The translations under genes and the position numbers were made by a program. This document shows, one piece after another, positions 1 to 56,048 of a stretch of 56,048 nt of DNA. The notes beneath the pieces were generated by a model. That model saw only the letters and a program-made list of their open reading frames with translations, made no database searches and was not told the DNA's origin. Within the stretch, counting starts at the first letter, position 1, and each line of letters begins with the position of its first letter. Where the stretch lies: assembly GCA_964590575.1 (NCBI GenBank), contig CAZPWM010000007.1:1-56048 (forward strand). Reading direction: 5' to 3'. This DNA comes from an uncultured archaeon (GTDB taxonomy: Archaea > Asgardarchaeota > Thorarchaeia > Thorarchaeales > Thorarchaeaceae).

Positions 1-769
1 ATATCACTTCATCCGCACCAAGCTTTGTGGCAGCAGTTACCTGGAATGGATAACGAGCTATGACAATTATCTTACATTTTGACCCAAGCGCCTTAATCGC
101 CCGGACAACCATCAGTCCAATGATACCTGCTCCAAGTACAATGACCGTGTCATCATCAGAGGGTTGTTTTCTTTTCACAGCGTGAATAGCTACTGCAAGA
201 GGTTCAGCAAGAACAGCTTGCTCATCTGAAACTCCATCAGGAATCTTTGTCAATTGTCCCGCATAAGTGACAAAGTATTCACTAAAAGCGCCACTACCAA
301 ATCCACCAAATTTCAAACGGCCACCATACTCTTCCTCAAGGTCTGAGTTATCACCAATTCCTACAATCGCTTGACAGGTTTCAGGTTTGCCTGCTAGGCA
401 ACTTTCACAGGGCTCAAAGCCATAGCACTCGCACGAAACCACGGGTGAATGCCCCACTCGGTCACCAACGCTCAGTCCTTCGACCTCACTTCCAACATCC
501 TCCACAATGCCAACTACTTCATGGCCTAGAGGAAATGGGTTTTCTTTTCTCGCTAGAATAGTAGCTGAGTATGAAAGATTGACGTTTATTTGGTGGATAT
601 CTGACGCGCATATCCCTGCTACGATTGGTCTTACCAACACCTGTCGTGGATTCTTGATAGTTGGCTTTGGCCAATCCGTCCTGTATTTAATCATGGTGTA
701 CTTTCCAGCGAGCTTCATCTTCTTTCTTATGACCTTGCTGATCTTGAGGTCGTACATTATCGCTTTCAT
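1..769 (-). CDS. Zn-dependent alcohol dehydrogenase (MDR family), 3' end outside window
   Basis: Not in the ORF track. Manual translation from ATG at 769 gives MKAIMYDLK...AGICASDIH...PLGHEVVG, a structural-Zn Cys cluster (CEC...PCESC...C) and the Rossmann motif VLGAGIIG. Confidence 0.9.
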   Translation of the reverse strand, partial: MKAIMYDLKISKVIRKKMKLAGKYTMIKYRTDWPKPTIKNPRQVLVRPIVAGICASDIHQINVNLSYSATILARKENPFPLGHEVVGIVEDVGSEVEGLSVGDRVGHSPVVSCECYGFEPCESCLAGKPETCQAIVGIGDNSDLEEEYGGRLKFGGFGSGAFSEYFVTYAGQLTKIPDGVSDEQAVLAEPLAVAIHAVKRKQPSDDDTVIVLGAGIIGLMVVRAIKALGSKCKIIVIARYPFQVTAATKLGADEVI

Positions 770-893
770 TAGAACACACTCTGTAGAAACAAAGACTGAC
801 TGTGACTCTTCCAGATATATCCATCGACGAACGGACAAGCCAGGAAACCTGCTACAAATAATTTAAAACCGACTTTGAGAGAACCCTATCGGG

Positions 894-1787
894 ATGGTCG
901 TGGAAGGAGATACCCCTTTTCCGAAATTTGAGAGGTGGCTTGAAAAAGAGTATCCGTCAGTGTACAAGGAAGAGATATACCATCGTTCTGAATGGCCAAT
1001 AGGGATTCTCTTTACTGCTTTTGGTTTCTTTCCATGGCTTCTCTCTAATTTTACTTCGGGTTCAATTCAAGTCATTGGATTGGGAGTTACTCTTTTAGGA
1101 ATTATAATTCTAATCATAGGATTTATTCGATATCGTTTTCAACTAGAGCGATACAGCTACCACGGGCTAACCCGAAATGCAATTACTGCTGCAATCATGT
1201 CTATCGATTCGCAGATAGTCAAACCCGATGAGATAGAATCACTAGCGCCACATCATGGAAAAACAACCATTACGAGCTATGATAGAGGAATGAAACGGAA
1301 AGAATTGATTAAACTCGTAAAGAGCACAGCTGGTCTGATTGAGTGGCCATCTGACTTTGTTGATGAGATCAAAGAGGATTTGGAACAAATGAAAAAGAGG
1401 TTTCGTCCATATTCGATCATCTTTCTAGTGATTTTATTCGTTCCATTATCAGTAATTTACTATCTTTATGCATCAGGAGGTTTGATGTTGTCATTGATAC
1501 TAGTCGTTCCCTTGATATCTTTCACACTCCAAGGCACCTACGATTATCTTCGATATGTAATTGACAACATGCACATATTAAAGGATAAATGGGCTCAAGA
1601 AATTCTTGCATCTGATTCAGTTCAATTAGAAGAAACAATGCTCGAGATATTCAATCGATTGCAATCAGAGTTTCAATACCCTCTTCGATTTTACCTTGGT
1701 CGAGAATATCCCCTCTTGAAATACACTGGGCGAACCAAGACCACCGTCACTCTGGCTCGATTGAAAGAGGCAGTCCTCTATCCATGA
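894..1787 (+). CDS. Hypothetical membrane protein (about 4 TM helices)
   Basis: 297-aa ORF with two hydrophobic helix pairs; no family motif recognised. Confidence 0.75.
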   Translation: MVVEGDTPFPKFERWLEKEYPSVYKEEIYHRSEWPIGILFTAFGFFPWLLSNFTSGSIQVIGLGVTLLGIIILIIGFIRYRFQLERYSYHGLTRNAITAAIMSIDSQIVKPDEIESLAPHHGKTTITSYDRGMKRKELIKLVKSTAGLIEWPSDFVDEIKEDLEQMKKRFRPYSIIFLVILFVPLSVIYYLYASGGLMLSLILVVPLISFTLQGTYDYLRYVIDNMHILKDKWAQEILASDSVQLEETMLEIFNRLQSEFQYPLRFYLGREYPLLKYTGRTKTTVTLARLKEAVLYP

Positions 1788-1821
1788 AGTACTTCTCCAT
1801 GAGTCGTAAAAGAGAAAACAG

Positions 1822-1840
1822 CTGGAGCTACAAGCTCCAG
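1822..1840 (-). terminator. Hairpin terminator after porB
   Basis: CTGGAGCT-ACA-AGCTCCAG perfect 8-bp stem, followed on the minus strand by CTGTTTTCTCTTTT; lies between convergent genes. Confidence 0.7.
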
Positions 1841-1852
1841 ACTGAATTTTGC

Positions 1853-2812
1853 CTAGTCCACCCCACAGCGTTTCTTCAAGAGCTCCCAGTCATGAGTTAC
1901 CTGTTCTTGGATTCTCTTTCTGAAGTCTTCCCACTCTGGCTTGAATAGATGCTTGAACTGACCCTGAGTTTTGAAATACTCATCAACAGGTTTCAGACCT
2001 GCTTCTGCAGCTCTCTTGCTAGGTCCTGACATGATCCACTCCTCGCCGTCGATGACCTCATAGAGTGGGTGAAGACCGGTTTCTACAGCAAGCTTGGACA
2101 GTGAGATACTATCTCCAGTAGGAGAACGCCAACCTCTCGGACAGGGTGAGAATGCATGTATGAATGCAGGTCCTACAACATCCAATGCCTTTCGGAACTT
2201 TGTGATGAAGTCACGGTAGTTGGATGCTTCTGCTGTGGCAACGTAGGGAATTTTATGAGCGGCAACAATCTCTGCAAGTGGTTTCTTACGCTCGAGCTTG
2301 CCTGGGATTGCACTACCACCCCACGATGTTGTAGTTTCCTGGCCTTGGAATGTGGCTCCAGACCTCTGAATTCCTGTGTTCTGGTACGCACCATTGTCAT
2401 AACACATGTAGACTAGGTCATGTCCTCGTTCTAGTGCGCCACTGATTGCACCGAACCCGATGTCGAATGAAGAACCATCCCCTCCCAAGGCAATCACATC
2501 AACATGCTCATGCTTATACCGTCCCTTTGCTCGCATTGCGTTGATGGCTTCTATCGCTCCTGATGCAACAGCTGCTGCGTTCTCGAAAGCCACATGGATC
2601 CACGGGATTTTCCATGCCGTGTACGGATAGATGGTTGTGGCAACTTCGAGACAGCCTGTGTTGTTACAAACAATAGTAGGTCCTCTAAGTGCCATTCCCA
2701 TGAGCTTTATCAAGGGTGGGGCTCCGCATCCTGCACACATCCTGTGTCCAGAGCTCAGAATCGGCTCACACTTGAGCATGTCTTTAATTGAAACTGCTGG
2801 TTTGTCACTCAT
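1853..2812 (-). CDS. porB: Pyruvate/2-ketoisovalerate:ferredoxin oxidoreductase beta subunit (TPP-binding)
   Basis: GHRMCAGC, TGCLEV, FENAAA, GGDG...DNGAYQNTG and PCPRGW motifs. Confidence 0.93.
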   Translation of the reverse strand: MSDKPAVSIKDMLKCEPILSSGHRMCAGCGAPPLIKLMGMALRGPTIVCNNTGCLEVATTIYPYTAWKIPWIHVAFENAAAVASGAIEAINAMRAKGRYKHEHVDVIALGGDGSSFDIGFGAISGALERGHDLVYMCYDNGAYQNTGIQRSGATFQGQETTTSWGGSAIPGKLERKKPLAEIVAAHKIPYVATAEASNYRDFITKFRKALDVVGPAFIHAFSPCPRGWRSPTGDSISLSKLAVETGLHPLYEVIDGEEWIMSGPSKRAAEAGLKPVDEYFKTQGQFKHLFKPEWEDFRKRIQEQVTHDWELLKKRCGVD

Positions 2813-4014
2813 TACTTACGCACCCCCAAGGTTTCGTACATTGGAGCCTTACCCTTCTTGAGGTACTCCTTTGTCTTCTCGATTCCTTCAACAAACGTTA
2901 TTGGCGGAACGTCACGACCCCCTAGTCCAACAACAAAGTCCACTATCATGGGTCTTTCCTGTGCTTCATAGAGTGCAGTTCTGACCTCTAGAGCCAACGG
3001 ATGTGCGGCAGCTCCAAATGACATTGCCTTCTCAAAGACTGCGACAGCCTTTGCTTTGCCAAGTGCTTTTGCAATCTCCTTCGTTGGGAATGGTCTGAAC
3101 ATCTTGAGCCTGATGACACCAACCTTGTCGCCTTTCTCTCGCATGGCTTCAGCGACCACCTTGGCTGTACCTCCCATGGAGCTCATTGCGATTATGATGA
3201 TGTCCGCATCATCGGTCTTGTAGGTCTCGAAGAGACCGTACTTTCGACCAGTGAGCTTTGAGAACTCAGCCTCGACTTCATTGTAGGCTTTGGGAACACC
3301 CATGATGGCCTCGTCTTGTTGCTCCTTGAACTCAAAGTAGTAGTCAGTGAGCGCTAGCGGTCCCATGGTTATTGGATTGTCAGGATCAAGGGAGATGAAC
3401 GGTTCTCTCACTCCGAGGAACTTAGTAACAACATCGTCGGGGAGCATCTCTACTCGTTCAACGTTGTGGCTTACGATGAAACCGTCAATACCAACCATTA
3501 CGGGTAGCAACACATCATGTCGCTCGGCGAGCTTGAAAGCCATGATTGTAGTGTCATAAGCCTCTTGACAGCTCTGGCAATAGAGCTGAATGAATCCACT
3601 GTCCCTCATTCCCATCCCGTCACTATGATCATTGTGGATGTTGATCGGACCTGATAGAGCACGGTTTGCCACAGTGAAGACGATTGGCATTCTCATTGAT
3701 GCTGCACAGTAGAGAATCTCCCACATGAGAGCAAGTCCAGCTGAAGCGGACGCTGTTGCAACTCTACCACCTACAGCTGAGGCTCCTACACATGCGCTCA
3801 TGGCTGAGTGTTCAGACTCTACTGGAATAACATGTGCTTTGACCTCGCCATCTGCAGCGAAGCGCTGGTAGTCCTCCACAATAATGGTCTGTGGAGTGAT
3901 CGGGTATGCGGCTAGAACATCCAAATCTGCCTGCTTGAGAGCATGAGCAATGGCTGCATCACCAGTCAGACCTTCAACAGTAATCTTGTCTTTTGGTATA
4001 CTCATTTTTCTCAC
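2812..4014 (-). CDS. porA: Pyruvate/2-ketoisovalerate:ferredoxin oxidoreductase alpha subunit
   Basis: AYPITPQT, ESEHSA, NRALSGPINIHNDHSD and GLGGRD motifs. Confidence 0.93.
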   Translation of the reverse strand: MRKMSIPKDKITVEGLTGDAAIAHALKQADLDVLAAYPITPQTIIVEDYQRFAADGEVKAHVIPVESEHSAMSACVGASAVGGRVATASASAGLALMWEILYCAASMRMPIVFTVANRALSGPINIHNDHSDGMGMRDSGFIQLYCQSCQEAYDTTIMAFKLAERHDVLLPVMVGIDGFIVSHNVERVEMLPDDVVTKFLGVREPFISLDPDNPITMGPLALTDYYFEFKEQQDEAIMGVPKAYNEVEAEFSKLTGRKYGLFETYKTDDADIIIIAMSSMGGTAKVVAEAMREKGDKVGVIRLKMFRPFPTKEIAKALGKAKAVAVFEKAMSFGAAAHPLALEVRTALYEAQERPMIVDFVVGLGGRDVPPITFVEGIEKTKEYLKKGKAPMYETLGVRK

Positions 4015-4307
4015 TCCTTTTCCATATGAATCGAGTCAGTGGGGCATTCCTTAGCGCATATCCCACATCCTTTGCAGTAATCGTAGTTGTACGCGTAGGC
4101 GTACTTTCCATCCTTCTCAGTCAAGATGACTGCCATGTCAGGACAGAATATCCAACAACGGCCACAGGTTCCGTTTTTTATCCAGAGGCACTTCTCATCG
4201 CTGTGGATTGGCCTCTCAGCACGCCAACCTCCAGTCTTATACTTCTTAGAATTGCCTGGCTCGATAATATTGCCGGCAATTGGAATCTCATTGTACTTCT
4301 CGCTCAT
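4011..4307 (-). CDS. porD: 2-oxoacid:ferredoxin oxidoreductase delta subunit (2x[4Fe-4S])
   Basis: KTGGWR, C...CGRCWIFCP and YDYCKGCGICAKECP motifs. Confidence 0.92.
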   Translation of the reverse strand: MSEKYNEIPIAGNIIEPGNSKKYKTGGWRAERPIHSDEKCLWIKNGTCGRCWIFCPDMAVILTEKDGKYAYAYNYDYCKGCGICAKECPTDSIHMEKE

Positions 4308-4891
4308 CCGACCTTTGCCTCCTTAACAGCTCTATCAATTGCAACCTTGTTCAAGTCTCCAACCTTGCCCGGGTATCGTTCCAGGACTTCACCAATCACA
4401 GTTTCAACCGCTACTACACCTGTGAACTTGACTGCTGCAGCCATGGTTGGCATGTTATAGAATGGTCGACCCATGACCTCCATCGCTATGGTGCTGGCAT
4501 CAACTGTGACCACTTTACCACCTTTGAAACCAAACCTGTCTCTGATGGTCTGCGGTTCCTTGCTTGTGTTGACTACCAGAATACCTTCTTTCTTTAAACC
4601 CTCAGTTACGTCTACGACATCCAATAATGTTGGGTCAATACAGACCACAACATCTGGGTCATATACCTGTGCGTAGACCTGAATGGGTTGTTTACTAATT
4701 CTCAAGAATGCCCTCACAGGTGCGCCAGTTCTTTCCGGACCAAACTCTGGAAAAGCCTGGATATAGTTACCTTCAGAGAGGGCGGCTTTGCCTAGCATCT
4801 GGTTACTGGTGACCACACCCTGGCCGCCACGACCATGCCAGCGAAACTCAGTAATTCCTTTCGCAAAATCCATCGCCATTGTCAATTTCAC
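4304..4891 (-). CDS. porC: 2-oxoacid:ferredoxin oxidoreductase gamma subunit
   Basis: EFRWHGRGGQG and FPEFGPERTGAPV motifs. Confidence 0.92.
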   Translation of the reverse strand: MKLTMAMDFAKGITEFRWHGRGGQGVVTSNQMLGKAALSEGNYIQAFPEFGPERTGAPVRAFLRISKQPIQVYAQVYDPDVVVCIDPTLLDVVDVTEGLKKEGILVVNTSKEPQTIRDRFGFKGGKVVTVDASTIAMEVMGRPFYNMPTMAAAVKFTGVVAVETVIGEVLERYPGKVGDLNKVAIDRAVKEAKVG

Positions 4892-5214
4892 CTACATTGG
4901 GAGAAGCTTCAGGAGTGGCCTGCTGGGGGCTGCTTATGTATTTAATGGCATGGACTATTGAAATGTAATAAAAATAGAGCTTGAAGAGTATGAATTCCGA
5001 AAATGGGCGATATATGAGGAAATTGCTGGGGCGCATGCATGGAAAACATGAAACGACACCTCTCCAGCCTAAATTATGCACGAGGAGAACCTTTCCGTAT
5101 CTTCTTTCTATCCGGTCGACCTCGTATCGAAACGGAGATACACCATATACTATTGGGAGATTATCAATTAACTATGCATTCAGGCAGGATGCATTCGATA
5201 AATAACGGACTTTA

Positions 5215-6429
5215 CTAAGATAGTCTCTTCACAAGGAGAGTGATAATCACAAAAATTGCCACAGTGATTCCTGAAGCTATCATGACGAGTTCGGTTCCAA
5301 TGCCTCCCAAGATGAAAGATATAACTGACACAAAGATTCCATCTGTTGCTGTATTCCCAGCTCCATCATACAATATGATTGAGATCGCATAAGTGCCTAA
5401 TTCAAGATGATCTAGATTAAATGTTATGTTGCTCCCGCTCCAAAATGCTGCGATTGTTATGGCTTCATTCTCTTTAATCTCATATGATTTTGGAAACTGG
5501 TCGTAGACATGCCATGTCAATGTGTTACCTGACGTTTCGACATCAATTGCAACATCCAAAAGCGGGAGGATACCCGGAGCCAAAGTGTCTTCGAGGAGCT
5601 GAGGAAACCTATCAAATGAACTACCAGTCCCTAGGATTTGATGATTTTCAGACCCATTATAATCTGACCAAAGATTGCCAATATTGAATCCGTCATCAAA
5701 TGAATTGTCCTCTCCATTATCAATCGCATTTCCTCCATCACTTCCAGATACATTGTTCCATCCAATAGAATTTCCAAAGACAGAGTTGTTATGAGAGTAG
5801 GATGTTATTTCAATACCATATTCCCTATTCGAGTAGATTAAGTTGTTGAGCATATCACAATGGTCTGATCCTTCGAATAGAATACCTTTATTATTATTGT
5901 ATACTCTGTTCTCCAGGACTGTGCAATTAGAAGCATAACGAAGCACAATCCCGTTCCAGCATCCAAATAATGAATTATCTACGACGAAACAATCAACTAC
6001 GCTTAATAGTTGAATACCGCTTACACCAGCAATGATCTCACACTGTTCCACTCGACCATTCTCTACATCTTGAAGTAATATCGCTGGTCTGGAAGCACCT
6101 GCTTCCAATTTACAGTTTGAAATCACAAAATTTGCAGTCGTGTCTTGAATCACAATACAACTTTCAGCATCCGTGATTTGGATATTTTCGAATGTATAAG
6201 GGTCAGAAGGAGTTCCTACACCTGAAGCCCCCTGCAGGACAAAGTCTACATTACTTGTGATGAGTATTGGTTCGCGTGTCTGGTATTGTGCAATAGTATT
6301 TTCTCGTATTGTACTCACATTGACGGACTTCAAACCTGAAGGAACTGAAGCGATTAACATACTGCTTGCAGTTGATAGTATAAGCAAGGATACTAGCATT
6401 GATGTGATACTGCTATGTTTCATCCTCAA
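5215..6429 (-). CDS. Surface protein: NosD/right-handed beta-helix + Ig-like domain + C-terminal TM anchor
   Basis: Signal-like N-terminus, GxGTxxDPY, repeated GIxL...N beta-helix coils, GNLWSDY, hydrophobic C-terminus ending KRLS. Confidence 0.8.
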   Translation of the reverse strand: MRMKHSSITSMLVSLLILSTASSMLIASVPSGLKSVNVSTIRENTIAQYQTREPILITSNVDFVLQGASGVGTPSDPYTFENIQITDAESCIVIQDTTANFVISNCKLEAGASRPAILLQDVENGRVEQCEIIAGVSGIQLLSVVDCFVVDNSLFGCWNGIVLRYASNCTVLENRVYNNNKGILFEGSDHCDMLNNLIYSNREYGIEITSYSHNNSVFGNSIGWNNVSGSDGGNAIDNGEDNSFDDGFNIGNLWSDYNGSENHQILGTGSSFDRFPQLLEDTLAPGILPLLDVAIDVETSGNTLTWHVYDQFPKSYEIKENEAITIAAFWSGSNITFNLDHLELGTYAISIILYDGAGNTATDGIFVSVISFILGGIGTELVMIASGITVAIFVIITLLVKRLS

Positions 6430-6492
6430 GTAGAAAGCCTCCTGAATCCTGTCATTTTCTTATACAACCACCTCTTGAAGGTTACCAATTGA

Positions 6493-7092
6493 CTAATCGA
6501 CTGGTTCTGGAGTTTCACCCTCTGCAAAATCTATCGCCATCTCGTTAAGATCCAGGAAGAGCTGACAATACTCACTATTCGATATCGAAAGTAACACTGA
6601 GTCATCTACGCGACTAATTTTATGAAATCGAATCGCTCGTTCCAACGCTCTCGGAAAAAGACCGTATAGTAGTATCATAACAAGGAGTACAGTTGTACCT
6701 ACGAATCCCACCAATGGTTGGAGAAAAGGTCTAGAGTAAACTAATGCCGTATTGATCTGAAGTAAGAAATACAATATCGGATAAAACAGAAGGAAGAATC
6801 CCAGAGCTGCAATTAGTTTTGTCTTCAATGAACGAACCTTTTTACTCCCGTGCTTCATGCAAGTAGGAATTGCAAAAGTAGTCGCTCCTTTTGCTGCACT
6901 CAAAGCAACTGATGTTGCATCTTGCGGTTTGGTCCAAGAGCTGGAGGCATAATCATCATATACTTTCTCTATGATTGTGACAAACACTAAATCTTCTGGC
7001 TCTTCCAAACATACTGGACAGACCTTGGGAAACTGAATCTTGGACATCTTCACCTTGAATTTCGATGGCCCCTTTTGTTCTCCAGTCATCAT
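6493..7092 (-). CDS. Membrane protein with N-terminal Zn-finger-like motif
   Basis: FPKVCPVC...CMKH followed by two TM helices. Confidence 0.7.
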   Translation of the reverse strand: MMTGEQKGPSKFKVKMSKIQFPKVCPVCLEEPEDLVFVTIIEKVYDDYASSSWTKPQDATSVALSAAKGATTFAIPTCMKHGSKKVRSLKTKLIAALGFFLLFYPILYFLLQINTALVYSRPFLQPLVGFVGTTVLLVMILLYGLFPRALERAIRFHKISRVDDSVLLSISNSEYCQLFLDLNEMAIDFAEGETPEPVD

Positions 7093-7111
7093 GTCTGTAC
7101 TCCATGAGCGG

Positions 7112-7486
7112 TTATTTGGGTGGCATTACAATGATTTGAACACTAGTTATAGGCCGGTTTGTCTTGGGATCAGCTGCATCAAATGTGTCAAAGGTCATCA
7201 GGTATGTGAATTTACTCTCCATTAGTTTCAGTTCGTGGGCAACTCGAACAGCGAGACCGATTCCTTTGAAACCAAAACCGCGTATTGCGACCATCCTCTC
7301 ATCGTCTTTTACAAGCCCTCGGAGAGTATGTGCAATTTTAGGAATATTGACCTTTCCCGCATTATGTGATATCTCAAGAAGAACATAGTCACTGGTTGGA
7401 TAAACTGAGATGTCCTCATCAATGGTTATAGCAATCATAGCTTCGCCAATCTTAAGCTGTTCAGGTATGCGGTCTCGGAGTGACAT
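7112..7486 (-). CDS. Alba-like DNA/RNA-binding protein with N-terminal extension
   Basis: VAIRGFGFKGIGLAVRVA...RPITSVQIIV resembles the Alba pattern (IKARGRAISRAVDVA...VSxIEI). Likely start MSLRD at 7486; the ORF track starts at 7516. Confidence 0.65.
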   Translation of the reverse strand: MSLRDRIPEQLKIGEAMIAITIDEDISVYPTSDYVLLEISHNAGKVNIPKIAHTLRGLVKDDERMVAIRGFGFKGIGLAVRVAHELKLMESKFTYLMTFDTFDAADPKTNRPITSVQIIVMPPK

Positions 7487-7590
7487 ATTTCCTGAATGTG
7501 AAATTGGACTAATCAACTTGATGGCTTAGGAATCCCCAATCTCAACCCTCATATGCGTTTTAGATGTTAATACCTTGAGGTTCGCTGAAA

Positions 7591-8577
7591 TTGGAGAGAA
7601 AACAAGCCGTTGCTGCAGCAGTTGCTACTATTGTGATTGGATCACTAGTTATCGTTGCTGTCTGGTATTCGACACCTACACCTGATGTTCGGATAGGATA
7701 TCTTTCCAAAGATTTGCATCAACTAGCCCTTCGAGTCGCTCTTGAGAATGGATACTTCGAAAGAGAAGGTCTTAACGTTGAACTCGTGCAATTTGGGAAC
7801 GGTGCCTATGAGATGGATGGATTTCTCGGAAACCAAATCGACATGGGCTATTTGGGTGCGGCTCCAGCGATGACAAAACGCCTGAATCAAGATATACTTG
7901 TGACAATTCTGGCATCAGTGAATCTAGAGGGATCTGCTATCATGGTTCTCAAATCTGAATACGACGCAGGTCGGGTCACTTCTGTTGCAGACCTTGTGGG
8001 CAAAGGTGTTCACCAACCTGGGTCGTCAACTGTTCAGAACTTCTTACTGCGTTTAGCCTTGAACCAGTCAGGATATAGTTATTCTGACATAATTGCTTAT
8101 ACAACATCACCTCTCTACATGGCTGATTTACTGACCACAGATGCTCCTGCATTTATTGCTTGGGAGCCTTTTAATGCAAAATCTGAATATGAGAATAAGA
8201 CAGTACTACTCATTCTTTCTGGTGAAATTTGGCCTAGACATCCCTGCTGTGTCGTCGCGGCGAAAAATGACTTTCTTGCAGCTCACTCAGACACGGTCCA
8301 GAAAGTTATTGATATCCACAAGGAAGCTGAAGAATGGATTGTGAATCATCCTGTAGAAGCTCTTTCAATTGCTATTGAATGGCTTGAGATGGATTATACA
8401 CCTGTGCAAACTGCGTTCAACCGAATAATTTTCGACTACAATTTAAATCGGACTGGACTTGAAAGATATCTAGATTTTCTTATTGATGAAGACATTCTTC
8501 TCCCTGATAAAATCCCCGAGAACACAACAGCTTTTCTTGACAGTTTTATTAACATGACCTTTGTAGGATCTCCTTGA
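7591..8577 (+). CDS. ABC transporter substrate-binding protein (NitT/TauT, NMT1/SsuA-like)
   Basis: N-terminal anchor, GYFEREGL, IDMGYLG, AWEPF and HPCCV motifs. Confidence 0.88.
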   Translation: MERKQAVAAAVATIVIGSLVIVAVWYSTPTPDVRIGYLSKDLHQLALRVALENGYFEREGLNVELVQFGNGAYEMDGFLGNQIDMGYLGAAPAMTKRLNQDILVTILASVNLEGSAIMVLKSEYDAGRVTSVADLVGKGVHQPGSSTVQNFLLRLALNQSGYSYSDIIAYTTSPLYMADLLTTDAPAFIAWEPFNAKSEYENKTVLLILSGEIWPRHPCCVVAAKNDFLAAHSDTVQKVIDIHKEAEEWIVNHPVEALSIAIEWLEMDYTPVQTAFNRIIFDYNLNRTGLERYLDFLIDEDILLPDKIPENTTAFLDSFINMTFVGSP

Positions 8578-9455
8578 TAGAAACGGCAGACAAAAAAGAA
8601 CAAGCGATCTTGCCCAGAGTGAAAAGAATGTCAGTAGCTAAACCCCTAAAGAAGGAAGAGCAGGACAGTAAATCTAGTCCGGAGATGACAGGCAACTCTT
8701 TCTGGTCAATCCTGTTAGATAGAATACTCTTTCCTGCTTTTATCCTCATATTTCTCTGGGCTATAATAGCTACGATTACTGGTACGAATATTTTTGAAGT
8801 AGTTATTGCATTTTGGAGTCTCATTACCGATGTAGATAGTCAAAACCATTTTCTCATTGAACATATAGTCGCAAGTTTAGGTAGAGTAGTAGTTGGATTC
8901 ACACTGGCAGCCGTGACAGCTATTCCTCTTGGAATTGCAATTGGTAGATACAAACGGATTGATTCTATTCTGGGACCAGTTATGGAAGCCACTAGACCTA
9001 TTCCTCCCCTTGCTTGGATTCCTGTATCAATTATCGTGTTTGGAATTGCGTCAGGTCAGCCATTCATTATTTGGATTGGAGCATTCTTCCCAATTTTGAC
9101 CAACACTACAACCGGAGTTAAACGTACTGAGCCTGTTCATATTGACGTTGCAAAAACCTTTGGAGCTAGTGAAACGCAGATATTGAGCAAAATTGTGCTT
9201 CCTTCTGCTGCTCCAGAGATATTTGCTGGTTTAAGAATAGGATTTGGTATTGGTTGGATGTGTCTCGTAGCAGCTGAGATGGTCGGTGGCGGGCTTGGTC
9301 TAGGATTCTTGATAATGGATAAACAAGCTAACGGGCGAACTGCAGAAATGATTGTCGGAATGCTGTTGATTGGTCTGATTGGTTTCTTCATTAGTTATTT
9401 CTTCTTGTACGTCGAGAAACAACTACTCAAAGGGCGGCAGACTGTTTCTGTCTAG
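8574..9455 (+). CDS. ABC transporter permease (NitT/TauT)
   Basis: SLGRV, RPIPPLAW, EAA-like loop AKTFGAS, AAEM motifs. Confidence 0.9.
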   Translation: MIETADKKEQAILPRVKRMSVAKPLKKEEQDSKSSPEMTGNSFWSILLDRILFPAFILIFLWAIIATITGTNIFEVVIAFWSLITDVDSQNHFLIEHIVASLGRVVVGFTLAAVTAIPLGIAIGRYKRIDSILGPVMEATRPIPPLAWIPVSIIVFGIASGQPFIIWIGAFFPILTNTTTGVKRTEPVHIDVAKTFGASETQILSKIVLPSAAPEIFAGLRIGFGIGWMCLVAAEMVGGGLGLGFLIMDKQANGRTAEMIVGMLLIGLIGFFISYFFLYVEKQLLKGRQTVSV

Positions 9456-10236
9456 AGCGGGCCATCGCTTTCTCTTGCTCTGCTTTGAGAACTTTGAGTA
9501 TATCACTTCGATATGCCATGCACTCTGATGATGTCCTTACCCTTGGTTTTAGTATGTCAATCTCATACTCTGCAATTATCTTTGCTGGGATATTACTCAG
9601 AATCAGAATCCTGTCCGACATGAAGACAGCTTCATCAACATTATGCGACACAAAGACAATTGTGGATCCTGTCGTCTTCTGAATGCGAAGGATCTCTTCC
9701 TGCAGATAGTTTCTTGTTTGTGCATCAAGATTAGATAATGCTTCATCAGCGACTAGGATATCTGGTGATACGACGAGACTACGTGCCATCTCAGTCTTTC
9801 TCGCTTGACCACCGGAAATCTCGTGGGGATAGTTGTCCTCGAGCCCCTCCATTCCTACAATTTCGATAATCTCATCCACACGTGTTTTCATCTCTAAGGA
9901 TTCTACTTTTGCCACTTCAAGTCCAAATTCTATATTTTGTCGGACTGTCCTCCATGGGAACAGTGATTCTTGCTGAAAGATATATCCCACACGATTGTGC
10001 CCTGGATGAACTTCTCCCCCATCTATGAAAACTTGTCCCTCATCTGGCTCGAGCAACCCTGCGACGATCTTCAGCAATGTTGTTTTTCCACAACCACTAG
10101 GTCCAACTATGGCAAGGAGTTCCCCCTCATTAACATCAAATGAGATATTCTCGAGAACCTCTACTACTTCAAAGTTACCATTTGGGTATGCTTTCGAGAG
10201 ATTTCGAACTGAGAGTTTTGGCATTATTGCTATCAA
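9427..10236 (-). CDS. ABC transporter ATP-binding protein (NitT/TauT)
   Basis: Walker A GPSGCGKT, LFPWRTV, signature ISGGQ, Walker B LVADE, H-loop SHNVDEA. Confidence 0.92.
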   Translation of the reverse strand: MIAIMPKLSVRNLSKAYPNGNFEVVEVLENISFDVNEGELLAIVGPSGCGKTTLLKIVAGLLEPDEGQVFIDGGEVHPGHNRVGYIFQQESLFPWRTVRQNIEFGLEVAKVESLEMKTRVDEIIEIVGMEGLEDNYPHEISGGQARKTEMARSLVVSPDILVADEALSNLDAQTRNYLQEEILRIQKTTGSTIVFVSHNVDEAVFMSDRILILSNIPAKIIAEYEIDILKPRVRTSSECMAYRSDILKVLKAEQEKAMARSRQKQSAAL

Positions 10237-10407
10237 GATAATTGGGGCCGCTCAATCTGTTAAATGCTACGCTCTAGACACGACAAAGAAAGGGTGAGGT
10301 CAACCCAGCAAAGTAAAAAAAGGCTCTTTATGCATCCAATATCCGTACTAGGCACTGTAAATAGCAGTCACTACCATAAACACCAAATCAACAGGAAGGT
10401 TGCATAC

Positions 10408-12720
10408 GTGGATTCACCGAAAGTTCTATTCGAAATAGAAGATGACAAGAGCACGAGCGCTATTGCAGTTGGAGATGTCACTGGGAATGGTACTGCAGAG
10501 CTCTGTACTGGCGGTCGTGATGGTGTCCTTCGACTCTATGATGCTAATACGAGTGAGATTGCATTTCTTGCACAGCATGATGTCGGAGGGAGCATTCTCT
10601 CGATCAAAGTAGCTGATGCAAATAACGATGGACGAATGGAGCTTGTCGTCGGTCGTGCGATAGGAAGTGGTGAAGTACCAGGAGTGGCTGGAACTGTTCA
10701 AGTATTTCGTTTTGCTCCCAGTGGCCAGCTTGAGAAACTAGCTGAATTTGCAGTTGACCGCTTTGCAACAACTGTTTATGTTACCGATGTGACAGGTGAT
10801 GAGAAGAACGAGATTCTGGTTGGCGGTAGTGACTCCACACTCAGAATTCTCCAGATGGACAATGCGAATAACATCACCGAGTTTGTTAATCACAAGCTTG
10901 ATGATATGCCCATTGCAATTGGAACATGTGATGTCATTGGTGATGAGATAGAAGAGATTGTCACTGGAAACAGAGACCGCACACTCAGGATATTCAAGGT
11001 TCGGGACCACTCTGTTGATCAGATAGAGGTTATCGAACTACCCAGTCCAGTCATCTCTGTAGCAGCGGGTGATATCTTAGGCGACAGAAAGATGGAGCTT
11101 GGAGTTGTTACTCATGATGGTTCAATTCGTGTGTATAGAAACGAAGAGAGTAAGCTCGACCTATTCGCGAAACTTGAGAATGTGCATGCTTTGTCACTCA
11201 GAATTGAAGAGCTCAATGCGGACCATCAAGATGAGATTGTTGTAGCCACCTCTGATTTCAAGATTAATTTCTATAGCCTTCATATGGCAGACCTCAATCT
11301 AATAGCTTCTGTCGATATTGGGAAGAAAATCCTTTCCATTTGTGTTGGCGATGCAGGCGGCGATGGCCGAAAAGAGGTGCAAGTGGGTGTTTCTGATGGT
11401 CCACTGAAGGTTATTGAAGGCCTTTACAAAATTATTCCAACATTCGAAGTTAATCCTGAGGCAAAAGCCGGTACAGATCTCAGAGGAAACGTCACTGTCT
11501 ACAATGTCAGCGATCAGCCAATTACTGGAATATCTGGCAAGATCTATTGGTTCCCAAAGGACCACATGGATGTCGACCCACAACAACTCCGTTTTGATCT
11601 AGCTCCTGGAGAGAAGAAATCAGTCGAGGTTCATTTGATTCCTAAAGAAGAGGGCACTGTGATTATTCGACCCATTGTCCTGATGTGGACAGACACGAGT
11701 GGTCAGGTTAGACAGGTCACAACTCCGGAAACAGCTATTCTTGTCGAGAAAGGTGCATCTGTGGCTGCAGCAGCAGAGATAGCTCCAGTACCAGTAGAAC
11801 AGATCGTAACTTATGAACCTAAGGACATGATAGTCGATGAATCGCTATTTGGACCCGCTGTTGGGACCGGTTTTGGAGATGCGGCTATGAAAGACAAAGC
11901 TTCTGAGATATTGCACTCGACAATGTCTGATGATGGTGCAGATTCGCTAAAGGCTGCTGAGGATCTTCTCGATCAACTCTTTGGTGTTGAAGAAACTGGG
12001 GCTGCTATGTCTGGGATTGATGACATTGTAGCACTCGCAGCAGAACCAACTCCTACAGAAACTGTTATGACTGCTGCCGTTTCCGATTCTGAGAGCCAAT
12101 TTATCACAGAGATACGAAATCGGAGACCAAAGGCTCCACAACCTGGAACTGCCCCAGATTCATACCAGTTCCTGTTTAAGACAATGGTGATTGGAGAAGG
12201 TGCTGTCGGAAAGACTACACTAGTTAATCGATATGTAACTGGAGTTTTCGAACGAGACTACAAGACAACAATAGGAAGTCAGTTCGCCGTCAAACTCACC
12301 CATATCTCTCCGCCAGAGAGAGAGTACGCTACTGGTATCAAACTCCAGGCCTGGGACGTCGCCGGACAAGCGCGATTCAAGGCTGTGCGGAAGATGTACT
12401 ACTCTGGAGCAGCAGGTATCATTTTGGTGTTCGACGTCACGCGACGTCGCTCATTCACAGAGCTAGCCAAGTGGATCGAAGAAGCTGACGAGTCTGTTGG
12501 CACAAGAGTGCCAATGATCTGTGTGGGTAACAAAACAGATCTACCCGACCGTGCAGTGCCAGCTGATGAAGCAAAACGCTGGGCTGAGGATCAAGGGTTC
12601 CTATACATGGAATCATCAGCAAAAACCGGTGAGGGTGTGGCGGACATGTTCACGGTACTGGCTGAGGTCATGTGGCGAGAAGCCCGGAAGCATCAGGAAG
12701 ATAAGAAGTCTTCAATGTAG
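10408..12720 (+). CDS. FG-GAP/VCBS 7-bladed beta-propeller + Ig-like domain + Rab-type small GTPase fusion
   Basis: Seven DxxGDxxxE repeats, then a beta-sandwich, an acidic linker and a GTPase with G1 GEGAVGKT, G3 WDVAGQ, G4 NKTD, G5 ESSAK. Probable GTG start at 10408 after GGAAGGT; the ORF track starts at 10264. Confidence 0.88.
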   Translation: MDSPKVLFEIEDDKSTSAIAVGDVTGNGTAELCTGGRDGVLRLYDANTSEIAFLAQHDVGGSILSIKVADANNDGRMELVVGRAIGSGEVPGVAGTVQVFRFAPSGQLEKLAEFAVDRFATTVYVTDVTGDEKNEILVGGSDSTLRILQMDNANNITEFVNHKLDDMPIAIGTCDVIGDEIEEIVTGNRDRTLRIFKVRDHSVDQIEVIELPSPVISVAAGDILGDRKMELGVVTHDGSIRVYRNEESKLDLFAKLENVHALSLRIEELNADHQDEIVVATSDFKINFYSLHMADLNLIASVDIGKKILSICVGDAGGDGRKEVQVGVSDGPLKVIEGLYKIIPTFEVNPEAKAGTDLRGNVTVYNVSDQPITGISGKIYWFPKDHMDVDPQQLRFDLAPGEKKSVEVHLIPKEEGTVIIRPIVLMWTDTSGQVRQVTTPETAILVEKGASVAAAAEIAPVPVEQIVTYEPKDMIVDESLFGPAVGTGFGDAAMKDKASEILHSTMSDDGADSLKAAEDLLDQLFGVEETGAAMSGIDDIVALAAEPTPTETVMTAAVSDSESQFITEIRNRRPKAPQPGTAPDSYQFLFKTMVIGEGAVGKTTLVNRYVTGVFERDYKTTIGSQFAVKLTHISPPEREYATGIKLQAWDVAGQARFKAVRKMYYSGAAGIILVFDVTRRRSFTELAKWIEEADESVGTRVPMICVGNKTDLPDRAVPADEAKRWAEDQGFLYMESSAKTGEGVADMFTVLAEVMWREARKHQEDKKSSM

Positions 12721-12725
12721 GTCAA

Positions 12726-13331
12726 CTAATCGGGCACCTTCCAAGAGCCTGCTCCTTGATCGAATGCAGCCAAGTCACTCTTTGAATCAAGTATGTTCGA
12801 GATTGCCTGTCGTAAATTCTTAGGAGAAATAGGCCCCACAACTAGCGCAGAGAACGCACCAATTATGTACGAGTTTAGAACGTAGGTAGAGCCTAGCTTC
12901 TTCAAGATAGGTTCTGTATCCAATATGTACACGTGTTTACAGATTGATTCCAGCTCCTCTTGGATATCCTCAATCCTTGGGTAACTCAGGTCTCCTGAAG
13001 TGACGTTTGCGGGCGGCACAGGCGTCATGCTCACTATCGCAATCGTCTTATTCTCAGCGTATCTCGTGGCTGCTCGTAGTGCTTCAACTGGTTCAAAGCC
13101 AAGTAAAACATCGACCGCTCCTTTAGGTATCAGGGGTCCCCAGTCCTGTTTTCCTATTCTGATATGGGTAACAACACCGCCTCCTCTGCGCGATGCACCA
13201 AATGTGTCTCCCACTACTGGTCGAAGACCCTGTAGCACTGCAGCTTCTGCGATGATCCTTCCGCAGACAAGGTTTCCCTGCCCTCCAACGCCCGCGACCA
13301 TAATAGAATAAGGATCGCTCACTTCACTCAC
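12726..13331 (-). CDS. iorB: Indolepyruvate:ferredoxin oxidoreductase beta subunit
   Basis: AGVGGQG, GASRRGGGV and GFEPVEA motifs; adjacent to iorA. Likely GTG start near 13331; the ORF track extends to 13424 inside iorA. Confidence 0.88.
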   Translation of the reverse strand: MSEVSDPYSIMVAGVGGQGNLVCGRIIAEAAVLQGLRPVVGDTFGASRRGGGVVTHIRIGKQDWGPLIPKGAVDVLLGFEPVEALRAATRYAENKTIAIVSMTPVPPANVTSGDLSYPRIEDIQEELESICKHVYILDTEPILKKLGSTYVLNSYIIGAFSALVVGPISPKNLRQAISNILDSKSDLAAFDQGAGSWKVPD

Positions 13332-15180
13332 TCTCCACGATAGCTCCGTGAGGGCATACAGCAATGCATGAACCACACTGTACACATACATGGTCCAGTA
13401 CAACAGGATAGTTGGTTTCAACATTCCAAATCAGTGCTGGACATCCAAAGTCTGTAGCGCAGATTTTGCACTTCTCTCTTTTACACAGATTTTTCTCAAT
13501 CCTTACTGATGTACCACCCGCAAATCTTGGTTTCCTCTTTGTTTCCTCAAGTCTGCACACGCTGTCCAGCAATAGAACCTTCAGTCCTTCTTTCTGTAGA
13601 GTGGAATGAAGCAGGTCCGTGAGAGATTTGATGTCTACAGCATTTCCCGTTGAGAAGTAGTCCGGCTCAATTGCACTTACCAGTTTCTCAATCTGGACTC
13701 TCCTCAGGTTTTTGCCTTGATTGTGTGAACCCGGATGTACCTGAAAACCGGTCATAGCTGTGGTAGCATTATCGAGTATGACGAATGTTAGGTCTGCATT
13801 CTTGTGTTTTGCATTGATGAGACCTGGCAAACATGCATGAAAGAAGGTCGAGTCTCCAGCCACACTTACTACCTTTGAGTCAAAACCAAATCTTTGAAGT
13901 TGCCCCAAACCAGTACCGACACCAATGCCTGAGCCCATCGCCTGCATTGTATCCATTGCTTCATCGTAGAACACTCCAAGAGAATAGCATCCAATGTCTC
14001 CGGCAACAAAGAGTTTTCCGCCAAGCCGTTTCTTCACGGTTCGAATAGCCCAGTAGAAGTTGCGATGAGTGCATCCCGCACAAAATGTTAGTGGTCTATC
14101 TATAATGAAACTTGACGCTTGGCTTTCTTTTTTAGCTGGCACCTTAGTCTCTTGTCCAGTCAGCTTCAAGAGAGCTGTCAAAACCACATCTACGTTCATT
14201 TCACCATATCTTGGGATGTGACCGGTTCTTTTTCCAAAAAATTGTGGTCTTTCGTTCGCTTCGACAGAGAGTGACCTTATTTCATCCTCCAAGAAAGGAT
14301 CATTCTCCTCAACAAATAGAACCCGGTCAACGCTTTTCATGAGATTTGTGACAAATTTCCTAGGCAAAGGATAAGTTGTTACCAGATTCAGGTGACCAAT
14401 CTTGTCAGACTCAAGATATTGTATGGCTTCCTTGATGTACATTGAACTAATGCCACTTGAGAGTACCAAGAGGCTTACATCTTCAATGTTGGTTCCAACG
14501 TTGAATGATGAGCCTTCAAAATCTTCTTCCACTTTATCCATTTTCTCTAATAGGTCTCGATGTCTCAAGTGCGGTGATGGTACGTTATAGAGCCGGTCCG
14601 GTAACTCTTGGGTTTTCTTTTTCTTCGTGGGTATCGTTCCAGTGAGAACCAATCCTCTAGAGTGTGAGAGTCTTGTTGTGCTTCGAACCAGCACAGGAAC
14701 TTGGTATTTCTGAGAGAGAGTGAATGCTTCTCTTGTGGCGTCCTTCGCCTCTTGGTAGGTTGATGGCTCCAGTAATGGAATCTTAGCCGCCTTTGCATAA
14801 AATCTAGAATCTTGTTCATTACTTGAACTGTGACCCTTTGGGTCGTCACAGACGACGATTATGAGTCCTCCCTTACCGGAGCCCGAGAGATTGAGGTTTA
14901 GTAGAAAATCTGAAGCAACATTCAAGCCCAGCGATTTCATAGAGCAGAGAGCTGGGATTCCCATCCAGCTTGCAGCTGCAGCAGCTTCCATAGCCACCTT
15001 CTCATTCGTAGACCATTCAACATAGATGTCGAATTTATCAGCCACCTCGAAAAGGCTTGTAGCAATCTCAGTCGATGGCGTTCCCGGATAGGATGCACAG
15101 AATCCAACACCCGCTTCTAATGCACCTCTTGCTATGGCTTCGTTACCACTCATAATAGTGCCGCGCGTGATTTCGCTCAT
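13324..15180 (-). CDS. iorA: Indolepyruvate:ferredoxin oxidoreductase alpha subunit
   Basis: GNEAIARGA, YPGTPSTE, NEKVA, EQDSR, FCAGCTHR, GDIGCY, GDSTFFH and a C-terminal ferredoxin Cys motif. Confidence 0.93.
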   Translation of the reverse strand: MSEITRGTIMSGNEAIARGALEAGVGFCASYPGTPSTEIATSLFEVADKFDIYVEWSTNEKVAMEAAAAASWMGIPALCSMKSLGLNVASDFLLNLNLSGSGKGGLIIVVCDDPKGHSSSNEQDSRFYAKAAKIPLLEPSTYQEAKDATREAFTLSQKYQVPVLVRSTTRLSHSRGLVLTGTIPTKKKKTQELPDRLYNVPSPHLRHRDLLEKMDKVEEDFEGSSFNVGTNIEDVSLLVLSSGISSMYIKEAIQYLESDKIGHLNLVTTYPLPRKFVTNLMKSVDRVLFVEENDPFLEDEIRSLSVEANERPQFFGKRTGHIPRYGEMNVDVVLTALLKLTGQETKVPAKKESQASSFIIDRPLTFCAGCTHRNFYWAIRTVKKRLGGKLFVAGDIGCYSLGVFYDEAMDTMQAMGSGIGVGTGLGQLQRFGFDSKVVSVAGDSTFFHACLPGLINAKHKNADLTFVILDNATTAMTGFQVHPGSHNQGKNLRRVQIEKLVSAIEPDYFSTGNAVDIKSLTDLLHSTLQKEGLKVLLLDSVCRLEETKRKPRFAGGTSVRIEKNLCKREKCKICATDFGCPALIWNVETNYPVVLDHVCVQCGSCIAVCPHGAIVESE

Positions 15181-15318
15181 TGTATCCCTCACAGATTATC
15201 AGATAGTATTGCTTCACAAAACACTTTCGAATTTTGGCAAATAGTCGGATATCTTATAGTCAGCCATCACCAACTGACGTATTCCAATGATGACGCGAAT
15301 CAGGGCTTCTCTCTTTCT

Positions 15319-15765
15319 CTATCGATATGCAATGTCTAGATTTGTAACAAGCTTTACACATGAACCAATCAAGCAAACGCCAATGGGACAATTGGTATGA
15401 GCAATTTTGTAGAGCTTACGAATCTTTCTCTCATTCACCCCTGCCGGTACAGTTATTTTGGTATCTACATCGATTGTCGTAAAACGACTCTGTCCTGATT
15501 CTTCGTCGGTATCATAGTGCCCGACAATCTCCGAATGCAGATCAAAGAGTTCTATGTGTGCCTTTTCCAGCGCGATCTCGAAAATGAGATTCACACATGC
15601 TCCTATAGATGCAAGGAAGAGCTGATGTGGACTAGTTGTTCCAGGGAAGTCCTTTATCATTGTAGGAGGACAGACTGCTGTACTCTGGTATCCACCAAGA
15701 GTGATACTGTGAATCTTTGGCATATCTGTTGAGGTCAGATGCGCCGTGAATGTTGAGTTTCCCAT
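15319..15765 (-). CDS. OsmC/Ohr family protein
   Basis: SPHQLFLASIGAC...AHTNCPI, with both conserved Cys present. Confidence 0.82.
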   Translation of the reverse strand: MGNSTFTAHLTSTDMPKIHSITLGGYQSTAVCPPTMIKDFPGTTSPHQLFLASIGACVNLIFEIALEKAHIELFDLHSEIVGHYDTDEESGQSRFTTIDVDTKITVPAGVNERKIRKLYKIAHTNCPIGVCLIGSCVKLVTNLDIAYR

Positions 15766-16037
15766 TCTTTTTCATATCTCCTTTTGTGGGATGCGTTGAG
15801 AATTGCTTTGGCAACCCCAGGCTATAACGAATCATAATCCAAATTAAATGTACGTAAATAGACATAGAATGAACAAAATCGAACATATTTCAGATGTTGT
15901 TCACAGTACGAGATGACTGACAATTATATGCTCCAATTTCAATAATGCAATAAAGCCTAGGATTTTTTTAGATTTTCATTTATATTGGGAGTACCTACGG
16001 GAAGGAAAAAAAAGGGGAGTAAACAGCTCGTTAATGA

Positions 16038-17117
16038 GTGCAAATGCCTGAAGAACGAGAAAGCGAAACAAAAACAAAGAAGATCACATCTCTTCTCTCC
16101 ATCTCTCATGATAAGGATGTGGATGGATTAAACTCTGCCGCCATAGTTTGGAGATATGCAAAAGCAAAGGGTCTCGACTTCAAGGTGGTTCTTACTGATT
16201 ATGGCTCATTTGAACAGGTATTCTCTGCTGTTTCCAGAGAGCGGGATACTCTGATAATCATCACTGATCTTGGTATGGATGACACGACTATTGATGCTGT
16301 ACAAACCGGGCTGGCCAGAGCAATCTCGCAGGGATGCCGGGTAGTATGGCTGGACCATCACCACTGGTCGGATCAATCAATCAAGGTGATTCTCTCTCTT
16401 GGGAACAAACCAGTATTGAAAGTTAATCATGAGTTTTGTGCGGCAGAAATAACTCACAAGGTACTTATGCCGCGCGACGAGGTTTCTGAAGAGCTAGCAA
16501 AGATTGCTCATGATACAGACTTCAACCTTCGAGAAATTGAGGAAGCTACTGCACTCACTGATGCAGTCAGTGTTATTCGCTTCGGCGCTATTGACAAAAA
16601 GGAAGATGTAACAGATACTATCTATCCCCTCCTCACAAAATTGGCTGAAAGCGGGATGAATGGAGTGTGGGATAAAGATACACACAAATTCAAGGACCCT
16701 CTTCTACACAAACGTGTTGATCACTACAGAAAAGAGAAGGCAAAGAAGATGAGGAAAGCTCTCTCTGGACACAATGATCAGGTCATCCATGGAAAACTCG
16801 TACGAATTGTGGAGATTCCGACAGGTGTTACTTCTACAGATATGGGTACTTTCGCTTCAAACCAAGAGAACTTGACCTCTATTGATTCTGAGCTTAGAGT
16901 TGCAGATCTCTTGCTCTCCCTCAGTCAAGGAGGTATGCTTGGCTTTAGGAGAGGCAGTGATGGGGTGCTATGCAATGCAGCGGCGAAAATGTTCAATGGA
17001 GGTGGACATCCGTATGCTGCAGGGGGCGAATATGGTCTCTACGAGGACTTCCAGGCTGTTAGTGATGACATATTTCTAACTCTCTCGAAGAGTAAAGCAT
17101 GGATGTCTGATTCTTAA
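16038..17117 (+). CDS. DHH/DHHA1 family phosphoesterase
   Basis: HDKDVDG, ITDLG, LDHH and GGGHPYAAG motifs. Confidence 0.88.
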   Translation: MQMPEERESETKTKKITSLLSISHDKDVDGLNSAAIVWRYAKAKGLDFKVVLTDYGSFEQVFSAVSRERDTLIIITDLGMDDTTIDAVQTGLARAISQGCRVVWLDHHHWSDQSIKVILSLGNKPVLKVNHEFCAAEITHKVLMPRDEVSEELAKIAHDTDFNLREIEEATALTDAVSVIRFGAIDKKEDVTDTIYPLLTKLAESGMNGVWDKDTHKFKDPLLHKRVDHYRKEKAKKMRKALSGHNDQVIHGKLVRIVEIPTGVTSTDMGTFASNQENLTSIDSELRVADLLLSLSQGGMLGFRRGSDGVLCNAAAKMFNGGGHPYAAGGEYGLYEDFQAVSDDIFLTLSKSKAWMSDS

Positions 17118-18091
17118 ACTACTTCTTTCTCTCTCCGCGTCATCTGATCTAAAACCTGAATAAAATCGAAGCCATCTTCAAATAGCCTGTCAAAGGTTTT
17201 GATTGCATCATCAACGAGTCCGGGATTGTCTCTCCTATGAATAAGAGCTGCAACATTAGACTCTACACCATGAGTTAAGTAGAGAAGCATTTTATCTTCA
17301 TTCAGGCTGACAATTCTGTATGTCTTAATAGGCTCGCGTGTAAATCTAGCTTCAAGATTACCCGTCTTCATAACTTGTGAGAATGCATCAACAATTGGAG
17401 CGACATGCAATGCCATTGTCCTCAGATGGTTACTCTCTTGCCCGGATGGAGTAAGTAGACCCCGAACTCTGACACCCCTGAAACACGTTTCTAGGAGTTT
17501 CAGTTCAGTCACGCCACTTGGTCCTAGTCCATCTTCTAAGGTACTCATGTGAGCTAGGACTCGAATGAGATCGCCTTCCTTTGCTACATCTCCAATCTCT
17601 CGAATAATGGTACTTCTAACATTCTCGATGCCTTCAATCATTACCGATTTATCTATAATGGATTGGCCAGCAAGTTGGTGATGCAACATAAGAGCAAGCT
17701 GTTGAGCTCTGACAGATTTAAGCCGATTGAGTCTAGTCGTCAGCTCTTGCCTCTTTGTCAGACTTTCTGATAACTTATCTTGTCGTTTTGCTTCTAGTGC
17801 TTCTGCTACAACCCCTTCATTGATAGTGTATGTTCTCGGAGTATGAATAGTATCTACGCTGACGAATCCACTTTCTTCCAGATCATGCAATCGTCTGTAG
17901 ATGTATGCTTTTGTATACTTTTTACCGGTGACTAGCTCAAGACTACTTGATATGTTCCCATACTTTGCAGGTTTGTCGGTACCTCCTGCTGCCATGAGAA
18001 TCGCTTGAAATACCTGCATATGACTTGAGGTCATGTCAATACCAAGCCTTTCGAGATTATTTTGGAACTTCTTACCTGCCACAATATTCAC
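17114..18091 (-). CDS. TrmB-like transcription regulator (wHTH + coiled coil + PLD-like effector domain), paralog 3
   Basis: KAYIYRRLHDLEESGFV HTH, coiled coil, C-terminal NPGLVDDAIKTFDRLF. Confidence 0.72.
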   Translation of the reverse strand: MNIVAGKKFQNNLERLGIDMTSSHMQVFQAILMAAGGTDKPAKYGNISSSLELVTGKKYTKAYIYRRLHDLEESGFVSVDTIHTPRTYTINEGVVAEALEAKRQDKLSESLTKRQELTTRLNRLKSVRAQQLALMLHHQLAGQSIIDKSVMIEGIENVRSTIIREIGDVAKEGDLIRVLAHMSTLEDGLGPSGVTELKLLETCFRGVRVRGLLTPSGQESNHLRTMALHVAPIVDAFSQVMKTGNLEARFTREPIKTYRIVSLNEDKMLLYLTHGVESNVAALIHRRDNPGLVDDAIKTFDRLFEDGFDFIQVLDQMTRREKEVV

Positions 18092-19005
18092 CCCTCGAAG
18101 TCTAGTATATCTGTTCCCAATTCATAATCTCTGTCAAAGGCTTTAATGGCGTTGTCAACCAATTCGGGATTGGCACTTCTTGGTATCCACGTTGCTGAGA
18201 GCGGACTCTCAGAAACAATTAGCACAATCCCCTCCGTATTGCGTGCTATGAACTCATAGGTTGAGTCCTTTCTTGGAAAGACTCTGTATCCAACCTTCCC
18301 ACCTGCATCACGCCAATCTTTAATCCTCTTTCTATATCTGTCACGGATTTCCTTCTCGCACCTATTATGATCAATAGATCGGAACTCTATACCTTTTAAC
18401 GCCCAGTTGTCTACGCTTCTCAGTCTTTGTGGGTCCATATAGTCATGTTCGGACAACCACTCCAAGGTGATTCGAATGACGGCGCCCTTCTTGAGACCTC
18501 TGTACACCTTATCATCAAGCAATTTCACAATGTTCTCCCATCCTTGGGCAAAGTCTGGTTTCTCAACTTTCTTTTTCCCAGTTGCAAGGTCAATTACGCT
18601 GGTTGCCATGGTGTCAGAGTTCATATTTGATAGAACGTCCACCTCTGAATCAATCTGTTTAAGCTCTTTTTCAAGTGTCTTAGTACTCTTAGAAATTAAG
18701 TTTACCAGTGCTTTCTCAATAATTGCTATGCTGGATGTATATCCGTGTTTGTGACCCTCCTTGTCAATCCTAACAAATCCCTCTTTTTCAAGCGTAGAGA
18801 GACTCCTGTATATTAGAGAATCTTTCCCTTTTCTTGATCCTTCATCTGAGGCAAGCTGCTTTCGTATAGTTTCGAAATCAATGAAATCGGAGGGTAATTT
18901 CTGCGCCTTGAGCAACGCACCTAGAACAATCATGTCCTTTCTGGTTCTATCTAGCCCAATTATTTCAAACACTTGTTCATGTTGAAATTCGGTTGTCACC
19001 CTCAT
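18088..19005 (-). CDS. TrmB-like transcription regulator, paralog 2
   Basis: SLIYRSLSTLEKEGFV HTH; C-terminal NPELVDNAIKAFDRDY. Confidence 0.72.
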   Translation of the reverse strand: MRVTTEFQHEQVFEIIGLDRTRKDMIVLGALLKAQKLPSDFIDFETIRKQLASDEGSRKGKDSLIYRSLSTLEKEGFVRIDKEGHKHGYTSSIAIIEKALVNLISKSTKTLEKELKQIDSEVDVLSNMNSDTMATSVIDLATGKKKVEKPDFAQGWENIVKLLDDKVYRGLKKGAVIRITLEWLSEHDYMDPQRLRSVDNWALKGIEFRSIDHNRCEKEIRDRYRKRIKDWRDAGGKVGYRVFPRKDSTYEFIARNTEGIVLIVSESPLSATWIPRSANPELVDNAIKAFDRDYELGTDILDFEG

Positions 19006-19022
19006 ACTCCCTCTCTGTCAAA

Positions 19023-20072
19023 TTACCCGCTCTTGTCTTTAGCAAGACTGCTAATTAGTCCTCCGGGTTCTGCACCAAATGATGCCATTTCTTCAGGCGT
19101 CATCTCTAGGAATGATCTAGCCTTCTTCCAGTCCCTATCAAAAGCCTTCACAGCATTATCAATCAGGTCCGGGTTGAAGTCCCTCGTGACCCATGTAGCA
19201 GTAACTGGGTCCTCAGCAATAACTAACGCCATATTGTCCCTGTTTAAGCTCACCTGATTGTATGTTTTTGGACCATCGAAAATCTTAACATCAAACTTTG
19301 CACCTTTCTTTCTTAATTCGCGTACCTGCACCATCAACACAAGTGCTTCCTTGAGATTGAGTGCTGGATCGTCTAGCTCTTTCAGTGTGAAAACGTCCTT
19401 TGATAACATATACCTAACATCTGCTCCCCTCATGGCGGCTTCAACAAATTTTTTGGAACGTTCCACAAGTGCACCATCTATGAAAGGTCCCACCCAAAGG
19501 ACTGTTGCTCGAACTATGTCTCCCTTCTTTGCCACATCAAGCATGTTGAATTTTAAGACCCTATGAAGCTCTTCAACACCACGCACAACACGTGAACTGA
19601 TTTTTTGCTGAGCTCCTGTCACAGTCTTTACTAACTGCTGAGCAAGAATACTACAATCCAATTGAGTAACTTCCTCTAGGGTTTGTACAACCTCATTCTT
19701 TTGAGTTTCAAGCGCAAGAATTCGATCACTCTTTAACTGCTCAAGCCCTGCCATCACAGTGTTTACATCAGCGATGTACTTCTTGCGGTGGGCTGATGGA
19801 TTCTCCACACGTACCAACTGAGATTCCACCAGAGATTTGAGCACTCTATGGACCCATGCTTTTGTTAACTTGGACTGTGGTTCATCTTTTTGCAACTGAC
19901 CATAGATATCTGTAAACGTCAAGGGGATGGGCGGATCGGTTTGGAGTTTGAGAATGATGCTTAACAGATTCATCAGACGGGACTCTTGCCGATCTCCGAT
20001 CATAAATCCACAGAGCTCAAGTGCTTCTGAGAGTCCTTCATCTTCTGTCATAAAACACCCCTCCTTACTCAT
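19023..20072 (-). CDS. TrmB-like transcription regulator, paralog 1
   Basis: KAWVHRVLKSLVESQLV HTH; AAMRGADVRY; NPDLIDNAVKAFDRDW. An alternative start MTEDE at 20051 follows GGAGGGGTG. Confidence 0.72.
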   Translation of the reverse strand: MSKEGCFMTEDEGLSEALELCGFMIGDRQESRLMNLLSIILKLQTDPPIPLTFTDIYGQLQKDEPQSKLTKAWVHRVLKSLVESQLVRVENPSAHRKKYIADVNTVMAGLEQLKSDRILALETQKNEVVQTLEEVTQLDCSILAQQLVKTVTGAQQKISSRVVRGVEELHRVLKFNMLDVAKKGDIVRATVLWVGPFIDGALVERSKKFVEAAMRGADVRYMLSKDVFTLKELDDPALNLKEALVLMVQVRELRKKGAKFDVKIFDGPKTYNQVSLNRDNMALVIAEDPVTATWVTRDFNPDLIDNAVKAFDRDWKKARSFLEMTPEEMASFGAEPGGLISSLAKDKSG

Positions 20073-20083
20073 TTATGAGTAAG
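20064..20083. promoter_or_regulatory. Perfect palindrome, candidate operator
   Basis: CTTACTCAT-TT-ATGAGTAAG (9-bp arms) at the start of the regulator operon. Confidence 0.55.
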
Positions 20084-20132
20084 ACTCTAAAATCATCGAC
20101 TTACTAACTTTATGGCTGTATACAACCACGCC

Positions 20133-20158
20133 ATATATATATGATGTTCATCATATAT
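20133..20158. promoter_or_regulatory. TATA-like element overlapped by a perfect palindrome
   Basis: ATATATAT at 20133-20140; ATATATGATG-TT-CATCATATAT (10-bp arms) at 20137-20158. Confidence 0.55.
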
Positions 20159-20196
20159 CTTTCTCAGCAGTTGTCCGCTGCTAACTCCGGGTGCGG

Positions 20197-20262
20197 ATGC
20201 TTTACGGTAATCCACACAACGGGCATGGTACAGGGCTTGCTGGTGAAACCCATCAGCACTGA
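20197..20262 (+). CDS. Candidate 21-aa His/Gly-rich peptide MLYGNPHNGHGTGLAGETHQH (or part of an sRNA)
   Basis: ATG 20197 to TGA 20262. The stop abuts a strong terminator hairpin and a TATA-like element lies upstream. GGGTG sits only 3 nt before the ATG, which is weak SD spacing. Confidence 0.35.
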   Translation: MLYGNPHNGHGTGLAGETHQH

Positions 20263-20320
20263 AGCAGGGGGCGGGGGGGTGTCCCCTGCTTCTTCTCCTC
20301 CTTGATTCTCTCTTTTTTTA
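20261..20320 (+). terminator. Strong GC-rich hairpin plus pyrimidine/T tract
   Basis: GAAGCAGGGG...CCCCTGCTTC 10-bp perfect stem followed by TTCTCCTCCTTGATTCTCTCTTTTTTT on the + strand. Confidence 0.6.
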
Positions 20321-21547
20321 AAGGCCGCTTACAGCGATTGCTCGAAGATATCCTACACCAATTTTGGCTACCATTGGCAGGAAGTCTGTCATGAGGGTCA
20401 TGATTGTTGCGACGCTTGCGTGTCCCTGGATTAATTCGTTCAGGGTCCTCGCGTCGAGTTGTCCAAGCACTACCTCTGCAGCTGCTATCGGATTGTTGAA
20501 CATGGCGTACTTCGAAACAGCCCACATACCTTTGCCAGTGTTTGTGATATTAGAGGCTAGTTTTGTCTTTCTATACTCTTTCTCATACTCGTAAACACTC
20601 TTCTTAGAGAAATCTCCAGAGTCTGCCATTCTCTTCGCATGCTTTGCGAGGACCTGGCCAGCGTGGAAGCAGGTTGTGACTCCGCCGCCAACAATGGAGG
20701 AGACCTGACCTGCTGAGTTTCCACATAATGCGACACCGGCATCAGTGAATTTTGGGATAATTCCTGCGCAAGGGACCACACCACCATTCACAGCTGTAAT
20801 CTTTGCATTCTGAGTTTTAGGATGGGTCCTCATGTACTTCCTTAGGACGTCCTGCATAGGAGGGAGTGCATACCAGTTGGTCTTTGATGACGGCACACGA
20901 CCTATTCCGAGATTAACCTCTGTTTCAGATCTCGGATACAACCACAGATAACCGAGTCCCACGTCTTTGCCAACATAGAAGTAGGCAACATTCGGGTCTA
21001 CACCTTTACAGTTTGTGAGCTTGAATCTATACCCATAGCTGAGTAGCCACTTTGGATGAGTGAAACCTGCGGATTCAGAAACTCTACTGAAAGAACCGTC
21101 CGCACCCACAGTCAGGTTGGCTCGTTCTTCCTCGTTCTGGTTATACTTAACACCCACTACGGAATTACACTCTTTGATGACAGAGTTAACTCGAGCTTTG
21201 TACCTGAACTCTGCCCCATCTGACAGTGCTCTGTCTCTCAAGAGTTCTTGACACAAGTCCTCGTCGAGGAGGTATGAATTACCAAGCAGGGTTCTATCTA
21301 CGACAATATTTGCTCCTGAGTCTAAGCTCTCTCCAACAATAGAGGTATACTTGTTTCCGATAAACTCTGAATCTGGTTTGACTCGTAGAAAGTTCAAAGC
21401 CTTGTCAGTGCACAATTCTCCCATGAGAGAATGAGTCACTTCCTGACGCTTCTCTAGGACTAGTGTTTTCAAACCATAACTTGCTGTCTTTTCAGCAGTC
21501 ATGAGACCAGCTGGACCTGTTCCAACAATTATCACATCGTGTGTCAT
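20318..21547 (-). CDS. Geranylgeranyl reductase-family FAD-dependent oxidoreductase (non-canonical)
   Basis: DVIIVGTGPAG, VGADG, GYLWLYP, GGVVP, LCGNSAG...GGG motifs. Confidence 0.82.
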   Translation of the reverse strand: MTHDVIIVGTGPAGLMTAEKTASYGLKTLVLEKRQEVTHSLMGELCTDKALNFLRVKPDSEFIGNKYTSIVGESLDSGANIVVDRTLLGNSYLLDEDLCQELLRDRALSDGAEFRYKARVNSVIKECNSVVGVKYNQNEEERANLTVGADGSFSRVSESAGFTHPKWLLSYGYRFKLTNCKGVDPNVAYFYVGKDVGLGYLWLYPRSETEVNLGIGRVPSSKTNWYALPPMQDVLRKYMRTHPKTQNAKITAVNGGVVPCAGIIPKFTDAGVALCGNSAGQVSSIVGGGVTTCFHAGQVLAKHAKRMADSGDFSKKSVYEYEKEYRKTKLASNITNTGKGMWAVSKYAMFNNPIAAAEVVLGQLDARTLNELIQGHASVATIMTLMTDFLPMVAKIGVGYLRAIAVSGL

Positions 21548-21679
21548 CGTAAAGGTGCTCCGAAGTGTTACTCGAGTCCACTATGTAGCATCTATATCTC
21601 TTTCTGAGTGGTGCTTTGCCTCGTCATAAACCTATAATACAAAGGTAAATTTTCAATTATTGACAGACCTCCAGAAGGG

Positions 21680-22585
21680 TTGATGATGAAAGCCAGCTCA
21701 GTTGCCTATTCCGTTTACATGATCTTTTCAATAATGGTTAGTCTGACTCTGGCTGCAATTCCTGCCATTCTTCTCTTTACAATTATCGTTCAGAATTTTA
21801 CCATCTTTCTCGATACTATCTGGCCATTCTCTGCTATTCATGTTTTCATTATCAACACCTTTGCAGAATGGATACCTGAGTTTGCCCTTCAATATTGGTG
21901 GCTTCTTGTGCTGTTTGTACCACTTGCTCTTGTCTGCTATGGAGTATTTCTTGCGTTTCTATTGCTCTTCCTCAAGATTTCACGTAGGGGAATTCCATTC
22001 CTTGAAGATGGGTATTATGAAGCAGAATCAGAGGCTTGGCTATTATACGAGTATTTCGAGGTTTATTATATCCTATATCCCTACTTTGCTGGATTCTTCA
22101 GTATCTTCTTTGACACAAAGCCACGTCATCAGGTCTTTGGAGCCAAGATTGGCGAGAACTCTATTGTGGGTAATGGACGGCTCTTCAACCCTGAGCGGAC
22201 AATCATCGGCGATAACTGCTTCTTTGGTTACGACGCAATCTTAAGTGGTCATGTTTATGAGGGCCGGAGGCTCTATCTACAGACAGTCAGACTTGGCAAT
22301 AATGTCACTGTTGGAGCCAATGCTGTGATTTTACCAGGTGCTGATATTGGTGATAATGTCATTGTCGGTGCAAACTCTGTTGTTCCAAAGGACAAGGTAA
22401 TCCCTCCAAATACTATATGGGTGCATGGCAAGGCGATTCCAAGGTTCCCACGTCCTGTTGCAGAAGAGTTGCATCAGCCAATTGGTGGCCCAACTGTGAT
22501 CTTTGAGAAGATAGAGAAGGTCAGCGAAAGTGACCAAAATGATGAAGAAGGAACTACCATTCCATCTAATGGTGAACGTTTCTAG
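21680..22585 (+). CDS. Membrane-anchored hexapeptide-repeat (left-handed beta-helix) acyltransferase-like protein
   Basis: N-terminal TM helices; GAKIG, IIGDNC, LGNNVTVGANAVILPG, IGDNVIVGANSVV repeats. Confidence 0.82.
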   Translation: MMMKASSVAYSVYMIFSIMVSLTLAAIPAILLFTIIVQNFTIFLDTIWPFSAIHVFIINTFAEWIPEFALQYWWLLVLFVPLALVCYGVFLAFLLLFLKISRRGIPFLEDGYYEAESEAWLLYEYFEVYYILYPYFAGFFSIFFDTKPRHQVFGAKIGENSIVGNGRLFNPERTIIGDNCFFGYDAILSGHVYEGRRLYLQTVRLGNNVTVGANAVILPGADIGDNVIVGANSVVPKDKVIPPNTIWVHGKAIPRFPRPVAEELHQPIGGPTVIFEKIEKVSESDQNDEEGTTIPSNGERF

Positions 22586-22610
22586 TTTTCCTCTCCAAGC
22601 GGTGATATGA

Positions 22611-23006
22611 ATGCGTCTTCTGATGCTTCACGTTGATAGTTTCTGGTATCGACAAGACGAGTCTAAGTCTAAGGACAGGACCGAGATAGGTGAATCACTG
22701 CATGTCTGGATCCACTCTGAAAAGGAGGATGAGGAAAACCGAGCTGGGGTCATGCGGAAGATGGTCAAGAACATTAGGTGGCTTGCAAAAAAGATAGACT
22801 GCAATACTGTAACTCTACATTCTTTTGCGCATCTTGACGACAACAAGGCTAATCCTGCTTTTGCTGATTCGTTAATCGAAGAGGTTGCTTCGAAACTACG
22901 CGATAGGGACTATGATATTCATATCGTGCCTTTTGGTCAATTCTATGAGTTCAATCTACATGTGAAAGGGCCTTCACTCGCGAAGGTCTTCAAGAGAATC
23001 ATCTAA
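22611..23006 (+). CDS. Stand-alone archaeal threonyl-tRNA synthetase editing domain protein
   Basis: MRLLMLH, HSFAHL (YPYAHL-like), VPFGQF (APFGWY-like), KGPSLA (KGHPLA-like). Confidence 0.8.
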   Translation: MRLLMLHVDSFWYRQDESKSKDRTEIGESLHVWIHSEKEDEENRAGVMRKMVKNIRWLAKKIDCNTVTLHSFAHLDDNKANPAFADSLIEEVASKLRDRDYDIHIVPFGQFYEFNLHVKGPSLAKVFKRII

Positions 23007-23180
23007 AAGAGAGGTTGCTTTGTGGTCCCTAGTCATTTCAAAGGATTCAGAAACCGTTTGAGTTGAGGTGGGTCTGCTATTGTCAAACGAGGGGAAGAAG
23101 TACACATTTGAAGAAAGAGAAGTAGGACTCAAGAGATTTTTAGATGGGTTCATAACGCCTCAATCAAATATGAGGGTACG

Positions 23181-24611
23181 ATGTCGAAGACCAAGTATAC
23201 TCCACGAGGCTATCAGACCTATATTCTTGCGGAAGTGGAAAAGAGAGTGGGTACTCCCTTGCTTCTGGAGCTGGACTGCGGTCTTGGAAAGCGTTTCATT
23301 ACCCATCAACTTGTAGCCGAGAAGTTTCCCTACTCCAAGATAATTATCATAGTTCATTCATCATCTTCCCTCGCTGAAACTGTTGACTATCTTCGAGGAG
23401 AGTACGGCGGACTAGAGGATGACTTAGGAGAGCTCTCATCGAGAGTACCCTCAGGGCGACGTGCATACACACTCCGTGAAAAACGAGTCATTGTAGCTAC
23501 ACCTCAGGTGCTTACTGGGATGTACAAGAAGGATCCAACATTGCTAGAACCCTTTGAGATGGTGCTCATCAATGAAGTGGACACTCTAGTGCGTCGAACT
23601 GGCACTCGGACAGCAATCGTGTTTCCTTGGCCGACTCTACTCATGTATTTACAGGGTAAGTGGATCATTGGGATGAGTGGGACTCTTCGCGACGATCATG
23701 CTGTCTTTAACGATGAGCAAGTTCAGATACGTAAAGAACTCGATACATTGAAGGATCACTTCCCTGATGCTGAGTTAATCACCATGGATGATCTCTATGA
23801 CACAGATGTGGAGGAGTATCTCGAGCCCACTTTTCTCACAGTTAGCAATGTAAATGATCCAAAGGTCCGAACAATATCAAAGGTCATCGATGAGTTGATT
23901 CGGAACACGAGATCTGATATCATGAATGAACTCGCCGAGGAGGACAATCTGCATCTTGTTGATGGAGATTCACGCAGGGTTTATCTCATGATCGAGCGAC
24001 TACCGATAACAGAGGAATTGAAGGGTCAATATTCGAGCTTGCTCATGCTGCGAAAGTACGTCTATGCAATGCCTCCACAACGATTTCTAAGGATGTTTCA
24101 CGGTGACTATCTGAAGCACTACTTCAATATCAATGAGCTTAGACGAACGTTACCGACTATTTCATCTAAGACCACAAGAGTGCTGAAAATCGCTTTAAAA
24201 TACAAGAAGACCGTTGTACTCACTTCATATTTAGAGATGGTTTCTCAGACCAAAGATGTCCTCGAGAAGGCTGGATTGAAGGTACTCACAATAACTGGCG
24301 AAACTCGTGATAAAGGTGAAATACTCAAGGCATATCGTGAAGATGATGAAATTCAGGTTCTCGTCATGTCACCAGTAGGTGAACGAGACTTAGATATTCC
24401 TCAGGCTGAGGTCATGGTTGTCTGTGACACAATCAATACAAGCAAAACCATGTATCAGAAGTTTAAACGAACTAGAGGTGGTCTAGTCATCCTGCTAGCA
24501 TACTCAGGTACTTCAGAGGAACGCAAAATCAGTCGTCTAATGACTCGAATCCTTGACCGGTATCCTTGGTCCACATCAGTGGTCGAAACAGACTCTGAGA
24601 AGCTCGGCTAG
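23181..24611 (+). CDS. Hef/FANCM-like SF2 helicase homolog with degenerate motifs
   Basis: PRGYQ, LDCGLGKR, VIVATPQ, LINEVD, GMSGT, RDLDIP, YQKFKRTRG. Confidence 0.75.
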   Translation: MSKTKYTPRGYQTYILAEVEKRVGTPLLLELDCGLGKRFITHQLVAEKFPYSKIIIIVHSSSSLAETVDYLRGEYGGLEDDLGELSSRVPSGRRAYTLREKRVIVATPQVLTGMYKKDPTLLEPFEMVLINEVDTLVRRTGTRTAIVFPWPTLLMYLQGKWIIGMSGTLRDDHAVFNDEQVQIRKELDTLKDHFPDAELITMDDLYDTDVEEYLEPTFLTVSNVNDPKVRTISKVIDELIRNTRSDIMNELAEEDNLHLVDGDSRRVYLMIERLPITEELKGQYSSLLMLRKYVYAMPPQRFLRMFHGDYLKHYFNINELRRTLPTISSKTTRVLKIALKYKKTVVLTSYLEMVSQTKDVLEKAGLKVLTITGETRDKGEILKAYREDDEIQVLVMSPVGERDLDIPQAEVMVVCDTINTSKTMYQKFKRTRGGLVILLAYSGTSEERKISRLMTRILDRYPWSTSVVETDSEKLG

Positions 24612-24659
24612 TCCAGTCATTACGATTATAAGAGCCACGGGTTCTCTCGAAACCAAAAC

Positions 24660-24810
24660 ATGTTGAACGGCTACAGTGGGCTCAATATTGCTGTTGACAC
24701 GGACATAGTAGAAATAGACCGATTTCGTAATCTTAAATCTGAATCTCCTTTCTATGAACGTGTTTTCTCATAGAGAGAGCTAGCATATTGTTATGGATAC
24801 TCTAATCCTA
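24660..24810 (+). pseudogene. acpS: Holo-ACP synthase (AcpS-type phosphopantetheinyl transferase) N-terminal remnant
   Basis: Manual translation MLNGYSGLNIAVDTDIVEIDRFRNLKSESPFYERVFS*RELAYCYGYSNP shows the AcpS pattern DIVEIxR...RVFSxxELxYC. There is an in-frame TAG at 24771 and the sequence truncates before FAAKEA. Confidence 0.7.
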
Positions 24811-25212
24811 CAACAAAGCAGGCATATCATCTGTGTACCTATCATATGGTGCTCTGAATCCTGCTATTTCGATTCCAATCTCCTTGAAGACCTGTAGACT
24901 TGACAACAAGTCCTTTCGTCTTGCCTGAGCACTTAGTATAGTGTATCGAACATGATTGGTTCCATGACTGGCAACCTCGTGTCCTTCCTTCGGGATTTCT
25001 CTTACAAGATCTGGTTTCATTTTAGCAATTCCTGCAACTGTCGGAAATGTAAAACGTCCGTCAGTTTCTTCTAGGATTGTGAACATGTTCTGAAGTATTG
25101 TGGTGAATGAGGTCCTGTGAAGCTTCAACATGCGGTATAGCTGCCTTGGGGCACTTCGCCCCCATTTTTTTGCAAGCTGTCCAAAATAACCCGTATCTGA
25201 CACATTCTCCAC
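24808..25212 (-). pseudogene. Truncated polysaccharide deacetylase (NodB family)
   Basis: FTFP, GHEVASHGTNH and GFRAPY motifs. The ORF ends about 12 aa after RAPY and the N-terminus is degraded. Confidence 0.7.
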
Positions 25213-25348
25213 CGTTATTTCTACACACTCTGTCTATGAGGTCTCTTTCAAAAGGATTCCGACCAAATATGATTTGTACAAACCAGATGGTAACACTTAT
25301 GCGTTAATAACAAAGTATCATCAATTAACTCTGAAATGGGGTGAGTCC

Positions 25349-25753
25349 ATGAAACTTAGTCATATTGGAATCATCGTCAAAGATATTGAAGAGGGGATAA
25401 AGAATCACGAAAATCTCTTCGGATACAAACAGCTAGGCTCCATAGTTGATGATCACAAGCAGAAAGTACGCGTTGTGCTCATGGGTGCTTCTGAGAGCGA
25501 CCCTGTCAAACTTGAACTTATCTCCCCGCTTACTGAGGACTCTCCCGTCACAGACCTTCTAAAGAAACGTCAAGCACTCTATCATCTTTGTTATTCAGTT
25601 CCTGATATTGAGGACGCAAAGATGAGTGCTCGCAAGAGTGGCGCGATTGTCATCTCAAAACCCATTGAAGCACCACTCTTCGATAATCGAAAAATTTGTT
25701 TCCTTTTTACTAAAGATCACTACGTCATAGAGCTGGTTGAAGAGGAACGTTAG
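25349..25753 (+). CDS. VOC/glyoxalase family protein (methylmalonyl-CoA epimerase-like)
   Basis: HIGIIVKDI, LELISP, LYHLCYSV, IELVE motifs; ATG at 25349 after GGTGAG. Confidence 0.85.
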   Translation: MKLSHIGIIVKDIEEGIKNHENLFGYKQLGSIVDDHKQKVRVVLMGASESDPVKLELISPLTEDSPVTDLLKKRQALYHLCYSVPDIEDAKMSARKSGAIVISKPIEAPLFDNRKICFLFTKDHYVIELVEEER

Positions 25754-25762
25754 GTTCAAACC

Positions 25763-26674
25763 TTATTCCTGAACGACGTAAACTTTTGAAAAGAGATCGA
25801 ACAGAGATTCAATGTAGCTTGTGTTCAAATTAGCATAGACGTGATTACACATCTCGATGAATTTGTTTGCACGTTCGTCTGCATGCTCTTCTATCCCGAT
25901 GATTTTCCTAGCCCTTTTAGTGATATCTTTCGTAAGTCCTTTTGCATTCTTGTCCTCATCAAAGATATTGGTTGCATCCTGCTCAATTCGTTTGAGCTGA
26001 CTCTTGACTCTGATATCTGAAACATCATCCGCGCCAAAACTCTTCACAACATCCATTAGAACATCAAGAATGCCATTGTGCAGACCCGCGACAAGAGCCT
26101 CAATCTCATAAGCTGTGAACCTTACTGTCGTTCCGTCATTAGCGAGTTGCCACTTCAGATCACTGCTTCTGCTTACAGTTATCTTTCTCTGACCAATAGC
26201 AATGACCTCATCAAAAAACCTCGAATCGATACTACTTTTGATAGAGGTCTTGATGATTGCAGCCTCAGGAAGCCGTATTTTAATGGAATTTCCTCCATTT
26301 GTGACTACAAGGCACATGCCGTCTGAAGGGGGTATCTTCTTGACATAGTCTGAGGGTGGTGCAACTTCAACTGGCGGCAAATGTTTCAAGCGTTCTGCCA
26401 GTTGTCTGATTTCAGTTTCAGTGCAGATGTATGTCTGCCTGTCTCCTGAAATCGTAATCGTACCATCATCCGCCCGGTCGAAAGTGATTTTGTTTCCTCC
26501 ACCTACACCAGTGGTCTTGAGATAGTCTTGCTTATAGCTTCGTGCTGTCTGCGCTAGTTTCTCAAGAGCTGCGGCGACCATATGAGCTTCTCCGTAGCCC
26601 ATTGTTATCTCTGCAGTTCCCTCAGTTCCACGACCAATACCGAGTGAGCCATCAGCTCGTATTTTTATGTACAC
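25763..26674 (-). CDS. Hypothetical protein with four internal beta-meander+helix repeats
   Basis: Repeats ITMGYGEAHMVAAAL / YICTETEIRQLAERL / IKIRLPEAAIIKTSI / VRFTAYEIEALVAGL; probable GTG start at 26674. Confidence 0.75.
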   Translation of the reverse strand: MYIKIRADGSLGIGRGTEGTAEITMGYGEAHMVAAALEKLAQTARSYKQDYLKTTGVGGGNKITFDRADDGTITISGDRQTYICTETEIRQLAERLKHLPPVEVAPPSDYVKKIPPSDGMCLVVTNGGNSIKIRLPEAAIIKTSIKSSIDSRFFDEVIAIGQRKITVSRSSDLKWQLANDGTTVRFTAYEIEALVAGLHNGILDVLMDVVKSFGADDVSDIRVKSQLKRIEQDATNIFDEDKNAKGLTKDITKRARKIIGIEEHADERANKFIEMCNHVYANLNTSYIESLFDLFSKVYVVQE

Positions 26675-26779
26675 TACCTTCCACCACTTGAAACTAGAAC
26701 ACAATCACTGAAAACTATTGTGGGGACTTCGGGCCATAACAGAATTATCATAAGAACTCAGACAGGAAGATGAAACATT

Positions 26780-26959
26780 ATGTCAAAGGAAGACTCTCCT
26801 GAATATACAATCAGACGTACAGGAGTGCCACATGAAGAAGTAGTTTGTCCATTCAGTAATGGCAAATGGAAAAGGGTTGGTGATGCTCTCGTCTTCTTCA
26901 TGCTCTTTGTAGCACCAGTTTTGTTCCTCATAGCTCTTATTCTGACCAGTCTGTACTAG
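26780..26959 (+). CDS. Small tail-anchored membrane protein (59 aa)
   Basis: Below the ORF-track cutoff. MSKEDSPEYTIRRTGVPHEEVVCPFSNGKWKRVGDALVFFMLFVAPVLFLIALILTSLY*; fills an intergenic gap and is followed by a hairpin. Confidence 0.7.
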   Translation: MSKEDSPEYTIRRTGVPHEEVVCPFSNGKWKRVGDALVFFMLFVAPVLFLIALILTSLY

Positions 26960-26976
26960 AATGCAATAAAGTTGAG

Positions 26977-27001
26977 TGCAGAAGGCGTTTAGCCTCCTGC
27001 A
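26977..27001. terminator. Hairpin between convergent genes
   Basis: TGCAGAAGGC-GTTTA-GCCTCCTGCA. Confidence 0.55.
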
Positions 27002-27011
27002 TTGACTAAAT

Positions 27012-27371
27012 CTAGATTGAGTCCTTCACATCGAAAGCTAGAGTGCCTGCTTCCTTTGTCTTGAGTGAGAGATCGATGGTGTGCTCACCCTCGGGAAGGT
27101 GGTCTCCTTTTACAAAGAGCTCTATCTCTACACCGACCTTGATTGGAAAGGTGTTATCTTCACTAATTTCAGATCCAAGAACTTCGCCATCTACCGATCT
27201 AATAGTAAGTGAGTCTAGTGAGTACTCATTCCCATCCACTTTGATTGGTGCTACTGCTGTCGTAGTACCGGGTGATAATGAGTTCTTCAGTTTTAACGAA
27301 AAGCCGCCCTCGACATTCTCGAGGCTTCCCTTGATGTATAGCTTCCTCAGGAGGAACGATGGAATTTGCAT
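27012..27371 (-). CDS. Conserved archaeal hypothetical protein, beta-sandwich
   Basis: MQIPSFLLRKLYIKGSL N-terminus and a beta-rich body; function not assignable. Confidence 0.7.
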   Translation of the reverse strand: MQIPSFLLRKLYIKGSLENVEGGFSLKLKNSLSPGTTTAVAPIKVDGNEYSLDSLTIRSVDGEVLGSEISEDNTFPIKVGVEIELFVKGDHLPEGEHTIDLSLKTKEAGTLAFDVKDSI

Positions 27372-27539
27372 TTGTCATTTAGCCTCCAACTTATTCTACA
27401 GAGCTCAGCAATCTGAGCGCCATTTATAAGTTCCGAAGGCGGTCCAAAGATGATTTTTCTTATCAAATCTCTCCGCAAAAAGTAATAAGCCCTCAGTGCC
27501 CGGCAAGAAATGAAATACCACTCCTAAGGAGACAATTAA

Positions 27540-27908
27540 TTGCAGTTTGGCATGTTTGATCCATTCGGTGACATTTTTGGAGCTTTCTCTTTGATGTTTC
27601 TCGTGATAACGGTTATCGTCATAGTTATCATCATAGGCGTCGTAGTTTTTGTCTGTAGAGCAGGTTCAAGTGTTGCCACCAGCGTGGCTCGGGGCTTTAC
27701 AATAGAGGCTCCATCATTTGTTATACCTGATCAATATCGCGGCCATAGACGTTCTGATGGTTCAGAGATGACAACTGTAAGACTCCCTGAGAAATGTCCA
27801 TCATGTGGAGCCTCAGTTTCTCAGGAAGGAATTGACTGGACCGGACCACTTGAGGCAAAATGCAACTATTGCGGTAGCACATTAAGAGCTTCATTTGAAC
27901 GGGTGTAG
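27540..27908 (+). CDS. Single-TM protein with C-terminal zinc ribbon
   Basis: TM helix followed by CPSCG...CNYCG. Confidence 0.78.
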   Translation: MQFGMFDPFGDIFGAFSLMFLVITVIVIVIIIGVVVFVCRAGSSVATSVARGFTIEAPSFVIPDQYRGHRRSDGSEMTTVRLPEKCPSCGASVSQEGIDWTGPLEAKCNYCGSTLRASFERV

Positions 27909-28070
27909 CGCAACTTCATTCACAAGGTGTCCCTCTAATAGTAGTCATCTGAGTTTAAACAAATTCCCGAAGACATGCGAGTGAATTATTTATACAAATA
28001 AGGGGAAGCTTTTTCACTAATCTGTCACGCCATAACTTAAGACACGCGCTAAGCCTCGCGAGGAATCCCA

Positions 28071-28346
28071 ATGGTCGATGCACTTGAAATGCAGGAAGAT
28101 GGTACTACTCTCTCTATAAACATCAACAGAGCGAGTTTACTGCCCGACCGAGTATATTGCGTTGTTGATGACGAAAATAAGAATGTCTACATTTGGTTGG
28201 GAAAAGAAGCAAATGTGCGTAAGCGATTCGTGGGAGCGCAGGTAGCAGGCAAGATTCGAGGCGAACTGAGCACTGGTTTTAGGGTCCGTTCTTTGGACCA
28301 AGGAGACGAACCTCAAGATTTTTTCAACTCATTGACTCGTGACTGA
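28071..28346 (+). CDS. Single gelsolin-domain protein (eukaryotic signature protein)
   Basis: L..DRVYCVVD...VYIWLGKEAN...DQGDEPQDFF matches the gelsolin repeat consensus (L.s.d.fiLD...iy.W.G......qG.Ep..F). Confidence 0.82.
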   Translation: MVDALEMQEDGTTLSININRASLLPDRVYCVVDDENKNVYIWLGKEANVRKRFVGAQVAGKIRGELSTGFRVRSLDQGDEPQDFFNSLTRD

Positions 28347-28420
28347 CAGAGGATTAGGTTTTTCATCACTGCCACAAGATTCTATAGAGTATCAATTATC
28401 GCACGGTAGAGGTCATAATC

Positions 28421-29464
28421 TTGAGAGGATTAATGAAGACCGCCCGTGGTGTTGGCAACCTAGAACTTCGAGAACTTGAAATACCTAAACCCAAAAGGGA
28501 TGAGGTCCTGATCGAAGTAGCAGCTGCCGGTCTCTGCGGTACGGATATTCATATCAAACATGATCAAGCATTCTATACCCCTCCAGTAGTTCTGGGTCAT
28601 GAATATTCAGGAACTGTCGTTGAGATTGGGTCAGAAGTAACTTCTGTAAAAGTAGGAGATCCGGTTGTATCTCCTGCGACAGCTTACTGTGGTAAATGTT
28701 ATCAATGTAAAACTGGCCACATGAATCGCTGTACTGCTGAGGACAAGAGAATTCTTGGCACATCACGAGCTAACGGTGCCTTCGCAAAATACTTAGTTGT
28801 CCCAGACTACATCGTTCACAAAGTCCCAAAAGGAGTATCTATGGAAGAAGCTGCTCTTGCTGAGCCTCTGGCTTGTGTAGTCCATTCTGTGATTGATACG
28901 ACACCGATTTGTCCCGGTGATGTGGTAGTGATTCAAGGTCCTGGTACCATGGGTTTGATGGCAACGCAAGTAGCTAAAGCAATGGGGGCAGGAAAGGTCA
29001 TAGTGACTGGTGTATCCTCAGATCAATGGCGGTTTGACATAGCAAAGAGGATTGGAGCTGATATAACCATCGATGTTCAAGGTGACGAGAATCCAATTGA
29101 TATAGTGAAAGCTGAAACTGATGGTCGTGGGGCTGATGCTGTCATCGAAGCATCAGGTGCTTGCGTAGCTTGCACACAATCTTTTGACTTCGTGAAGGTT
29201 GCTGGTCATGTGACACTACTTAGTATCCGTGGACGTCCTGCAGACATAGATCTTGATCCCATCGTCATTAAGGAGCTAACAATGTCCGGGACTTGGGGAA
29301 CCCTTCCTTCCACTTGGGTCACGACTCTTCGACTCATGTCTTCACGTAAGGTGGATGTCTCTCCACTTATCACACATCGAATTTCTCTCTCAGAATGGGA
29401 AAAGGGTTTTGAACTGATGGAAGGCCAAAAAGCAATCAAAGTCCTTTTCACTAAATTCGAGTAA
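28421..29464 (+). CDS. Zn-dependent dehydrogenase (sorbitol/threonine/butanediol dehydrogenase-like MDR)
   Basis: GLCGTDIH, LGHEYSG, CGKCYQC...C, EPLAC and GPGTMG motifs. Confidence 0.9.
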   Translation: MRGLMKTARGVGNLELRELEIPKPKRDEVLIEVAAAGLCGTDIHIKHDQAFYTPPVVLGHEYSGTVVEIGSEVTSVKVGDPVVSPATAYCGKCYQCKTGHMNRCTAEDKRILGTSRANGAFAKYLVVPDYIVHKVPKGVSMEEAALAEPLACVVHSVIDTTPICPGDVVVIQGPGTMGLMATQVAKAMGAGKVIVTGVSSDQWRFDIAKRIGADITIDVQGDENPIDIVKAETDGRGADAVIEASGACVACTQSFDFVKVAGHVTLLSIRGRPADIDLDPIVIKELTMSGTWGTLPSTWVTTLRLMSSRKVDVSPLITHRISLSEWEKGFELMEGQKAIKVLFTKFE

Positions 29465-29492
29465 CAATCGAAATTCCTACGCACACGAGAGT

Positions 29493-29843
29493 TCACTTTG
29501 TCCTAGGCGCCCAAGCATCTAGACAGTCTTGAACCGTGGCGATGTGTGATGCTGCTGGACCTCCGCCCATGACAATCGCTACTGAGCAGGCTTCCATGAT
29601 CTCCTCTCTTGTTGCTCCAAGCGTAAGAGCTTGTTTTGTGTGGTAAACCATGCAATCCTCACATGGCGAGAGAATCGAAGCCACGATACAGATTATCTCT
29701 TTGAACTTGGCTGATAGAGCACCATCTTTGTGCACTGTTTTCTGAAGGTCAGTGAATGCATTTCTTGCATCAGGAATATCTCGGTTAAGTGCACCAAAAT
29801 GCTTCATGAAGCTTTTCAACGTCTTTTCAACATCATCAGTCAT
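29493..29843 (-). CDS. AhpD/carboxymuconolactone decarboxylase family protein with CxxC
   Basis: GALSAKFKE...PCEDCMVYH...GATREEI; likely start MTDD at 29843, 17 nt after the lplA stop. Confidence 0.85.
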   Translation of the reverse strand: MTDDVEKTLKSFMKHFGALNRDIPDARNAFTDLQKTVHKDGALSAKFKEIICIVASILSPCEDCMVYHTKQALTLGATREEIMEACSVAIVMGGGPAASHIATVQDCLDAWAPRTK

Positions 29844-29860
29844 TGGACCATTCCTCAGAT

Positions 29861-30655
29861 TCACTGGGCTGCAGTACCCAGATTCCACTCGGACTGGGAA
29901 TAGCGGCTCTGATATAAAGCCTGTGCAGTGTCTTTCTCTTCCTCTGATAGAGACTCTTTATGGACCGCCTGTCCAGAGATAATCTTGATACTTTGTGCTA
30001 TTGCATGCTTGATTGCTTCATTTGAGGGACATTTTTTGACTTGGTCTGCAATATTCGTTACATTGTCACGTTTGCTTTCCATGCAACGGACTCTAGTCCT
30101 GTCGCGGAGAAAAACTGTTTGTCTTTCTGGTGGTGATAAGCTTTGACGAAGCATTGAGAGATCGGATTTAATCAGCAATGTTCCATGAAGAAAAGCAACA
30201 CCTCTCTTGAGCCAACCTGCGGTCCCTGTAATCTTCAGGTCATTAATCCTGATACAGGAAAGAACAGGATCATACATTGAAGGAACATTAAGTGATTGCA
30301 AAGCAGTTGATACATTACCAATGAACAATTCGTAAATTTCCTTCAAAGTCTGTGGAACATACTTATCACTACGATCTGCGCAGATTGAAAAATTTAGGTT
30401 TCCAGGATCATGATACACTGCCCCGCCTCCAGTAAACCGTCGAGCTATTGCAATTTGCATGTTTTTACAATAAGACAGATTCACCTCTTTGTGTACACAT
30501 TGGAATCTGCCAATAACCACTGCTCTATCGGAACGCCAGAAACGAAGGGTGCTTATCTTGTCCTCTTGATTTGATGTGCATCTAGCAATGGCTTCATCAA
30601 CTGCAAGATTCTGATAGATATCCATTCTATCCTCCTCAATAAGCCGCCAAGTCAT
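29861..30655 (-). CDS. lplA: Lipoate-protein ligase A (catalytic domain only)
   Basis: NLAVDE, VVIGRFQ, RRFTGGGAVYHDPGNL, KITG, HGTLL and WN motifs. Confidence 0.88.
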   Translation of the reverse strand: MTWRLIEEDRMDIYQNLAVDEAIARCTSNQEDKISTLRFWRSDRAVVIGRFQCVHKEVNLSYCKNMQIAIARRFTGGGAVYHDPGNLNFSICADRSDKYVPQTLKEIYELFIGNVSTALQSLNVPSMYDPVLSCIRINDLKITGTAGWLKRGVAFLHGTLLIKSDLSMLRQSLSPPERQTVFLRDRTRVRCMESKRDNVTNIADQVKKCPSNEAIKHAIAQSIKIISGQAVHKESLSEEEKDTAQALYQSRYSQSEWNLGTAAQ

Positions 30656-30740
30656 TCGAAGTTCACTCGATTATTCTATTTCATCTGCTTCTTACGTATT
30701 CTCCTGATTAGGTTGTTGTCTTGTCAAATTAAGTAGGTTA

Positions 30741-30858
30741 GCCGATGGCCAAAGTAAGTTGCTCACCATCGGCAGGAGGCCTCAGAGCAACGATTGAGGC
30801 AGAGCAGATGTCGTATTCGAGGCTGACACGAACACTCGTGTCGACATTTGGTCTGCTC
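30741..30858 (-). ncRNA. Candidate structured RNA (multi-hairpin with loop-loop pseudoknot) in the lplA leader
   Basis: Stems GCCGATGG/CCATCGGC, GCCTCA/TGAGGC, GACACGA/TCGTGTC, ATGTC/GACAT and GAGCAGA/TCTGCTC; complementary loops GTTGCTC and GAGCAAC; TTATAT on the minus strand at about 30865-30870. Strand is inferred. Confidence 0.55.
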
Positions 30859-30897
30859 CTTAGAATATAAGGTCCCCCAGATATTTAGTGTCGAAAC

Positions 30898-31221
30898 TTA
30901 CGACATAATCTGGCCACATTCGTGACAGGTCAAAGCGCCTGGTCTTAGTTGCGAACCACAGTAGGGACAGCTTCTTCTTTCCGGTTGTAATTGTGGCGTC
31001 TGGTGAGCCCCCAGCACAAATCTTCCTGAGTTGTTAATATTCCGTAGACCAGTTTGGTCTACATAGAACTCTGTATATCCACAATCAGCGCATGTGAAAG
31101 ATTCCAGTGTTGCAGTTGAAAATCCTGGAAGGTCAACCCTTACCCAATGTTCACCTGCAATCCTATGAGGTCCAGCTATTCTGCTACCTCCGCATTTGGG
31201 ACACGTTTGTGTATGAATCAT
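30898..31221 (-). CDS. Double zinc-ribbon protein
   Basis: CPKCG...CADCGYTEFY and CPYCG...CHECG; likely start MIHTQ at 31221. Confidence 0.78.
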   Translation of the reverse strand: MIHTQTCPKCGGSRIAGPHRIAGEHWVRVDLPGFSTATLESFTCADCGYTEFYVDQTGLRNINNSGRFVLGAHQTPQLQPERRSCPYCGSQLRPGALTCHECGQIMS

Positions 31222-31317
31222 CTCACCATCATGTGAGATTTTGTTTAAAGACTGATAATGTTTGGCATCTCCGATGATACATGGAAGGGACTCTAGAATC
31301 ACGATGAACAAGAAGTT

Positions 31318-32562
31318 CTAAATTTTCATCATAAATGGGTTTTCAAGGGTTTTCTTCAACGCTGCTAGGAATTGCCCCGCTGGAGCACCATCAAGTACTC
31401 TATGGTCAACTGCACAACTGGCCATCATCATTGATCGTATAGCAATCGAATCATCAATGACAACCGGTTTCTTCTTGATTTGCCCAAGAGCGAGGATTGC
31501 AGTTTCAGGGGGATTGATGACTGGAATGAATAAGTCAACATTGAATGGACCGAGATTTGACACAGTGAATGTGCTTCCTGTGAGCTCTTCTGGTTTTAGT
31601 TCGTTCTCCTTAGCCCTCTTTCCGAAATCTTTAGTTTCTATGGCAATCTCGGTAATAGACTTCTTGTTTGCATCTCTGACAGTTGGGACAATGAGACCAT
31701 CATCTGTTGCCATCGCTACACCGATATTCACCTCATCGAATATCACCAAATCGTTACCAACAAGTGTAGCGTTGAACTTTGGAAATCTGTCGAGCGTGTC
31801 AGCTACTGCTTTCACGATAATGTCGTTGAAGGAAATCCTGATACCATGTTTCTTCTCAACACGTTCATTGATTTCCTTACGCAACTCCACGACCTCTGAC
31901 ATATCAATCTCAGTAATCATGGTGATATGTGGGTTCTGTGAGCTCTGAGTCATCCTTCGTGCAATGGTTCTCCTTAGATGAGGCATAGGAGCAACCTGTC
32001 TGATCTTTCGCTCATCTGAAACCGTTGCCTGCGGAACAGTCTGTGCAGTGAGAATATCCTTCTCCACAATCCTACCACCAGGACCAGTACCGACAAGGAG
32101 GGCTAGATCGATATCCATCTCTTTCGCTTTCTTCTTAGCTCGAGGAGATGCCTTGATCTTTCCACCCGGTAGCCTAGTTTCGACAGGAGGTGTTGTTACA
32201 CGTGTCACTGTCCTTTTCTCCGGAGTGGTTGCAACAGGAGTAGGGGTCGATACAACAGGAGTGGCTGCTGCACCTTTGTTCAACTTCTTCGGCATGACAT
32301 CAGGAACTTTCTCTCCCTTCTTCCCAATGTACGCAATAGGCTCACTGATGGGGATTTCATCGTCTACATCGCAGAGTATCTTGAGTAAAATTCCATCTGC
32401 AGGTGATTCCAACTCGAACTCGTTCTTCTCACCGAAGATTTCGACGATTAGGTCACCCTGCTTTACAGTGTCACCCTCTTTCTTCAACCACTTGAGTATC
32501 ACGCCATATTCCATGGCTACACTCATGCGCTGCATGATCATAGTTGTGACCAATGACTTCAC
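31318..32562 (-). CDS. pdhC: 2-oxoacid/acetoin dehydrogenase E2, dihydrolipoamide acyltransferase
   Basis: Lipoyl domain (EIFGEK), E3-binding ASPRA...GTGPGGRI, catalytic DHRVLDG. Substrate not determined. Confidence 0.9.
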   Translation of the reverse strand: MKSLVTTMIMQRMSVAMEYGVILKWLKKEGDTVKQGDLIVEIFGEKNEFELESPADGILLKILCDVDDEIPISEPIAYIGKKGEKVPDVMPKKLNKGAAATPVVSTPTPVATTPEKRTVTRVTTPPVETRLPGGKIKASPRAKKKAKEMDIDLALLVGTGPGGRIVEKDILTAQTVPQATVSDERKIRQVAPMPHLRRTIARRMTQSSQNPHITMITEIDMSEVVELRKEINERVEKKHGIRISFNDIIVKAVADTLDRFPKFNATLVGNDLVIFDEVNIGVAMATDDGLIVPTVRDANKKSITEIAIETKDFGKRAKENELKPEELTGSTFTVSNLGPFNVDLFIPVINPPETAILALGQIKKKPVVIDDSIAIRSMMMASCAVDHRVLDGAPAGQFLAALKKTLENPFMMKI

Positions 32563-33537
32563 CTACACGATATCACGGATAGCTTTGGCTATTCGCTTGT
32601 TATCCGGAATGAAATATTGTTCAAGTGGTGGACTGAATGGGACTGGTGTGTCCGGAGCATTAACCCTCTTTATGGGGGCATCTAACCAGTCGAAAGCCTC
32701 TTCTTGAACGATTGCTGCAATCTCTGCAGTTGTCGCTCCAGTCTTGGTTTCTTCAGTCACGAGCACTAGTCTCCCAGTCTTCTTGACAGACTCAATCAGT
32801 GTCTTTGTGTCTAGTGGCGCAAGTGTCCGTGGATCGATGACCTCCACACTGATGCCATCTTTCTCTAATTCATCTGCCACTTCTAGGGCTTTGTGAAGCA
32901 TGAAGAATGTTCCCCAGACTGTGACATCTGCTCCCTCTCTTCGTACCTTTGCCTGACCGAATGGGATTGTGTAGTCCTCATCAGGAACTTCTTCCTTCTT
33001 ATCGTAGACTAGTTTGTGCTCAAAGAACATCACTGGGTCAGGGTCTCTAATTGCTGTCTTGATGAGCCCTTTGACATCATAAGCGAATGCAGGAACCGCA
33101 ATCTTGAGACCCGGCGTGTGCATGAACCATGACTCCAAGCTTTGAGAGTGATGGGATGCTATGTTCTTACCTCCACCAAACACACTTCGAAGTACAAGTG
33201 GAACTGAGGTCTGTCCCCCAAACATGTAGTGCATCTTAGCTGCTTGATTACAGACCTGGTCCATTGCGAGAGTGATAAGATCTCCAAACATTATCTCTGC
33301 TACAGGAATCAGTCCAGTAATCGCAGCACCAACAGCTGCTCCAGCTATGGTATTTTCAGAGATTGGAGTGTCCCTAACTCTGGCTTCTCCAAATTCTTCA
33401 GCCAATCCCTTTGTGACCTTGAAGGCTCCACCCCAGTTGAGACCCACGTCTTCACCCATTATGAACACACGTTCATCGCGAAGCATCTCCTCCCGAAGAC
33501 CTGCTTTGAGAGCGTCTCTATATGTTATCTCTGTCAT
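32563..33537 (-). CDS. pdhB: 2-oxoacid/acetoin dehydrogenase E1 beta
   Basis: GEDVG, DTPISE, AEIMF, HSQS and FFEHK motifs. Confidence 0.92.
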   Translation of the reverse strand: MTEITYRDALKAGLREEMLRDERVFIMGEDVGLNWGGAFKVTKGLAEEFGEARVRDTPISENTIAGAAVGAAITGLIPVAEIMFGDLITLAMDQVCNQAAKMHYMFGGQTSVPLVLRSVFGGGKNIASHHSQSLESWFMHTPGLKIAVPAFAYDVKGLIKTAIRDPDPVMFFEHKLVYDKKEEVPDEDYTIPFGQAKVRREGADVTVWGTFFMLHKALEVADELEKDGISVEVIDPRTLAPLDTKTLIESVKKTGRLVLVTEETKTGATTAEIAAIVQEEAFDWLDAPIKRVNAPDTPVPFSPPLEQYFIPDNKRIAKAIRDIV

Positions 33538-34512
33538 TTAGGACACCTCCGCAAAGACATCGTCAAGAGTTTCCTCTGGTGTTGGATACTCCGACTTCTT
33601 GGCAAACTCGCCGGCTTTATCAACATCCTTTGTAATCTTCTCATCGATCTTCTCAGCTTCTTTCTCAGTCAGCGCACCCTGCTCGATAGCAATTTCTCTG
33701 ATGATTCGAACTGCGTCTCGTTCTTCACTCAACCAGCGTTTTGCTTCATCTTCAGGTCGATACTTTGCAGGGTCGAATCGTGAGTGACCATGCATTCTGT
33801 AGGTCTGACATTCTATCAATGTCGGCCCTTCCCCCGCTCTGGCACGTTTTACAGCTTCTACAGTGGCTTCATAGACTTCGAGGGCATTGTTACCATCTAC
33901 TACAACATTTGGGATGCAATATCCATCTGCTCTCTGTGCAATTGTTGCGCTAGGGCACATCATCTTGATAGGTGTTCCCATGGCATACAAGTTATTCTCG
34001 ACAATCCAGACAACAGGAAGCTTCCAGATTGCAGACATATTGAGGGACTCACCAAAAGTGCCATTGTTTGATGCGCCATCTCCGAAGAAGCATGCAACTA
34101 CATCTTTTGTACCCCTCATTTGACAGGAAAGTGCTGCTCCGACCGCAATCGGAAGGCCAGATGCTACAACTCCTGTAGCACCAAGCACTCCAACATCGAA
34201 TTGCGTAATGTGCATAGAGCCTCCCTTTCCTTTGCAGGACCCACTGGCTTTACCAAGCAACTCAGCTAGGGCTGCGTTCATATCCGCACCTTTCGCTATC
34301 ACGTGTCCATGACCTCTATGCGTACTCTGAATCCAGTCAGACTTCTCTAGGGCTGTAGTCACACCAGCGGCAACAGCTTCCTGACCTAGATACAGGTGAA
34401 GTGTACCTGGTACAAGATTTTCGCCAAATAGTGAGAATACCTTTTCTTCGAACCTGCGCACCTTTAGCGTTCTTGTGTAGAGCTCCTTTAGCGCCTTCTT
34501 ATCAACTGCCAT
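33538..34512 (-). CDS. pdhA: 2-oxoacid/acetoin dehydrogenase E1 alpha (TPP)
   Basis: HLYLGQEA, THRGHGH, GKGGSMH, FFGDGA...ENN and TYRMHGHS motifs; likely start MAVDK at 34512. Confidence 0.92.
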   Translation of the reverse strand: MAVDKKALKELYTRTLKVRRFEEKVFSLFGENLVPGTLHLYLGQEAVAAGVTTALEKSDWIQSTHRGHGHVIAKGADMNAALAELLGKASGSCKGKGGSMHITQFDVGVLGATGVVASGLPIAVGAALSCQMRGTKDVVACFFGDGASNNGTFGESLNMSAIWKLPVVWIVENNLYAMGTPIKMMCPSATIAQRADGYCIPNVVVDGNNALEVYEATVEAVKRARAGEGPTLIECQTYRMHGHSRFDPAKYRPEDEAKRWLSEERDAVRIIREIAIEQGALTEKEAEKIDEKITKDVDKAGEFAKKSEYPTPEETLDDVFAEVS

Positions 34513-34860
34513 AGTATCATTCAACAACCTTGTCTTTCTGAGAGCCTCAGAGCGCCACCTCGAATCTTGTCTGATAAAGGCTTCGAAGTGACAGATGTAA
34601 TACTCAGGTAGGATATTTAGTAGACATTTCATTATGAAATATCTCGATTTCATGGTGTATTTTGATACACATTAATGTAAATAATAGAGTTGTATATTCG
34701 AAGGTTGTAGGGATGTGGAGAAATATAGGTTGCGCTATGAATGACGATCTGAAAGGATTCGACTAGCTCCTCGTCCCTACTTCCTTCTGTTTCTCCAAGA
34801 ATCTCTTTTCCCCAAGAGTTCTTATTGCGGTTTGGCTAGTCAAAAATCATATTTTCGGAG

Positions 34861-35271
34861 ATGTCTTGGATGAGTCGTGTGGGAGTCAAAGCCCTTCTAA
34901 CCTCGGGACGTACCCTTAAACAGGGACGTGCTATGGAGTTGGGTAAGCTTGGTCCTGAATATCTCAAGGAAGTTGGTATCTGCGAGATGGATGAAGTTAC
35001 CCTCAAAGCCTTAGGATTGAGCGAAGGTGACCCTGTTTGTGTTGAAACCATACATGGCAGCGTTGTTGTAGTATGTAAGCTTGACCGCAGAGCTGAACCT
35101 GGTGTGGTGTTCATACCATGTGGTCCCTATGCAAATGCAGTGACTGGATCAGATACGGAGGGAACTGGTATGCCTGATTTCAAGGGTGCATCTGCGCAAC
35201 TCTTTGCAGCGAAGGGCGAAAAAGTGCCCGATGTTAGGGAGTTATTGAAACAGATTGTGGAGGGAGCATAA
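34861..35271 (+). CDS. fwdD: Formylmethanofuran dehydrogenase subunit D
   Basis: SGRTLKQG, FIPCGPYAN and GTGMPDFKG motifs. Confidence 0.9.
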   Translation: MSWMSRVGVKALLTSGRTLKQGRAMELGKLGPEYLKEVGICEMDEVTLKALGLSEGDPVCVETIHGSVVVVCKLDRRAEPGVVFIPCGPYANAVTGSDTEGTGMPDFKGASAQLFAAKGEKVPDVRELLKQIVEGA

Positions 35272-36548
35272 TGACTGAAAATTCTGGTATGAAAGAGAAT
35301 ATCATTTGTCCCTTCTGTGGATGCCTGTGTGATGACATTGCACTTAGTGTAGAAGGTAATCAGATTACTGAGAACAAGAATGGTTGTTCCATTAGTCAGG
35401 CTAAATTTCTGAATCATCACGATGATCGGCTTGCCATGGACTCGTCTCTTGAGGACTTGGTCAAGAAAGCTGCTGAGATTATAGTCAATTCCAAGCGACT
35501 GCTAGTCTACGGTCTAAGTTCAACAGAAAACGATGCTCATCGAGAAGCCTACAAGATTGCTGAGGAAGTAGGTGGTGTAGTTGACAACACATCATCAGTT
35601 TGTCATGGTCCGACAATATTGGGCTCACAAGAGTCTGGTGAGCCAATTGCTGCTCTGGCTGAAACACGTCATAGAGCTGACCTAATCATCTATTGGGGGT
35701 CAAACCCTCAATTCGCCCATCCCCGGCATATGAGCCGTTTTACTAGGGCTAATGGGCTCTACATCAAAGACGGAAAGAAAGACCGCAAACTATGGGTGGT
35801 TGATGTCAGGAAGACCATCAGCGCAGGTGTAGCTGATAAATTTGTCAAGATTGCTCCTGGTTCTGATTTGGAAGTTATTTCTGCACTTCGTGCAATAGCG
35901 CGTGGCAAGATTCTAGAAGTGGTTGAAGTTGGAGGACTTTCCATTGAAGAACTCACTGAAATGGTAGAAACAATGAAGACTGCGAAATATGGAGTTCTCT
36001 TCTTCGGTCTAGGTTTGACACAGTCCAAGGGTCGCCATAGGAACATAGATGCTGCAATTAGGTTGATTCAGGACATGAACCACTACACTAAATGGAGCAT
36101 GATGCCCATGCGCGGACATTACAACGTTGCTGGCGCAAACAAGACATCAACGTGGCAGACTGGCTATCCATATGCTGTAGACTATGCTCGTGGCTACCCC
36201 CGGTATCAACCAGGTGAATACACTGCAGTTGATCTACTTGTGAGGGATGAGGCCGATGCTGTTCTCAACATTGCAGCTGATCCAGCTGCTCATTTTCCAA
36301 GGGAAGCAGTGAAGCACCTTGCTAGTGTTCCAGTTATCAATCTGGACCCCAAACGTAACATGACATCGCTACTTGCCAAGGTCAACATTCAGACAGCTAT
36401 CGCTGGCATCGAGTGTGATGGCGCAGCGACGCGAATGGATGGACTCCCGTTATATCTCAAGAAAGTGGTTGACCCTCCAGAGGGTATACTTCCAGACAGA
36501 GATGTCTTGAGAATGATATACAATGAAGTAAGGAGGCTGAAGAAATGA
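35271..36548 (+). CDS. fwdB: Formylmethanofuran dehydrogenase subunit B (Mo/W-pterin)
   Basis: CPFCGCLCDD, SSVCHGP, HPRHMSR and MRGHYNVAG motifs. Confidence 0.93.
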   Translation: MTENSGMKENIICPFCGCLCDDIALSVEGNQITENKNGCSISQAKFLNHHDDRLAMDSSLEDLVKKAAEIIVNSKRLLVYGLSSTENDAHREAYKIAEEVGGVVDNTSSVCHGPTILGSQESGEPIAALAETRHRADLIIYWGSNPQFAHPRHMSRFTRANGLYIKDGKKDRKLWVVDVRKTISAGVADKFVKIAPGSDLEVISALRAIARGKILEVVEVGGLSIEELTEMVETMKTAKYGVLFFGLGLTQSKGRHRNIDAAIRLIQDMNHYTKWSMMPMRGHYNVAGANKTSTWQTGYPYAVDYARGYPRYQPGEYTAVDLLVRDEADAVLNIAADPAAHFPREAVKHLASVPVINLDPKRNMTSLLAKVNIQTAIAGIECDGAATRMDGLPLYLKKVVDPPEGILPDRDVLRMIYNEVRRLKK

Positions 36549-38287
36549 GCAAGCAGACAATACTCACGAACGGTCGCGTCTATGATCCGATGAATGGTAT
36601 AGATGGAGAAATCAAAGACATCTGTATATCAGATGGTAAGATTGTTGAACGTGTAGATAAGTCTGCCAAAAAGATTGACCTCAAGGGCCGACTTGTGATG
36701 GCGGGAGGGGTGGATATGCACTCTCACATAGTTGGGAGCAAGATGGGCGTTGGCAGAGCCATGTGCCCTGAGGACCACCGGAAAGATCCTGTTTCAAAGA
36801 CAAAGTACACTCGTGCTGGCGTTGGTTATACAATGCCAAACTCTTACGTCATTGGCTATCGATACTCTTCCATGGGCTACACTACGGTCATTGAACCAGC
36901 TCTCCCAGCCCTCAAAGCACTTGGCTCATGGGAAGAGATGGAGGATTTGCATAATCTTGACTCCGGTTTGCTTCCAATGTTCTGTAACAGCATGATTACA
37001 TTTCATTATGTGAAAGAGAGAGACCTTAGTGGACTTGCTGCATATATTGCATGGATTCTCCAAAAGGTCGGTGGTCTAGGTGTCAAGGTGGTGAATCCTG
37101 GAGGTACCTATGCATGGGCTCATGGTGTCGACCTCCGAGACCCTGATGGTGAAGTTCCCGGATGGGATATCACACCTCGCGAGATTACTCGAGGAATATG
37201 TCAAGCAGTTGAGTCACTAGGTCTTCCTCATATGATGCACTACCATCCGAATAATCTAGGTCGAGTTGGGAATATTGAAACCACAATTAAGCAGCTTGAT
37301 TCTATTCGTGATATCAAAGGACACGGTGGCCGCAAACACATCTGTCATCTAACTCACATGTCCTTTGAAACATTAGGCAATGTTGAGGGTTCAGGGACTG
37401 AATGGAAAGACATTGCTTCAGGTGGCATAGAGTTTGCTAAGTATTTCAACAAGAATAAACATTTCACTGCTGACATGGGACAAATCACATTTGGACCAGC
37501 TACCACCATGACTGGTGATGGTCCATTTGAGTTCTATCTCTACCAACTAACAGGGGGGAAGTGGACAAACATAGCGGTCGACGTAGAACTCCCTGGTGGT
37601 GCTGGAATCGTTCCCTATACCTACTCACCAAAAGCAGCTGGTAACTCAGTGCAATGGACAATTCCCCTTGAGTTTGCGCTCAATGTGGATGATGTCTGGC
37701 GCTGCATCATGAGTACAGATAATCCCAATGCAGGACCTTTCACTAAGTATCCACTAGTTATGTCCTGGTTGATGAGCAAGAAGCAACGTGACACATGGAT
37801 GGAAGGAATGCATAAATTTGCGCATGAACGGTCGATACTACCAACTATTGAACGTGAGTGGAGTCTCTATGAGATAGCAATCTCTACAAGAGCCGCCCCT
37901 GCAAAAATACTGGGAATCGAATCAGTAAAGGGTCACCTTGGTGTTGGAGCTGATGCAGACGTTGCTGTCTATGATGTAGACCCAACAAAGGTAGATTTCG
38001 CTAAAGACCCCGAACGTATAATCAAGACCTTCTCAACCTCTTATCTCACATTCCTTCGTGGTCAACAGGTGGCCAAGAAGGGTGTTGTGAAAGGTACCGA
38101 AGAAAGGAAAGTTTGGTCAATTCACCCAGAGTTGAACGAAGCACTATGGGGACGGATTAACAAAGAACTCGAAGTACTGATGAACGATTGGTATTCACAT
38201 GCTTTCCACAACTATCCAGTCCCTGAGAGATATCGTTCTAAAATGGAACAAAAAATCCCGGTCAATTCAACATCTGTGCCTGCTTAG
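36545..38287 (+). CDS. fwdA: Formylmethanofuran dehydrogenase subunit A (amidohydrolase)
   Basis: GGVDMHSH, MGYTT, KVVNPGG, HPNNLG, TDNPNAGPF, GHLGVGADAD motifs. Confidence 0.93.
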   Translation: MSKQTILTNGRVYDPMNGIDGEIKDICISDGKIVERVDKSAKKIDLKGRLVMAGGVDMHSHIVGSKMGVGRAMCPEDHRKDPVSKTKYTRAGVGYTMPNSYVIGYRYSSMGYTTVIEPALPALKALGSWEEMEDLHNLDSGLLPMFCNSMITFHYVKERDLSGLAAYIAWILQKVGGLGVKVVNPGGTYAWAHGVDLRDPDGEVPGWDITPREITRGICQAVESLGLPHMMHYHPNNLGRVGNIETTIKQLDSIRDIKGHGGRKHICHLTHMSFETLGNVEGSGTEWKDIASGGIEFAKYFNKNKHFTADMGQITFGPATTMTGDGPFEFYLYQLTGGKWTNIAVDVELPGGAGIVPYTYSPKAAGNSVQWTIPLEFALNVDDVWRCIMSTDNPNAGPFTKYPLVMSWLMSKKQRDTWMEGMHKFAHERSILPTIEREWSLYEIAISTRAAPAKILGIESVKGHLGVGADADVAVYDVDPTKVDFAKDPERIIKTFSTSYLTFLRGQQVAKKGVVKGTEERKVWSIHPELNEALWGRINKELEVLMNDWYSHAFHNYPVPERYRSKMEQKIPVNSTSVPA

Positions 38288-38301
38288 TTGCTGGTGGCAG
38301 C

Positions 38302-39075
38302 ATGTCTGCAGAGAACCCATTCGAGGATTTAGAGTCTGGATATGAGGGTGTAGGTGAATTCTACGACCTATTTGCAGATAATACCGATATTCCCTTTTTT
38401 CTGGAATATGCCGGACAAACAGGATCTCCTATATTGGATCTTGCAGCAGGGACCGGTCGGGTAACCTTTGCTCTTGCGAAAGAGGGGTTTGATGTAGTGG
38501 CTCTTGAAAAGTCACCATCCATGATGGATGAGGCCCGGAAGAAACTCGAAAATTTCCCCCAGGATGAATCCCGCAGAGTCACATTAATAGAAGGATCAAT
38601 GACAAAGTTCTCTCTGGAAACGAAGTTCTCTCTGATTATTGTTCCTAACTCATTCGGTCATCTACTTTCAACGGAAGACCAGCTTTCTACCCTTCATTGT
38701 GTGAGAAACCATCTAAAGGAAAATGGACTCTTCATTCTTGATCTTTATCCAGGGGAACTCCAGTATGAAAATGCAACATTTGAGGATGCAGCTGTAAAGC
38801 TTCCAGATGGAAGAATAGTTACACGATCCGGAGTCATACGTTCCAATTATCAAACCCGGATTATGCGTTTGGAACTTCGATATACCGTGCAGGATAATGA
38901 TGGTCAAGTCATCAATGAGCTGGATGTTGTATCTGGTGCCTCGCTCATCTTCAAACAGGACGCAGATCTTCTGATCAGGATATCTGGCTTGCGAATCGAA
39001 AACGAATTCGGGGATTTTAATAAGAGTCCCTATCATTCTGATTCAGGGCGCAGGATATTTGTCCTCAGAAAATGA
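38302..39075 (+). CDS. Class I SAM-dependent methyltransferase
   Basis: ILDLAAGTGR, ALEKSPSM, HLKENGLFILD motifs. Confidence 0.88.
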   Translation: MSAENPFEDLESGYEGVGEFYDLFADNTDIPFFLEYAGQTGSPILDLAAGTGRVTFALAKEGFDVVALEKSPSMMDEARKKLENFPQDESRRVTLIEGSMTKFSLETKFSLIIVPNSFGHLLSTEDQLSTLHCVRNHLKENGLFILDLYPGELQYENATFEDAAVKLPDGRIVTRSGVIRSNYQTRIMRLELRYTVQDNDGQVINELDVVSGASLIFKQDADLLIRISGLRIENEFGDFNKSPYHSDSGRRIFVLRK

Positions 39076-39081
39076 GATAGA

Positions 39082-39107
39082 GAGAGGGTGAAAATAAAGC
39101 CCCTCTC
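39082..39107. terminator. Hairpin between convergent genes
   Basis: GAGAGGG...CCCTCTC stem. Confidence 0.45.
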
Positions 39108-39143
39108 ATTGTTGATTTTAGTGGTGAAGGCTCACGCTTTGGA

Positions 39144-40385
39144 TTAGCTCACTTGTTCAGGAGGTGGTAGTTGATCTACCTTTCTTGGCTCTTCTCTGAA
39201 AGTAACATCATCCTCTGCCTCTAAGCTGTCCGTGTAGAGTACTTCGCCTTCTACATATGCCCCTCTCTCAATATAGATAGTCTTTCCATAAAGACTTCCT
39301 ACACGTGCACGTTCTTCAATTCTGATGTCATTGCCATATAGTGAATCAGTTCTTGCACGTTCGCGAATGAGAATCTCATTTGACTCGACAAAGCCTCTAA
39401 CCTCAGATCTCTTTCCAATTCGGAAACCATCAGTGGCTCTGATGTACTCTGCTTGTATTTCGCCACCTACGATTATTCGGAAGGTGTCAATACGCCCCTC
39501 AGCCCTCACGGTGCCGCCGACTTTGATTTTTCCATCGCTCTTTAGATTCCCACCTATTGAAGCAGTTCCACCAACATTGAGGCCTTCAGAAACCTCTAGA
39601 TTTCCCTCCGTCTTTACGGTTCCACCTACGTCGATCAATCGACCTGATGCATTACCCATAATCTTCACTGTCCCACCGACATTGATCTCATCAAAAGTCA
39701 AGTCGCCTTCTGCCTTGAAGGTACCACCAATGTCAACAGTATTTACCTTGGAACCTGGACCAACCTTGGCTGTTCCACCAACGTCAAGGTCCTCAATCTC
39801 AATTGCTTCTTCAGCTTTGAAGCTTCCTCCAACTGAAACCTTCTTGATGTATCCTCGGACAGTTTTTCCAGAACCGCCTGCGTCAAATTCTTCAGCTTGA
39901 ATTTTTCCATGGATTCCGACAGACCCACCACCAGAAACCCTCTCAACATCAACATTACCTTCGATGCTGACTGAGCCGCCTCCTGTGAGTCTCTGCGCCT
40001 TAGCGTCACCCGTGACTTTAATGGTAGCACCTGCTTTTGCAGAAATGCATTCAAGGTTTCCTTCTACCTTAAGTGCTGCACCAACTTCGATATCACGAGA
40101 TTTGACATTACCATATACTGCAAGGCTCCCTTTTGGTACACTAGCTGTTTTCTCCGCGATAAGATTTCCATTTACCGTTATCATATCTCGACTCTTAGAC
40201 TCAAGTCGATCACATTGCAGTGAACCATTAATCTCGAGTTCATCAACAACGAATAGTGTACCAGTGATTACAATTGTGTCGCCCTCAGATGGTACGAGAG
40301 TCCTACAACTTCGGATCTCGACATCACCTTCAACCTTTCCGAGTTCAACCACATCTTCATTTTTGAATAATAATTTTTCAGCCAT
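39144..40385 (-). CDS. Polymer-forming/bactofilin-like beta-helix repeat protein
   Basis: Many ~16-17-aa repeats of the type (I/V)xVGGx(V/F)xxxGx; likely start MAEKL at 40385 after AAGGTGAAGG. Confidence 0.72.
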   Translation of the reverse strand: MAEKLLFKNEDVVELGKVEGDVEIRSCRTLVPSEGDTIVITGTLFVVDELEINGSLQCDRLESKSRDMITVNGNLIAEKTASVPKGSLAVYGNVKSRDIEVGAALKVEGNLECISAKAGATIKVTGDAKAQRLTGGGSVSIEGNVDVERVSGGGSVGIHGKIQAEEFDAGGSGKTVRGYIKKVSVGGSFKAEEAIEIEDLDVGGTAKVGPGSKVNTVDIGGTFKAEGDLTFDEINVGGTVKIMGNASGRLIDVGGTVKTEGNLEVSEGLNVGGTASIGGNLKSDGKIKVGGTVRAEGRIDTFRIIVGGEIQAEYIRATDGFRIGKRSEVRGFVESNEILIRERARTDSLYGNDIRIEERARVGSLYGKTIYIERGAYVEGEVLYTDSLEAEDDVTFREEPRKVDQLPPPEQVS

Positions 40386-40499
40386 CTTGGCCTTCACCTT
40401 GTGTAATTCTAATTGAAATCGCTCACTTTTAGTATATAAAGCGGGGCCACAAATTAGGGTCACATGTTGTGACTATCCTCGATTCTACTTGCACTATAC

Positions 40500-40823
40500 T
40501 CACATCCCAATTATTGGCTCGGGGATAGGTATTCCAACGAGTCCTGCTAAGCGTTTATACAGCTCGAGGTATTGGTGCCCTCTGACAGTCACTTTGAAGA
40601 CATTCATTCCTTCGTCATCTTCTTCTTCGAGTAATCCCCTCTCCACAAGCTCTGTGATTGACTCCTTTGCTCTATCTACTGGCATGTTCGTGGAACGAGC
40701 TGCCCTAGTAAGTGGACAATAGCCCCAAATGTAGATTACACGCAATAACTCCGCATAGATGTCATAACGAGTCCGTTTCTGAAGTTCTCTCCTCTTTCTC
40801 TTCTTCTTTGGTTCTTCTGACAT
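40500..40823 (-). CDS. Winged-helix transcription regulator
   Basis: KRTRYDIYAELL...AARSTNM...LVERGLL...VTVRG, an archaeal wHTH pattern. Confidence 0.8.
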   Translation of the reverse strand: MSEEPKKKRKRRELQKRTRYDIYAELLRVIYIWGYCPLTRAARSTNMPVDRAKESITELVERGLLEEEDDEGMNVFKVTVRGHQYLELYKRLAGLVGIPIPEPIIGM

Positions 40824-40958
40824 CTGTGTTGGCCTCAAATAGCTCTTAGCGAATGAAGATAAGAATCTAGTGTCCATGGCGATATTTTAGTGGATTCGTT
40901 TGGACCAGCAATCCTTATGACTTGGGAAACATGCAATGAGCCATCGAGCGGGACCACG

Positions 40959-41696
40959 ATGATTCGTTGTATATACCTGGTCAATAAAGGTGGGGATTCT
41001 CTATATGGACGCTCATTCGAAGATGATGCGTGCGTAGATCTAACCGCGTTGCCATCTTATATACGAAATTCCGTGGTGATGATGCAATCAAGTACAAGCA
41101 CATCTTCTGATAGAGTTTATACCCTTGAACTGAATGACTCTATCTGGTCTTACTCATTCTTTCCCTCCTTTGCGCTGGTTTCATTGACATCAGTCGAGCA
41201 GTCATTGACCCAGCTGAAGAATCTCATGCAATCATTGGGTTACGCAATTGCTCATGAATTTGGAGCCCTCATTGATTCTTGGAATGGGAGCATGAGTGAT
41301 ATTGCTGATATCAACGCTCTAATTGATACTTATCTCTCGGTTTCTCTTGATTCGCCTTCAACAAACACTATCAAACTCATCGAACGACTTGTTGATAAAG
41401 CACTCAAAAAACCCGAGATATCTTTTGTAGGTGTCTTTGACGCAGAGGGCAATTTGGTCAAGGGAAATGTTCCTGACATCTATATGTTCAGGATTCAGGT
41501 CGAGATATCTCAGGGGGTCATATCGCCTGTAATGGATATCGCACCATCTACGATAAACTCCGGTGATCACGTACTACAACTGTTGAAAGTCCACTCACTC
41601 ACAGTAGTAGTTGCTTCCCAACCTTCTGAAAGTAACCTTCACGCTACGAGTACCGTTAGTGAAATTGCGAACTCCTTGAATGATAAAATTAGCTAG
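40959..41696 (+). CDS. Longin-like + roadblock-like two-domain protein
   Basis: N-terminal MIRCIYLVNKGGDSLYGRSF (longin beta1-beta2) and C-terminal ISFVGVFDAEGNLV (roadblock-like); likely start 40959. Confidence 0.6.
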   Translation: MIRCIYLVNKGGDSLYGRSFEDDACVDLTALPSYIRNSVVMMQSSTSTSSDRVYTLELNDSIWSYSFFPSFALVSLTSVEQSLTQLKNLMQSLGYAIAHEFGALIDSWNGSMSDIADINALIDTYLSVSLDSPSTNTIKLIERLVDKALKKPEISFVGVFDAEGNLVKGNVPDIYMFRIQVEISQGVISPVMDIAPSTINSGDHVLQLLKVHSLTVVVASQPSESNLHATSTVSEIANSLNDKIS

Positions 41697-41809
41697 CGCT
41701 TTCATCCTGAAATTTTGAATATATTGATTGTATTTCTTTTCTGGTTTTGACGAAAGACACAAGTATTGCACATGCGGATTCGCTTTCTATACTAAGTGGA
41801 GGTTTCTCA

Positions 41810-42424
41810 ATGTTAATTGTTGGTATTTGCGGCTCTCCCAAGACTGATCACTCAAACACACGCTTCTTGCTTGAGAAAGCGCTTGAAGCTGTTCCTGATA
41901 GCCAGACATTGTTACTCACTATCAGTGATTTCAACATTCAACACTGTACAGGCTGTGACTCATGTGTCAGGAAAAAACCCTGTCCTCAGAGCGCTGATGA
42001 TGATATGCCCGAGTTAGAGAAGAAACTCATTGAAGCGGATGGCATTATCATTGCAGCACCGTCCTACTTCACCTCCGTTCCTGGAGTTCTCAAAGATTTC
42101 ATCGATAGGTCTCGAGCCATGAAGATGAATGACCACCAATTGAAGAACAAAGTCTTTGGCGCAATCACCTATGCTGGTCTCCGGTATGGTGGTCAAGAAC
42201 ATGTGGTGGATTTACTGAATCGTTATGCACTAGGTCAAGGTATGATAGTTGTAGGAAGTGTTGGAAGTCCAGTAAAACATGGCACATTTGGTTCAGGCAG
42301 TCTTCAGACTGATGAAGGATTGTGGAGATCTGCACAAGATGATGACCTAGCAGTGAAAGGTAGTGCACTCCTAGGAATGAGAGTTGCAGAGGTTGCCAAA
42401 CGACTCCAAGATCATGGTGAGTAA
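41810..42424 (+). CDS. Iron-sulfur flavoprotein / multimeric flavodoxin (Isf/WrbA-like)
   Basis: GICGSPK...SNT, CTGCDSC...CP, AAPSYF, LKDFIDR and GGQE motifs. Confidence 0.88.
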   Translation: MLIVGICGSPKTDHSNTRFLLEKALEAVPDSQTLLLTISDFNIQHCTGCDSCVRKKPCPQSADDDMPELEKKLIEADGIIIAAPSYFTSVPGVLKDFIDRSRAMKMNDHQLKNKVFGAITYAGLRYGGQEHVVDLLNRYALGQGMIVVGSVGSPVKHGTFGSGSLQTDEGLWRSAQDDDLAVKGSALLGMRVAEVAKRLQDHGE

Positions 42425-42426
42425 GG

Positions 42427-42978
42427 ATGATTTACGGTCTTGTTCAGGTTTACACTGGAGATGGAAAAGGAAAGACTACATGTGCACTAGGTGCTGGGCT
42501 TCGTGCTGCCGGACATGGCCAAGAGGTCCTCATGATTTCTTTTATGAAAGCCAAGATAGCCACACGGAATGGTGATGCAGATATCAATTATGGAGAGTTT
42601 AGGAGTACTGACTTAATACCGAATTTCACCATTATTCCGGTTGGTCGAGAAACCTTTGTTGACAAAGAGAATCCTGATCCCATCGATATTGAGATGGCCC
42701 AAGATGGGTTACGTCTTGCACAAGAAGCGATGCGTGATAAGAAATGTGACGTCTTGATTTTGGATGAGATAAATGTGGCCGTTGAATGGAATCTTTTTTC
42801 CCTTAATGAGCAACTCGACCTTATCAGAAACAAACCAGAAGGTATGGAACTGATAATGACGGGCCGTTATGCTAAGCAGGAGGTCTTGGACGCCGCAGAC
42901 CTTGTTACTGAAATGAAAGAGATTAAACATTACTTCAAAGGAATGAATGTGCAAGCTCGCAAAGGGTTTGAGTTCTAG
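42427..42978 (+). CDS. cobO: Cob(I)alamin adenosyltransferase (CobO/BtuR type)
   Basis: VYTGDGKGKTT, LILDEIN, ELIMTGR, ADLVTEMKEIKH motifs. Confidence 0.92.
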   Translation: MIYGLVQVYTGDGKGKTTCALGAGLRAAGHGQEVLMISFMKAKIATRNGDADINYGEFRSTDLIPNFTIIPVGRETFVDKENPDPIDIEMAQDGLRLAQEAMRDKKCDVLILDEINVAVEWNLFSLNEQLDLIRNKPEGMELIMTGRYAKQEVLDAADLVTEMKEIKHYFKGMNVQARKGFEF

Positions 42979-43053
42979 AATACTTCATCAATCGAACACT
43001 TAATATTCGCTCTCATTTTCGGACACTTGTTCCATGATTCGGAGGAGTCATTG

Positions 43054-44733
43054 ATGGTTGATAGTACCTTTGGGAAGATTGCTGCGGCTAAGAAGAACTG
43101 GGAGAAGAACATACTTGCTCCACATCAGGCAAAGCATCCAGATCGAAGGAAGGAGTTCGTCACTACCTCCAGTAAGCCTGTAAAGGTTCTCTATACTCCC
43201 CTTGATATCCCGGACTTCGATTATATGAAGGACTTGGGATTCCCAAGCGAGTATCCTTATACACGCGGCGTTCAACCTACTATGCATCGCGGTCAGCTTT
43301 GGACAATGCGACAGTTTGCAGGGATGGGCAGTGCTGAGGAAACTAATGAGCGATTCAAGTTCCTCTTAGCTAATGGACAGACAGGTCTCAGTGTAGCTTT
43401 CCATCTGCCGACAATTTTCGCACGGGATTCTGACCATCCATTTGCACATGGAGAAGTTGGAAAGTTAGGAGTTGCAGTAGACTCGCTCAAGGACATGGAG
43501 ATACTTTTCGATGGGATTCCACTTGATCAAGTCACTACATCAATGACCATCAATGCACCAGCCTCAATCCTGCTTGCAATGTACATGGTGGCTGCTGAGA
43601 AACAGGGTGTTTCGTCAAAGCAGATTGGTGGAACGATTCAGAATGACCTGCTAAAGGAGTACATGGCTCAAAAGTCATGGATTCTCGCACCTACCCCCTC
43701 TTTGCGAATCATTGGGGACATAATGGAGTACGCAACAAAACACATTCCTCGGTGGAACACTATCTCCATCTCAGGTTATCATATCCGTGAAGCTGGATCG
43801 ACAGCAATCCAAGAATTAGCATTCACCTTGCTGAATGGAATGGAGTATGTGAAGGTTGGTACGAAACACGGATTAGATGTTGATTCATTCGCCCCACGAC
43901 TCTCATTCTTTTTCAATGCTCATAATGACATATTTGAGGAAGTGGCTAAGTACAGAGCAGCTCGTAGAATCTGGGCTCGAGAGATGAAAGAGACCTTTGG
44001 AGCGAAGAAAGAGAGATCTCTATGGATGCGATTCCACACTCAGACTGCGGGATGCTCACTGACAGCACAACAGCCAATGTCCAATGTTGTGAGGACTGCA
44101 TACCAAGCACTTGCTGCTGTACTCGGAGGCACTCAGTCTTTACACACGAACTCAATGGATGAGGCACTATGCCTTCCAACTGAGGATGCTGTCAGAGTTG
44201 CACTGAGAACTCAACAGGTACTTGCTCATGAGAGTGGTGCTGCGAATACAATTGATCCATTAGCTGGATCCTATTATGTTGAAGCCCTCACAAACGAAAT
44301 GGAGGAGGAAGCTTACAAGTACTTCGAAAAGGTCGAAGCACTGGGTGGAGTTGTAGAAGCAATTGAGAAAGGATTCTTCCAGAGAGAGATAGCAGAAGCA
44401 TCATACCGCTATCAGAGGGAAATCGATAGTGGAGACCGTAAGATTGTTGGTGTCAACGACTATATTCTTGAAGGTGAGAAGATCACAATCCCTGTCCTGA
44501 AGATTGATGAGGAAGTCGAACGTCGTCAGATTGAACGGACTCAGAAGATACGAAAGGACCGCGACAATAAGAAAGTTGAGGAAGCTCTAGACGGACTTCG
44601 AAAGGCATCAGAGGGTGAAGAGAATGTCATGCCGCACATTGTTCAAGCAGTTCGAGAGTACGCTACTATCGGCGAAATCTTCGAGGTCTGGCGCGAACTC
44701 TGGGGCGAGTGGGATGAGCCTAAGATTTTCTGA
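43054..44733 (+). CDS. icmA: B12-dependent acyl-CoA mutase large (substrate-binding) subunit, methylmalonyl-CoA mutase family with isobutyryl-CoA mutase-type residues
   Basis: [48 protein letters not shown]; no C-terminal DxH B12-binding domain. The family call is strong; the icmA symbol rests on two residues. Confidence 0.85.
44668..44733 (+). repeat. Direct repeat copy 1 (3' end of the mutase gene)
   Basis: 58/66 nt identical to 48638-48703; first 25 nt identical. Confidence 0.9.
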
Positions 44734-44743
44734 TTATCGTTTC

Positions 44744-46606
44744 TCACAGGGTTGTTCCTCGCCTTCTAAGGATGTAGACAATGATAACTACTGCAACAAC
44801 TCCTCCAACGACTGATACACCGATCACTGTAACATTTGGTCTACTTATTGTGAAGACCAAATCTGAAACATCCTCTGAAACAAGACCTGAAGCACTTCTA
44901 GCCACAACACGGATGAGATACTGATTTCCATCTGGTATTCCACTTATGTCCCAAACGAATGAGTTGTCCTCAATAGAATCAGTTAGCTCTGACCATGTTT
45001 CACCAGCATCTAGAGAATAATAGATGTCATATGTGACTGGAAGTCCCCATGATTCCACAGCGTCACTCCATGTTATATCATAGTTTCCAAAGATCGATTC
45101 TCCTCCATTCGGTGTGAGGACTGTTGGAGCTGATAGATTGTGGTTCTTGACCTCGTACTCTACACCTGTGGTGTATTCAGAAACCAGTCCATCAGTACAC
45201 TGAGCAATGACCTTGAACCTGTACTCTGCGCTTTCCGTATACTCTGAGGAGTTCCATTCCAGATTTGTGTCAACGAGATCGTGTCCAATCTCAATCCATG
45301 ATGTACCCCCATTATTTGATACTGACACATTGTAGGTTGCATCATGACCAAACGTGTCACTTGAAACACTCCATCGAAGTTGAACGGGTCCCCAGAATTT
45401 CTCTCCACTCATTGTTTCGTTTGGAAAGATCAGTATTGGTTTTGTAAGGATGTGCATCAAATCAGTCTGGAAAACTTTGACATGTGGCTCATTATCGCTG
45501 TGTTCACGAACCTCATCATAGAGATATGGCCGGTCGACGATATCATTCTCGTCTAAATCAGGCCAGGTCCACACATCATAATAATTCTCAATGATGATAT
45601 TGTTTGAACCCAAATCAATAAGATAACTAGCAATCACTGAAAATTCCTGATTATTCTCAATGAAATTATTCAGAGTGATGTTGTTGTTGTTTGCTTGACA
45701 ACGAAGTCCTTGCAACCAACTCACATAGAAGGTGTTAGCAATGATATCTGTTGAGTCTCCAGCCACATCTACGGAGTATCCTCCACTCCAATAAAGGACA
45801 TTATCTTTAATGCGACATTGGGATGATACTTCAATTGAAATACCATCCTCAACGCTGTACTTCACCAGATTCTCCTCTATCTTACATCTGTGTGAGTTTC
45901 CAATCTTAATTCCACTTAGGTGGCTATGTGTTATCTCATTGAGTGTTATATTATTCTCAGAGGAGTCTCGTAGACGAATCCCATCATATGCTGCTGAACT
46001 AACATAATTCTCGGAGATTGAGCAATTATTCGAATAATCAATTAGAAATCCCCATCCGCTCACAGCACCTATGGTGTTATTGGTAAATTCACAGTAGTTG
46101 GAACCAAGCGAATACAAACCGGCGGAATCTGCACCAGTGATACTTCGTATTGTATTATTGGTTACTATGACACTGTTTGACTCGGTCACAAGTAAGCCAC
46201 AACTATCTGAGTCTTGTATCGTAGTATTCCAAACTTTGGCATTTGTCACATTCTGTAGAAGAATTCCTATTGATCCCCCAACAATAAGACTCCCTCGAAC
46301 TTCAAAGAATACAGTCGTATTTCCTATTTGGATTGCAGAGTTTCCTGATGTCGTGATATTAAGTCCCTCTATGATATAGGGGTCACTCACCGAACCATTG
46401 CCATCCCATGAGTTCAGAGCCACTTGATTAGCAAAGTCAGTATTATTTGAGATATAAATGGGAAGACTTTCTTCATAGCCTGGACTGAAGATATTCAATA
46501 TCTCTTGAGTATGAACAGTTGGGCTATCAACAAAGCAGATGGCCATTGCTAATGGACACAAGACAAGAAGAGTCAAGCATAAGAAAATCTTTGTTTTACT
46601 AATCAT
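44744..46606 (-). CDS. Surface protein: NosD-like beta-helix + 2 Ig/FN3-like domains + TM anchor
   Basis: Signal peptide, GNGSVSDPY, GIxI...N coils, PNGGE...WD...YLIRV domains, TM helix plus RRR. Confidence 0.82.
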   Translation of the reverse strand: MISKTKIFLCLTLLVLCPLAMAICFVDSPTVHTQEILNIFSPGYEESLPIYISNNTDFANQVALNSWDGNGSVSDPYIIEGLNITTSGNSAIQIGNTTVFFEVRGSLIVGGSIGILLQNVTNAKVWNTTIQDSDSCGLLVTESNSVIVTNNTIRSITGADSAGLYSLGSNYCEFTNNTIGAVSGWGFLIDYSNNCSISENYVSSAAYDGIRLRDSSENNITLNEITHSHLSGIKIGNSHRCKIEENLVKYSVEDGISIEVSSQCRIKDNVLYWSGGYSVDVAGDSTDIIANTFYVSWLQGLRCQANNNNITLNNFIENNQEFSVIASYLIDLGSNNIIIENYYDVWTWPDLDENDIVDRPYLYDEVREHSDNEPHVKVFQTDLMHILTKPILIFPNETMSGEKFWGPVQLRWSVSSDTFGHDATYNVSVSNNGGTSWIEIGHDLVDTNLEWNSSEYTESAEYRFKVIAQCTDGLVSEYTTGVEYEVKNHNLSAPTVLTPNGGESIFGNYDITWSDAVESWGLPVTYDIYYSLDAGETWSELTDSIEDNSFVWDISGIPDGNQYLIRVVARSASGLVSEDVSDLVFTISRPNVTVIGVSVVGGVVAVVIIVYILRRRGTTL

Positions 46607-46646
46607 ATGTTATCAGACCTACTTGATTCATTGTTTTTTTCTGGCT

Positions 46647-48509
46647 TCAGGTTTTACCAGCGCTCTTCTTTCTAAGAAGAATCACTAAGACTACAACAAC
46701 TGCGACACCAGCAATCCCAACTCCAGCTAGTATCATAGCTATGTTGTCTCCTCCTGTTGGTTCAGTCGATGTAGTTGTCGTTGTAGACGTAGTTGCGTGC
46801 TGAATTGAAAATGTCACTGAGATTGTTTCGGATCTAACTCCCCCATCTGCTGAAGCAATAACTTTGACAACATAGTTGTCACCATTGTCTAGACCAGAAA
46901 TATCCCATAAATAGCTATTATCAGTTCGCAGAGAAACGAGAGCGTCCCAACTAGAACCTCCATCCGAAGAGTAATGCAGAGAATAGCTCACACTGAATCC
47001 CCACGAATCCACAGCAGAGTCCCACTCAATCATCAGACTTGTATCGAACGGTCCCGAACTGGAGGGTGACGTAATGGTGGGGTCCGAAAGAGTGTGTGCA
47101 ATTAGAGCGAACTCTCCATCTGAGTCATCTGATACAGATAATCCCTCTGAGCATTCAGCAACTATACGAATAAGATAATGATCCGTCTTCACTTCTGAAG
47201 TTGTGTTCCACTCATACTGAGTAGCAGTCAAATTCCCAACGAGTTTCACCCAATCTACTCCCGAATTGAGTGAGAACTGGATCGAATAATTGACTGTATG
47301 ACCAACTGAATCATAACATGCGGTCCACCGCACAGTGACAGAGTCAGCAATCGACTCACCTCCATTTGGGTATATCACAGTCATGGGCGTCATATAGTGA
47401 AACTCTGGTGGGTTTGTAGGATGAGTCAAAGGATACGGATCGTCATTCATTACCGCTCCCTCAAGCATATATGGAATGTCCACAATCTGGTCAAAATCAT
47501 CATCAGGAGTGGTCCAATCACTCCAGTAGTTATACAATACATTCACCAATGCTGCATCAAAAGCCTGAGATGTTCCTCCAATGTTATTGCCAATGAATGT
47601 ATTCCACTTGATTGTATTATTACCTGAAGAGATCTCCACGTAGAACCCGTGTTCTGTTGAGTTAGCTATTGTATTGTTGAGGATGCTGTTCTGATGTGCA
47701 CCATGGGAAAGATGTATTCCACATGTATTGGGATTCACGTCAGCTGGGTCAAAGATGCTGTTGAATGTAATTTCGTTTAAGCTGGATTGATTGGATATCC
47801 AGATTGCATTGTCATTACCGAACAAGGTGTTTCCAATGACCTGGCTACTATTAGTGTTCCTCAACCATATTCCCAGTTCGTCATCATAGACTGTGTTATT
47901 CCAAATGTCAAGGTCTGTAGAAGAATTAGCCCAAATGCCATTGTATGTATTTTGATGCATTTCATTATGATGGATTTTTACATTGGTTGATGAGTTTACT
48001 CTAATTCCACTCTCTGACGAATCCCACACCCTATTATTCGTGACATTTATCCCCAGACAACCTGTGTCTATAAATATCCCGTGTCTATTATACACTGCAG
48101 TGTTATCGTAAACCAATCCATTTTTCGCATTTCTAATATAGATGGCGTCTAGTGATGATGTAATGCTATTAAGATAGTTATTCTGGATTACAAAGTACGC
48201 TTCAGTATTTTCAATCACTATCAATTCAAAGTTGCTATCCGTGATGCTATAGCCCTCAATCCTGAATGGCGTGTTTTCATCTCCTGTTCCTGGAAATCCA
48301 TATGCGCTGAAATCGCTATCACTAAGAATGGAGATAGGACCTCTAGCCGTATATGCTGCTTGGAATCCTGTATCTTCTTTTATTATTTGAACAGACTCCC
48401 CTATTTGAGGGACTCCTGTTGTTATCTCCCCAATTGTGCAATATGTTACGATAGATAGTAACAGGATTACACCAAACCACGCGACCTTTCTCAACTCAGT
48501 CTTCACCAA
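46647..48509 (-). CDS. Surface protein paralog: beta-helix + 2 Ig/FN3-like domains + Thr-rich linker + TM anchor
   Basis: GTGDENTPF, NYWSDW, YPNGGE, ATTSTTTTTST, TM helix plus RKK. Confidence 0.82.
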   Translation of the reverse strand: MVKTELRKVAWFGVILLLSIVTYCTIGEITTGVPQIGESVQIIKEDTGFQAAYTARGPISILSDSDFSAYGFPGTGDENTPFRIEGYSITDSNFELIVIENTEAYFVIQNNYLNSITSSLDAIYIRNAKNGLVYDNTAVYNRHGIFIDTGCLGINVTNNRVWDSSESGIRVNSSTNVKIHHNEMHQNTYNGIWANSSTDLDIWNNTVYDDELGIWLRNTNSSQVIGNTLFGNDNAIWISNQSSLNEITFNSIFDPADVNPNTCGIHLSHGAHQNSILNNTIANSTEHGFYVEISSGNNTIKWNTFIGNNIGGTSQAFDAALVNVLYNYWSDWTTPDDDFDQIVDIPYMLEGAVMNDDPYPLTHPTNPPEFHYMTPMTVIYPNGGESIADSVTVRWTACYDSVGHTVNYSIQFSLNSGVDWVKLVGNLTATQYEWNTTSEVKTDHYLIRIVAECSEGLSVSDDSDGEFALIAHTLSDPTITSPSSSGPFDTSLMIEWDSAVDSWGFSVSYSLHYSSDGGSSWDALVSLRTDNSYLWDISGLDNGDNYVVKVIASADGGVRSETISVTFSIQHATTSTTTTTSTEPTGGDNIAMILAGVGIAGVAVVVVLVILLRKKSAGKT

Positions 48510-48637
48510 CTAGTTGTAATTATGTATACTATCTCTTTGATTTTATTAAGTTTAATGATTTTTGGAAAATCATATGTAAACGAGCATGCTCCTAATCATC
48601 CACGGAAAGCACTATATTAGATTCAGAAACTGCACGC

Positions 48638-48703
48638 ATCGGCGAAATCTTCGAGGTCTGGCACGAACTCTGGGGCGAGTAGGACGAACTGAAGATCTTC
48701 TAA
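48638..48703 (+). repeat. Direct repeat copy 2 (displaced, degenerate mutase 3' end)
   Basis: Translates [20 protein letters not shown], versus [21 protein letters not shown] in the intact gene. Confidence 0.9.
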
Positions 48704-48721
48704 CAGCAGGATGCATCGATT

Positions 48722-49180
48722 CTAGGATTCTGTGGAATGCGGGAATTGTTTTCCGCAATTTTGGCAAAGGAACATTTCCTTCTCTGCAGTCAACTCATAT
48801 ACATAAACCGCACCGCAATGTGGACATTCTCTTTGAGATTTCGGTATGCTAGGTCCAAACCATTCTGGGATTGAAAGGACTTCACATCCCCAGAGTGAGC
48901 CATTTATGATATCTGTTTTGTTGAAGATTCTCACTGTAGCATTCATCCACCTGAACATATTGATGAGGGTAGTTAAGCTGTTGTTCACTCTACTGTCTAG
49001 ATAACCGATGTAATAGATACCTACAGTAATTCCTGAGAGGTCCGTCTGAGACTGAGCAATCGAGTGATTAGTACATGTATTCATTTCAACCCGAGATTCA
49101 GAAACACAGATTGGCATTGTTCCAAGTATAAGCACGATGAGCGCAATTACAATAATTGCAGATTTTTTCTTCAGCACCAT
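48722..49180 (-). CDS. Probable chimeric/truncated gene: secreted BPL-N/glutamine-amidotransferase-like N-terminus fused to a zinc ribbon
   Basis: Signal peptide, DLSGITVGIY...MFRWMNATV...LSIPE, then an abrupt switch to CPHCG...CQNCG. Confidence 0.45.
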   Translation of the reverse strand: MVLKKKSAIIVIALIVLILGTMPICVSESRVEMNTCTNHSIAQSQTDLSGITVGIYYIGYLDSRVNNSLTTLINMFRWMNATVRIFNKTDIINGSLWGCEVLSIPEWFGPSIPKSQRECPHCGAVYVYELTAEKEMFLCQNCGKQFPHSTES

Positions 49181-49307
49181 TATCCGTCCTTAGAATTGTC
49201 GGTGAAAATAATCAGTATCAATATAGAATAGGACTAGTGTTTGGCACAAGTTTTGCTCTGTTGGTCTAGGTTATATCCAGAAAACTCTAACAAATCTTGG
49301 TCATACT

Positions 49308-50564
49308 ATGAGCGAATCCAAAATCTGTTCCGGATATTTGGGTTTGATGTTTGTAATGCTGCTTCTGTTCTCATCATTCACAAATACTGTATATGCCTCA
49401 GAATCATCATGTCCCATAGCATATGATGCGGCATCACGTGACTATTGGCCCACTGAGGGCTGGATGAACTCCACTCCTGAGGACCAAGGAATGGACTCTG
49501 TTCGACTTCAACAGATGATTGACCATATTATGGATGAGGACTTGGATATCCATTCGGTGATTGTGATTCGTCATGGATATGTAGTTCTCGAAGAGAATCC
49601 TAACCTATGGCAAGGACAAAGCCGAACGCAAGGAATTGATGGAACACACTATCTCTATTCTGTCACTAAGAGTTTCACCTCTAGTTTAATTGGGCTTGCT
49701 ATTGACAACGGATATATTGACAACACGAGCCAGACACTCCTCTCTTTCTTCCCTAATCGCACAGTTGCAAACATTGACGAAGCAAAAGAGCAAATCACAT
49801 TGAGAGACCTACTTACAATGCGCTCTGGACTACCCTGGGATGAAACAAGTGCACCATTCACCTCTCCTGAAAATGACGTCTATCAGGTTAGTAACAACCT
49901 GAGTGGTGGTGTTCAGTATGTCTTGGATAGGCCCATGGAATATGAACCTGACGAGGTTTTCCACTACAACACCGGCGCATCCCACCTTCTCTCAGGTATT
50001 GTCCAAGAAATCACAAACATGACCTCACTGGACTTCGCAGCTGAGTACCTCTTCACCCCTCTGGGCATTGATAGTTACTACTGGTTGGCGGATAGACAAG
50101 GTGTTAACTTCGGAGGATATGATCTTCTACTACGACCTCTTGACATAGCCAAATTCGGCTACTTGTTCCTGAATAATGGTACATGGGATGGCGAACAGGT
50201 GATCTCATCAAGCTGGGTGAATGAATCAACAACCACGGTCACCACGTTGAGTGCTGATAGAGGATATGCCTACCAATGGTGGACTATGCCGGATCTTGGA
50301 GTCTATTTTGCAGCTGGATTGTACGGTCAGTACATCTTTGTATCCCCTGAACATGATCTTGTTGCTGTCTTTACATCAGGATACAGCATAGGTGATACTG
50401 ATGAGAACCCATCGATGTTCCGTAACTTCATTCTTGATGCTGTCCTTGGTGATCAGTCAGGCTTGCCTCTAGAGGTGATTCTTCCCATTTTAGCAATTTT
50501 TGCTATAGTGTCGTTGGTGGGTTTTGTCAAAATTCGATCGCAATCCAATTCCTCGCAGATATAG
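49308..50564 (+). CDS. Membrane-anchored serine hydrolase (beta-lactamase class C/AmpC-like family)
   Basis: YSVTKS (SxxK), LLTMRSG, FHYN, YQWW and AAGLYGQ motifs; signal peptide and C-terminal TM helix. Confidence 0.88.
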   Translation: MSESKICSGYLGLMFVMLLLFSSFTNTVYASESSCPIAYDAASRDYWPTEGWMNSTPEDQGMDSVRLQQMIDHIMDEDLDIHSVIVIRHGYVVLEENPNLWQGQSRTQGIDGTHYLYSVTKSFTSSLIGLAIDNGYIDNTSQTLLSFFPNRTVANIDEAKEQITLRDLLTMRSGLPWDETSAPFTSPENDVYQVSNNLSGGVQYVLDRPMEYEPDEVFHYNTGASHLLSGIVQEITNMTSLDFAAEYLFTPLGIDSYYWLADRQGVNFGGYDLLLRPLDIAKFGYLFLNNGTWDGEQVISSSWVNESTTTVTTLSADRGYAYQWWTMPDLGVYFAAGLYGQYIFVSPEHDLVAVFTSGYSIGDTDENPSMFRNFILDAVLGDQSGLPLEVILPILAIFAIVSLVGFVKIRSQSNSSQI

Positions 50565-50566
50565 AT

Positions 50567-51448
50567 TTACTCGTAGTCGTTGAGCGATGGTTCATCCTCT
50601 ACAAATTCACTGGGCACTCCTAGAGTATCGAAGAACTTCCGCACTGTGATGCATGCGAATTTCTCCGTAGAGTAGTGTGTGGCTGCTATCACATTGATGT
50701 GATTATCTCGACAAATCTTATGAAATCTGAGAGAGGGCTCATAGTCTGGATTTTTCCTTGTGACTCCAGTGATATAGGTCTTGACATCTGTTTCAGCTAG
50801 TTCCTCAGCTATCTCGGGATAGTTACCTCCTCCAGCCACGAGGGCCACCTTCTTATTGGATATCTCTGATGCGCCGTAACCCCAAACCTTCACCATGTGA
50901 TTGACAAGATCCTTGACTTTCTCAGACATCTCAGACAATGATTTACAATGAGTCTTTCCAATTATACCAACCTTGACGCCAAAATAATCAAAGAACTCCC
51001 TCTCTGTTTCAATCTCCAGAGCTCTAGCTAAGGATACCGTGGTACTATACGGACCGTTTCTGTCCAGAGGAACATGGATTGAATAGTAAGAAATTTCTCT
51101 CTCTTTTAGCTTTTCCAAATACTTCATGGGAATGTTCCTGAACGGAAAACCACCGTGGCTTGTGTCCCATATCATCGGATGATGGGTAAAGAGGAGGACA
51201 TTCCTCTCTCCAGAAGACAAAATAGTATCAAGCACACGTTCACTGGGAAACACGGCGGTGTAAACTTTCTGTATCTCTTTTGAATTGTCTAGTACTAAAC
51301 CCTTCCAAGTTTTCTTGAAACCCTCCGTGATGTGTTCCCCTAGGTCTAATGAACTCCACTCATCCTCACTGAGCTTGTCAAGTTCAAATTCTTTATCCAC
51401 GCTCTCGTATAGCTTTTTCGCTTTCAAATCAACGACACTCTCTACCAC
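50567..51448 (-). CDS. Nif3-like dinuclear metal-binding protein
   Basis: FTHHP, HVPLD, YITG and ATHYSTE motifs. Confidence 0.85.
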   Translation of the reverse strand: MVESVVDLKAKKLYESVDKEFELDKLSEDEWSSLDLGEHITEGFKKTWKGLVLDNSKEIQKVYTAVFPSERVLDTILSSGERNVLLFTHHPMIWDTSHGGFPFRNIPMKYLEKLKEREISYYSIHVPLDRNGPYSTTVSLARALEIETEREFFDYFGVKVGIIGKTHCKSLSEMSEKVKDLVNHMVKVWGYGASEISNKKVALVAGGGNYPEIAEELAETDVKTYITGVTRKNPDYEPSLRFHKICRDNHINVIAATHYSTEKFACITVRKFFDTLGVPSEFVEDEPSLNDYE

Positions 51449-51972
51449 TTGACTATCTCATAGAGAACACGATTTTCGAACTTCCCACTTTCGAGATCCG
51501 TTAAGAATTGTGACTTGTTGCAGGTTTTTGTTTCGATATGTAATTTCAGCGTTTCAAGATTCCATTGAGATAATTCAGTCTTCTTAACCTCTCCAAATCC
51601 ATCAAAGTACAACATGTACATCTTCTTCACTTTTTCATTGTCAAAGACCATTCGGATAAAAGTGGCCATATCTTCAAGGTCATCTTCTGGAATTATGTAG
51701 TGATGTCCAAGGTAAATGATGCCATCCGCTTGTCCTTTCAATTCTTGGAGAAGATCAGATGCTGGACCACAGATTGTACATGATCCGGGTGAAAATGGTT
51801 CAGTCCTTTTGGTTAGTTTCAGAAAGAATGGGTATTGATCTGGTGTATATGTTGTGATCACTTTTCGGATTGGTTGTTCAATTGATTGCCTATCGCGCTC
51901 ACTCCATTGACCTTGACCGTATATTAACACACAGAAGTGCTCGTATGCTCCCTTCTTCTGTTTCCTTGCCAT
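51442..51972 (-). CDS. Hypothetical protein
   Basis: 176-aa ORF overlapping the nif3 start; no motif recognised. Confidence 0.6.
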   Translation of the reverse strand: MARKQKKGAYEHFCVLIYGQGQWSERDRQSIEQPIRKVITTYTPDQYPFFLKLTKRTEPFSPGSCTICGPASDLLQELKGQADGIIYLGHHYIIPEDDLEDMATFIRMVFDNEKVKKMYMLYFDGFGEVKKTELSQWNLETLKLHIETKTCNKSQFLTDLESGKFENRVLYEIVKW

Positions 51973-52074
51973 GTCTGAGTACCCTGTATTTTTGACAGCG
52001 CCGCATCATATTAGTATTCGTTATCGAAAATATCATTGGTACTAAAGAAAATGAAAAGAGTTTAAGCAACCCCG

Positions 52075-52554
52075 ATGAAGAGGATGTTGATGACGCGTTA
52101 TCAAAGAGTAGAGGGAAACTGGATTTCGTTCACATGTATTTTTGGGCTGTTCTTGATTATCTATATGCTACTATTCGCTAATAATCTTCTCATAATATCA
52201 ACCATTGGAGAAATTGCATACTTCCTTGTCAACATCGCAGTAATAGCTCTCTTCTTTATTCCATGGATGTTTCTTCCTCCCATCTTCTGGAAAAACAGAT
52301 GGTTCTTGCGCATAACACCGGAGGGTATCACAGACTTTGCCTTTGGATACAAACGATTCTATCCTTTGAGATTAATCATAAATTACGAGGTTTCTCCTAC
52401 CCGAAGAGATGCGACGGGTGGATACAGATACGATCTTATTCTAAAACTGGAGAGTAAGACCGTTCATCTACAGCTTGACAAATATGGCATCAATACCGGA
52501 AGTGAAATCACGCAGTTCGAGGAGGAAATAAGAACCTTACTACTAGTTAATTGA
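52075..52554 (+). CDS. Hypothetical membrane protein (2 TM + beta-rich domain)
   Basis: Two hydrophobic helices, then LRITPEGI. Confidence 0.65.
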   Translation: MKRMLMTRYQRVEGNWISFTCIFGLFLIIYMLLFANNLLIISTIGEIAYFLVNIAVIALFFIPWMFLPPIFWKNRWFLRITPEGITDFAFGYKRFYPLRLIINYEVSPTRRDATGGYRYDLILKLESKTVHLQLDKYGINTGSEITQFEEEIRTLLLVN

Positions 52555-52827
52555 AGTCAGCTCTGGGTTTCTCGACCAACCGCGTTTTCCAAAGAATTCC
52601 ACTAACATTACCAAACCTCTTTCTTCCATATTCTCTAAGTAGTTCTTGAATTCTTCACGCGTAATAACGAGACCTTTCGTGATGTGCAGAAATTTCTCGT
52701 AGAGTGTATCTTCGAATTCTATTATAGAATGACCAAAAGAGAGCAGTATTGTATCCTCAATCATTGGCGGTACTGTGCTAAGCACAATCTGTTCGCCATC
52801 AGGGGTTTCTACTATGCGTGCGTTCAA
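52543..52827 (-). CDS. Small hypothetical protein, winged-helix-like
   Basis: ITREEFKNYLENMEERGLV. Confidence 0.6.
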   Translation of the reverse strand: MNARIVETPDGEQIVLSTVPPMIEDTILLSFGHSIIEFEDTLYEKFLHITKGLVITREEFKNYLENMEERGLVMLVEFFGKRGWSRNPELTSIN

Positions 52828-52969
52828 TCATAACACCTGAACAAAACTAACGATAATTCATTATATAATGACCATGAAGCACAATTGAAAAACACATTTG
52901 AAATCGGCATTCATAGACTTTTAAATCCAAAATTACTCTTTATTAAAGTTCGAAAGAGTTCGAAAAGAG

Positions 52970-54145
52970 CTACACTATCACTATTCTCCTCTTCTGTTTT
53001 CTCACACCTTCTGGCCAGTCTTCAATCGCTTGGCTTAGGGTCGTTGTTAGTTCTATTTTGTCAATTGGAAAATCTGTCAGTGATTTGCACTCAAAAAGAG
53101 GTGTGACATCGAGAGATATTAGTTCGTTATCGTCTAGTTTCAGACACTCTAGTTTTATACAGTTCTTCAAGGGAGATAGCTCGACCTCTCTGAGACCCAT
53201 TCCATCTATAGTTAGTATTTTCAAATCCGTGCACTCTGATAATGGGCTCAGGTCGATTTCTAAAGTTTTGTTTATTCCAATGTTTAGTGCATCTAGCTTG
53301 ATGCATGAAGCGAGTGGTGTAAGATCTAAAGACTCAAGATCATTGTCTGTTAGGTCGAGATACTCCAGATTCGGGCAGGATGCCAAGGGGGAGAGATCTA
53401 TTGTTTCTAGGTGATTCATGTAAAGAATTAGCTCCTTGATGCGAGTACTCCCTGCCAGAGGTGATAGGTCGATTGTCGTGAGTTGATTCAGACCAAGATT
53501 GATTCTGGTAAGTTTGTGAAGGTTGTGGATTTCTTCTAAATGGACCTCTATTAGGTTGAAATGTTCTGCTTCCAAGACCGTTTTACCGCCAGTTGCAGGA
53601 ATCTTTTTCGGGAGTTCTTGTTCTTTCAGTTCAAGACGAGGGTTTCTAATTCGATACCAAATCATATAGACTATAGCAGGAATACAACCCCCAATCTTGA
53701 CTCCTTCTATAAACACAGACATGGTATTAGCTCCAGTGAGTACACCTAATACTGTCACTGTGCTGCAAACCAGAGTACACGACACAAGCAGGGAAACTAC
53801 GAATCCCTTTGGAGAATAGAACTTGAACTTGGTGAGTTCAGAATCTTCTAGGTCTGATGACTTCGTTGATTTGTCTTGTTTGTCTTTGTAAAGATGGTAC
53901 TCGTACTCGAGGTATGCGATTGAAAGAACCAGTCCTGATGCGCCACCGACGAAGGTCAATACAGTCCAAAAAAGTTTCTGCAATAGCGGAGTATCGAGAA
54001 AACCTAGAATGTTCCATGCGATAAAACCAATAATAAGACCTGAAACAAACCAAAGAATCTTCAAATTCTTCTTTGATGTCAAGCCTGGCATCTGAACATT
54101 CCCAATAATATGTGCTCCTGAAAGCCTATCTATCTTGCTCCCCAT
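52970..54145 (-). CDS. 4-TM membrane protein with C-terminal leucine-rich repeats
   Basis: Four hydrophobic helices, then 6-7 repeats of 23 aa, LxxLxLxxNxLxxIDLSPLxxC. Confidence 0.85.
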   Translation of the reverse strand: MGSKIDRLSGAHIIGNVQMPGLTSKKNLKILWFVSGLIIGFIAWNILGFLDTPLLQKLFWTVLTFVGGASGLVLSIAYLEYEYHLYKDKQDKSTKSSDLEDSELTKFKFYSPKGFVVSLLVSCTLVCSTVTVLGVLTGANTMSVFIEGVKIGGCIPAIVYMIWYRIRNPRLELKEQELPKKIPATGGKTVLEAEHFNLIEVHLEEIHNLHKLTRINLGLNQLTTIDLSPLAGSTRIKELILYMNHLETIDLSPLASCPNLEYLDLTDNDLESLDLTPLASCIKLDALNIGINKTLEIDLSPLSECTDLKILTIDGMGLREVELSPLKNCIKLECLKLDDNELISLDVTPLFECKSLTDFPIDKIELTTTLSQAIEDWPEGVRKQKRRIVIV

Positions 54146-54262
54146 GGCGATGTCTCAAATCTATTGTTAGCCGAATCCTATTTATGATGGATTTCTCCAG
54201 CAAAGTCTTGCTTTCGACAATTCATGATTCAGCCTTTCCGGCTGATAATGGAGGATTACTAG

Positions 54263-55783
54263 GTGAGCAATTACAATAAAGTCACGGATGAAGTTGTCAA
54301 GAAACTCAAAGCCATATGTGGCGAAGAGCATGTCACAACCAGTACACCGCTTCTTCATAGTTACATGGCTAGAGGTATCATGGGTCTTGAAGCAGTTCTC
54401 CCCGAGGTCGTTATTAGACCCTCAAATGCTGAGGAGGTTTCTAAAGTCCTCGTAGTAGCAAACGAGAACCTCACTCCAATTACACCAGCTGCAGGGGGTT
54501 TGAGCGGAGGATTCGCTCTTCCAGCAATTGAGCCCGGTGGTATTTTGATGGATCTGACCCGAATGAACAAGATGGAAGTTGACACACAAAACCGGGTCAT
54601 GGTTGTTGAACCAGGCGTTCGGTGTGGCGATGCTTGGCGTATCTTCAAGAAGAGATGGCCTGACTGGGCTCCGCCAATTCCTGATGGTGCTCCACCGGGA
54701 GCTACAATTCTCGGAGATGCAATAGAACGTGGGTTCTCACTTGTCACAGGTCGATATGGACCGCAAGCTGATATGATTATTGGTCTTGAGATAGTTTTGC
54801 CATCAGGTGAAACATTCAGAACAGGTTCATGGGCGCTCGATGATGCTAAGGCTTTCTACAGGTGGGGTGTAGGTCCAAATCCTGATGGTCTTTTCTTAGG
54901 TTCTCAAGGTTCTATGGGGATAATAACAAAGGTCGCAATCAAGATTGTTCCTCATCCACACTTCAAGACGATTGTTGCTTATGGTGGGGATAGTTGGGAA
55001 CACATCATCGAGCCCGCATGGGAAATTGGTAAACTGGAGATGGGTGTAGCTGAAAATACAGTGATGGTGCAAGGTGGTAATTGGCCTCTAGTGATGACAC
55101 GATGGCCTAAGACCAATGTTCCATTGGATTATGAATTCTACAAAAAAATCGGTATAGATGAGTATTGGATGAACAGTGAGGTTTGGGCACATTCTCAGGA
55201 AGAGCTAGACTTTGCGCTAAAGCGAATAGATGAAACCTACAAGGAATACGAAGTAAAGAAAAACACCAAGTGCCCTCAGCAGAGTCTGCATCCTAAACAG
55301 GTCGCATCTCGGCTTAAGAAACCAAATCTGATTGCAGTTCCTTATGGACTGTGGCAAGCAGGATTCCTTTTCATTACATGGTATTGTCCGTGGCTTGAGA
55401 GCTCGAAGATGATGGAAGAGTATTGTGCCGCCATGGAGAACTATGGATTTCCACCAGTCATGTGGGTTGCGTCAATTGACCATGCAAGACAGGCTATTGT
55501 GATGCCAATTCTATGTTTCGATAGCGATGAGAAAGGAATCTATGACAGAATCAGGGAATTCAACTTGGAAACCACAAAGAGTTTCTTGAAGCAGGGTTGG
55601 ATAAACTATAGACCTGATCCGTTTGTGCATGCTCCTGAAACCTTCAGAAAGGCAAAGAATTACTACAAGATGCTGGTCAAGTTCAGGAAGGTGCTTGATC
55701 CTAATCTAATCTTACATCCCGGGCGATTAGCCATCCCGTGGAGTTCAGTTACGGATTTACCGAATCCATTGGAGGAAGAGTAG
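54263..55783 (+). CDS. FAD-binding oxidoreductase (GlcD/vanillyl-alcohol oxidase family)
   Basis: PEVVIRP, DLTRMN, VEPGV, GLEIVLPSG, GSQGSMGIITK and DPNLILHPG motifs. Confidence 0.9.
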   Translation: MSNYNKVTDEVVKKLKAICGEEHVTTSTPLLHSYMARGIMGLEAVLPEVVIRPSNAEEVSKVLVVANENLTPITPAAGGLSGGFALPAIEPGGILMDLTRMNKMEVDTQNRVMVVEPGVRCGDAWRIFKKRWPDWAPPIPDGAPPGATILGDAIERGFSLVTGRYGPQADMIIGLEIVLPSGETFRTGSWALDDAKAFYRWGVGPNPDGLFLGSQGSMGIITKVAIKIVPHPHFKTIVAYGGDSWEHIIEPAWEIGKLEMGVAENTVMVQGGNWPLVMTRWPKTNVPLDYEFYKKIGIDEYWMNSEVWAHSQEELDFALKRIDETYKEYEVKKNTKCPQQSLHPKQVASRLKKPNLIAVPYGLWQAGFLFITWYCPWLESSKMMEEYCAAMENYGFPPVMWVASIDHARQAIVMPILCFDSDEKGIYDRIREFNLETTKSFLKQGWINYRPDPFVHAPETFRKAKNYYKMLVKFRKVLDPNLILHPGRLAIPWSSVTDLPNPLEEE

Positions 55784-55847
55784 AATATGAGAACATCTAC
55801 ACAACATAAGCTTCAAATTGTAACCAATTTAACAAGGAGTGATTGTC

Positions 55848-56048
55848 ATGACTAGTCTTGAAGAGCTTCGTAAAATCAATGCGCGATGTATTCACTGCCG
55901 AGCTTGCCAGTACGCGTATGCAAATGAACCAGACAGAGAGGGTGAGTCTGAGGAGTTCACTGGTATGCTTTTATCCTGTCCCTCAGGGAACATCTACGGT
56001 TGGGAGGGCTATTTCAACAGTGGAAGAATGTGGATAACTCGTGCATTT
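55848..56048 (+). CDS. Fe-S oxidoreductase subunit (GlcF/HdrD-like), 3' end outside window
   Basis: Manual translation MTSLEELRKINARCIHCRACQY...SCPS...SGRMWITRA; GGAGTGA RBS upstream. Confidence 0.8.
   Translation, partial: MTSLEELRKINARCIHCRACQYAYANEPDREGESEEFTGMLLSCPSGNIYGWEGYFNSGRMWITRAF

Follow-up and report, generated by a model that had tools for sequence, protein, structure and literature searches.

Organization of the Locus

The window, i.e., the whole analyzed stretch of 56,048 nt from an uncultured archaeon, carries a trio of tightly packed genes on its minus strand, transcribed in the order R3, R2, R1 (Table 1). The stop codon of R2 lies over the start of R1, with an overlap of 4 nt, and 17 nt separate R2 from R3. 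The upstream neighbor is a gene for a geranylgeranyl-reductase-like flavoprotein (FAD_binding_3, E = 7e-15; GGR_cat, E = 1.3e-11), and this holds for the 32 loci that contain both genes. The R3 reading frame, as listed, spans 19023-20072; the shorter version that begins at the second ATG, at 20051, most likely has the true start, because most orthologs begin there and a GGAGG box is found just upstream. Hence, the gap between R3 and the reductase gene would cover 20052-20317 (266 nt). In relatives, purine-rich boxes resembling GGAG or GAGG occupy the position equivalent to the R3 Shine-Dalgarno sequence. The length of the gap is held at ~235-340 nt in 31 of the 32 loci, despite an R3 identity that drops to 30-40%. 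The sequence features that the initial annotation had described were all found where it had placed them.

Table 1. Coordinates of the genes and predicted elements at the trio locus.
Feature	Position	Strand	Basis
R1 (325 aa), last in the trio, predicted TrmB-fold paralog	17114-18091	-	ORF list, paralogy, profile match
R2 (305 aa), middle gene of the trio	18088-19005	-	ORF list, paralogy, profile match
R3, leading gene of the trio, 342 aa if read from the second ATG	19023-20051	-	ORF list, ortholog starts
Shine-Dalgarno-like GGAGGGG, 7-13 nt ahead of the R3 start codon	20058-20064	-	sequence
Palindrome 1, putative hairpin in the R3 mRNA leader, close to or at the 5' end	20064-20083	-	conserved pairing, folding energy
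Conserved control block between the putative divergent promoters	20101-20129		gap alignment
Putative TATA box of the RNA gene, left part of palindrome 2	20133-20142	+	A/T run position in relatives
Candidate gene for a structured RNA of ~150 nt with predicted ends	20164-20317	+	covariance model, pair counts
21-codon ORF inside helices P3-P5, not a gene	20197-20262	+	frames unconserved
T7 run that overlaps the reductase stop, probably the archaeal termination signal for the RNA	20313-20319	+	sequence
Geranylgeranyl-reductase-like flavoprotein gene, convergent with the small RNA	20318-21547	-	Pfam

The Trio Proteins

R1, R2 and R3 are paralogs with a mutual identity of 23-26%, and a profile built from R3 orthologs matches both R1 (E = 1.9e-19) and R2 (E = 2.2e-19). 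The motif NPxL[VI]DxA[IV]KxFDR is carried by all three, as had been noted; it is not terminal, as had been thought, and stands 20-45 residues short of the C-terminus. Genes of this type always occur in tandem, as three paralogs and sometimes four, and the R3 orthologs are 40-80% identical, an unusually high conservation for a regulator. A profile search among 1.84 billion representatives yielded no more than 181 proteins, of which nearly all are about as long or shorter. The trio is present in 24 of the 26 other sampled genomes of one Asgard family and in none of the 124 genomes from 26 other families. It constitutes a new, lineage-restricted TrmB-fold protein family.

The assignment of the three proteins to TrmB-like regulators holds for the predicted fold (Foldseek, VIA-align) and not for sequence profiles, which detect nothing: R1-R3 have no Pfam or NCBIfam match at E ≤ 0.01, profile searches gave no PDB match, and none of the three reaches the gathering score of the Pfam TrmB profiles (PF01978/PF11495). 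When Pfam was searched at E ≤ 10, the TrmB winged helix-turn-helix (wHTH) was matched by R2 alone (E = 0.11, 12.8 bits vs. a cut-off of 25.6), next to a faint match of the same protein to PadR (E = 0.078). In the AF2 model, made for R3 alone (pLDDT 75.5), a winged helix at the N-terminus leads into a long helix (residues 96-129), and a PLD-like alpha/beta domain forms the C-terminal part; R1 and R2 were assigned through paralogy. Foldseek relates this model to TrmBL2 (5box, E = 1e-9) and TrmB (3qph, E = 1.8e-6). In VIA-align, it scores Z = 12.6-12.8 against full-length TrmBL2, Z = 12.2 against TrmB and Z = 12.8 against the TrmB effector domain (2f5t; rmsd 2.8 over 130 residues). At the level of the predicted fold only, the trio proteins share the TrmB/TrmBL2 build, and the same domain order is given in a TrmB review (PMC4158304). 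The review also describes a conserved Tyr50 in the recognition helix of P. furiosus TrmB (PMC4158304). A candidate counterpart is the Tyr of an I-Y-R motif (Y65, Y66), which varies little or not at all among the R1 and R2 orthologs; where this Tyr aligns, the R3 orthologs have an invariant His (H68).

The C-terminal domain of R3 (about 148-318) superposes on Nuc, NucT and FAM83B with Z = 13 and an rmsd of about 3 Å. The PLD-fold relatives found for R3 include PLD3/4, Zucchini and Nuc, which are nucleases acting on single-stranded nucleic acids. Catalysis in the PLD/HKD superfamily depends on the motif HxKxxxxD. The HxK position reads Y-N-Q in R3, Y-R-I in R1 and Y-E-F in R2, and none of the three ortholog sets conserves a His or Lys in the strand aligned with the catalytic motif. 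Because Y-x-Q/R/E residues are found at the HxK position, the PLD-like domain of the trio is most likely not catalytic.

A Candidate Small RNA Gene in the Gap

The gap probably encodes an autonomous, structured, small noncoding RNA on the plus strand, running from about 20164 to 20313-20319. The initial annotation had suspected a hidden divergent gene on this strand, a suspicion now backed by covariance model matches, pair counts, an excess of G-U pairs and the position of a TATA-like run. The predicted structure comprises five helices: P1 (20166-71/20177-82), P2 (20186-89/20220-23), P3 (20191-20217), P4 (20238-45/20251-58) and P5 (20261-70/20283-92). P4 is variable and dispensable; the P5 stem is almost invariant, and its G-rich loop, with a G run at 20273-20279 (GGGGGUG), is invariant. 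The linker at 20224-20237, GGGCAUGNUAC, is likewise invariant and single-stranded in the model. P5 is followed by a CU-rich tail (20293-20312).

A first covariance model (model R1) gives the RNA of the window 122.5 bits (20163-20296). It has one match per locus, on the strand opposite to R3 and just upstream of it, both in the window and in each of the 35 loci whose sequence extends into the upstream DNA, with E-values from 2.7e-33 to 0.56. The RNA is single-copy in its own genome. A broader covariance model (model R2) recovers it in 19 of 41 family genomes with the Infernal speed filters on. With the filters off, 13 loci (12 from genomes without a filtered match) gave weak matches only: 11 at the expected place with E = 0.00027-0.15 and two, judged by E-value alone, with best values of 0.49 and 2. 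An extra weak match of model R1, on the other strand of one locus (L004, E = 0.17), was taken as spurious.

The predicted secondary structure is conserved with compensatory changes. The strongest pair counts rest on the alignment fitted to the model, in which 89.6% of the cells are paired vs. 78.7% in shuffles (a value reached by 0/500) and 31 of 35 pairs have changes on both sides; slid controls gave 33-46%. When 18 sequences were aligned with MAFFT on sequence alone, paired cells made up 88.2% vs. 84.6% in shuffles (reached by 0/500), nine pairs were doubly changed (4/500 shuffles), and slid controls gave 29-47%. A strain variant has 2+2 nt missing, two on either side of P3.

Both signals expected for independent transcription, an upstream TATA-like run and a 3' T-run, are present in the window. 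Across the RNAs compared, an A/T run of at least 6 nt is centered 18-40 nt (median 24.5) ahead of the model start in 31 of 34 RNAs, and a run of at least five T begins no more than 20 nt past the model end in 19 of 32. The T7 run of the window overlaps the reductase stop codon (20318-20320). What had been called a strong plus-strand terminator is indeed made of a hairpin (20261-20270/20283-20292), a pyrimidine-rich tail and this T7; a simple scan reports the inner part of the hairpin only, with two plus-strand sites vs. 0.9 expected in shuffles. Thirteen of the 32 relatives have only a short T-run or none.

The conserved block begins directly past the reductase stop codon, and no minus-strand T-run occurs before 20089-20092, so that reductase transcripts may read through. 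The structure might then belong to minus-strand transcripts, either as the 3' UTR or terminator of the reductase mRNA or as the leader of a reductase-trio read-through. The helices are possible on either strand, with folding energies of -60.4 kcal/mol (z -2.2) on the plus and -50.3 kcal/mol (z -2.3) on the minus strand. Against this, 129 of 1153 cells are G-U and 23 are A-C when read on the plus strand, an excess that points to a plus-strand RNA, even if it may be inflated by the model-fitted alignment. The U-G pair of P2, present in 32/32 sequences, would turn into an A-C mismatch on the minus strand in every one of them. Moreover, the TATA-like box stands at the proper plus-strand distance, the plus-strand T-runs come after the RNA, and in one locus (L015), the RNA lies about 800 nt away from the reductase gene and still beside R3. 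A minus-strand origin is hence considered unlikely.

The small RNA is confined to one Asgard family, the same narrow range as that of the trio, and it adjoins the trio in every locus with both. In G098, a 97% complete genome of the same genus, the reductase gene, the RNA and a DHH gene stand in a row, with a TATA-like box ahead of the RNA and no trio anywhere in the genome. The G098 RNA scores 63.8 bits vs. 72-94 bits in similarly divergent relatives. As this genome keeps the RNA without the trio, the RNA appears to be an autonomous gene, independent of the trio.

Palindromes and Control Region

Two exact palindromes, palindrome 1 (9+2+9 nt) and palindrome 2 (20137-20158; 10+2+10 nt), are the sole perfect ones (arms ≥ 9, spacer ≤ 6) in the 56-kb window. 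On average, 1.6 such palindromes per 56 kb appeared in thirty first-order Markov simulations; their number is ordinary, and only their clustering within 95 nt is unusual. A role as a plain DNA operator is not supported for either. Palindrome 2 is not conserved and consists of the TATA box and unconserved sequence: its right arm varies among relatives and differs at nine sites in a close strain variant. The changes seen in palindrome 1, and in the TACTCA-N4-TGAGTA inside it (20066-20081), resemble those of an RNA hairpin on the R3 strand. The pairing of palindrome 1 is kept in relatives by compensatory and G-U changes, with the arms swapped in one clade. Averaged across 27 sequences, folding energies reach -6.1 kcal/mol on the R3 strand vs. 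-4.5 kcal/mol on the opposite strand, the R3 strand folding better in 20 and worse in seven. Palindrome 1 is most likely an RNA hairpin in the leader of the R3 mRNA.

The best-conserved block of the gap alignment besides the RNA is the control block. It contains TACTAAC, a TATA-like CTTTAT, which reads ATAAAG on the other strand (that of R3) and precedes the leader hairpin by about 28 nt, and the palindrome TGT-N2-ACA (20117-20124). Of 32 gaps, 29 contain TGT-N2-ACA, 23 of them with a spacing of 61-70 nt to the R3 start, and 21 contain TACTAAC. Further TACT/AGTA half-sites also occur within the block; the review describes the TrmB operator as a promoter palindrome of the form TACT-N3-AGTA (PMC4158304). 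With up to two mismatches allowed, the block occurs only once in its own genome. Since it is missing from G098, which has kept the RNA and lost the trio, it may serve the trio promoter alone.

Putative Function and Alternative Readings

Transcription of the RNA would start from a TATA box about 25 nt ahead of the first helix and end at the T-run abutting the reductase stop codon. The promoters of the RNA and of the trio operon would stand back to back, with their TATA elements about 26 bp apart. As the conserved segment with TGT-N2-ACA separates these two elements, one bound regulator, plausibly a product of the operon, could set both promoters in most genomes, as in bacterial pairs. The trio mRNA would begin with the leader hairpin, followed by the Shine-Dalgarno box. 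The invariance of stem, loop and linker suggests that the RNA acts in trans, bound to a protein or by base pairing, rather than as a cis element or a coding sequence. A search for a target, partner or regulon of the RNA found none.

A closer tie between the two parts of the locus can be imagined, with the RNA as ligand or decoy of the trio: the catalytically dead PLD-like domains, whose fold is one that binds nucleic acids, or the winged helices would bind the P5 stem-loop and the linker, and the RNA would so titrate or switch a TrmBL2-like DNA-binding complex. The shared narrow range and the adjacency of RNA and trio speak for such a role, as do the invariance of the P5 stem beyond what pairing requires, which suggests protein recognition, and the single-strand nucleases among the PLD-fold relatives. 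Conversely, G098, which keeps the RNA without the trio and at a score not far below those of similarly divergent relatives, argues against an obligatory functional link between RNA and trio, and TrmB effector domains bind sugars according to the review (PMC4158304). A ligand or decoy role is thus judged improbable. The same low standing is given to a more specific proposal, in which RNA and trio make up a single ribonucleoprotein switch peculiar to the lineage: the RNA would use its P5 stem, G-rich loop and linker to dock on the inactive PLD-like domains of an R1-R2-R3 heteromer, thereby titrating or remodeling a regulator that coats DNA in the manner of TrmBL2. The loop sequence, GGGGGUG, might also pass for a Shine-Dalgarno box. 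If true, this switch would give archaea a parallel to the protein-sequestering RNAs 6S and CsrB.

No match to the 4227 models of Rfam 15 was found in the window at E ≤ 10, nor over the RNA in eight orthologous loci at E ≤ 5. Rfam models are mostly built from cultured lineages, and they can underperform here: the SRP RNA, located elsewhere in the same genome, reaches 83 bits with the archaeal SRP model vs. the model's own cut-off of 96.5. The RNA could accordingly be a diverged member of a described class, an archaeal guide or housekeeping RNA missed by Rfam models in Asgard archaea. This is regarded as very unlikely, given the permissive thresholds of the search and the absence, by eye, of C/D or H/ACA boxes, of a 5S rRNA-like terminal helix and of a K-turn. 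Furthermore, RNase P RNA, like the SRP RNA, lies elsewhere, at other loci in 17 of 21 genomes (20 relatives and the own genome, itself without a match), and a housekeeping RNA would not be expected in a single family of the phylum only. The small RNA matches no family catalogued in Rfam 15, and its standing as a new structured RNA family is strongly supported.

The initial annotation had left the choice between a peptide and a small RNA, of which only the latter stands. The 21-codon ORF (ATG at 20197, TGA at 20260-20262) is listed as a 23-aa ORF from a GTG, and its TGA overlaps the first base of the hairpin, in line with the earlier remark that it stops where the hairpin begins. As a gene, it was rejected because its frame and stops are unconserved in 31 relatives. 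That this ORF or a 54-codon one (20141-20305) encodes a His/Gly-rich signal, a metal-binding peptide or a RiPP precursor has next to no chance of being right, even if both ORFs exist and the ATG aligned with the proposed start is kept in 23 of 31 relatives: past the first 5-7 codons, the relatives read other frames, with stop codons in several of them (L009, L013, L017, L037 and others) and non-triplet indels (aligned segments of 41-65 nt), the ATG lacks a Shine-Dalgarno box, the stretch ahead of it being the paired 5' arm of P3, and the substitutions are in keeping with pairing and not with codons.

Asgard archaea are the prokaryotes most closely related to eukaryotes, and, to our knowledge, almost nothing is known of their noncoding RNAs or of how their genes are regulated. 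The locus combines a putative new structured RNA family and a lineage-restricted, tandem TrmB-fold trio around a common conserved region of candidate divergent promoters. It offers a concrete, testable regulatory unit of an uncultured lineage, of which the DNA, the RNA and the three proteins can be made in vitro, and the covariance model can be used for annotating the RNA in new Thorarchaeota genomes.

Comparison with Known Systems

The candidate RNA resembles the small RNAs of Rfam in its size, its multi-hairpin build and its strong final hairpin followed by a U-rich tail. With TrmB and TrmBL2, whose family serves archaea as regulators and chromatin proteins, the R3 model has in common the succession of wHTH, coiled-coil helix and effector-type C-terminal domain; the trio differs from them in having no sequence-level link, in its tandem paralogs and in its confinement to one Asgard family. 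The PLD/HKD superfamily (Nuc, Zucchini, PLD3/4 and the DUF1669 of FAM83) shares the fold, and its catalytic motif is absent from the trio. In TrmB and FAM83, the PLD-like domain is likewise non-catalytic, as supposed for the trio.

In bacteria, several regulator genes are paired with a divergent small RNA, as in oxyR/oxyS, gcvA/gcvB and sgrR/sgrS. The present locus differs from these pairs by its predicted archaeal TATA-type promoter pair and by a partner that is a three-paralog operon; one genome has the RNA without the proteins, and regulation here is a proposal only. Common to both is the arrangement itself, in which an RNA gene and an operon for DNA-binding proteins diverge from a short control region, here with a conserved palindrome.

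Organization of the Locus

Comparison of related loci shows a conserved, structured RNA on the plus strand of the gap between R3, the first gene of the trio, and the reductase gene, with promoter-like and terminator-like signals. For the trio operon itself, the same comparison shows that a putative leader hairpin and a control block are conserved. A DHH/DHHA1 gene is convergent with R1, the last gene of the trio.

Features of the trio locus and the upstream gap
Feature	Position	Strand	Remark
R1 ORF	17114-18091	minus	ORF listing
R2 ORF	18088-19005	minus	ORF listing
R3 ORF	19023-20072	minus	ORF listing
Second ATG of R3	20051	minus	start in most orthologs; preceded by GGAGGGG
Gap	20052-20317		follows from the R3 start at 20051
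Palindrome 1	20064-20083		exact
TTTT	20089-20092	minus	between R3 TATA-like element and leader hairpin
Inter-promoter block	20101-20129		between the two promoters; best-conserved non-RNA block of the gap
Palindrome 2	20137-20158		exact
Putative small RNA gene	about 20164 to about 20317	plus	~150 nt
21-codon ORF	20197-20262		exists as sequence
Hairpin	20261-20292		with pyrimidine tail
RNA 3' tail	20293-20312	plus	CU-rich
T7 run	20313-20319	plus	overlaps the reductase stop codon
Geranylgeranyl-reductase-like flavoprotein gene	20318-21547	minus	next minus-strand gene upstream of the trio

The sequence features described in the initial annotation were confirmed as a whole. Apart from these two palindromes, the 56-kb window contains no perfect ones with arms of at least 9 and a spacer of at most 6. 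In simulated sequences, the mean is 1.6 such palindromes per 56 kb; their number is hence ordinary, and it is their clustering within 95 nt alone that stands out.

A Structured RNA Upstream of R3

Of 32 loci, 31 have a gap of about 235-340 nt, including loci with an R3 identity of only 30-40%, and some blocks of its alignment are better conserved than the proteins. A covariance model, built from 18 sequences and a hand-drawn structure of five helices (P1 to P5), found one match in the window and one in each of the 35 loci with DNA upstream of R3, in every case directly before R3 and in the opposite orientation. The remaining five loci, which lack upstream sequence, gave no match. In locus L004, the other strand had an extra weak match (E 0.17), which was taken as spurious. 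The small RNA is single-copy in its own genome. At one locus (L015, 2948-3992), the gap reaches 1043 nt, compared to about 260 elsewhere; the RNA still adjoins R3, and about 800 nt of extra DNA separate it from the reductase gene.

In the model-fitted alignment, which carries a fitting bias, 89.6% of the cells are paired versus 78.7% in shuffles (0 of 500 reach this value) and 33-46% in slid controls, with changes on both sides in 31 of 35 pairs. The alignment of the 18 sequences by sequence only is free of that bias: 88.2% of the cells are paired versus 84.6% in shuffles (0 of 500), slid controls give 29-47%, and double changes occur in nine pairs (4 of 500 shuffles). Given the 32 gaps in a plain MAFFT alignment, RNAalifold recovered P2 and P5 alone; the other helices required the hand-made structure and the covariance model. 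In a strain variant from a DNA run, P3 is shorter by two bases on either side, and P4 is wholly absent in several lineages. The UCUCUC motif recurs in the 3' tail of the window's RNA and its relatives. In the clade of L019, L022, L023, L025, and L026, a C-rich stretch of this tail is complementary to the G-rich P5 loop of the same clade, which hints at a loop-tail pseudoknot.

Several signals identify the strand. Read on the plus strand, the pairs comprise 129 G-U cells versus 23 A-C cells, of 1153, and one U-G pair is retained in all 32 sequences. An A/T run of at least six, variable in sequence, precedes the RNA in 31 of 34 cases, its center lying at a median of 24.5 nt upstream of the model start, as an archaeal TATA box should. 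In 19 of 32 RNAs, a T run of at least five begins no more than 20 nt past the model end. Together, these signals argue for a plus-strand gene of the extent listed in the table. The initial annotation was right in suspecting a hidden divergent gene. Its peptide, on the contrary, must be abandoned: the frame of the 21-codon ORF is not conserved, the relatives being in other frames past the first few codons, with stops, and their aligned segments measuring 41-65 nt. The contigs of a single RNA run (X18) gave one 159-nt contig on 18900-21600, at the 3' end of the reductase gene (20305-20463), and none over the RNA, a result that speaks neither for nor against its expression.

Searches with the Rfam 15 families gave no match in the window at E ≤ 10 and none over the RNA of eight orthologous loci at E ≤ 5. 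The SRP RNA of the genome lies on another contig. The archaeal RNase P RNA model found no match in the window's own genome (91% complete); among the 21 genomes searched (this one and 20 relatives), 17 carry RNase P RNA at loci other than that of the small RNA. This model matches nine of the 12 other genomes of the genus, and in one of them, G098, it does so twice on one contig, 2.3 kb apart. In the literature on Thorarchaeota and Asgard small RNAs and on TrmB, TrmBL2, and PLD proteins, as far as represented by excerpts, neither the RNA nor the trio is described among the matches listed. As far as the Rfam and literature searches show, the small RNA is an undescribed family. A scan of metagenomes with the P5 pattern was discarded, as this pattern is self-reverse-complementary and unspecific: the broader covariance model (model R2, not the protein) matches only three of the 80 loci retrieved, and weakly.

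The Control Region

Palindrome 1 is kept as a pairing and not as a sequence, with compensatory and G-U changes and with its arms swapped in one clade. In 27 sequences, its mean folding energy is -6.1 kcal/mol on the R3 strand versus -4.5 on the opposite one, the R3 strand folding better in 20 and worse in seven. On the R3 strand, it is followed by a purine-rich ribosome-binding box and then by the start codon. We take it to be an RNA hairpin with which the trio mRNA begins. Alternatively, it may be a DNA operator: its arms, TACT...AGTA, recall the TrmB operator, given as TACTNNNAGTA in excerpts of a review (PMC4158304). The sequence TACTCA-N2-6-TGAGTA occurs three times in the genome, versus about 1.5 expected, and the two further sites adjoin ORFs without a Pfam family and show no other resemblance.

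The putative leader hairpin is preceded, at about 28 nt, by a TATA-like element within the inter-promoter block. Of 32 gaps, 29 contain the TGT-N2-ACA of this block, its offset being almost constant, and 21 contain TACTAAC. The two TATA elements, of the trio and of the RNA, face outward about 26 bp apart. Palindrome 2 was misread in the initial annotation: it consists of the putative TATA box of the RNA and of sequence unconserved in relatives, with nine differing sites in a close strain variant. No second copy of the conserved promoter blocks was found in the genome at up to two mismatches. The minus-strand TTTT, kept in most close relatives, may end read-through transcripts of the reductase gene, which would then be antisense to the whole small RNA.

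The Trio Proteins

R1, R2, and R3 are paralogs with 23-26% identity to one another. The motif NPxL[VI]DxA[IV]KxFDR is indeed present in all three, even if it lies near the C-terminus and not at its very end, as had been annotated. No Pfam or NCBIfam family matches them at E ≤ 0.01, the best Pfam hint being the TrmB winged helix in R2 (E 0.11). A profile of the three paralogs retrieved just 181 cluster representatives among 1.84 billion proteins, and the trio profiles had no match among PDB sequences. In place of the PLD catalytic motif, which we take to be HxK, no His or Lys is present.

R3, the member modelled, gave an AlphaFold2 model with a mean pLDDT of 75.5 (20 orthologs in the input). 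This model resembles full-length TrmBL2 (Foldseek E 1e-9; VIA-align Z 12.6-12.8), as well as TrmB (Foldseek E 1.8e-6; VIA-align Z 12.2), and its C-terminal domain resembles both the effector domain of TrmB, 2f5t (Z 12.8), and proteins of the PLD fold (Z about 13). The designation TrmB-like hence holds for the architecture, judged from the predicted structure of R3 against that given in excerpts of the TrmB review (PMC4158304), and not for membership of a sequence family. The prediction of a complex of R1, R2, and R3 scored 0.40, with a control at 0.48, values that speak neither for nor against a heteromer.

Distribution of the Trio and of the RNA

The trio is present in 24 of the 26 other genomes of the window's family in the phylum sample and in none of the 124 genomes of 26 other families. 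Of 40 related loci, 36 keep the order R3-R2-R1, and four break off before it can be read. Trio-bearing genomes contain exactly three paralogs in 19 cases, four in four, and five in one. Tandems of four or more paralogs occur in several genera of the family (G143, G151, G155, G112, G120, and G124); in G112, two of them are apparently fused in one open frame of 656 aa. Within the genus, G087 has a second set of three tandem paralogs on another contig (C87:690-3333), one with an in-frame TGA, perhaps a second trio that arose by duplication or is in decay.

The RNA was found in 12 of 151 genomes of the phylum sample and 24 of 41 of the class sample, all in the window's family. Of 41 genomes of the family, 19 gave a match to the broader model with speed filters on. 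With filters off, weak matches appeared in another 13 loci, of which 12 are from genomes without a match in the filtered search: the 11 whose place relative to R3 was compared lie where expected (E 0.00027-0.15), and the best matches of the remaining two have an E of 0.49 and 2.

G069 has neither the trio nor a recognizable RNA. G098, of the same genus as the window and 97% complete, has no trio anywhere, yet the reductase gene, the RNA, and the DHH gene still follow one another, and a TATA-like box precedes the RNA. This indicates that the RNA is an autonomous gene and makes an obligatory dependence between RNA and trio unlikely. The inter-promoter block is absent from this locus; it is, therefore, probably chiefly a part of the trio promoter.

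Possible Targets and Mode of Action

The P5 stem sequence, the G-rich P5 loop, and the linker are invariant beyond the requirement of pairing, which suggests that the RNA would act in trans, either with a bound protein or through base pairing. For the P5 loop, of sequence GGGGGUG, a possible pairing partner is the anti-Shine-Dalgarno end of the 16S rRNA. The 16S rRNA match of the window's genome (C73:13812-16104, locus L098) spans 2293 nt versus the 1478 positions of the model, which points to about 800 nt of inserted sequence, an intron or an expansion; contig C73 stops short of the 16S 3' end. At up to two mismatches, the linker complement has 30 matches in the genome and the P5-loop complement 49, and they form no pattern around the starts or ends of genes; neither these searches nor those for promoter blocks and TACTCA sites gave a target or partner.

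The small RNA would be a transcription unit of its own. Its promoter and that of the trio would, in most genomes, share a short control region, and one regulator, plausibly a product of the trio, could set both. Bacterial regulator/sRNA pairs have this arrangement of a shared control region, and the RNA and the trio would resemble them in this respect.

Follow-up and report, generated by a model that had tools for sequence, protein, structure and literature searches.

A candidate small non-coding RNA family of the Thorarchaeaceae, most often encoded upstream of lplA

The window, i.e. the whole stretch of 56,048 nucleotides analysed here from an uncultured archaeon of the Thorarchaeaceae, carries on its minus strand a short RNA which, as judged by comparison of homologous loci, probably represents an archaeal small non-coding RNA family not described previously. 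The explanation preferred here, held with moderate confidence, is an independently transcribed, trans-acting small non-coding RNA of the minus strand, with an unpaired platform that would pair with another RNA. The independent RNA gene as such is given about two chances in three, and base pairing is slightly favoured over protein binding as the role of the platform. The architecture (strong promoter, hairpins, invariant unpaired stretch), together with the occurrence of the RNA without its usual neighbour, points to a free small RNA. A first-pass annotation of this DNA had proposed a structured, conserved RNA at this position in an Asgard archaeon and was right in this respect; the RNA matches no Rfam family and is no dispersed repeat. 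Of the two roles then considered, the second, an independent non-coding RNA, fits best, in view of the RNA's own promoter and of the copies without lplA.

Locus, promoter and fold

The RNA and its flanking genes all lie on the minus strand, in the order E1-beta, E2, zinc-ribbon protein, RNA, lplA and CMD. The features of the locus are the following.

32563-33537, minus strand: E1-beta of 2-oxoacid dehydrogenase (Pfam)
31318-32562, minus strand: E2 of 2-oxoacid dehydrogenase (Pfam)
30898-31311, minus strand: double zinc-ribbon protein of 137 aa, upstream neighbour of the RNA (Pfam)
30863-30875, minus strand: promoter GGACCTTATATTC, BRE/TATA-like, with TATA core TTATATT at 30864-30870 (conserved spacing)
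30825-30842, minus strand: P1, the 5' hairpin, GACACG-loop-CGUGUC (5/5 pairs changed on both sides, 70 sequences)
30801-30824, minus strand: platform AGCCUCGAAUACGACAUCUGCUCU, nearly invariant, unpaired, about 23 nt (column counts, 70 sequences)
30779-30800, minus strand: hairpin B, GCCUCA-loop-UGAGGC, loop 7-mer GUUGCUC (6/6 pairs doubly changed)
30741-30773, minus strand: hairpin A, GCCGAUGG-loop-CCAUCGGC, loop 7-mer GAGCAAC (7/9 pairs doubly changed)
30720-30740, minus strand: 3' tail UAACCUACUUAAUUUGACAAG, pyrimidine/U-rich, possible termination region (from the sequence)
30703-30719, minus strand: ACAACAACCUAAUCAGG, genus-conserved motif, inferred to be a probable separate TATA-like lplA promoter
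29861-30655, minus strand: lplA, catalytic domain of lipoate-protein ligase (Pfam PF21948, 2.4e-43)
29493-29888, minus strand: CMD/AhpD-like gene, after lplA (Pfam PF02627, 2.7e-20)

The predicted minus-strand transcript would start near 30843, end near 30725 and measure roughly 100-120 nt. The order of the elements would be the TATA promoter, 23 nt, P1, the unpaired stretch of about 23 nt, one or two 3' hairpins and a pyrimidine/U-rich tail; hairpin B would be an optional and hairpin A a nearly universal part of the small RNA. The hairpins may stabilise the RNA and present the unpaired stretch, its putative functional surface. This stretch would most likely pair with another RNA, making the molecule a trans-acting riboregulator, and in most genomes the RNA may also extend into lplA as a leader.

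Genomes of the same genus gave BLASTN matches to the RNA element, with the gene order conserved, and the nearest named relatives of the LplA protein are found in Candidatus Thorarchaeota MAGs (73-80% identity). Rfam 15 (4227 models) returned no matches over the whole window at gathering thresholds and none between 30600 and 30950 at E ≤ 10, so that the scan suggested in the first-pass annotation revealed no known family. ARAGORN predicted no tRNA or tmRNA genes in the window. The window's own genome contains a single copy of the element, with one match and with motif patterns that are unique there; a MITE, an IS end or a dispersed repeat, named beforehand as an outcome that would overturn the proposal, was rejected on this ground.

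In 64 of the 70 homologues, 22-24 nt separate the end of a (C/T)TTAWAT heptamer from the first paired base of P1, and the heptamer is present in 68 of 70 when spacing is ignored. The earlier designation of a minus-strand TTATAT as the promoter is borne out by this fixed spacing. Elements of the CTTAAAT/TTATA type were seen by eye about 30-40 nt upstream of about 12 of the 16 tRNA genes of the same genome, and the RNA promoter appears to resemble this tRNA-gene-like, stable-RNA type. The archaeal TATA box is usually centred near -26/-27, and from this spacing the start of transcription is placed at about 30843 ± 3, beside P1. A 21-codon open reading frame (30782-30847) listed in the first-pass annotation was rejected, since its ATG is not conserved: it occurs in only 4 of 14 rows of the first subgroup of the genus and in no row of the second.

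The RNA lies 56 nt past the stop codon of the zinc-ribbon gene, which has the same orientation, and a metatranscriptome contig covers 30856-31073, as might be expected if the structure were part of the 3' UTR, or the terminator, of the upstream 2-oxoacid dehydrogenase operon. A conserved TATA element lies between the RNA and the upstream gene, however, and some copies have no E2 or zinc-ribbon gene upstream or occur in genomes without an E2 match, which makes such an element scarcely probable. The contig comes from run X1, which contains 8% of the sampled words and gave two others, 29561-29711 and 30872-31028; none of the three lies over the RNA, and consisting of contigs only they are uninformative on its expression.

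The covariance model R1 was built first, and R2 then from the R1 matches. The covariation alignment comprises 70 matches from 68 genomes, with 1495 cells in 23 pairs. Every string listed in the first-pass annotation is present in the window at its position, and its hairpins A and B (arms at 30741-48/30766-73 and 30779-84/30795-800) both covary among the 70 homologues. The structure had been drawn in plus coordinates, whereas the functional strand is minus: the aligned matches contain 95 G·U cells against 8 A·C cells, and pairing amounts to 98.4% in the sense (minus) direction against 92.6% in the antisense. In this respect, hairpin A, with 99.7% of its cells paired in the 70 sequences, has G·U intermediates only on the minus strand; read as plus these become A·C mismatches, and some genomes are fully compensated to G-C. 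When the 146-nt stretch was compared with dinucleotide shuffles, the plus strand gave z -3.5 (1 of 200 shuffles as good) and the minus strand z -3.05 (0 of 200).

Double-sided changes were found in 18 of the 23 pairs, values reached in none of 500 shuffles; in P1 they include AU/GU/GC and GC/AU. Pairing collapses to 19-54% when the partner columns are slid by 1-3. The alignment was fitted by the model and the genomes are related, so that these covariation figures overstate independence. An independent MAFFT/RNAalifold alignment of 25 genus-level sequences gave four helices, the same ones as in the covariance model, with compensatory changes in 7 of 23 pairs. The RNAalifold consensus is a series of hairpins around the unpaired conserved stretch, with no closing helix and no multi-helix junction. 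A mini-helix UCG/CGA within the platform was rejected, as 0 of its 3 pairs covary and one pair has 9 unpaired cells.

A third element of the first-pass annotation, termed domain C, consisted of nested stems. Its inner hairpin GACACGA/TCGTGTC is P1, in which 5 of 5 pairs covary, but the outer stems ATGTC/GACAT and GAGCAGA/TCTGCTC did not hold. In RNA sense their 5' arm is GGAGCAGA...AUGUC; placed after the TATA element but ahead of P1 and of the predicted start, it is conserved neither in the second subgroup of the genus nor in other genera; their 3' arm is the invariant unpaired platform. With the start predicted at P1, the outer stems are probably not part of the RNA.

Distribution and relation to lplA

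Model R1 matched 61 of 86 genomes of the family and class, and model R2 gave matches in 70 of the 87 class genomes and in 11 of the 17 genera, with essentially one copy per genome; the genomes are related, and the copy counts are not independent. In a sample of the phylum (151 genomes), 19 of 27 genomes of the family matched, against 3 of 124 from 26 other families. The three outside matches scored 17-21 bits; by eye they seem to fall within coding regions, running antisense to a stretch of G-A-D-V-like peptide, and were therefore counted as false. By these searches the RNA is specific to one family of Thorarchaeota, the Thorarchaeaceae.

The lplA context could be assessed for 67 of the 70 copies, two others being at contig ends and one being a displaced remnant. 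In 57 of the 70 copies lplA lies on the same strand 41-141 nt downstream of the RNA, and in four, in g5 and at L091, it is found at 287-701 nt; in the g5 locus inspected, L102, RNA and lplA are separated by an open reading frame. Six copies (four in g10, one each in G068 and G012) lack lplA despite at least 1.5 kb of downstream sequence. The RNA of G068 (copy L089) is situated between two opposite-strand genes, and in G012 and g10 (copies L057 and L076) the next gene converges on the RNA. Whether copies always precede lplA had been put forward as a check, and the six unaccompanied copies answer it in the negative. The four g10 genomes are 83-93% complete; they have only LplA paralogues, 23-30% identical, with no orthologous LplA and, with the query used, no E2 match. 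They still keep the TATA element, P1, the platform and hairpin A, and promoter and motif are kept in all six copies without downstream lplA. The RNA thus exists independently of a same-strand downstream gene in six genomes. Conversely, g2 and g32 carry lplA-CMD with no RNA match upstream, even with filters off, and g9 has only a degenerate trace of the RNA (14 bits).

Among the rearranged loci, it is E2 that remains the neighbour of the RNA in some lineages and lplA in others. RNA and lplA have remained together in g6, g8 and part of g36, even at loci with neither E2 nor a zinc-ribbon gene found in the 1.5 kb upstream. The motif was never found in front of another gene of the lipoate pathway, lplA-CMD being the only recurrent downstream gene. 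Neither the length nor the sequence of the spacer from RNA to lplA is constant, and it contains TATA-like elements in several genera. In the window's genus the spacer element is ACAACARNTAATCAG, with TTAAT about 28 nt before the ATG in the second subgroup; TTTAAT/TTAAG elements lie between RNA and lplA in g3 and g4, that of g3 being CAAGGTTTAATGTG. It appears from these elements that lplA has a promoter of its own between the RNA and the start codon. A run of at least four T within 40 nt past hairpin A is present in only 24 of the 70 copies, the window itself having only UUU, so that read-through into lplA is likely in many genomes.

These observations bear on a cis-acting 5' leader of lplA-CMD (riboswitch, attenuator or protein-dependent element), in which a ligand or protein would control termination or translation. 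The same-strand lplA at short distance in most copies, the pair kept in g6, g8 and part of g36 where the upstream genes are not nearby, and the scarcity of T tracts before lplA are in its favour. Against it stand the six genomes in which no lplA follows, four of them with neither orthologous LplA nor an E2 match, the lplA-CMD genes of g2 and g32 that have no RNA, the distant lplA of g5 and L091 with the intervening reading frame of L102, the unconserved spacer with its TATA-like elements, and the lack of the motif before any other lipoate-pathway gene. Taken with the structural evidence given below, a cis-acting leader is considered rather unlikely.

A mobile-element relic or derivative (a TnpB omega RNA, an attachment site or an IS end) is suggested by two genomes, G014 and G016. 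In both, an island interrupts a partial copy of the RNA gene directly after ...GAAUACGAC(A), exactly within the motif. The right end of the island is a TnpB-like gene (Pfam TNB 5.9e-15), which ends 12-14 nt ahead of a ACGACATCTGCTCCAAGCC copy. The zinc-ribbon protein of the window also has a weak match to TNB (2.1e-4, 21.8 bits, under the 26.3 cut-off). However, the RNA is single-copy, occurring once per genome across the family, is syntenic and has its own promoter; its conserved stretch is internal and not a 3' guide; and in viral contigs the 24 exact pattern matches are at about chance level by a rough estimate, with a best model score of 17.8 bits. BLASTP between the zinc-ribbon and TnpB-like proteins gave E 0.078 over 21 residues, i.e. 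no detectable relation, and the zinc-ribbon protein was rejected as a TnpB relic. A mobile-element origin is therefore very improbable. G014 and G016 both retain an intact RNA copy beside lplA, with its own TATA and with P1 compensated from G-C to A-U. As a natural experiment they support a selected and promoter-dependent RNA gene.

Hairpin loops, platform and possible partners

The first-pass annotation had described kissing loops, in plus coordinates GTTGCTC at 30758-64 and GAGCAAC at 30785-91, i.e. loop GAGCAAC of hairpin A complementary to loop GUUGCUC of hairpin B. In the window's genus this complementarity stands. Both 7-mers are invariant in 25 of 25 genus sequences while neighbouring loop positions vary, and shuffling the loops of each genus sequence gave 7 complementary nt in no more than 1 of 200 trials, which is beyond chance. 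The feature is not family-wide, however: the two 7-mers occur together in 28 of the 70 copies, all in the window's genus and never varying, and among 42 rows outside the genus loop-loop complementarity was found in none, the longest match being 2-4 nt or hairpin B being missing. The proposed check on covariation of the loop-loop pairs gave none, since 7-mers that never vary offer no covariation to prove a kissing contact. Selection on loop-loop pairing in the window's genus is plausible. There the complementary loops probably serve to dock hairpins B and A with each other or to mask the second UGCUC, in loop B.

Hairpin B is absent (gaps) in 15 of the 70 copies and its loop sequence differs from genus to genus; in g3 it repeats the CAUCUGCUC of the platform. 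The g33 copies L088 and L089 have a different hairpin, GGGAG..CUCCC, at the 3' position of hairpin A. A C/U-rich, CCUCC-like loop recurs in most genera, in differing hairpins.

Mutually exclusive pairing through a second GAGGC string (30819-23) had also been suggested. In RNA sense this string reads GCCUC and is part of the invariant platform, so that two GCCUC are available for one GAGGC; in the window's genus two UGCUC are likewise available for one GAGCA. In some genera pairing of the platform GCCUC to the hairpin B 3' arm would be possible, but in g7 the hairpin B arms have changed and the platform has not followed, which argues that a GAGGC-pairing switch is not a conserved feature.

The alternative pairings are what could be expected of a cis-acting leader. 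The rest of the structure is against one: there is no closing helix or junction, hairpin B is dispensable, and the loop-loop pairing is confined to one genus. With respect to the properties of riboswitches, a place in the 5' UTR of the controlled gene was found in 57 copies near lplA and four far from it, with six copies of the 67 having none; the fold is a hairpin series, with the 7-mers in 28 of 70 copies, in place of an aptamer with a junction or pseudoknot; and the motif, with one copy per genome, does not stand before several genes belonging to a single pathway. The first role proposed for the RNA, that of a riboswitch or cis-regulator of lipoate salvage, is therefore unlikely. A particular form of leader, in which a lipoate-pathway metabolite, or a protein reporting lipoylation state, would be bound by the unpaired stretch with P1 and hairpin A, and read-through into lplA-CMD thereby be set, is considered distinctly improbable; copies without lplA would then be remnants after loss of lplA.

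For the preferred trans-acting RNA, the platform is the central element. The nearly invariant unpaired stretch GCCUCGAAAUACGACAUCUGCUC is part of a family-wide core that also includes the TATA element, the 5' hairpin and the 3' hairpin. The family consensus of the platform is GCCUCG-AAAU-A-CGACAUCUGCUC; five columns are identical in 70 of 70 sequences, and CCUCG, GAC and CAUCUGCUC are conserved in 62 of 70 or better. No conserved intramolecular partner was found for it in the 70 sequences. It stays invariant while the identity of the neighbouring LplA drops to 50-56%.

Searches for a complementary partner gave counts near those of controls. The reverse complement of a 12-nt core, with at most one mismatch, occurs at 28 sites of the window's genome; for four genomes, each set against a reversed control, the counts were 28 v 13, 23 v 17, 20 v 24 and 19 v 16, and none of the sites falls within 16S or 23S genes. 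RNAduplex with the 27-nt platform gave a best value of -28.0 against 23S (shuffled motifs -24.8 ± 2.5) and of -20.4 against 16S (-23.9 ± 2.1). Nothing stood out in a duplex scan of 16,418 candidate start regions. A site in E1-beta (32922-32933), complementary to the core at 11 of 12 positions, was rejected as being at chance level, g10 moreover having no dehydrogenase E2 match.

The platform could also be a protein-binding site of an independent stable RNA, acting as a component of an RNP or as a decoy (for the zinc-ribbon protein, an Lsm protein or another). All evidence for an independent gene applies equally to this reading, and the invariance of the 23-nt stretch across genera with no complementary target detected, the stable-RNA type of promoter, the recurrent CCUCC-like loop (though in different hairpins) and the zinc-ribbon gene directly before the RNA in most loci agree with it. 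Several loci that carry the RNA have no zinc-ribbon gene upstream, however, and no K-turn or other known protein-binding motif is recognisable. A protein-binding RNA is considered unlikely.

Comparison with known RNAs and significance

The closest parallel to the proposed trans-acting RNA is sRNA162 of Methanosarcina mazei, an archaeal trans-acting small RNA (PMC3510493; review PMC4152357). Like it, the predicted RNA is encoded by an intergenic gene about 100 nt long that has its own promoter, carries stable hairpins on either side of a conserved unpaired region and has a neighbouring gene as a possible cis target. The two differ in that there is no sequence relation and no Rfam family, and in that the RNA described here is restricted to Thorarchaeaceae, is known from sequence, and has an unusually long, invariant unpaired region of about 23 nt.

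Loop-loop (kissing) tertiary contacts are found in the purine and lysine riboswitches. The adjoining hairpins with complementary loops, usually upstream of a metabolic gene, are a likeness to these; unlike them, the RNA has no P1 helix that closes the structure and no three-way junction, its kissing 7-mers occur in one genus, one hairpin is dispensable, copies exist without the downstream gene, and there is no match at E ≤ 10.

Rli51 of Listeria is a dual-function 5'-UTR small RNA (PMC11394854). The present RNA is comparable in lying directly upstream of a gene and in that it could be both a leader or attenuator and a free small RNA; Rli51 is bacterial and unrelated in sequence, and both activities are putative for the Thorarchaeaceae RNA. 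A likeness to the omega RNAs of TnpB in IS200/IS605 elements (PMC10691335, PMC12558985) lies in the TnpB-like gene abutting the motif in two congeners and in the position of a structured RNA beside a zinc-ribbon gene. In contrast to them, the RNA is single-copy and syntenic, with its own promoter and an internal conserved stretch, and the window holds no TnpB; in place of a tnpB 3' end with scaffold and variable guide, the upstream gene encodes the 137-aa zinc-ribbon protein. The available portions of the literature yielded no described small RNA of Thorarchaeota, no lipoate riboswitch and no lipoate-linked RNA element.

To our knowledge, very little is known about the non-coding RNAs of Asgard archaea, and we know of no cultured members of the Thorarchaeota. 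The riboswitch reading rests on features limited to some lineages (kissing loops, alternative GAGGC pairing); a sensing leader, if true, would represent a new class of archaeal riboswitch or attenuator and the first riboregulator of lipoate salvage. The RNA itself is cleanly defined: it is present once per genome, with a fixed promoter, three helices that covary and an invariant platform of about 23 nt. At about 110 nt it is a concrete, synthesisable object for structure probing, partner fishing and target prediction.

Genes and transcripts around the RNA

Two features of the window lie in the gene cluster upstream of the RNA gene:
30898-31311 (-), gene for a 137-aa double zinc-ribbon protein; its position between E2 and the RNA is conserved
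32922-32933 (-), GAGCAGATGTCA, inside the E1-beta coding sequence of the same cluster (codons G-A-D-V)

In Pfam the 137-aa protein gave only generic zinc-ribbon matches and a sub-threshold match to TNB, the domain of TnpB-like proteins. In three congeners (L023, L026, L027) the zinc-ribbon gene is doubled in tandem, and each copy shares 36-37% identity with its counterpart. Window positions 30856-31073 have a near-identical metatranscriptome contig, with one difference over 218 nt; it takes in the 3' end of the zinc-ribbon gene and breaks off at 30856, within the TATA region that belongs to the RNA gene. GAGCAGATGTCA is complementary to the core motif of the RNA, a 12-nt part of its unpaired platform, at 11 of 12 positions; complements of this motif occur genome-wide at chance level, the one in E1-beta included.

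Asgard archaea are known to have gelsolin-like proteins. In genus g10, where the RNA has no lplA downstream, the next gene after the RNA copy is convergent:
L076 (g10 locus) 2135-2401 (-), ORF of 88 aa, matching a Pfam gelsolin repeat at 5.7e-7

The exposed-loop motif and possible further copies

In the 70 aligned RNA copies (set A3), an exposed loop of most genera other than the window's holds a C/U-rich motif (CCUCC, CUCUCCUCC or AACCUCCCUCU) with a likeness to the anti-Shine-Dalgarno sequence. In the window's genus, CCUCCU forms the linker that joins hairpins B and A. The loop position varies by genus:
P1 loop, genera g3 and g5
Loop B, genera g4 and g7
Loop A, genera g6, g10 and g36

Two near-identical E2-RNA-lplA-CMD loci are found in genome G020 on the short contigs G020:C152 and G020:C119 (L003, L094); this doubling may come from strain heterogeneity within the assembly and not from a true duplication. 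Another genome, G082, holds a weak second match:
G082:C15:19688-19817 (L127), 21.8 bits
It contains GUGUCUCGCCAGGAAAAACACCAUCUGCU, similar to the P1 3' arm plus platform, and could be a diverged paralogue of the RNA or a chance match.

The 16S rRNA match at G000:C73:13812-16104, which lies outside the window, is 2293 nt long where the model has 1478 positions; the difference suggests a large insert, for example an intron or expansion segment.

The split RNA gene of two congeners

Two genomes of the window's genus have a split RNA gene:
G014, L092 (G014:C21:42000-50500) 893-7548
G016, L016 1-1630 and L093 2924-3009

At these loci a remnant of the gene, consisting of the TATA element, P1 and GCCTCGAATACGAC, comes first, and then an island (~6.4 kb in G014) whose left part is not the same in G014 and G016. 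On the right the island ends in a TnpB-like gene, whose 447-aa product matches Pfam TNB at 5.9e-15 and whose stop lies 12-14 nt upstream of ACGACATCTGCTCCAAGCC; 3' of ACGACATCTGCTCCAAGCC there is a second TATA element with a variant P1 and a complete RNA adjoining lplA. From this arrangement of island and TnpB-like gene, the invariant motif of the RNA looks like a site-specific insertion point, with insertion possibly guided by TnpB.
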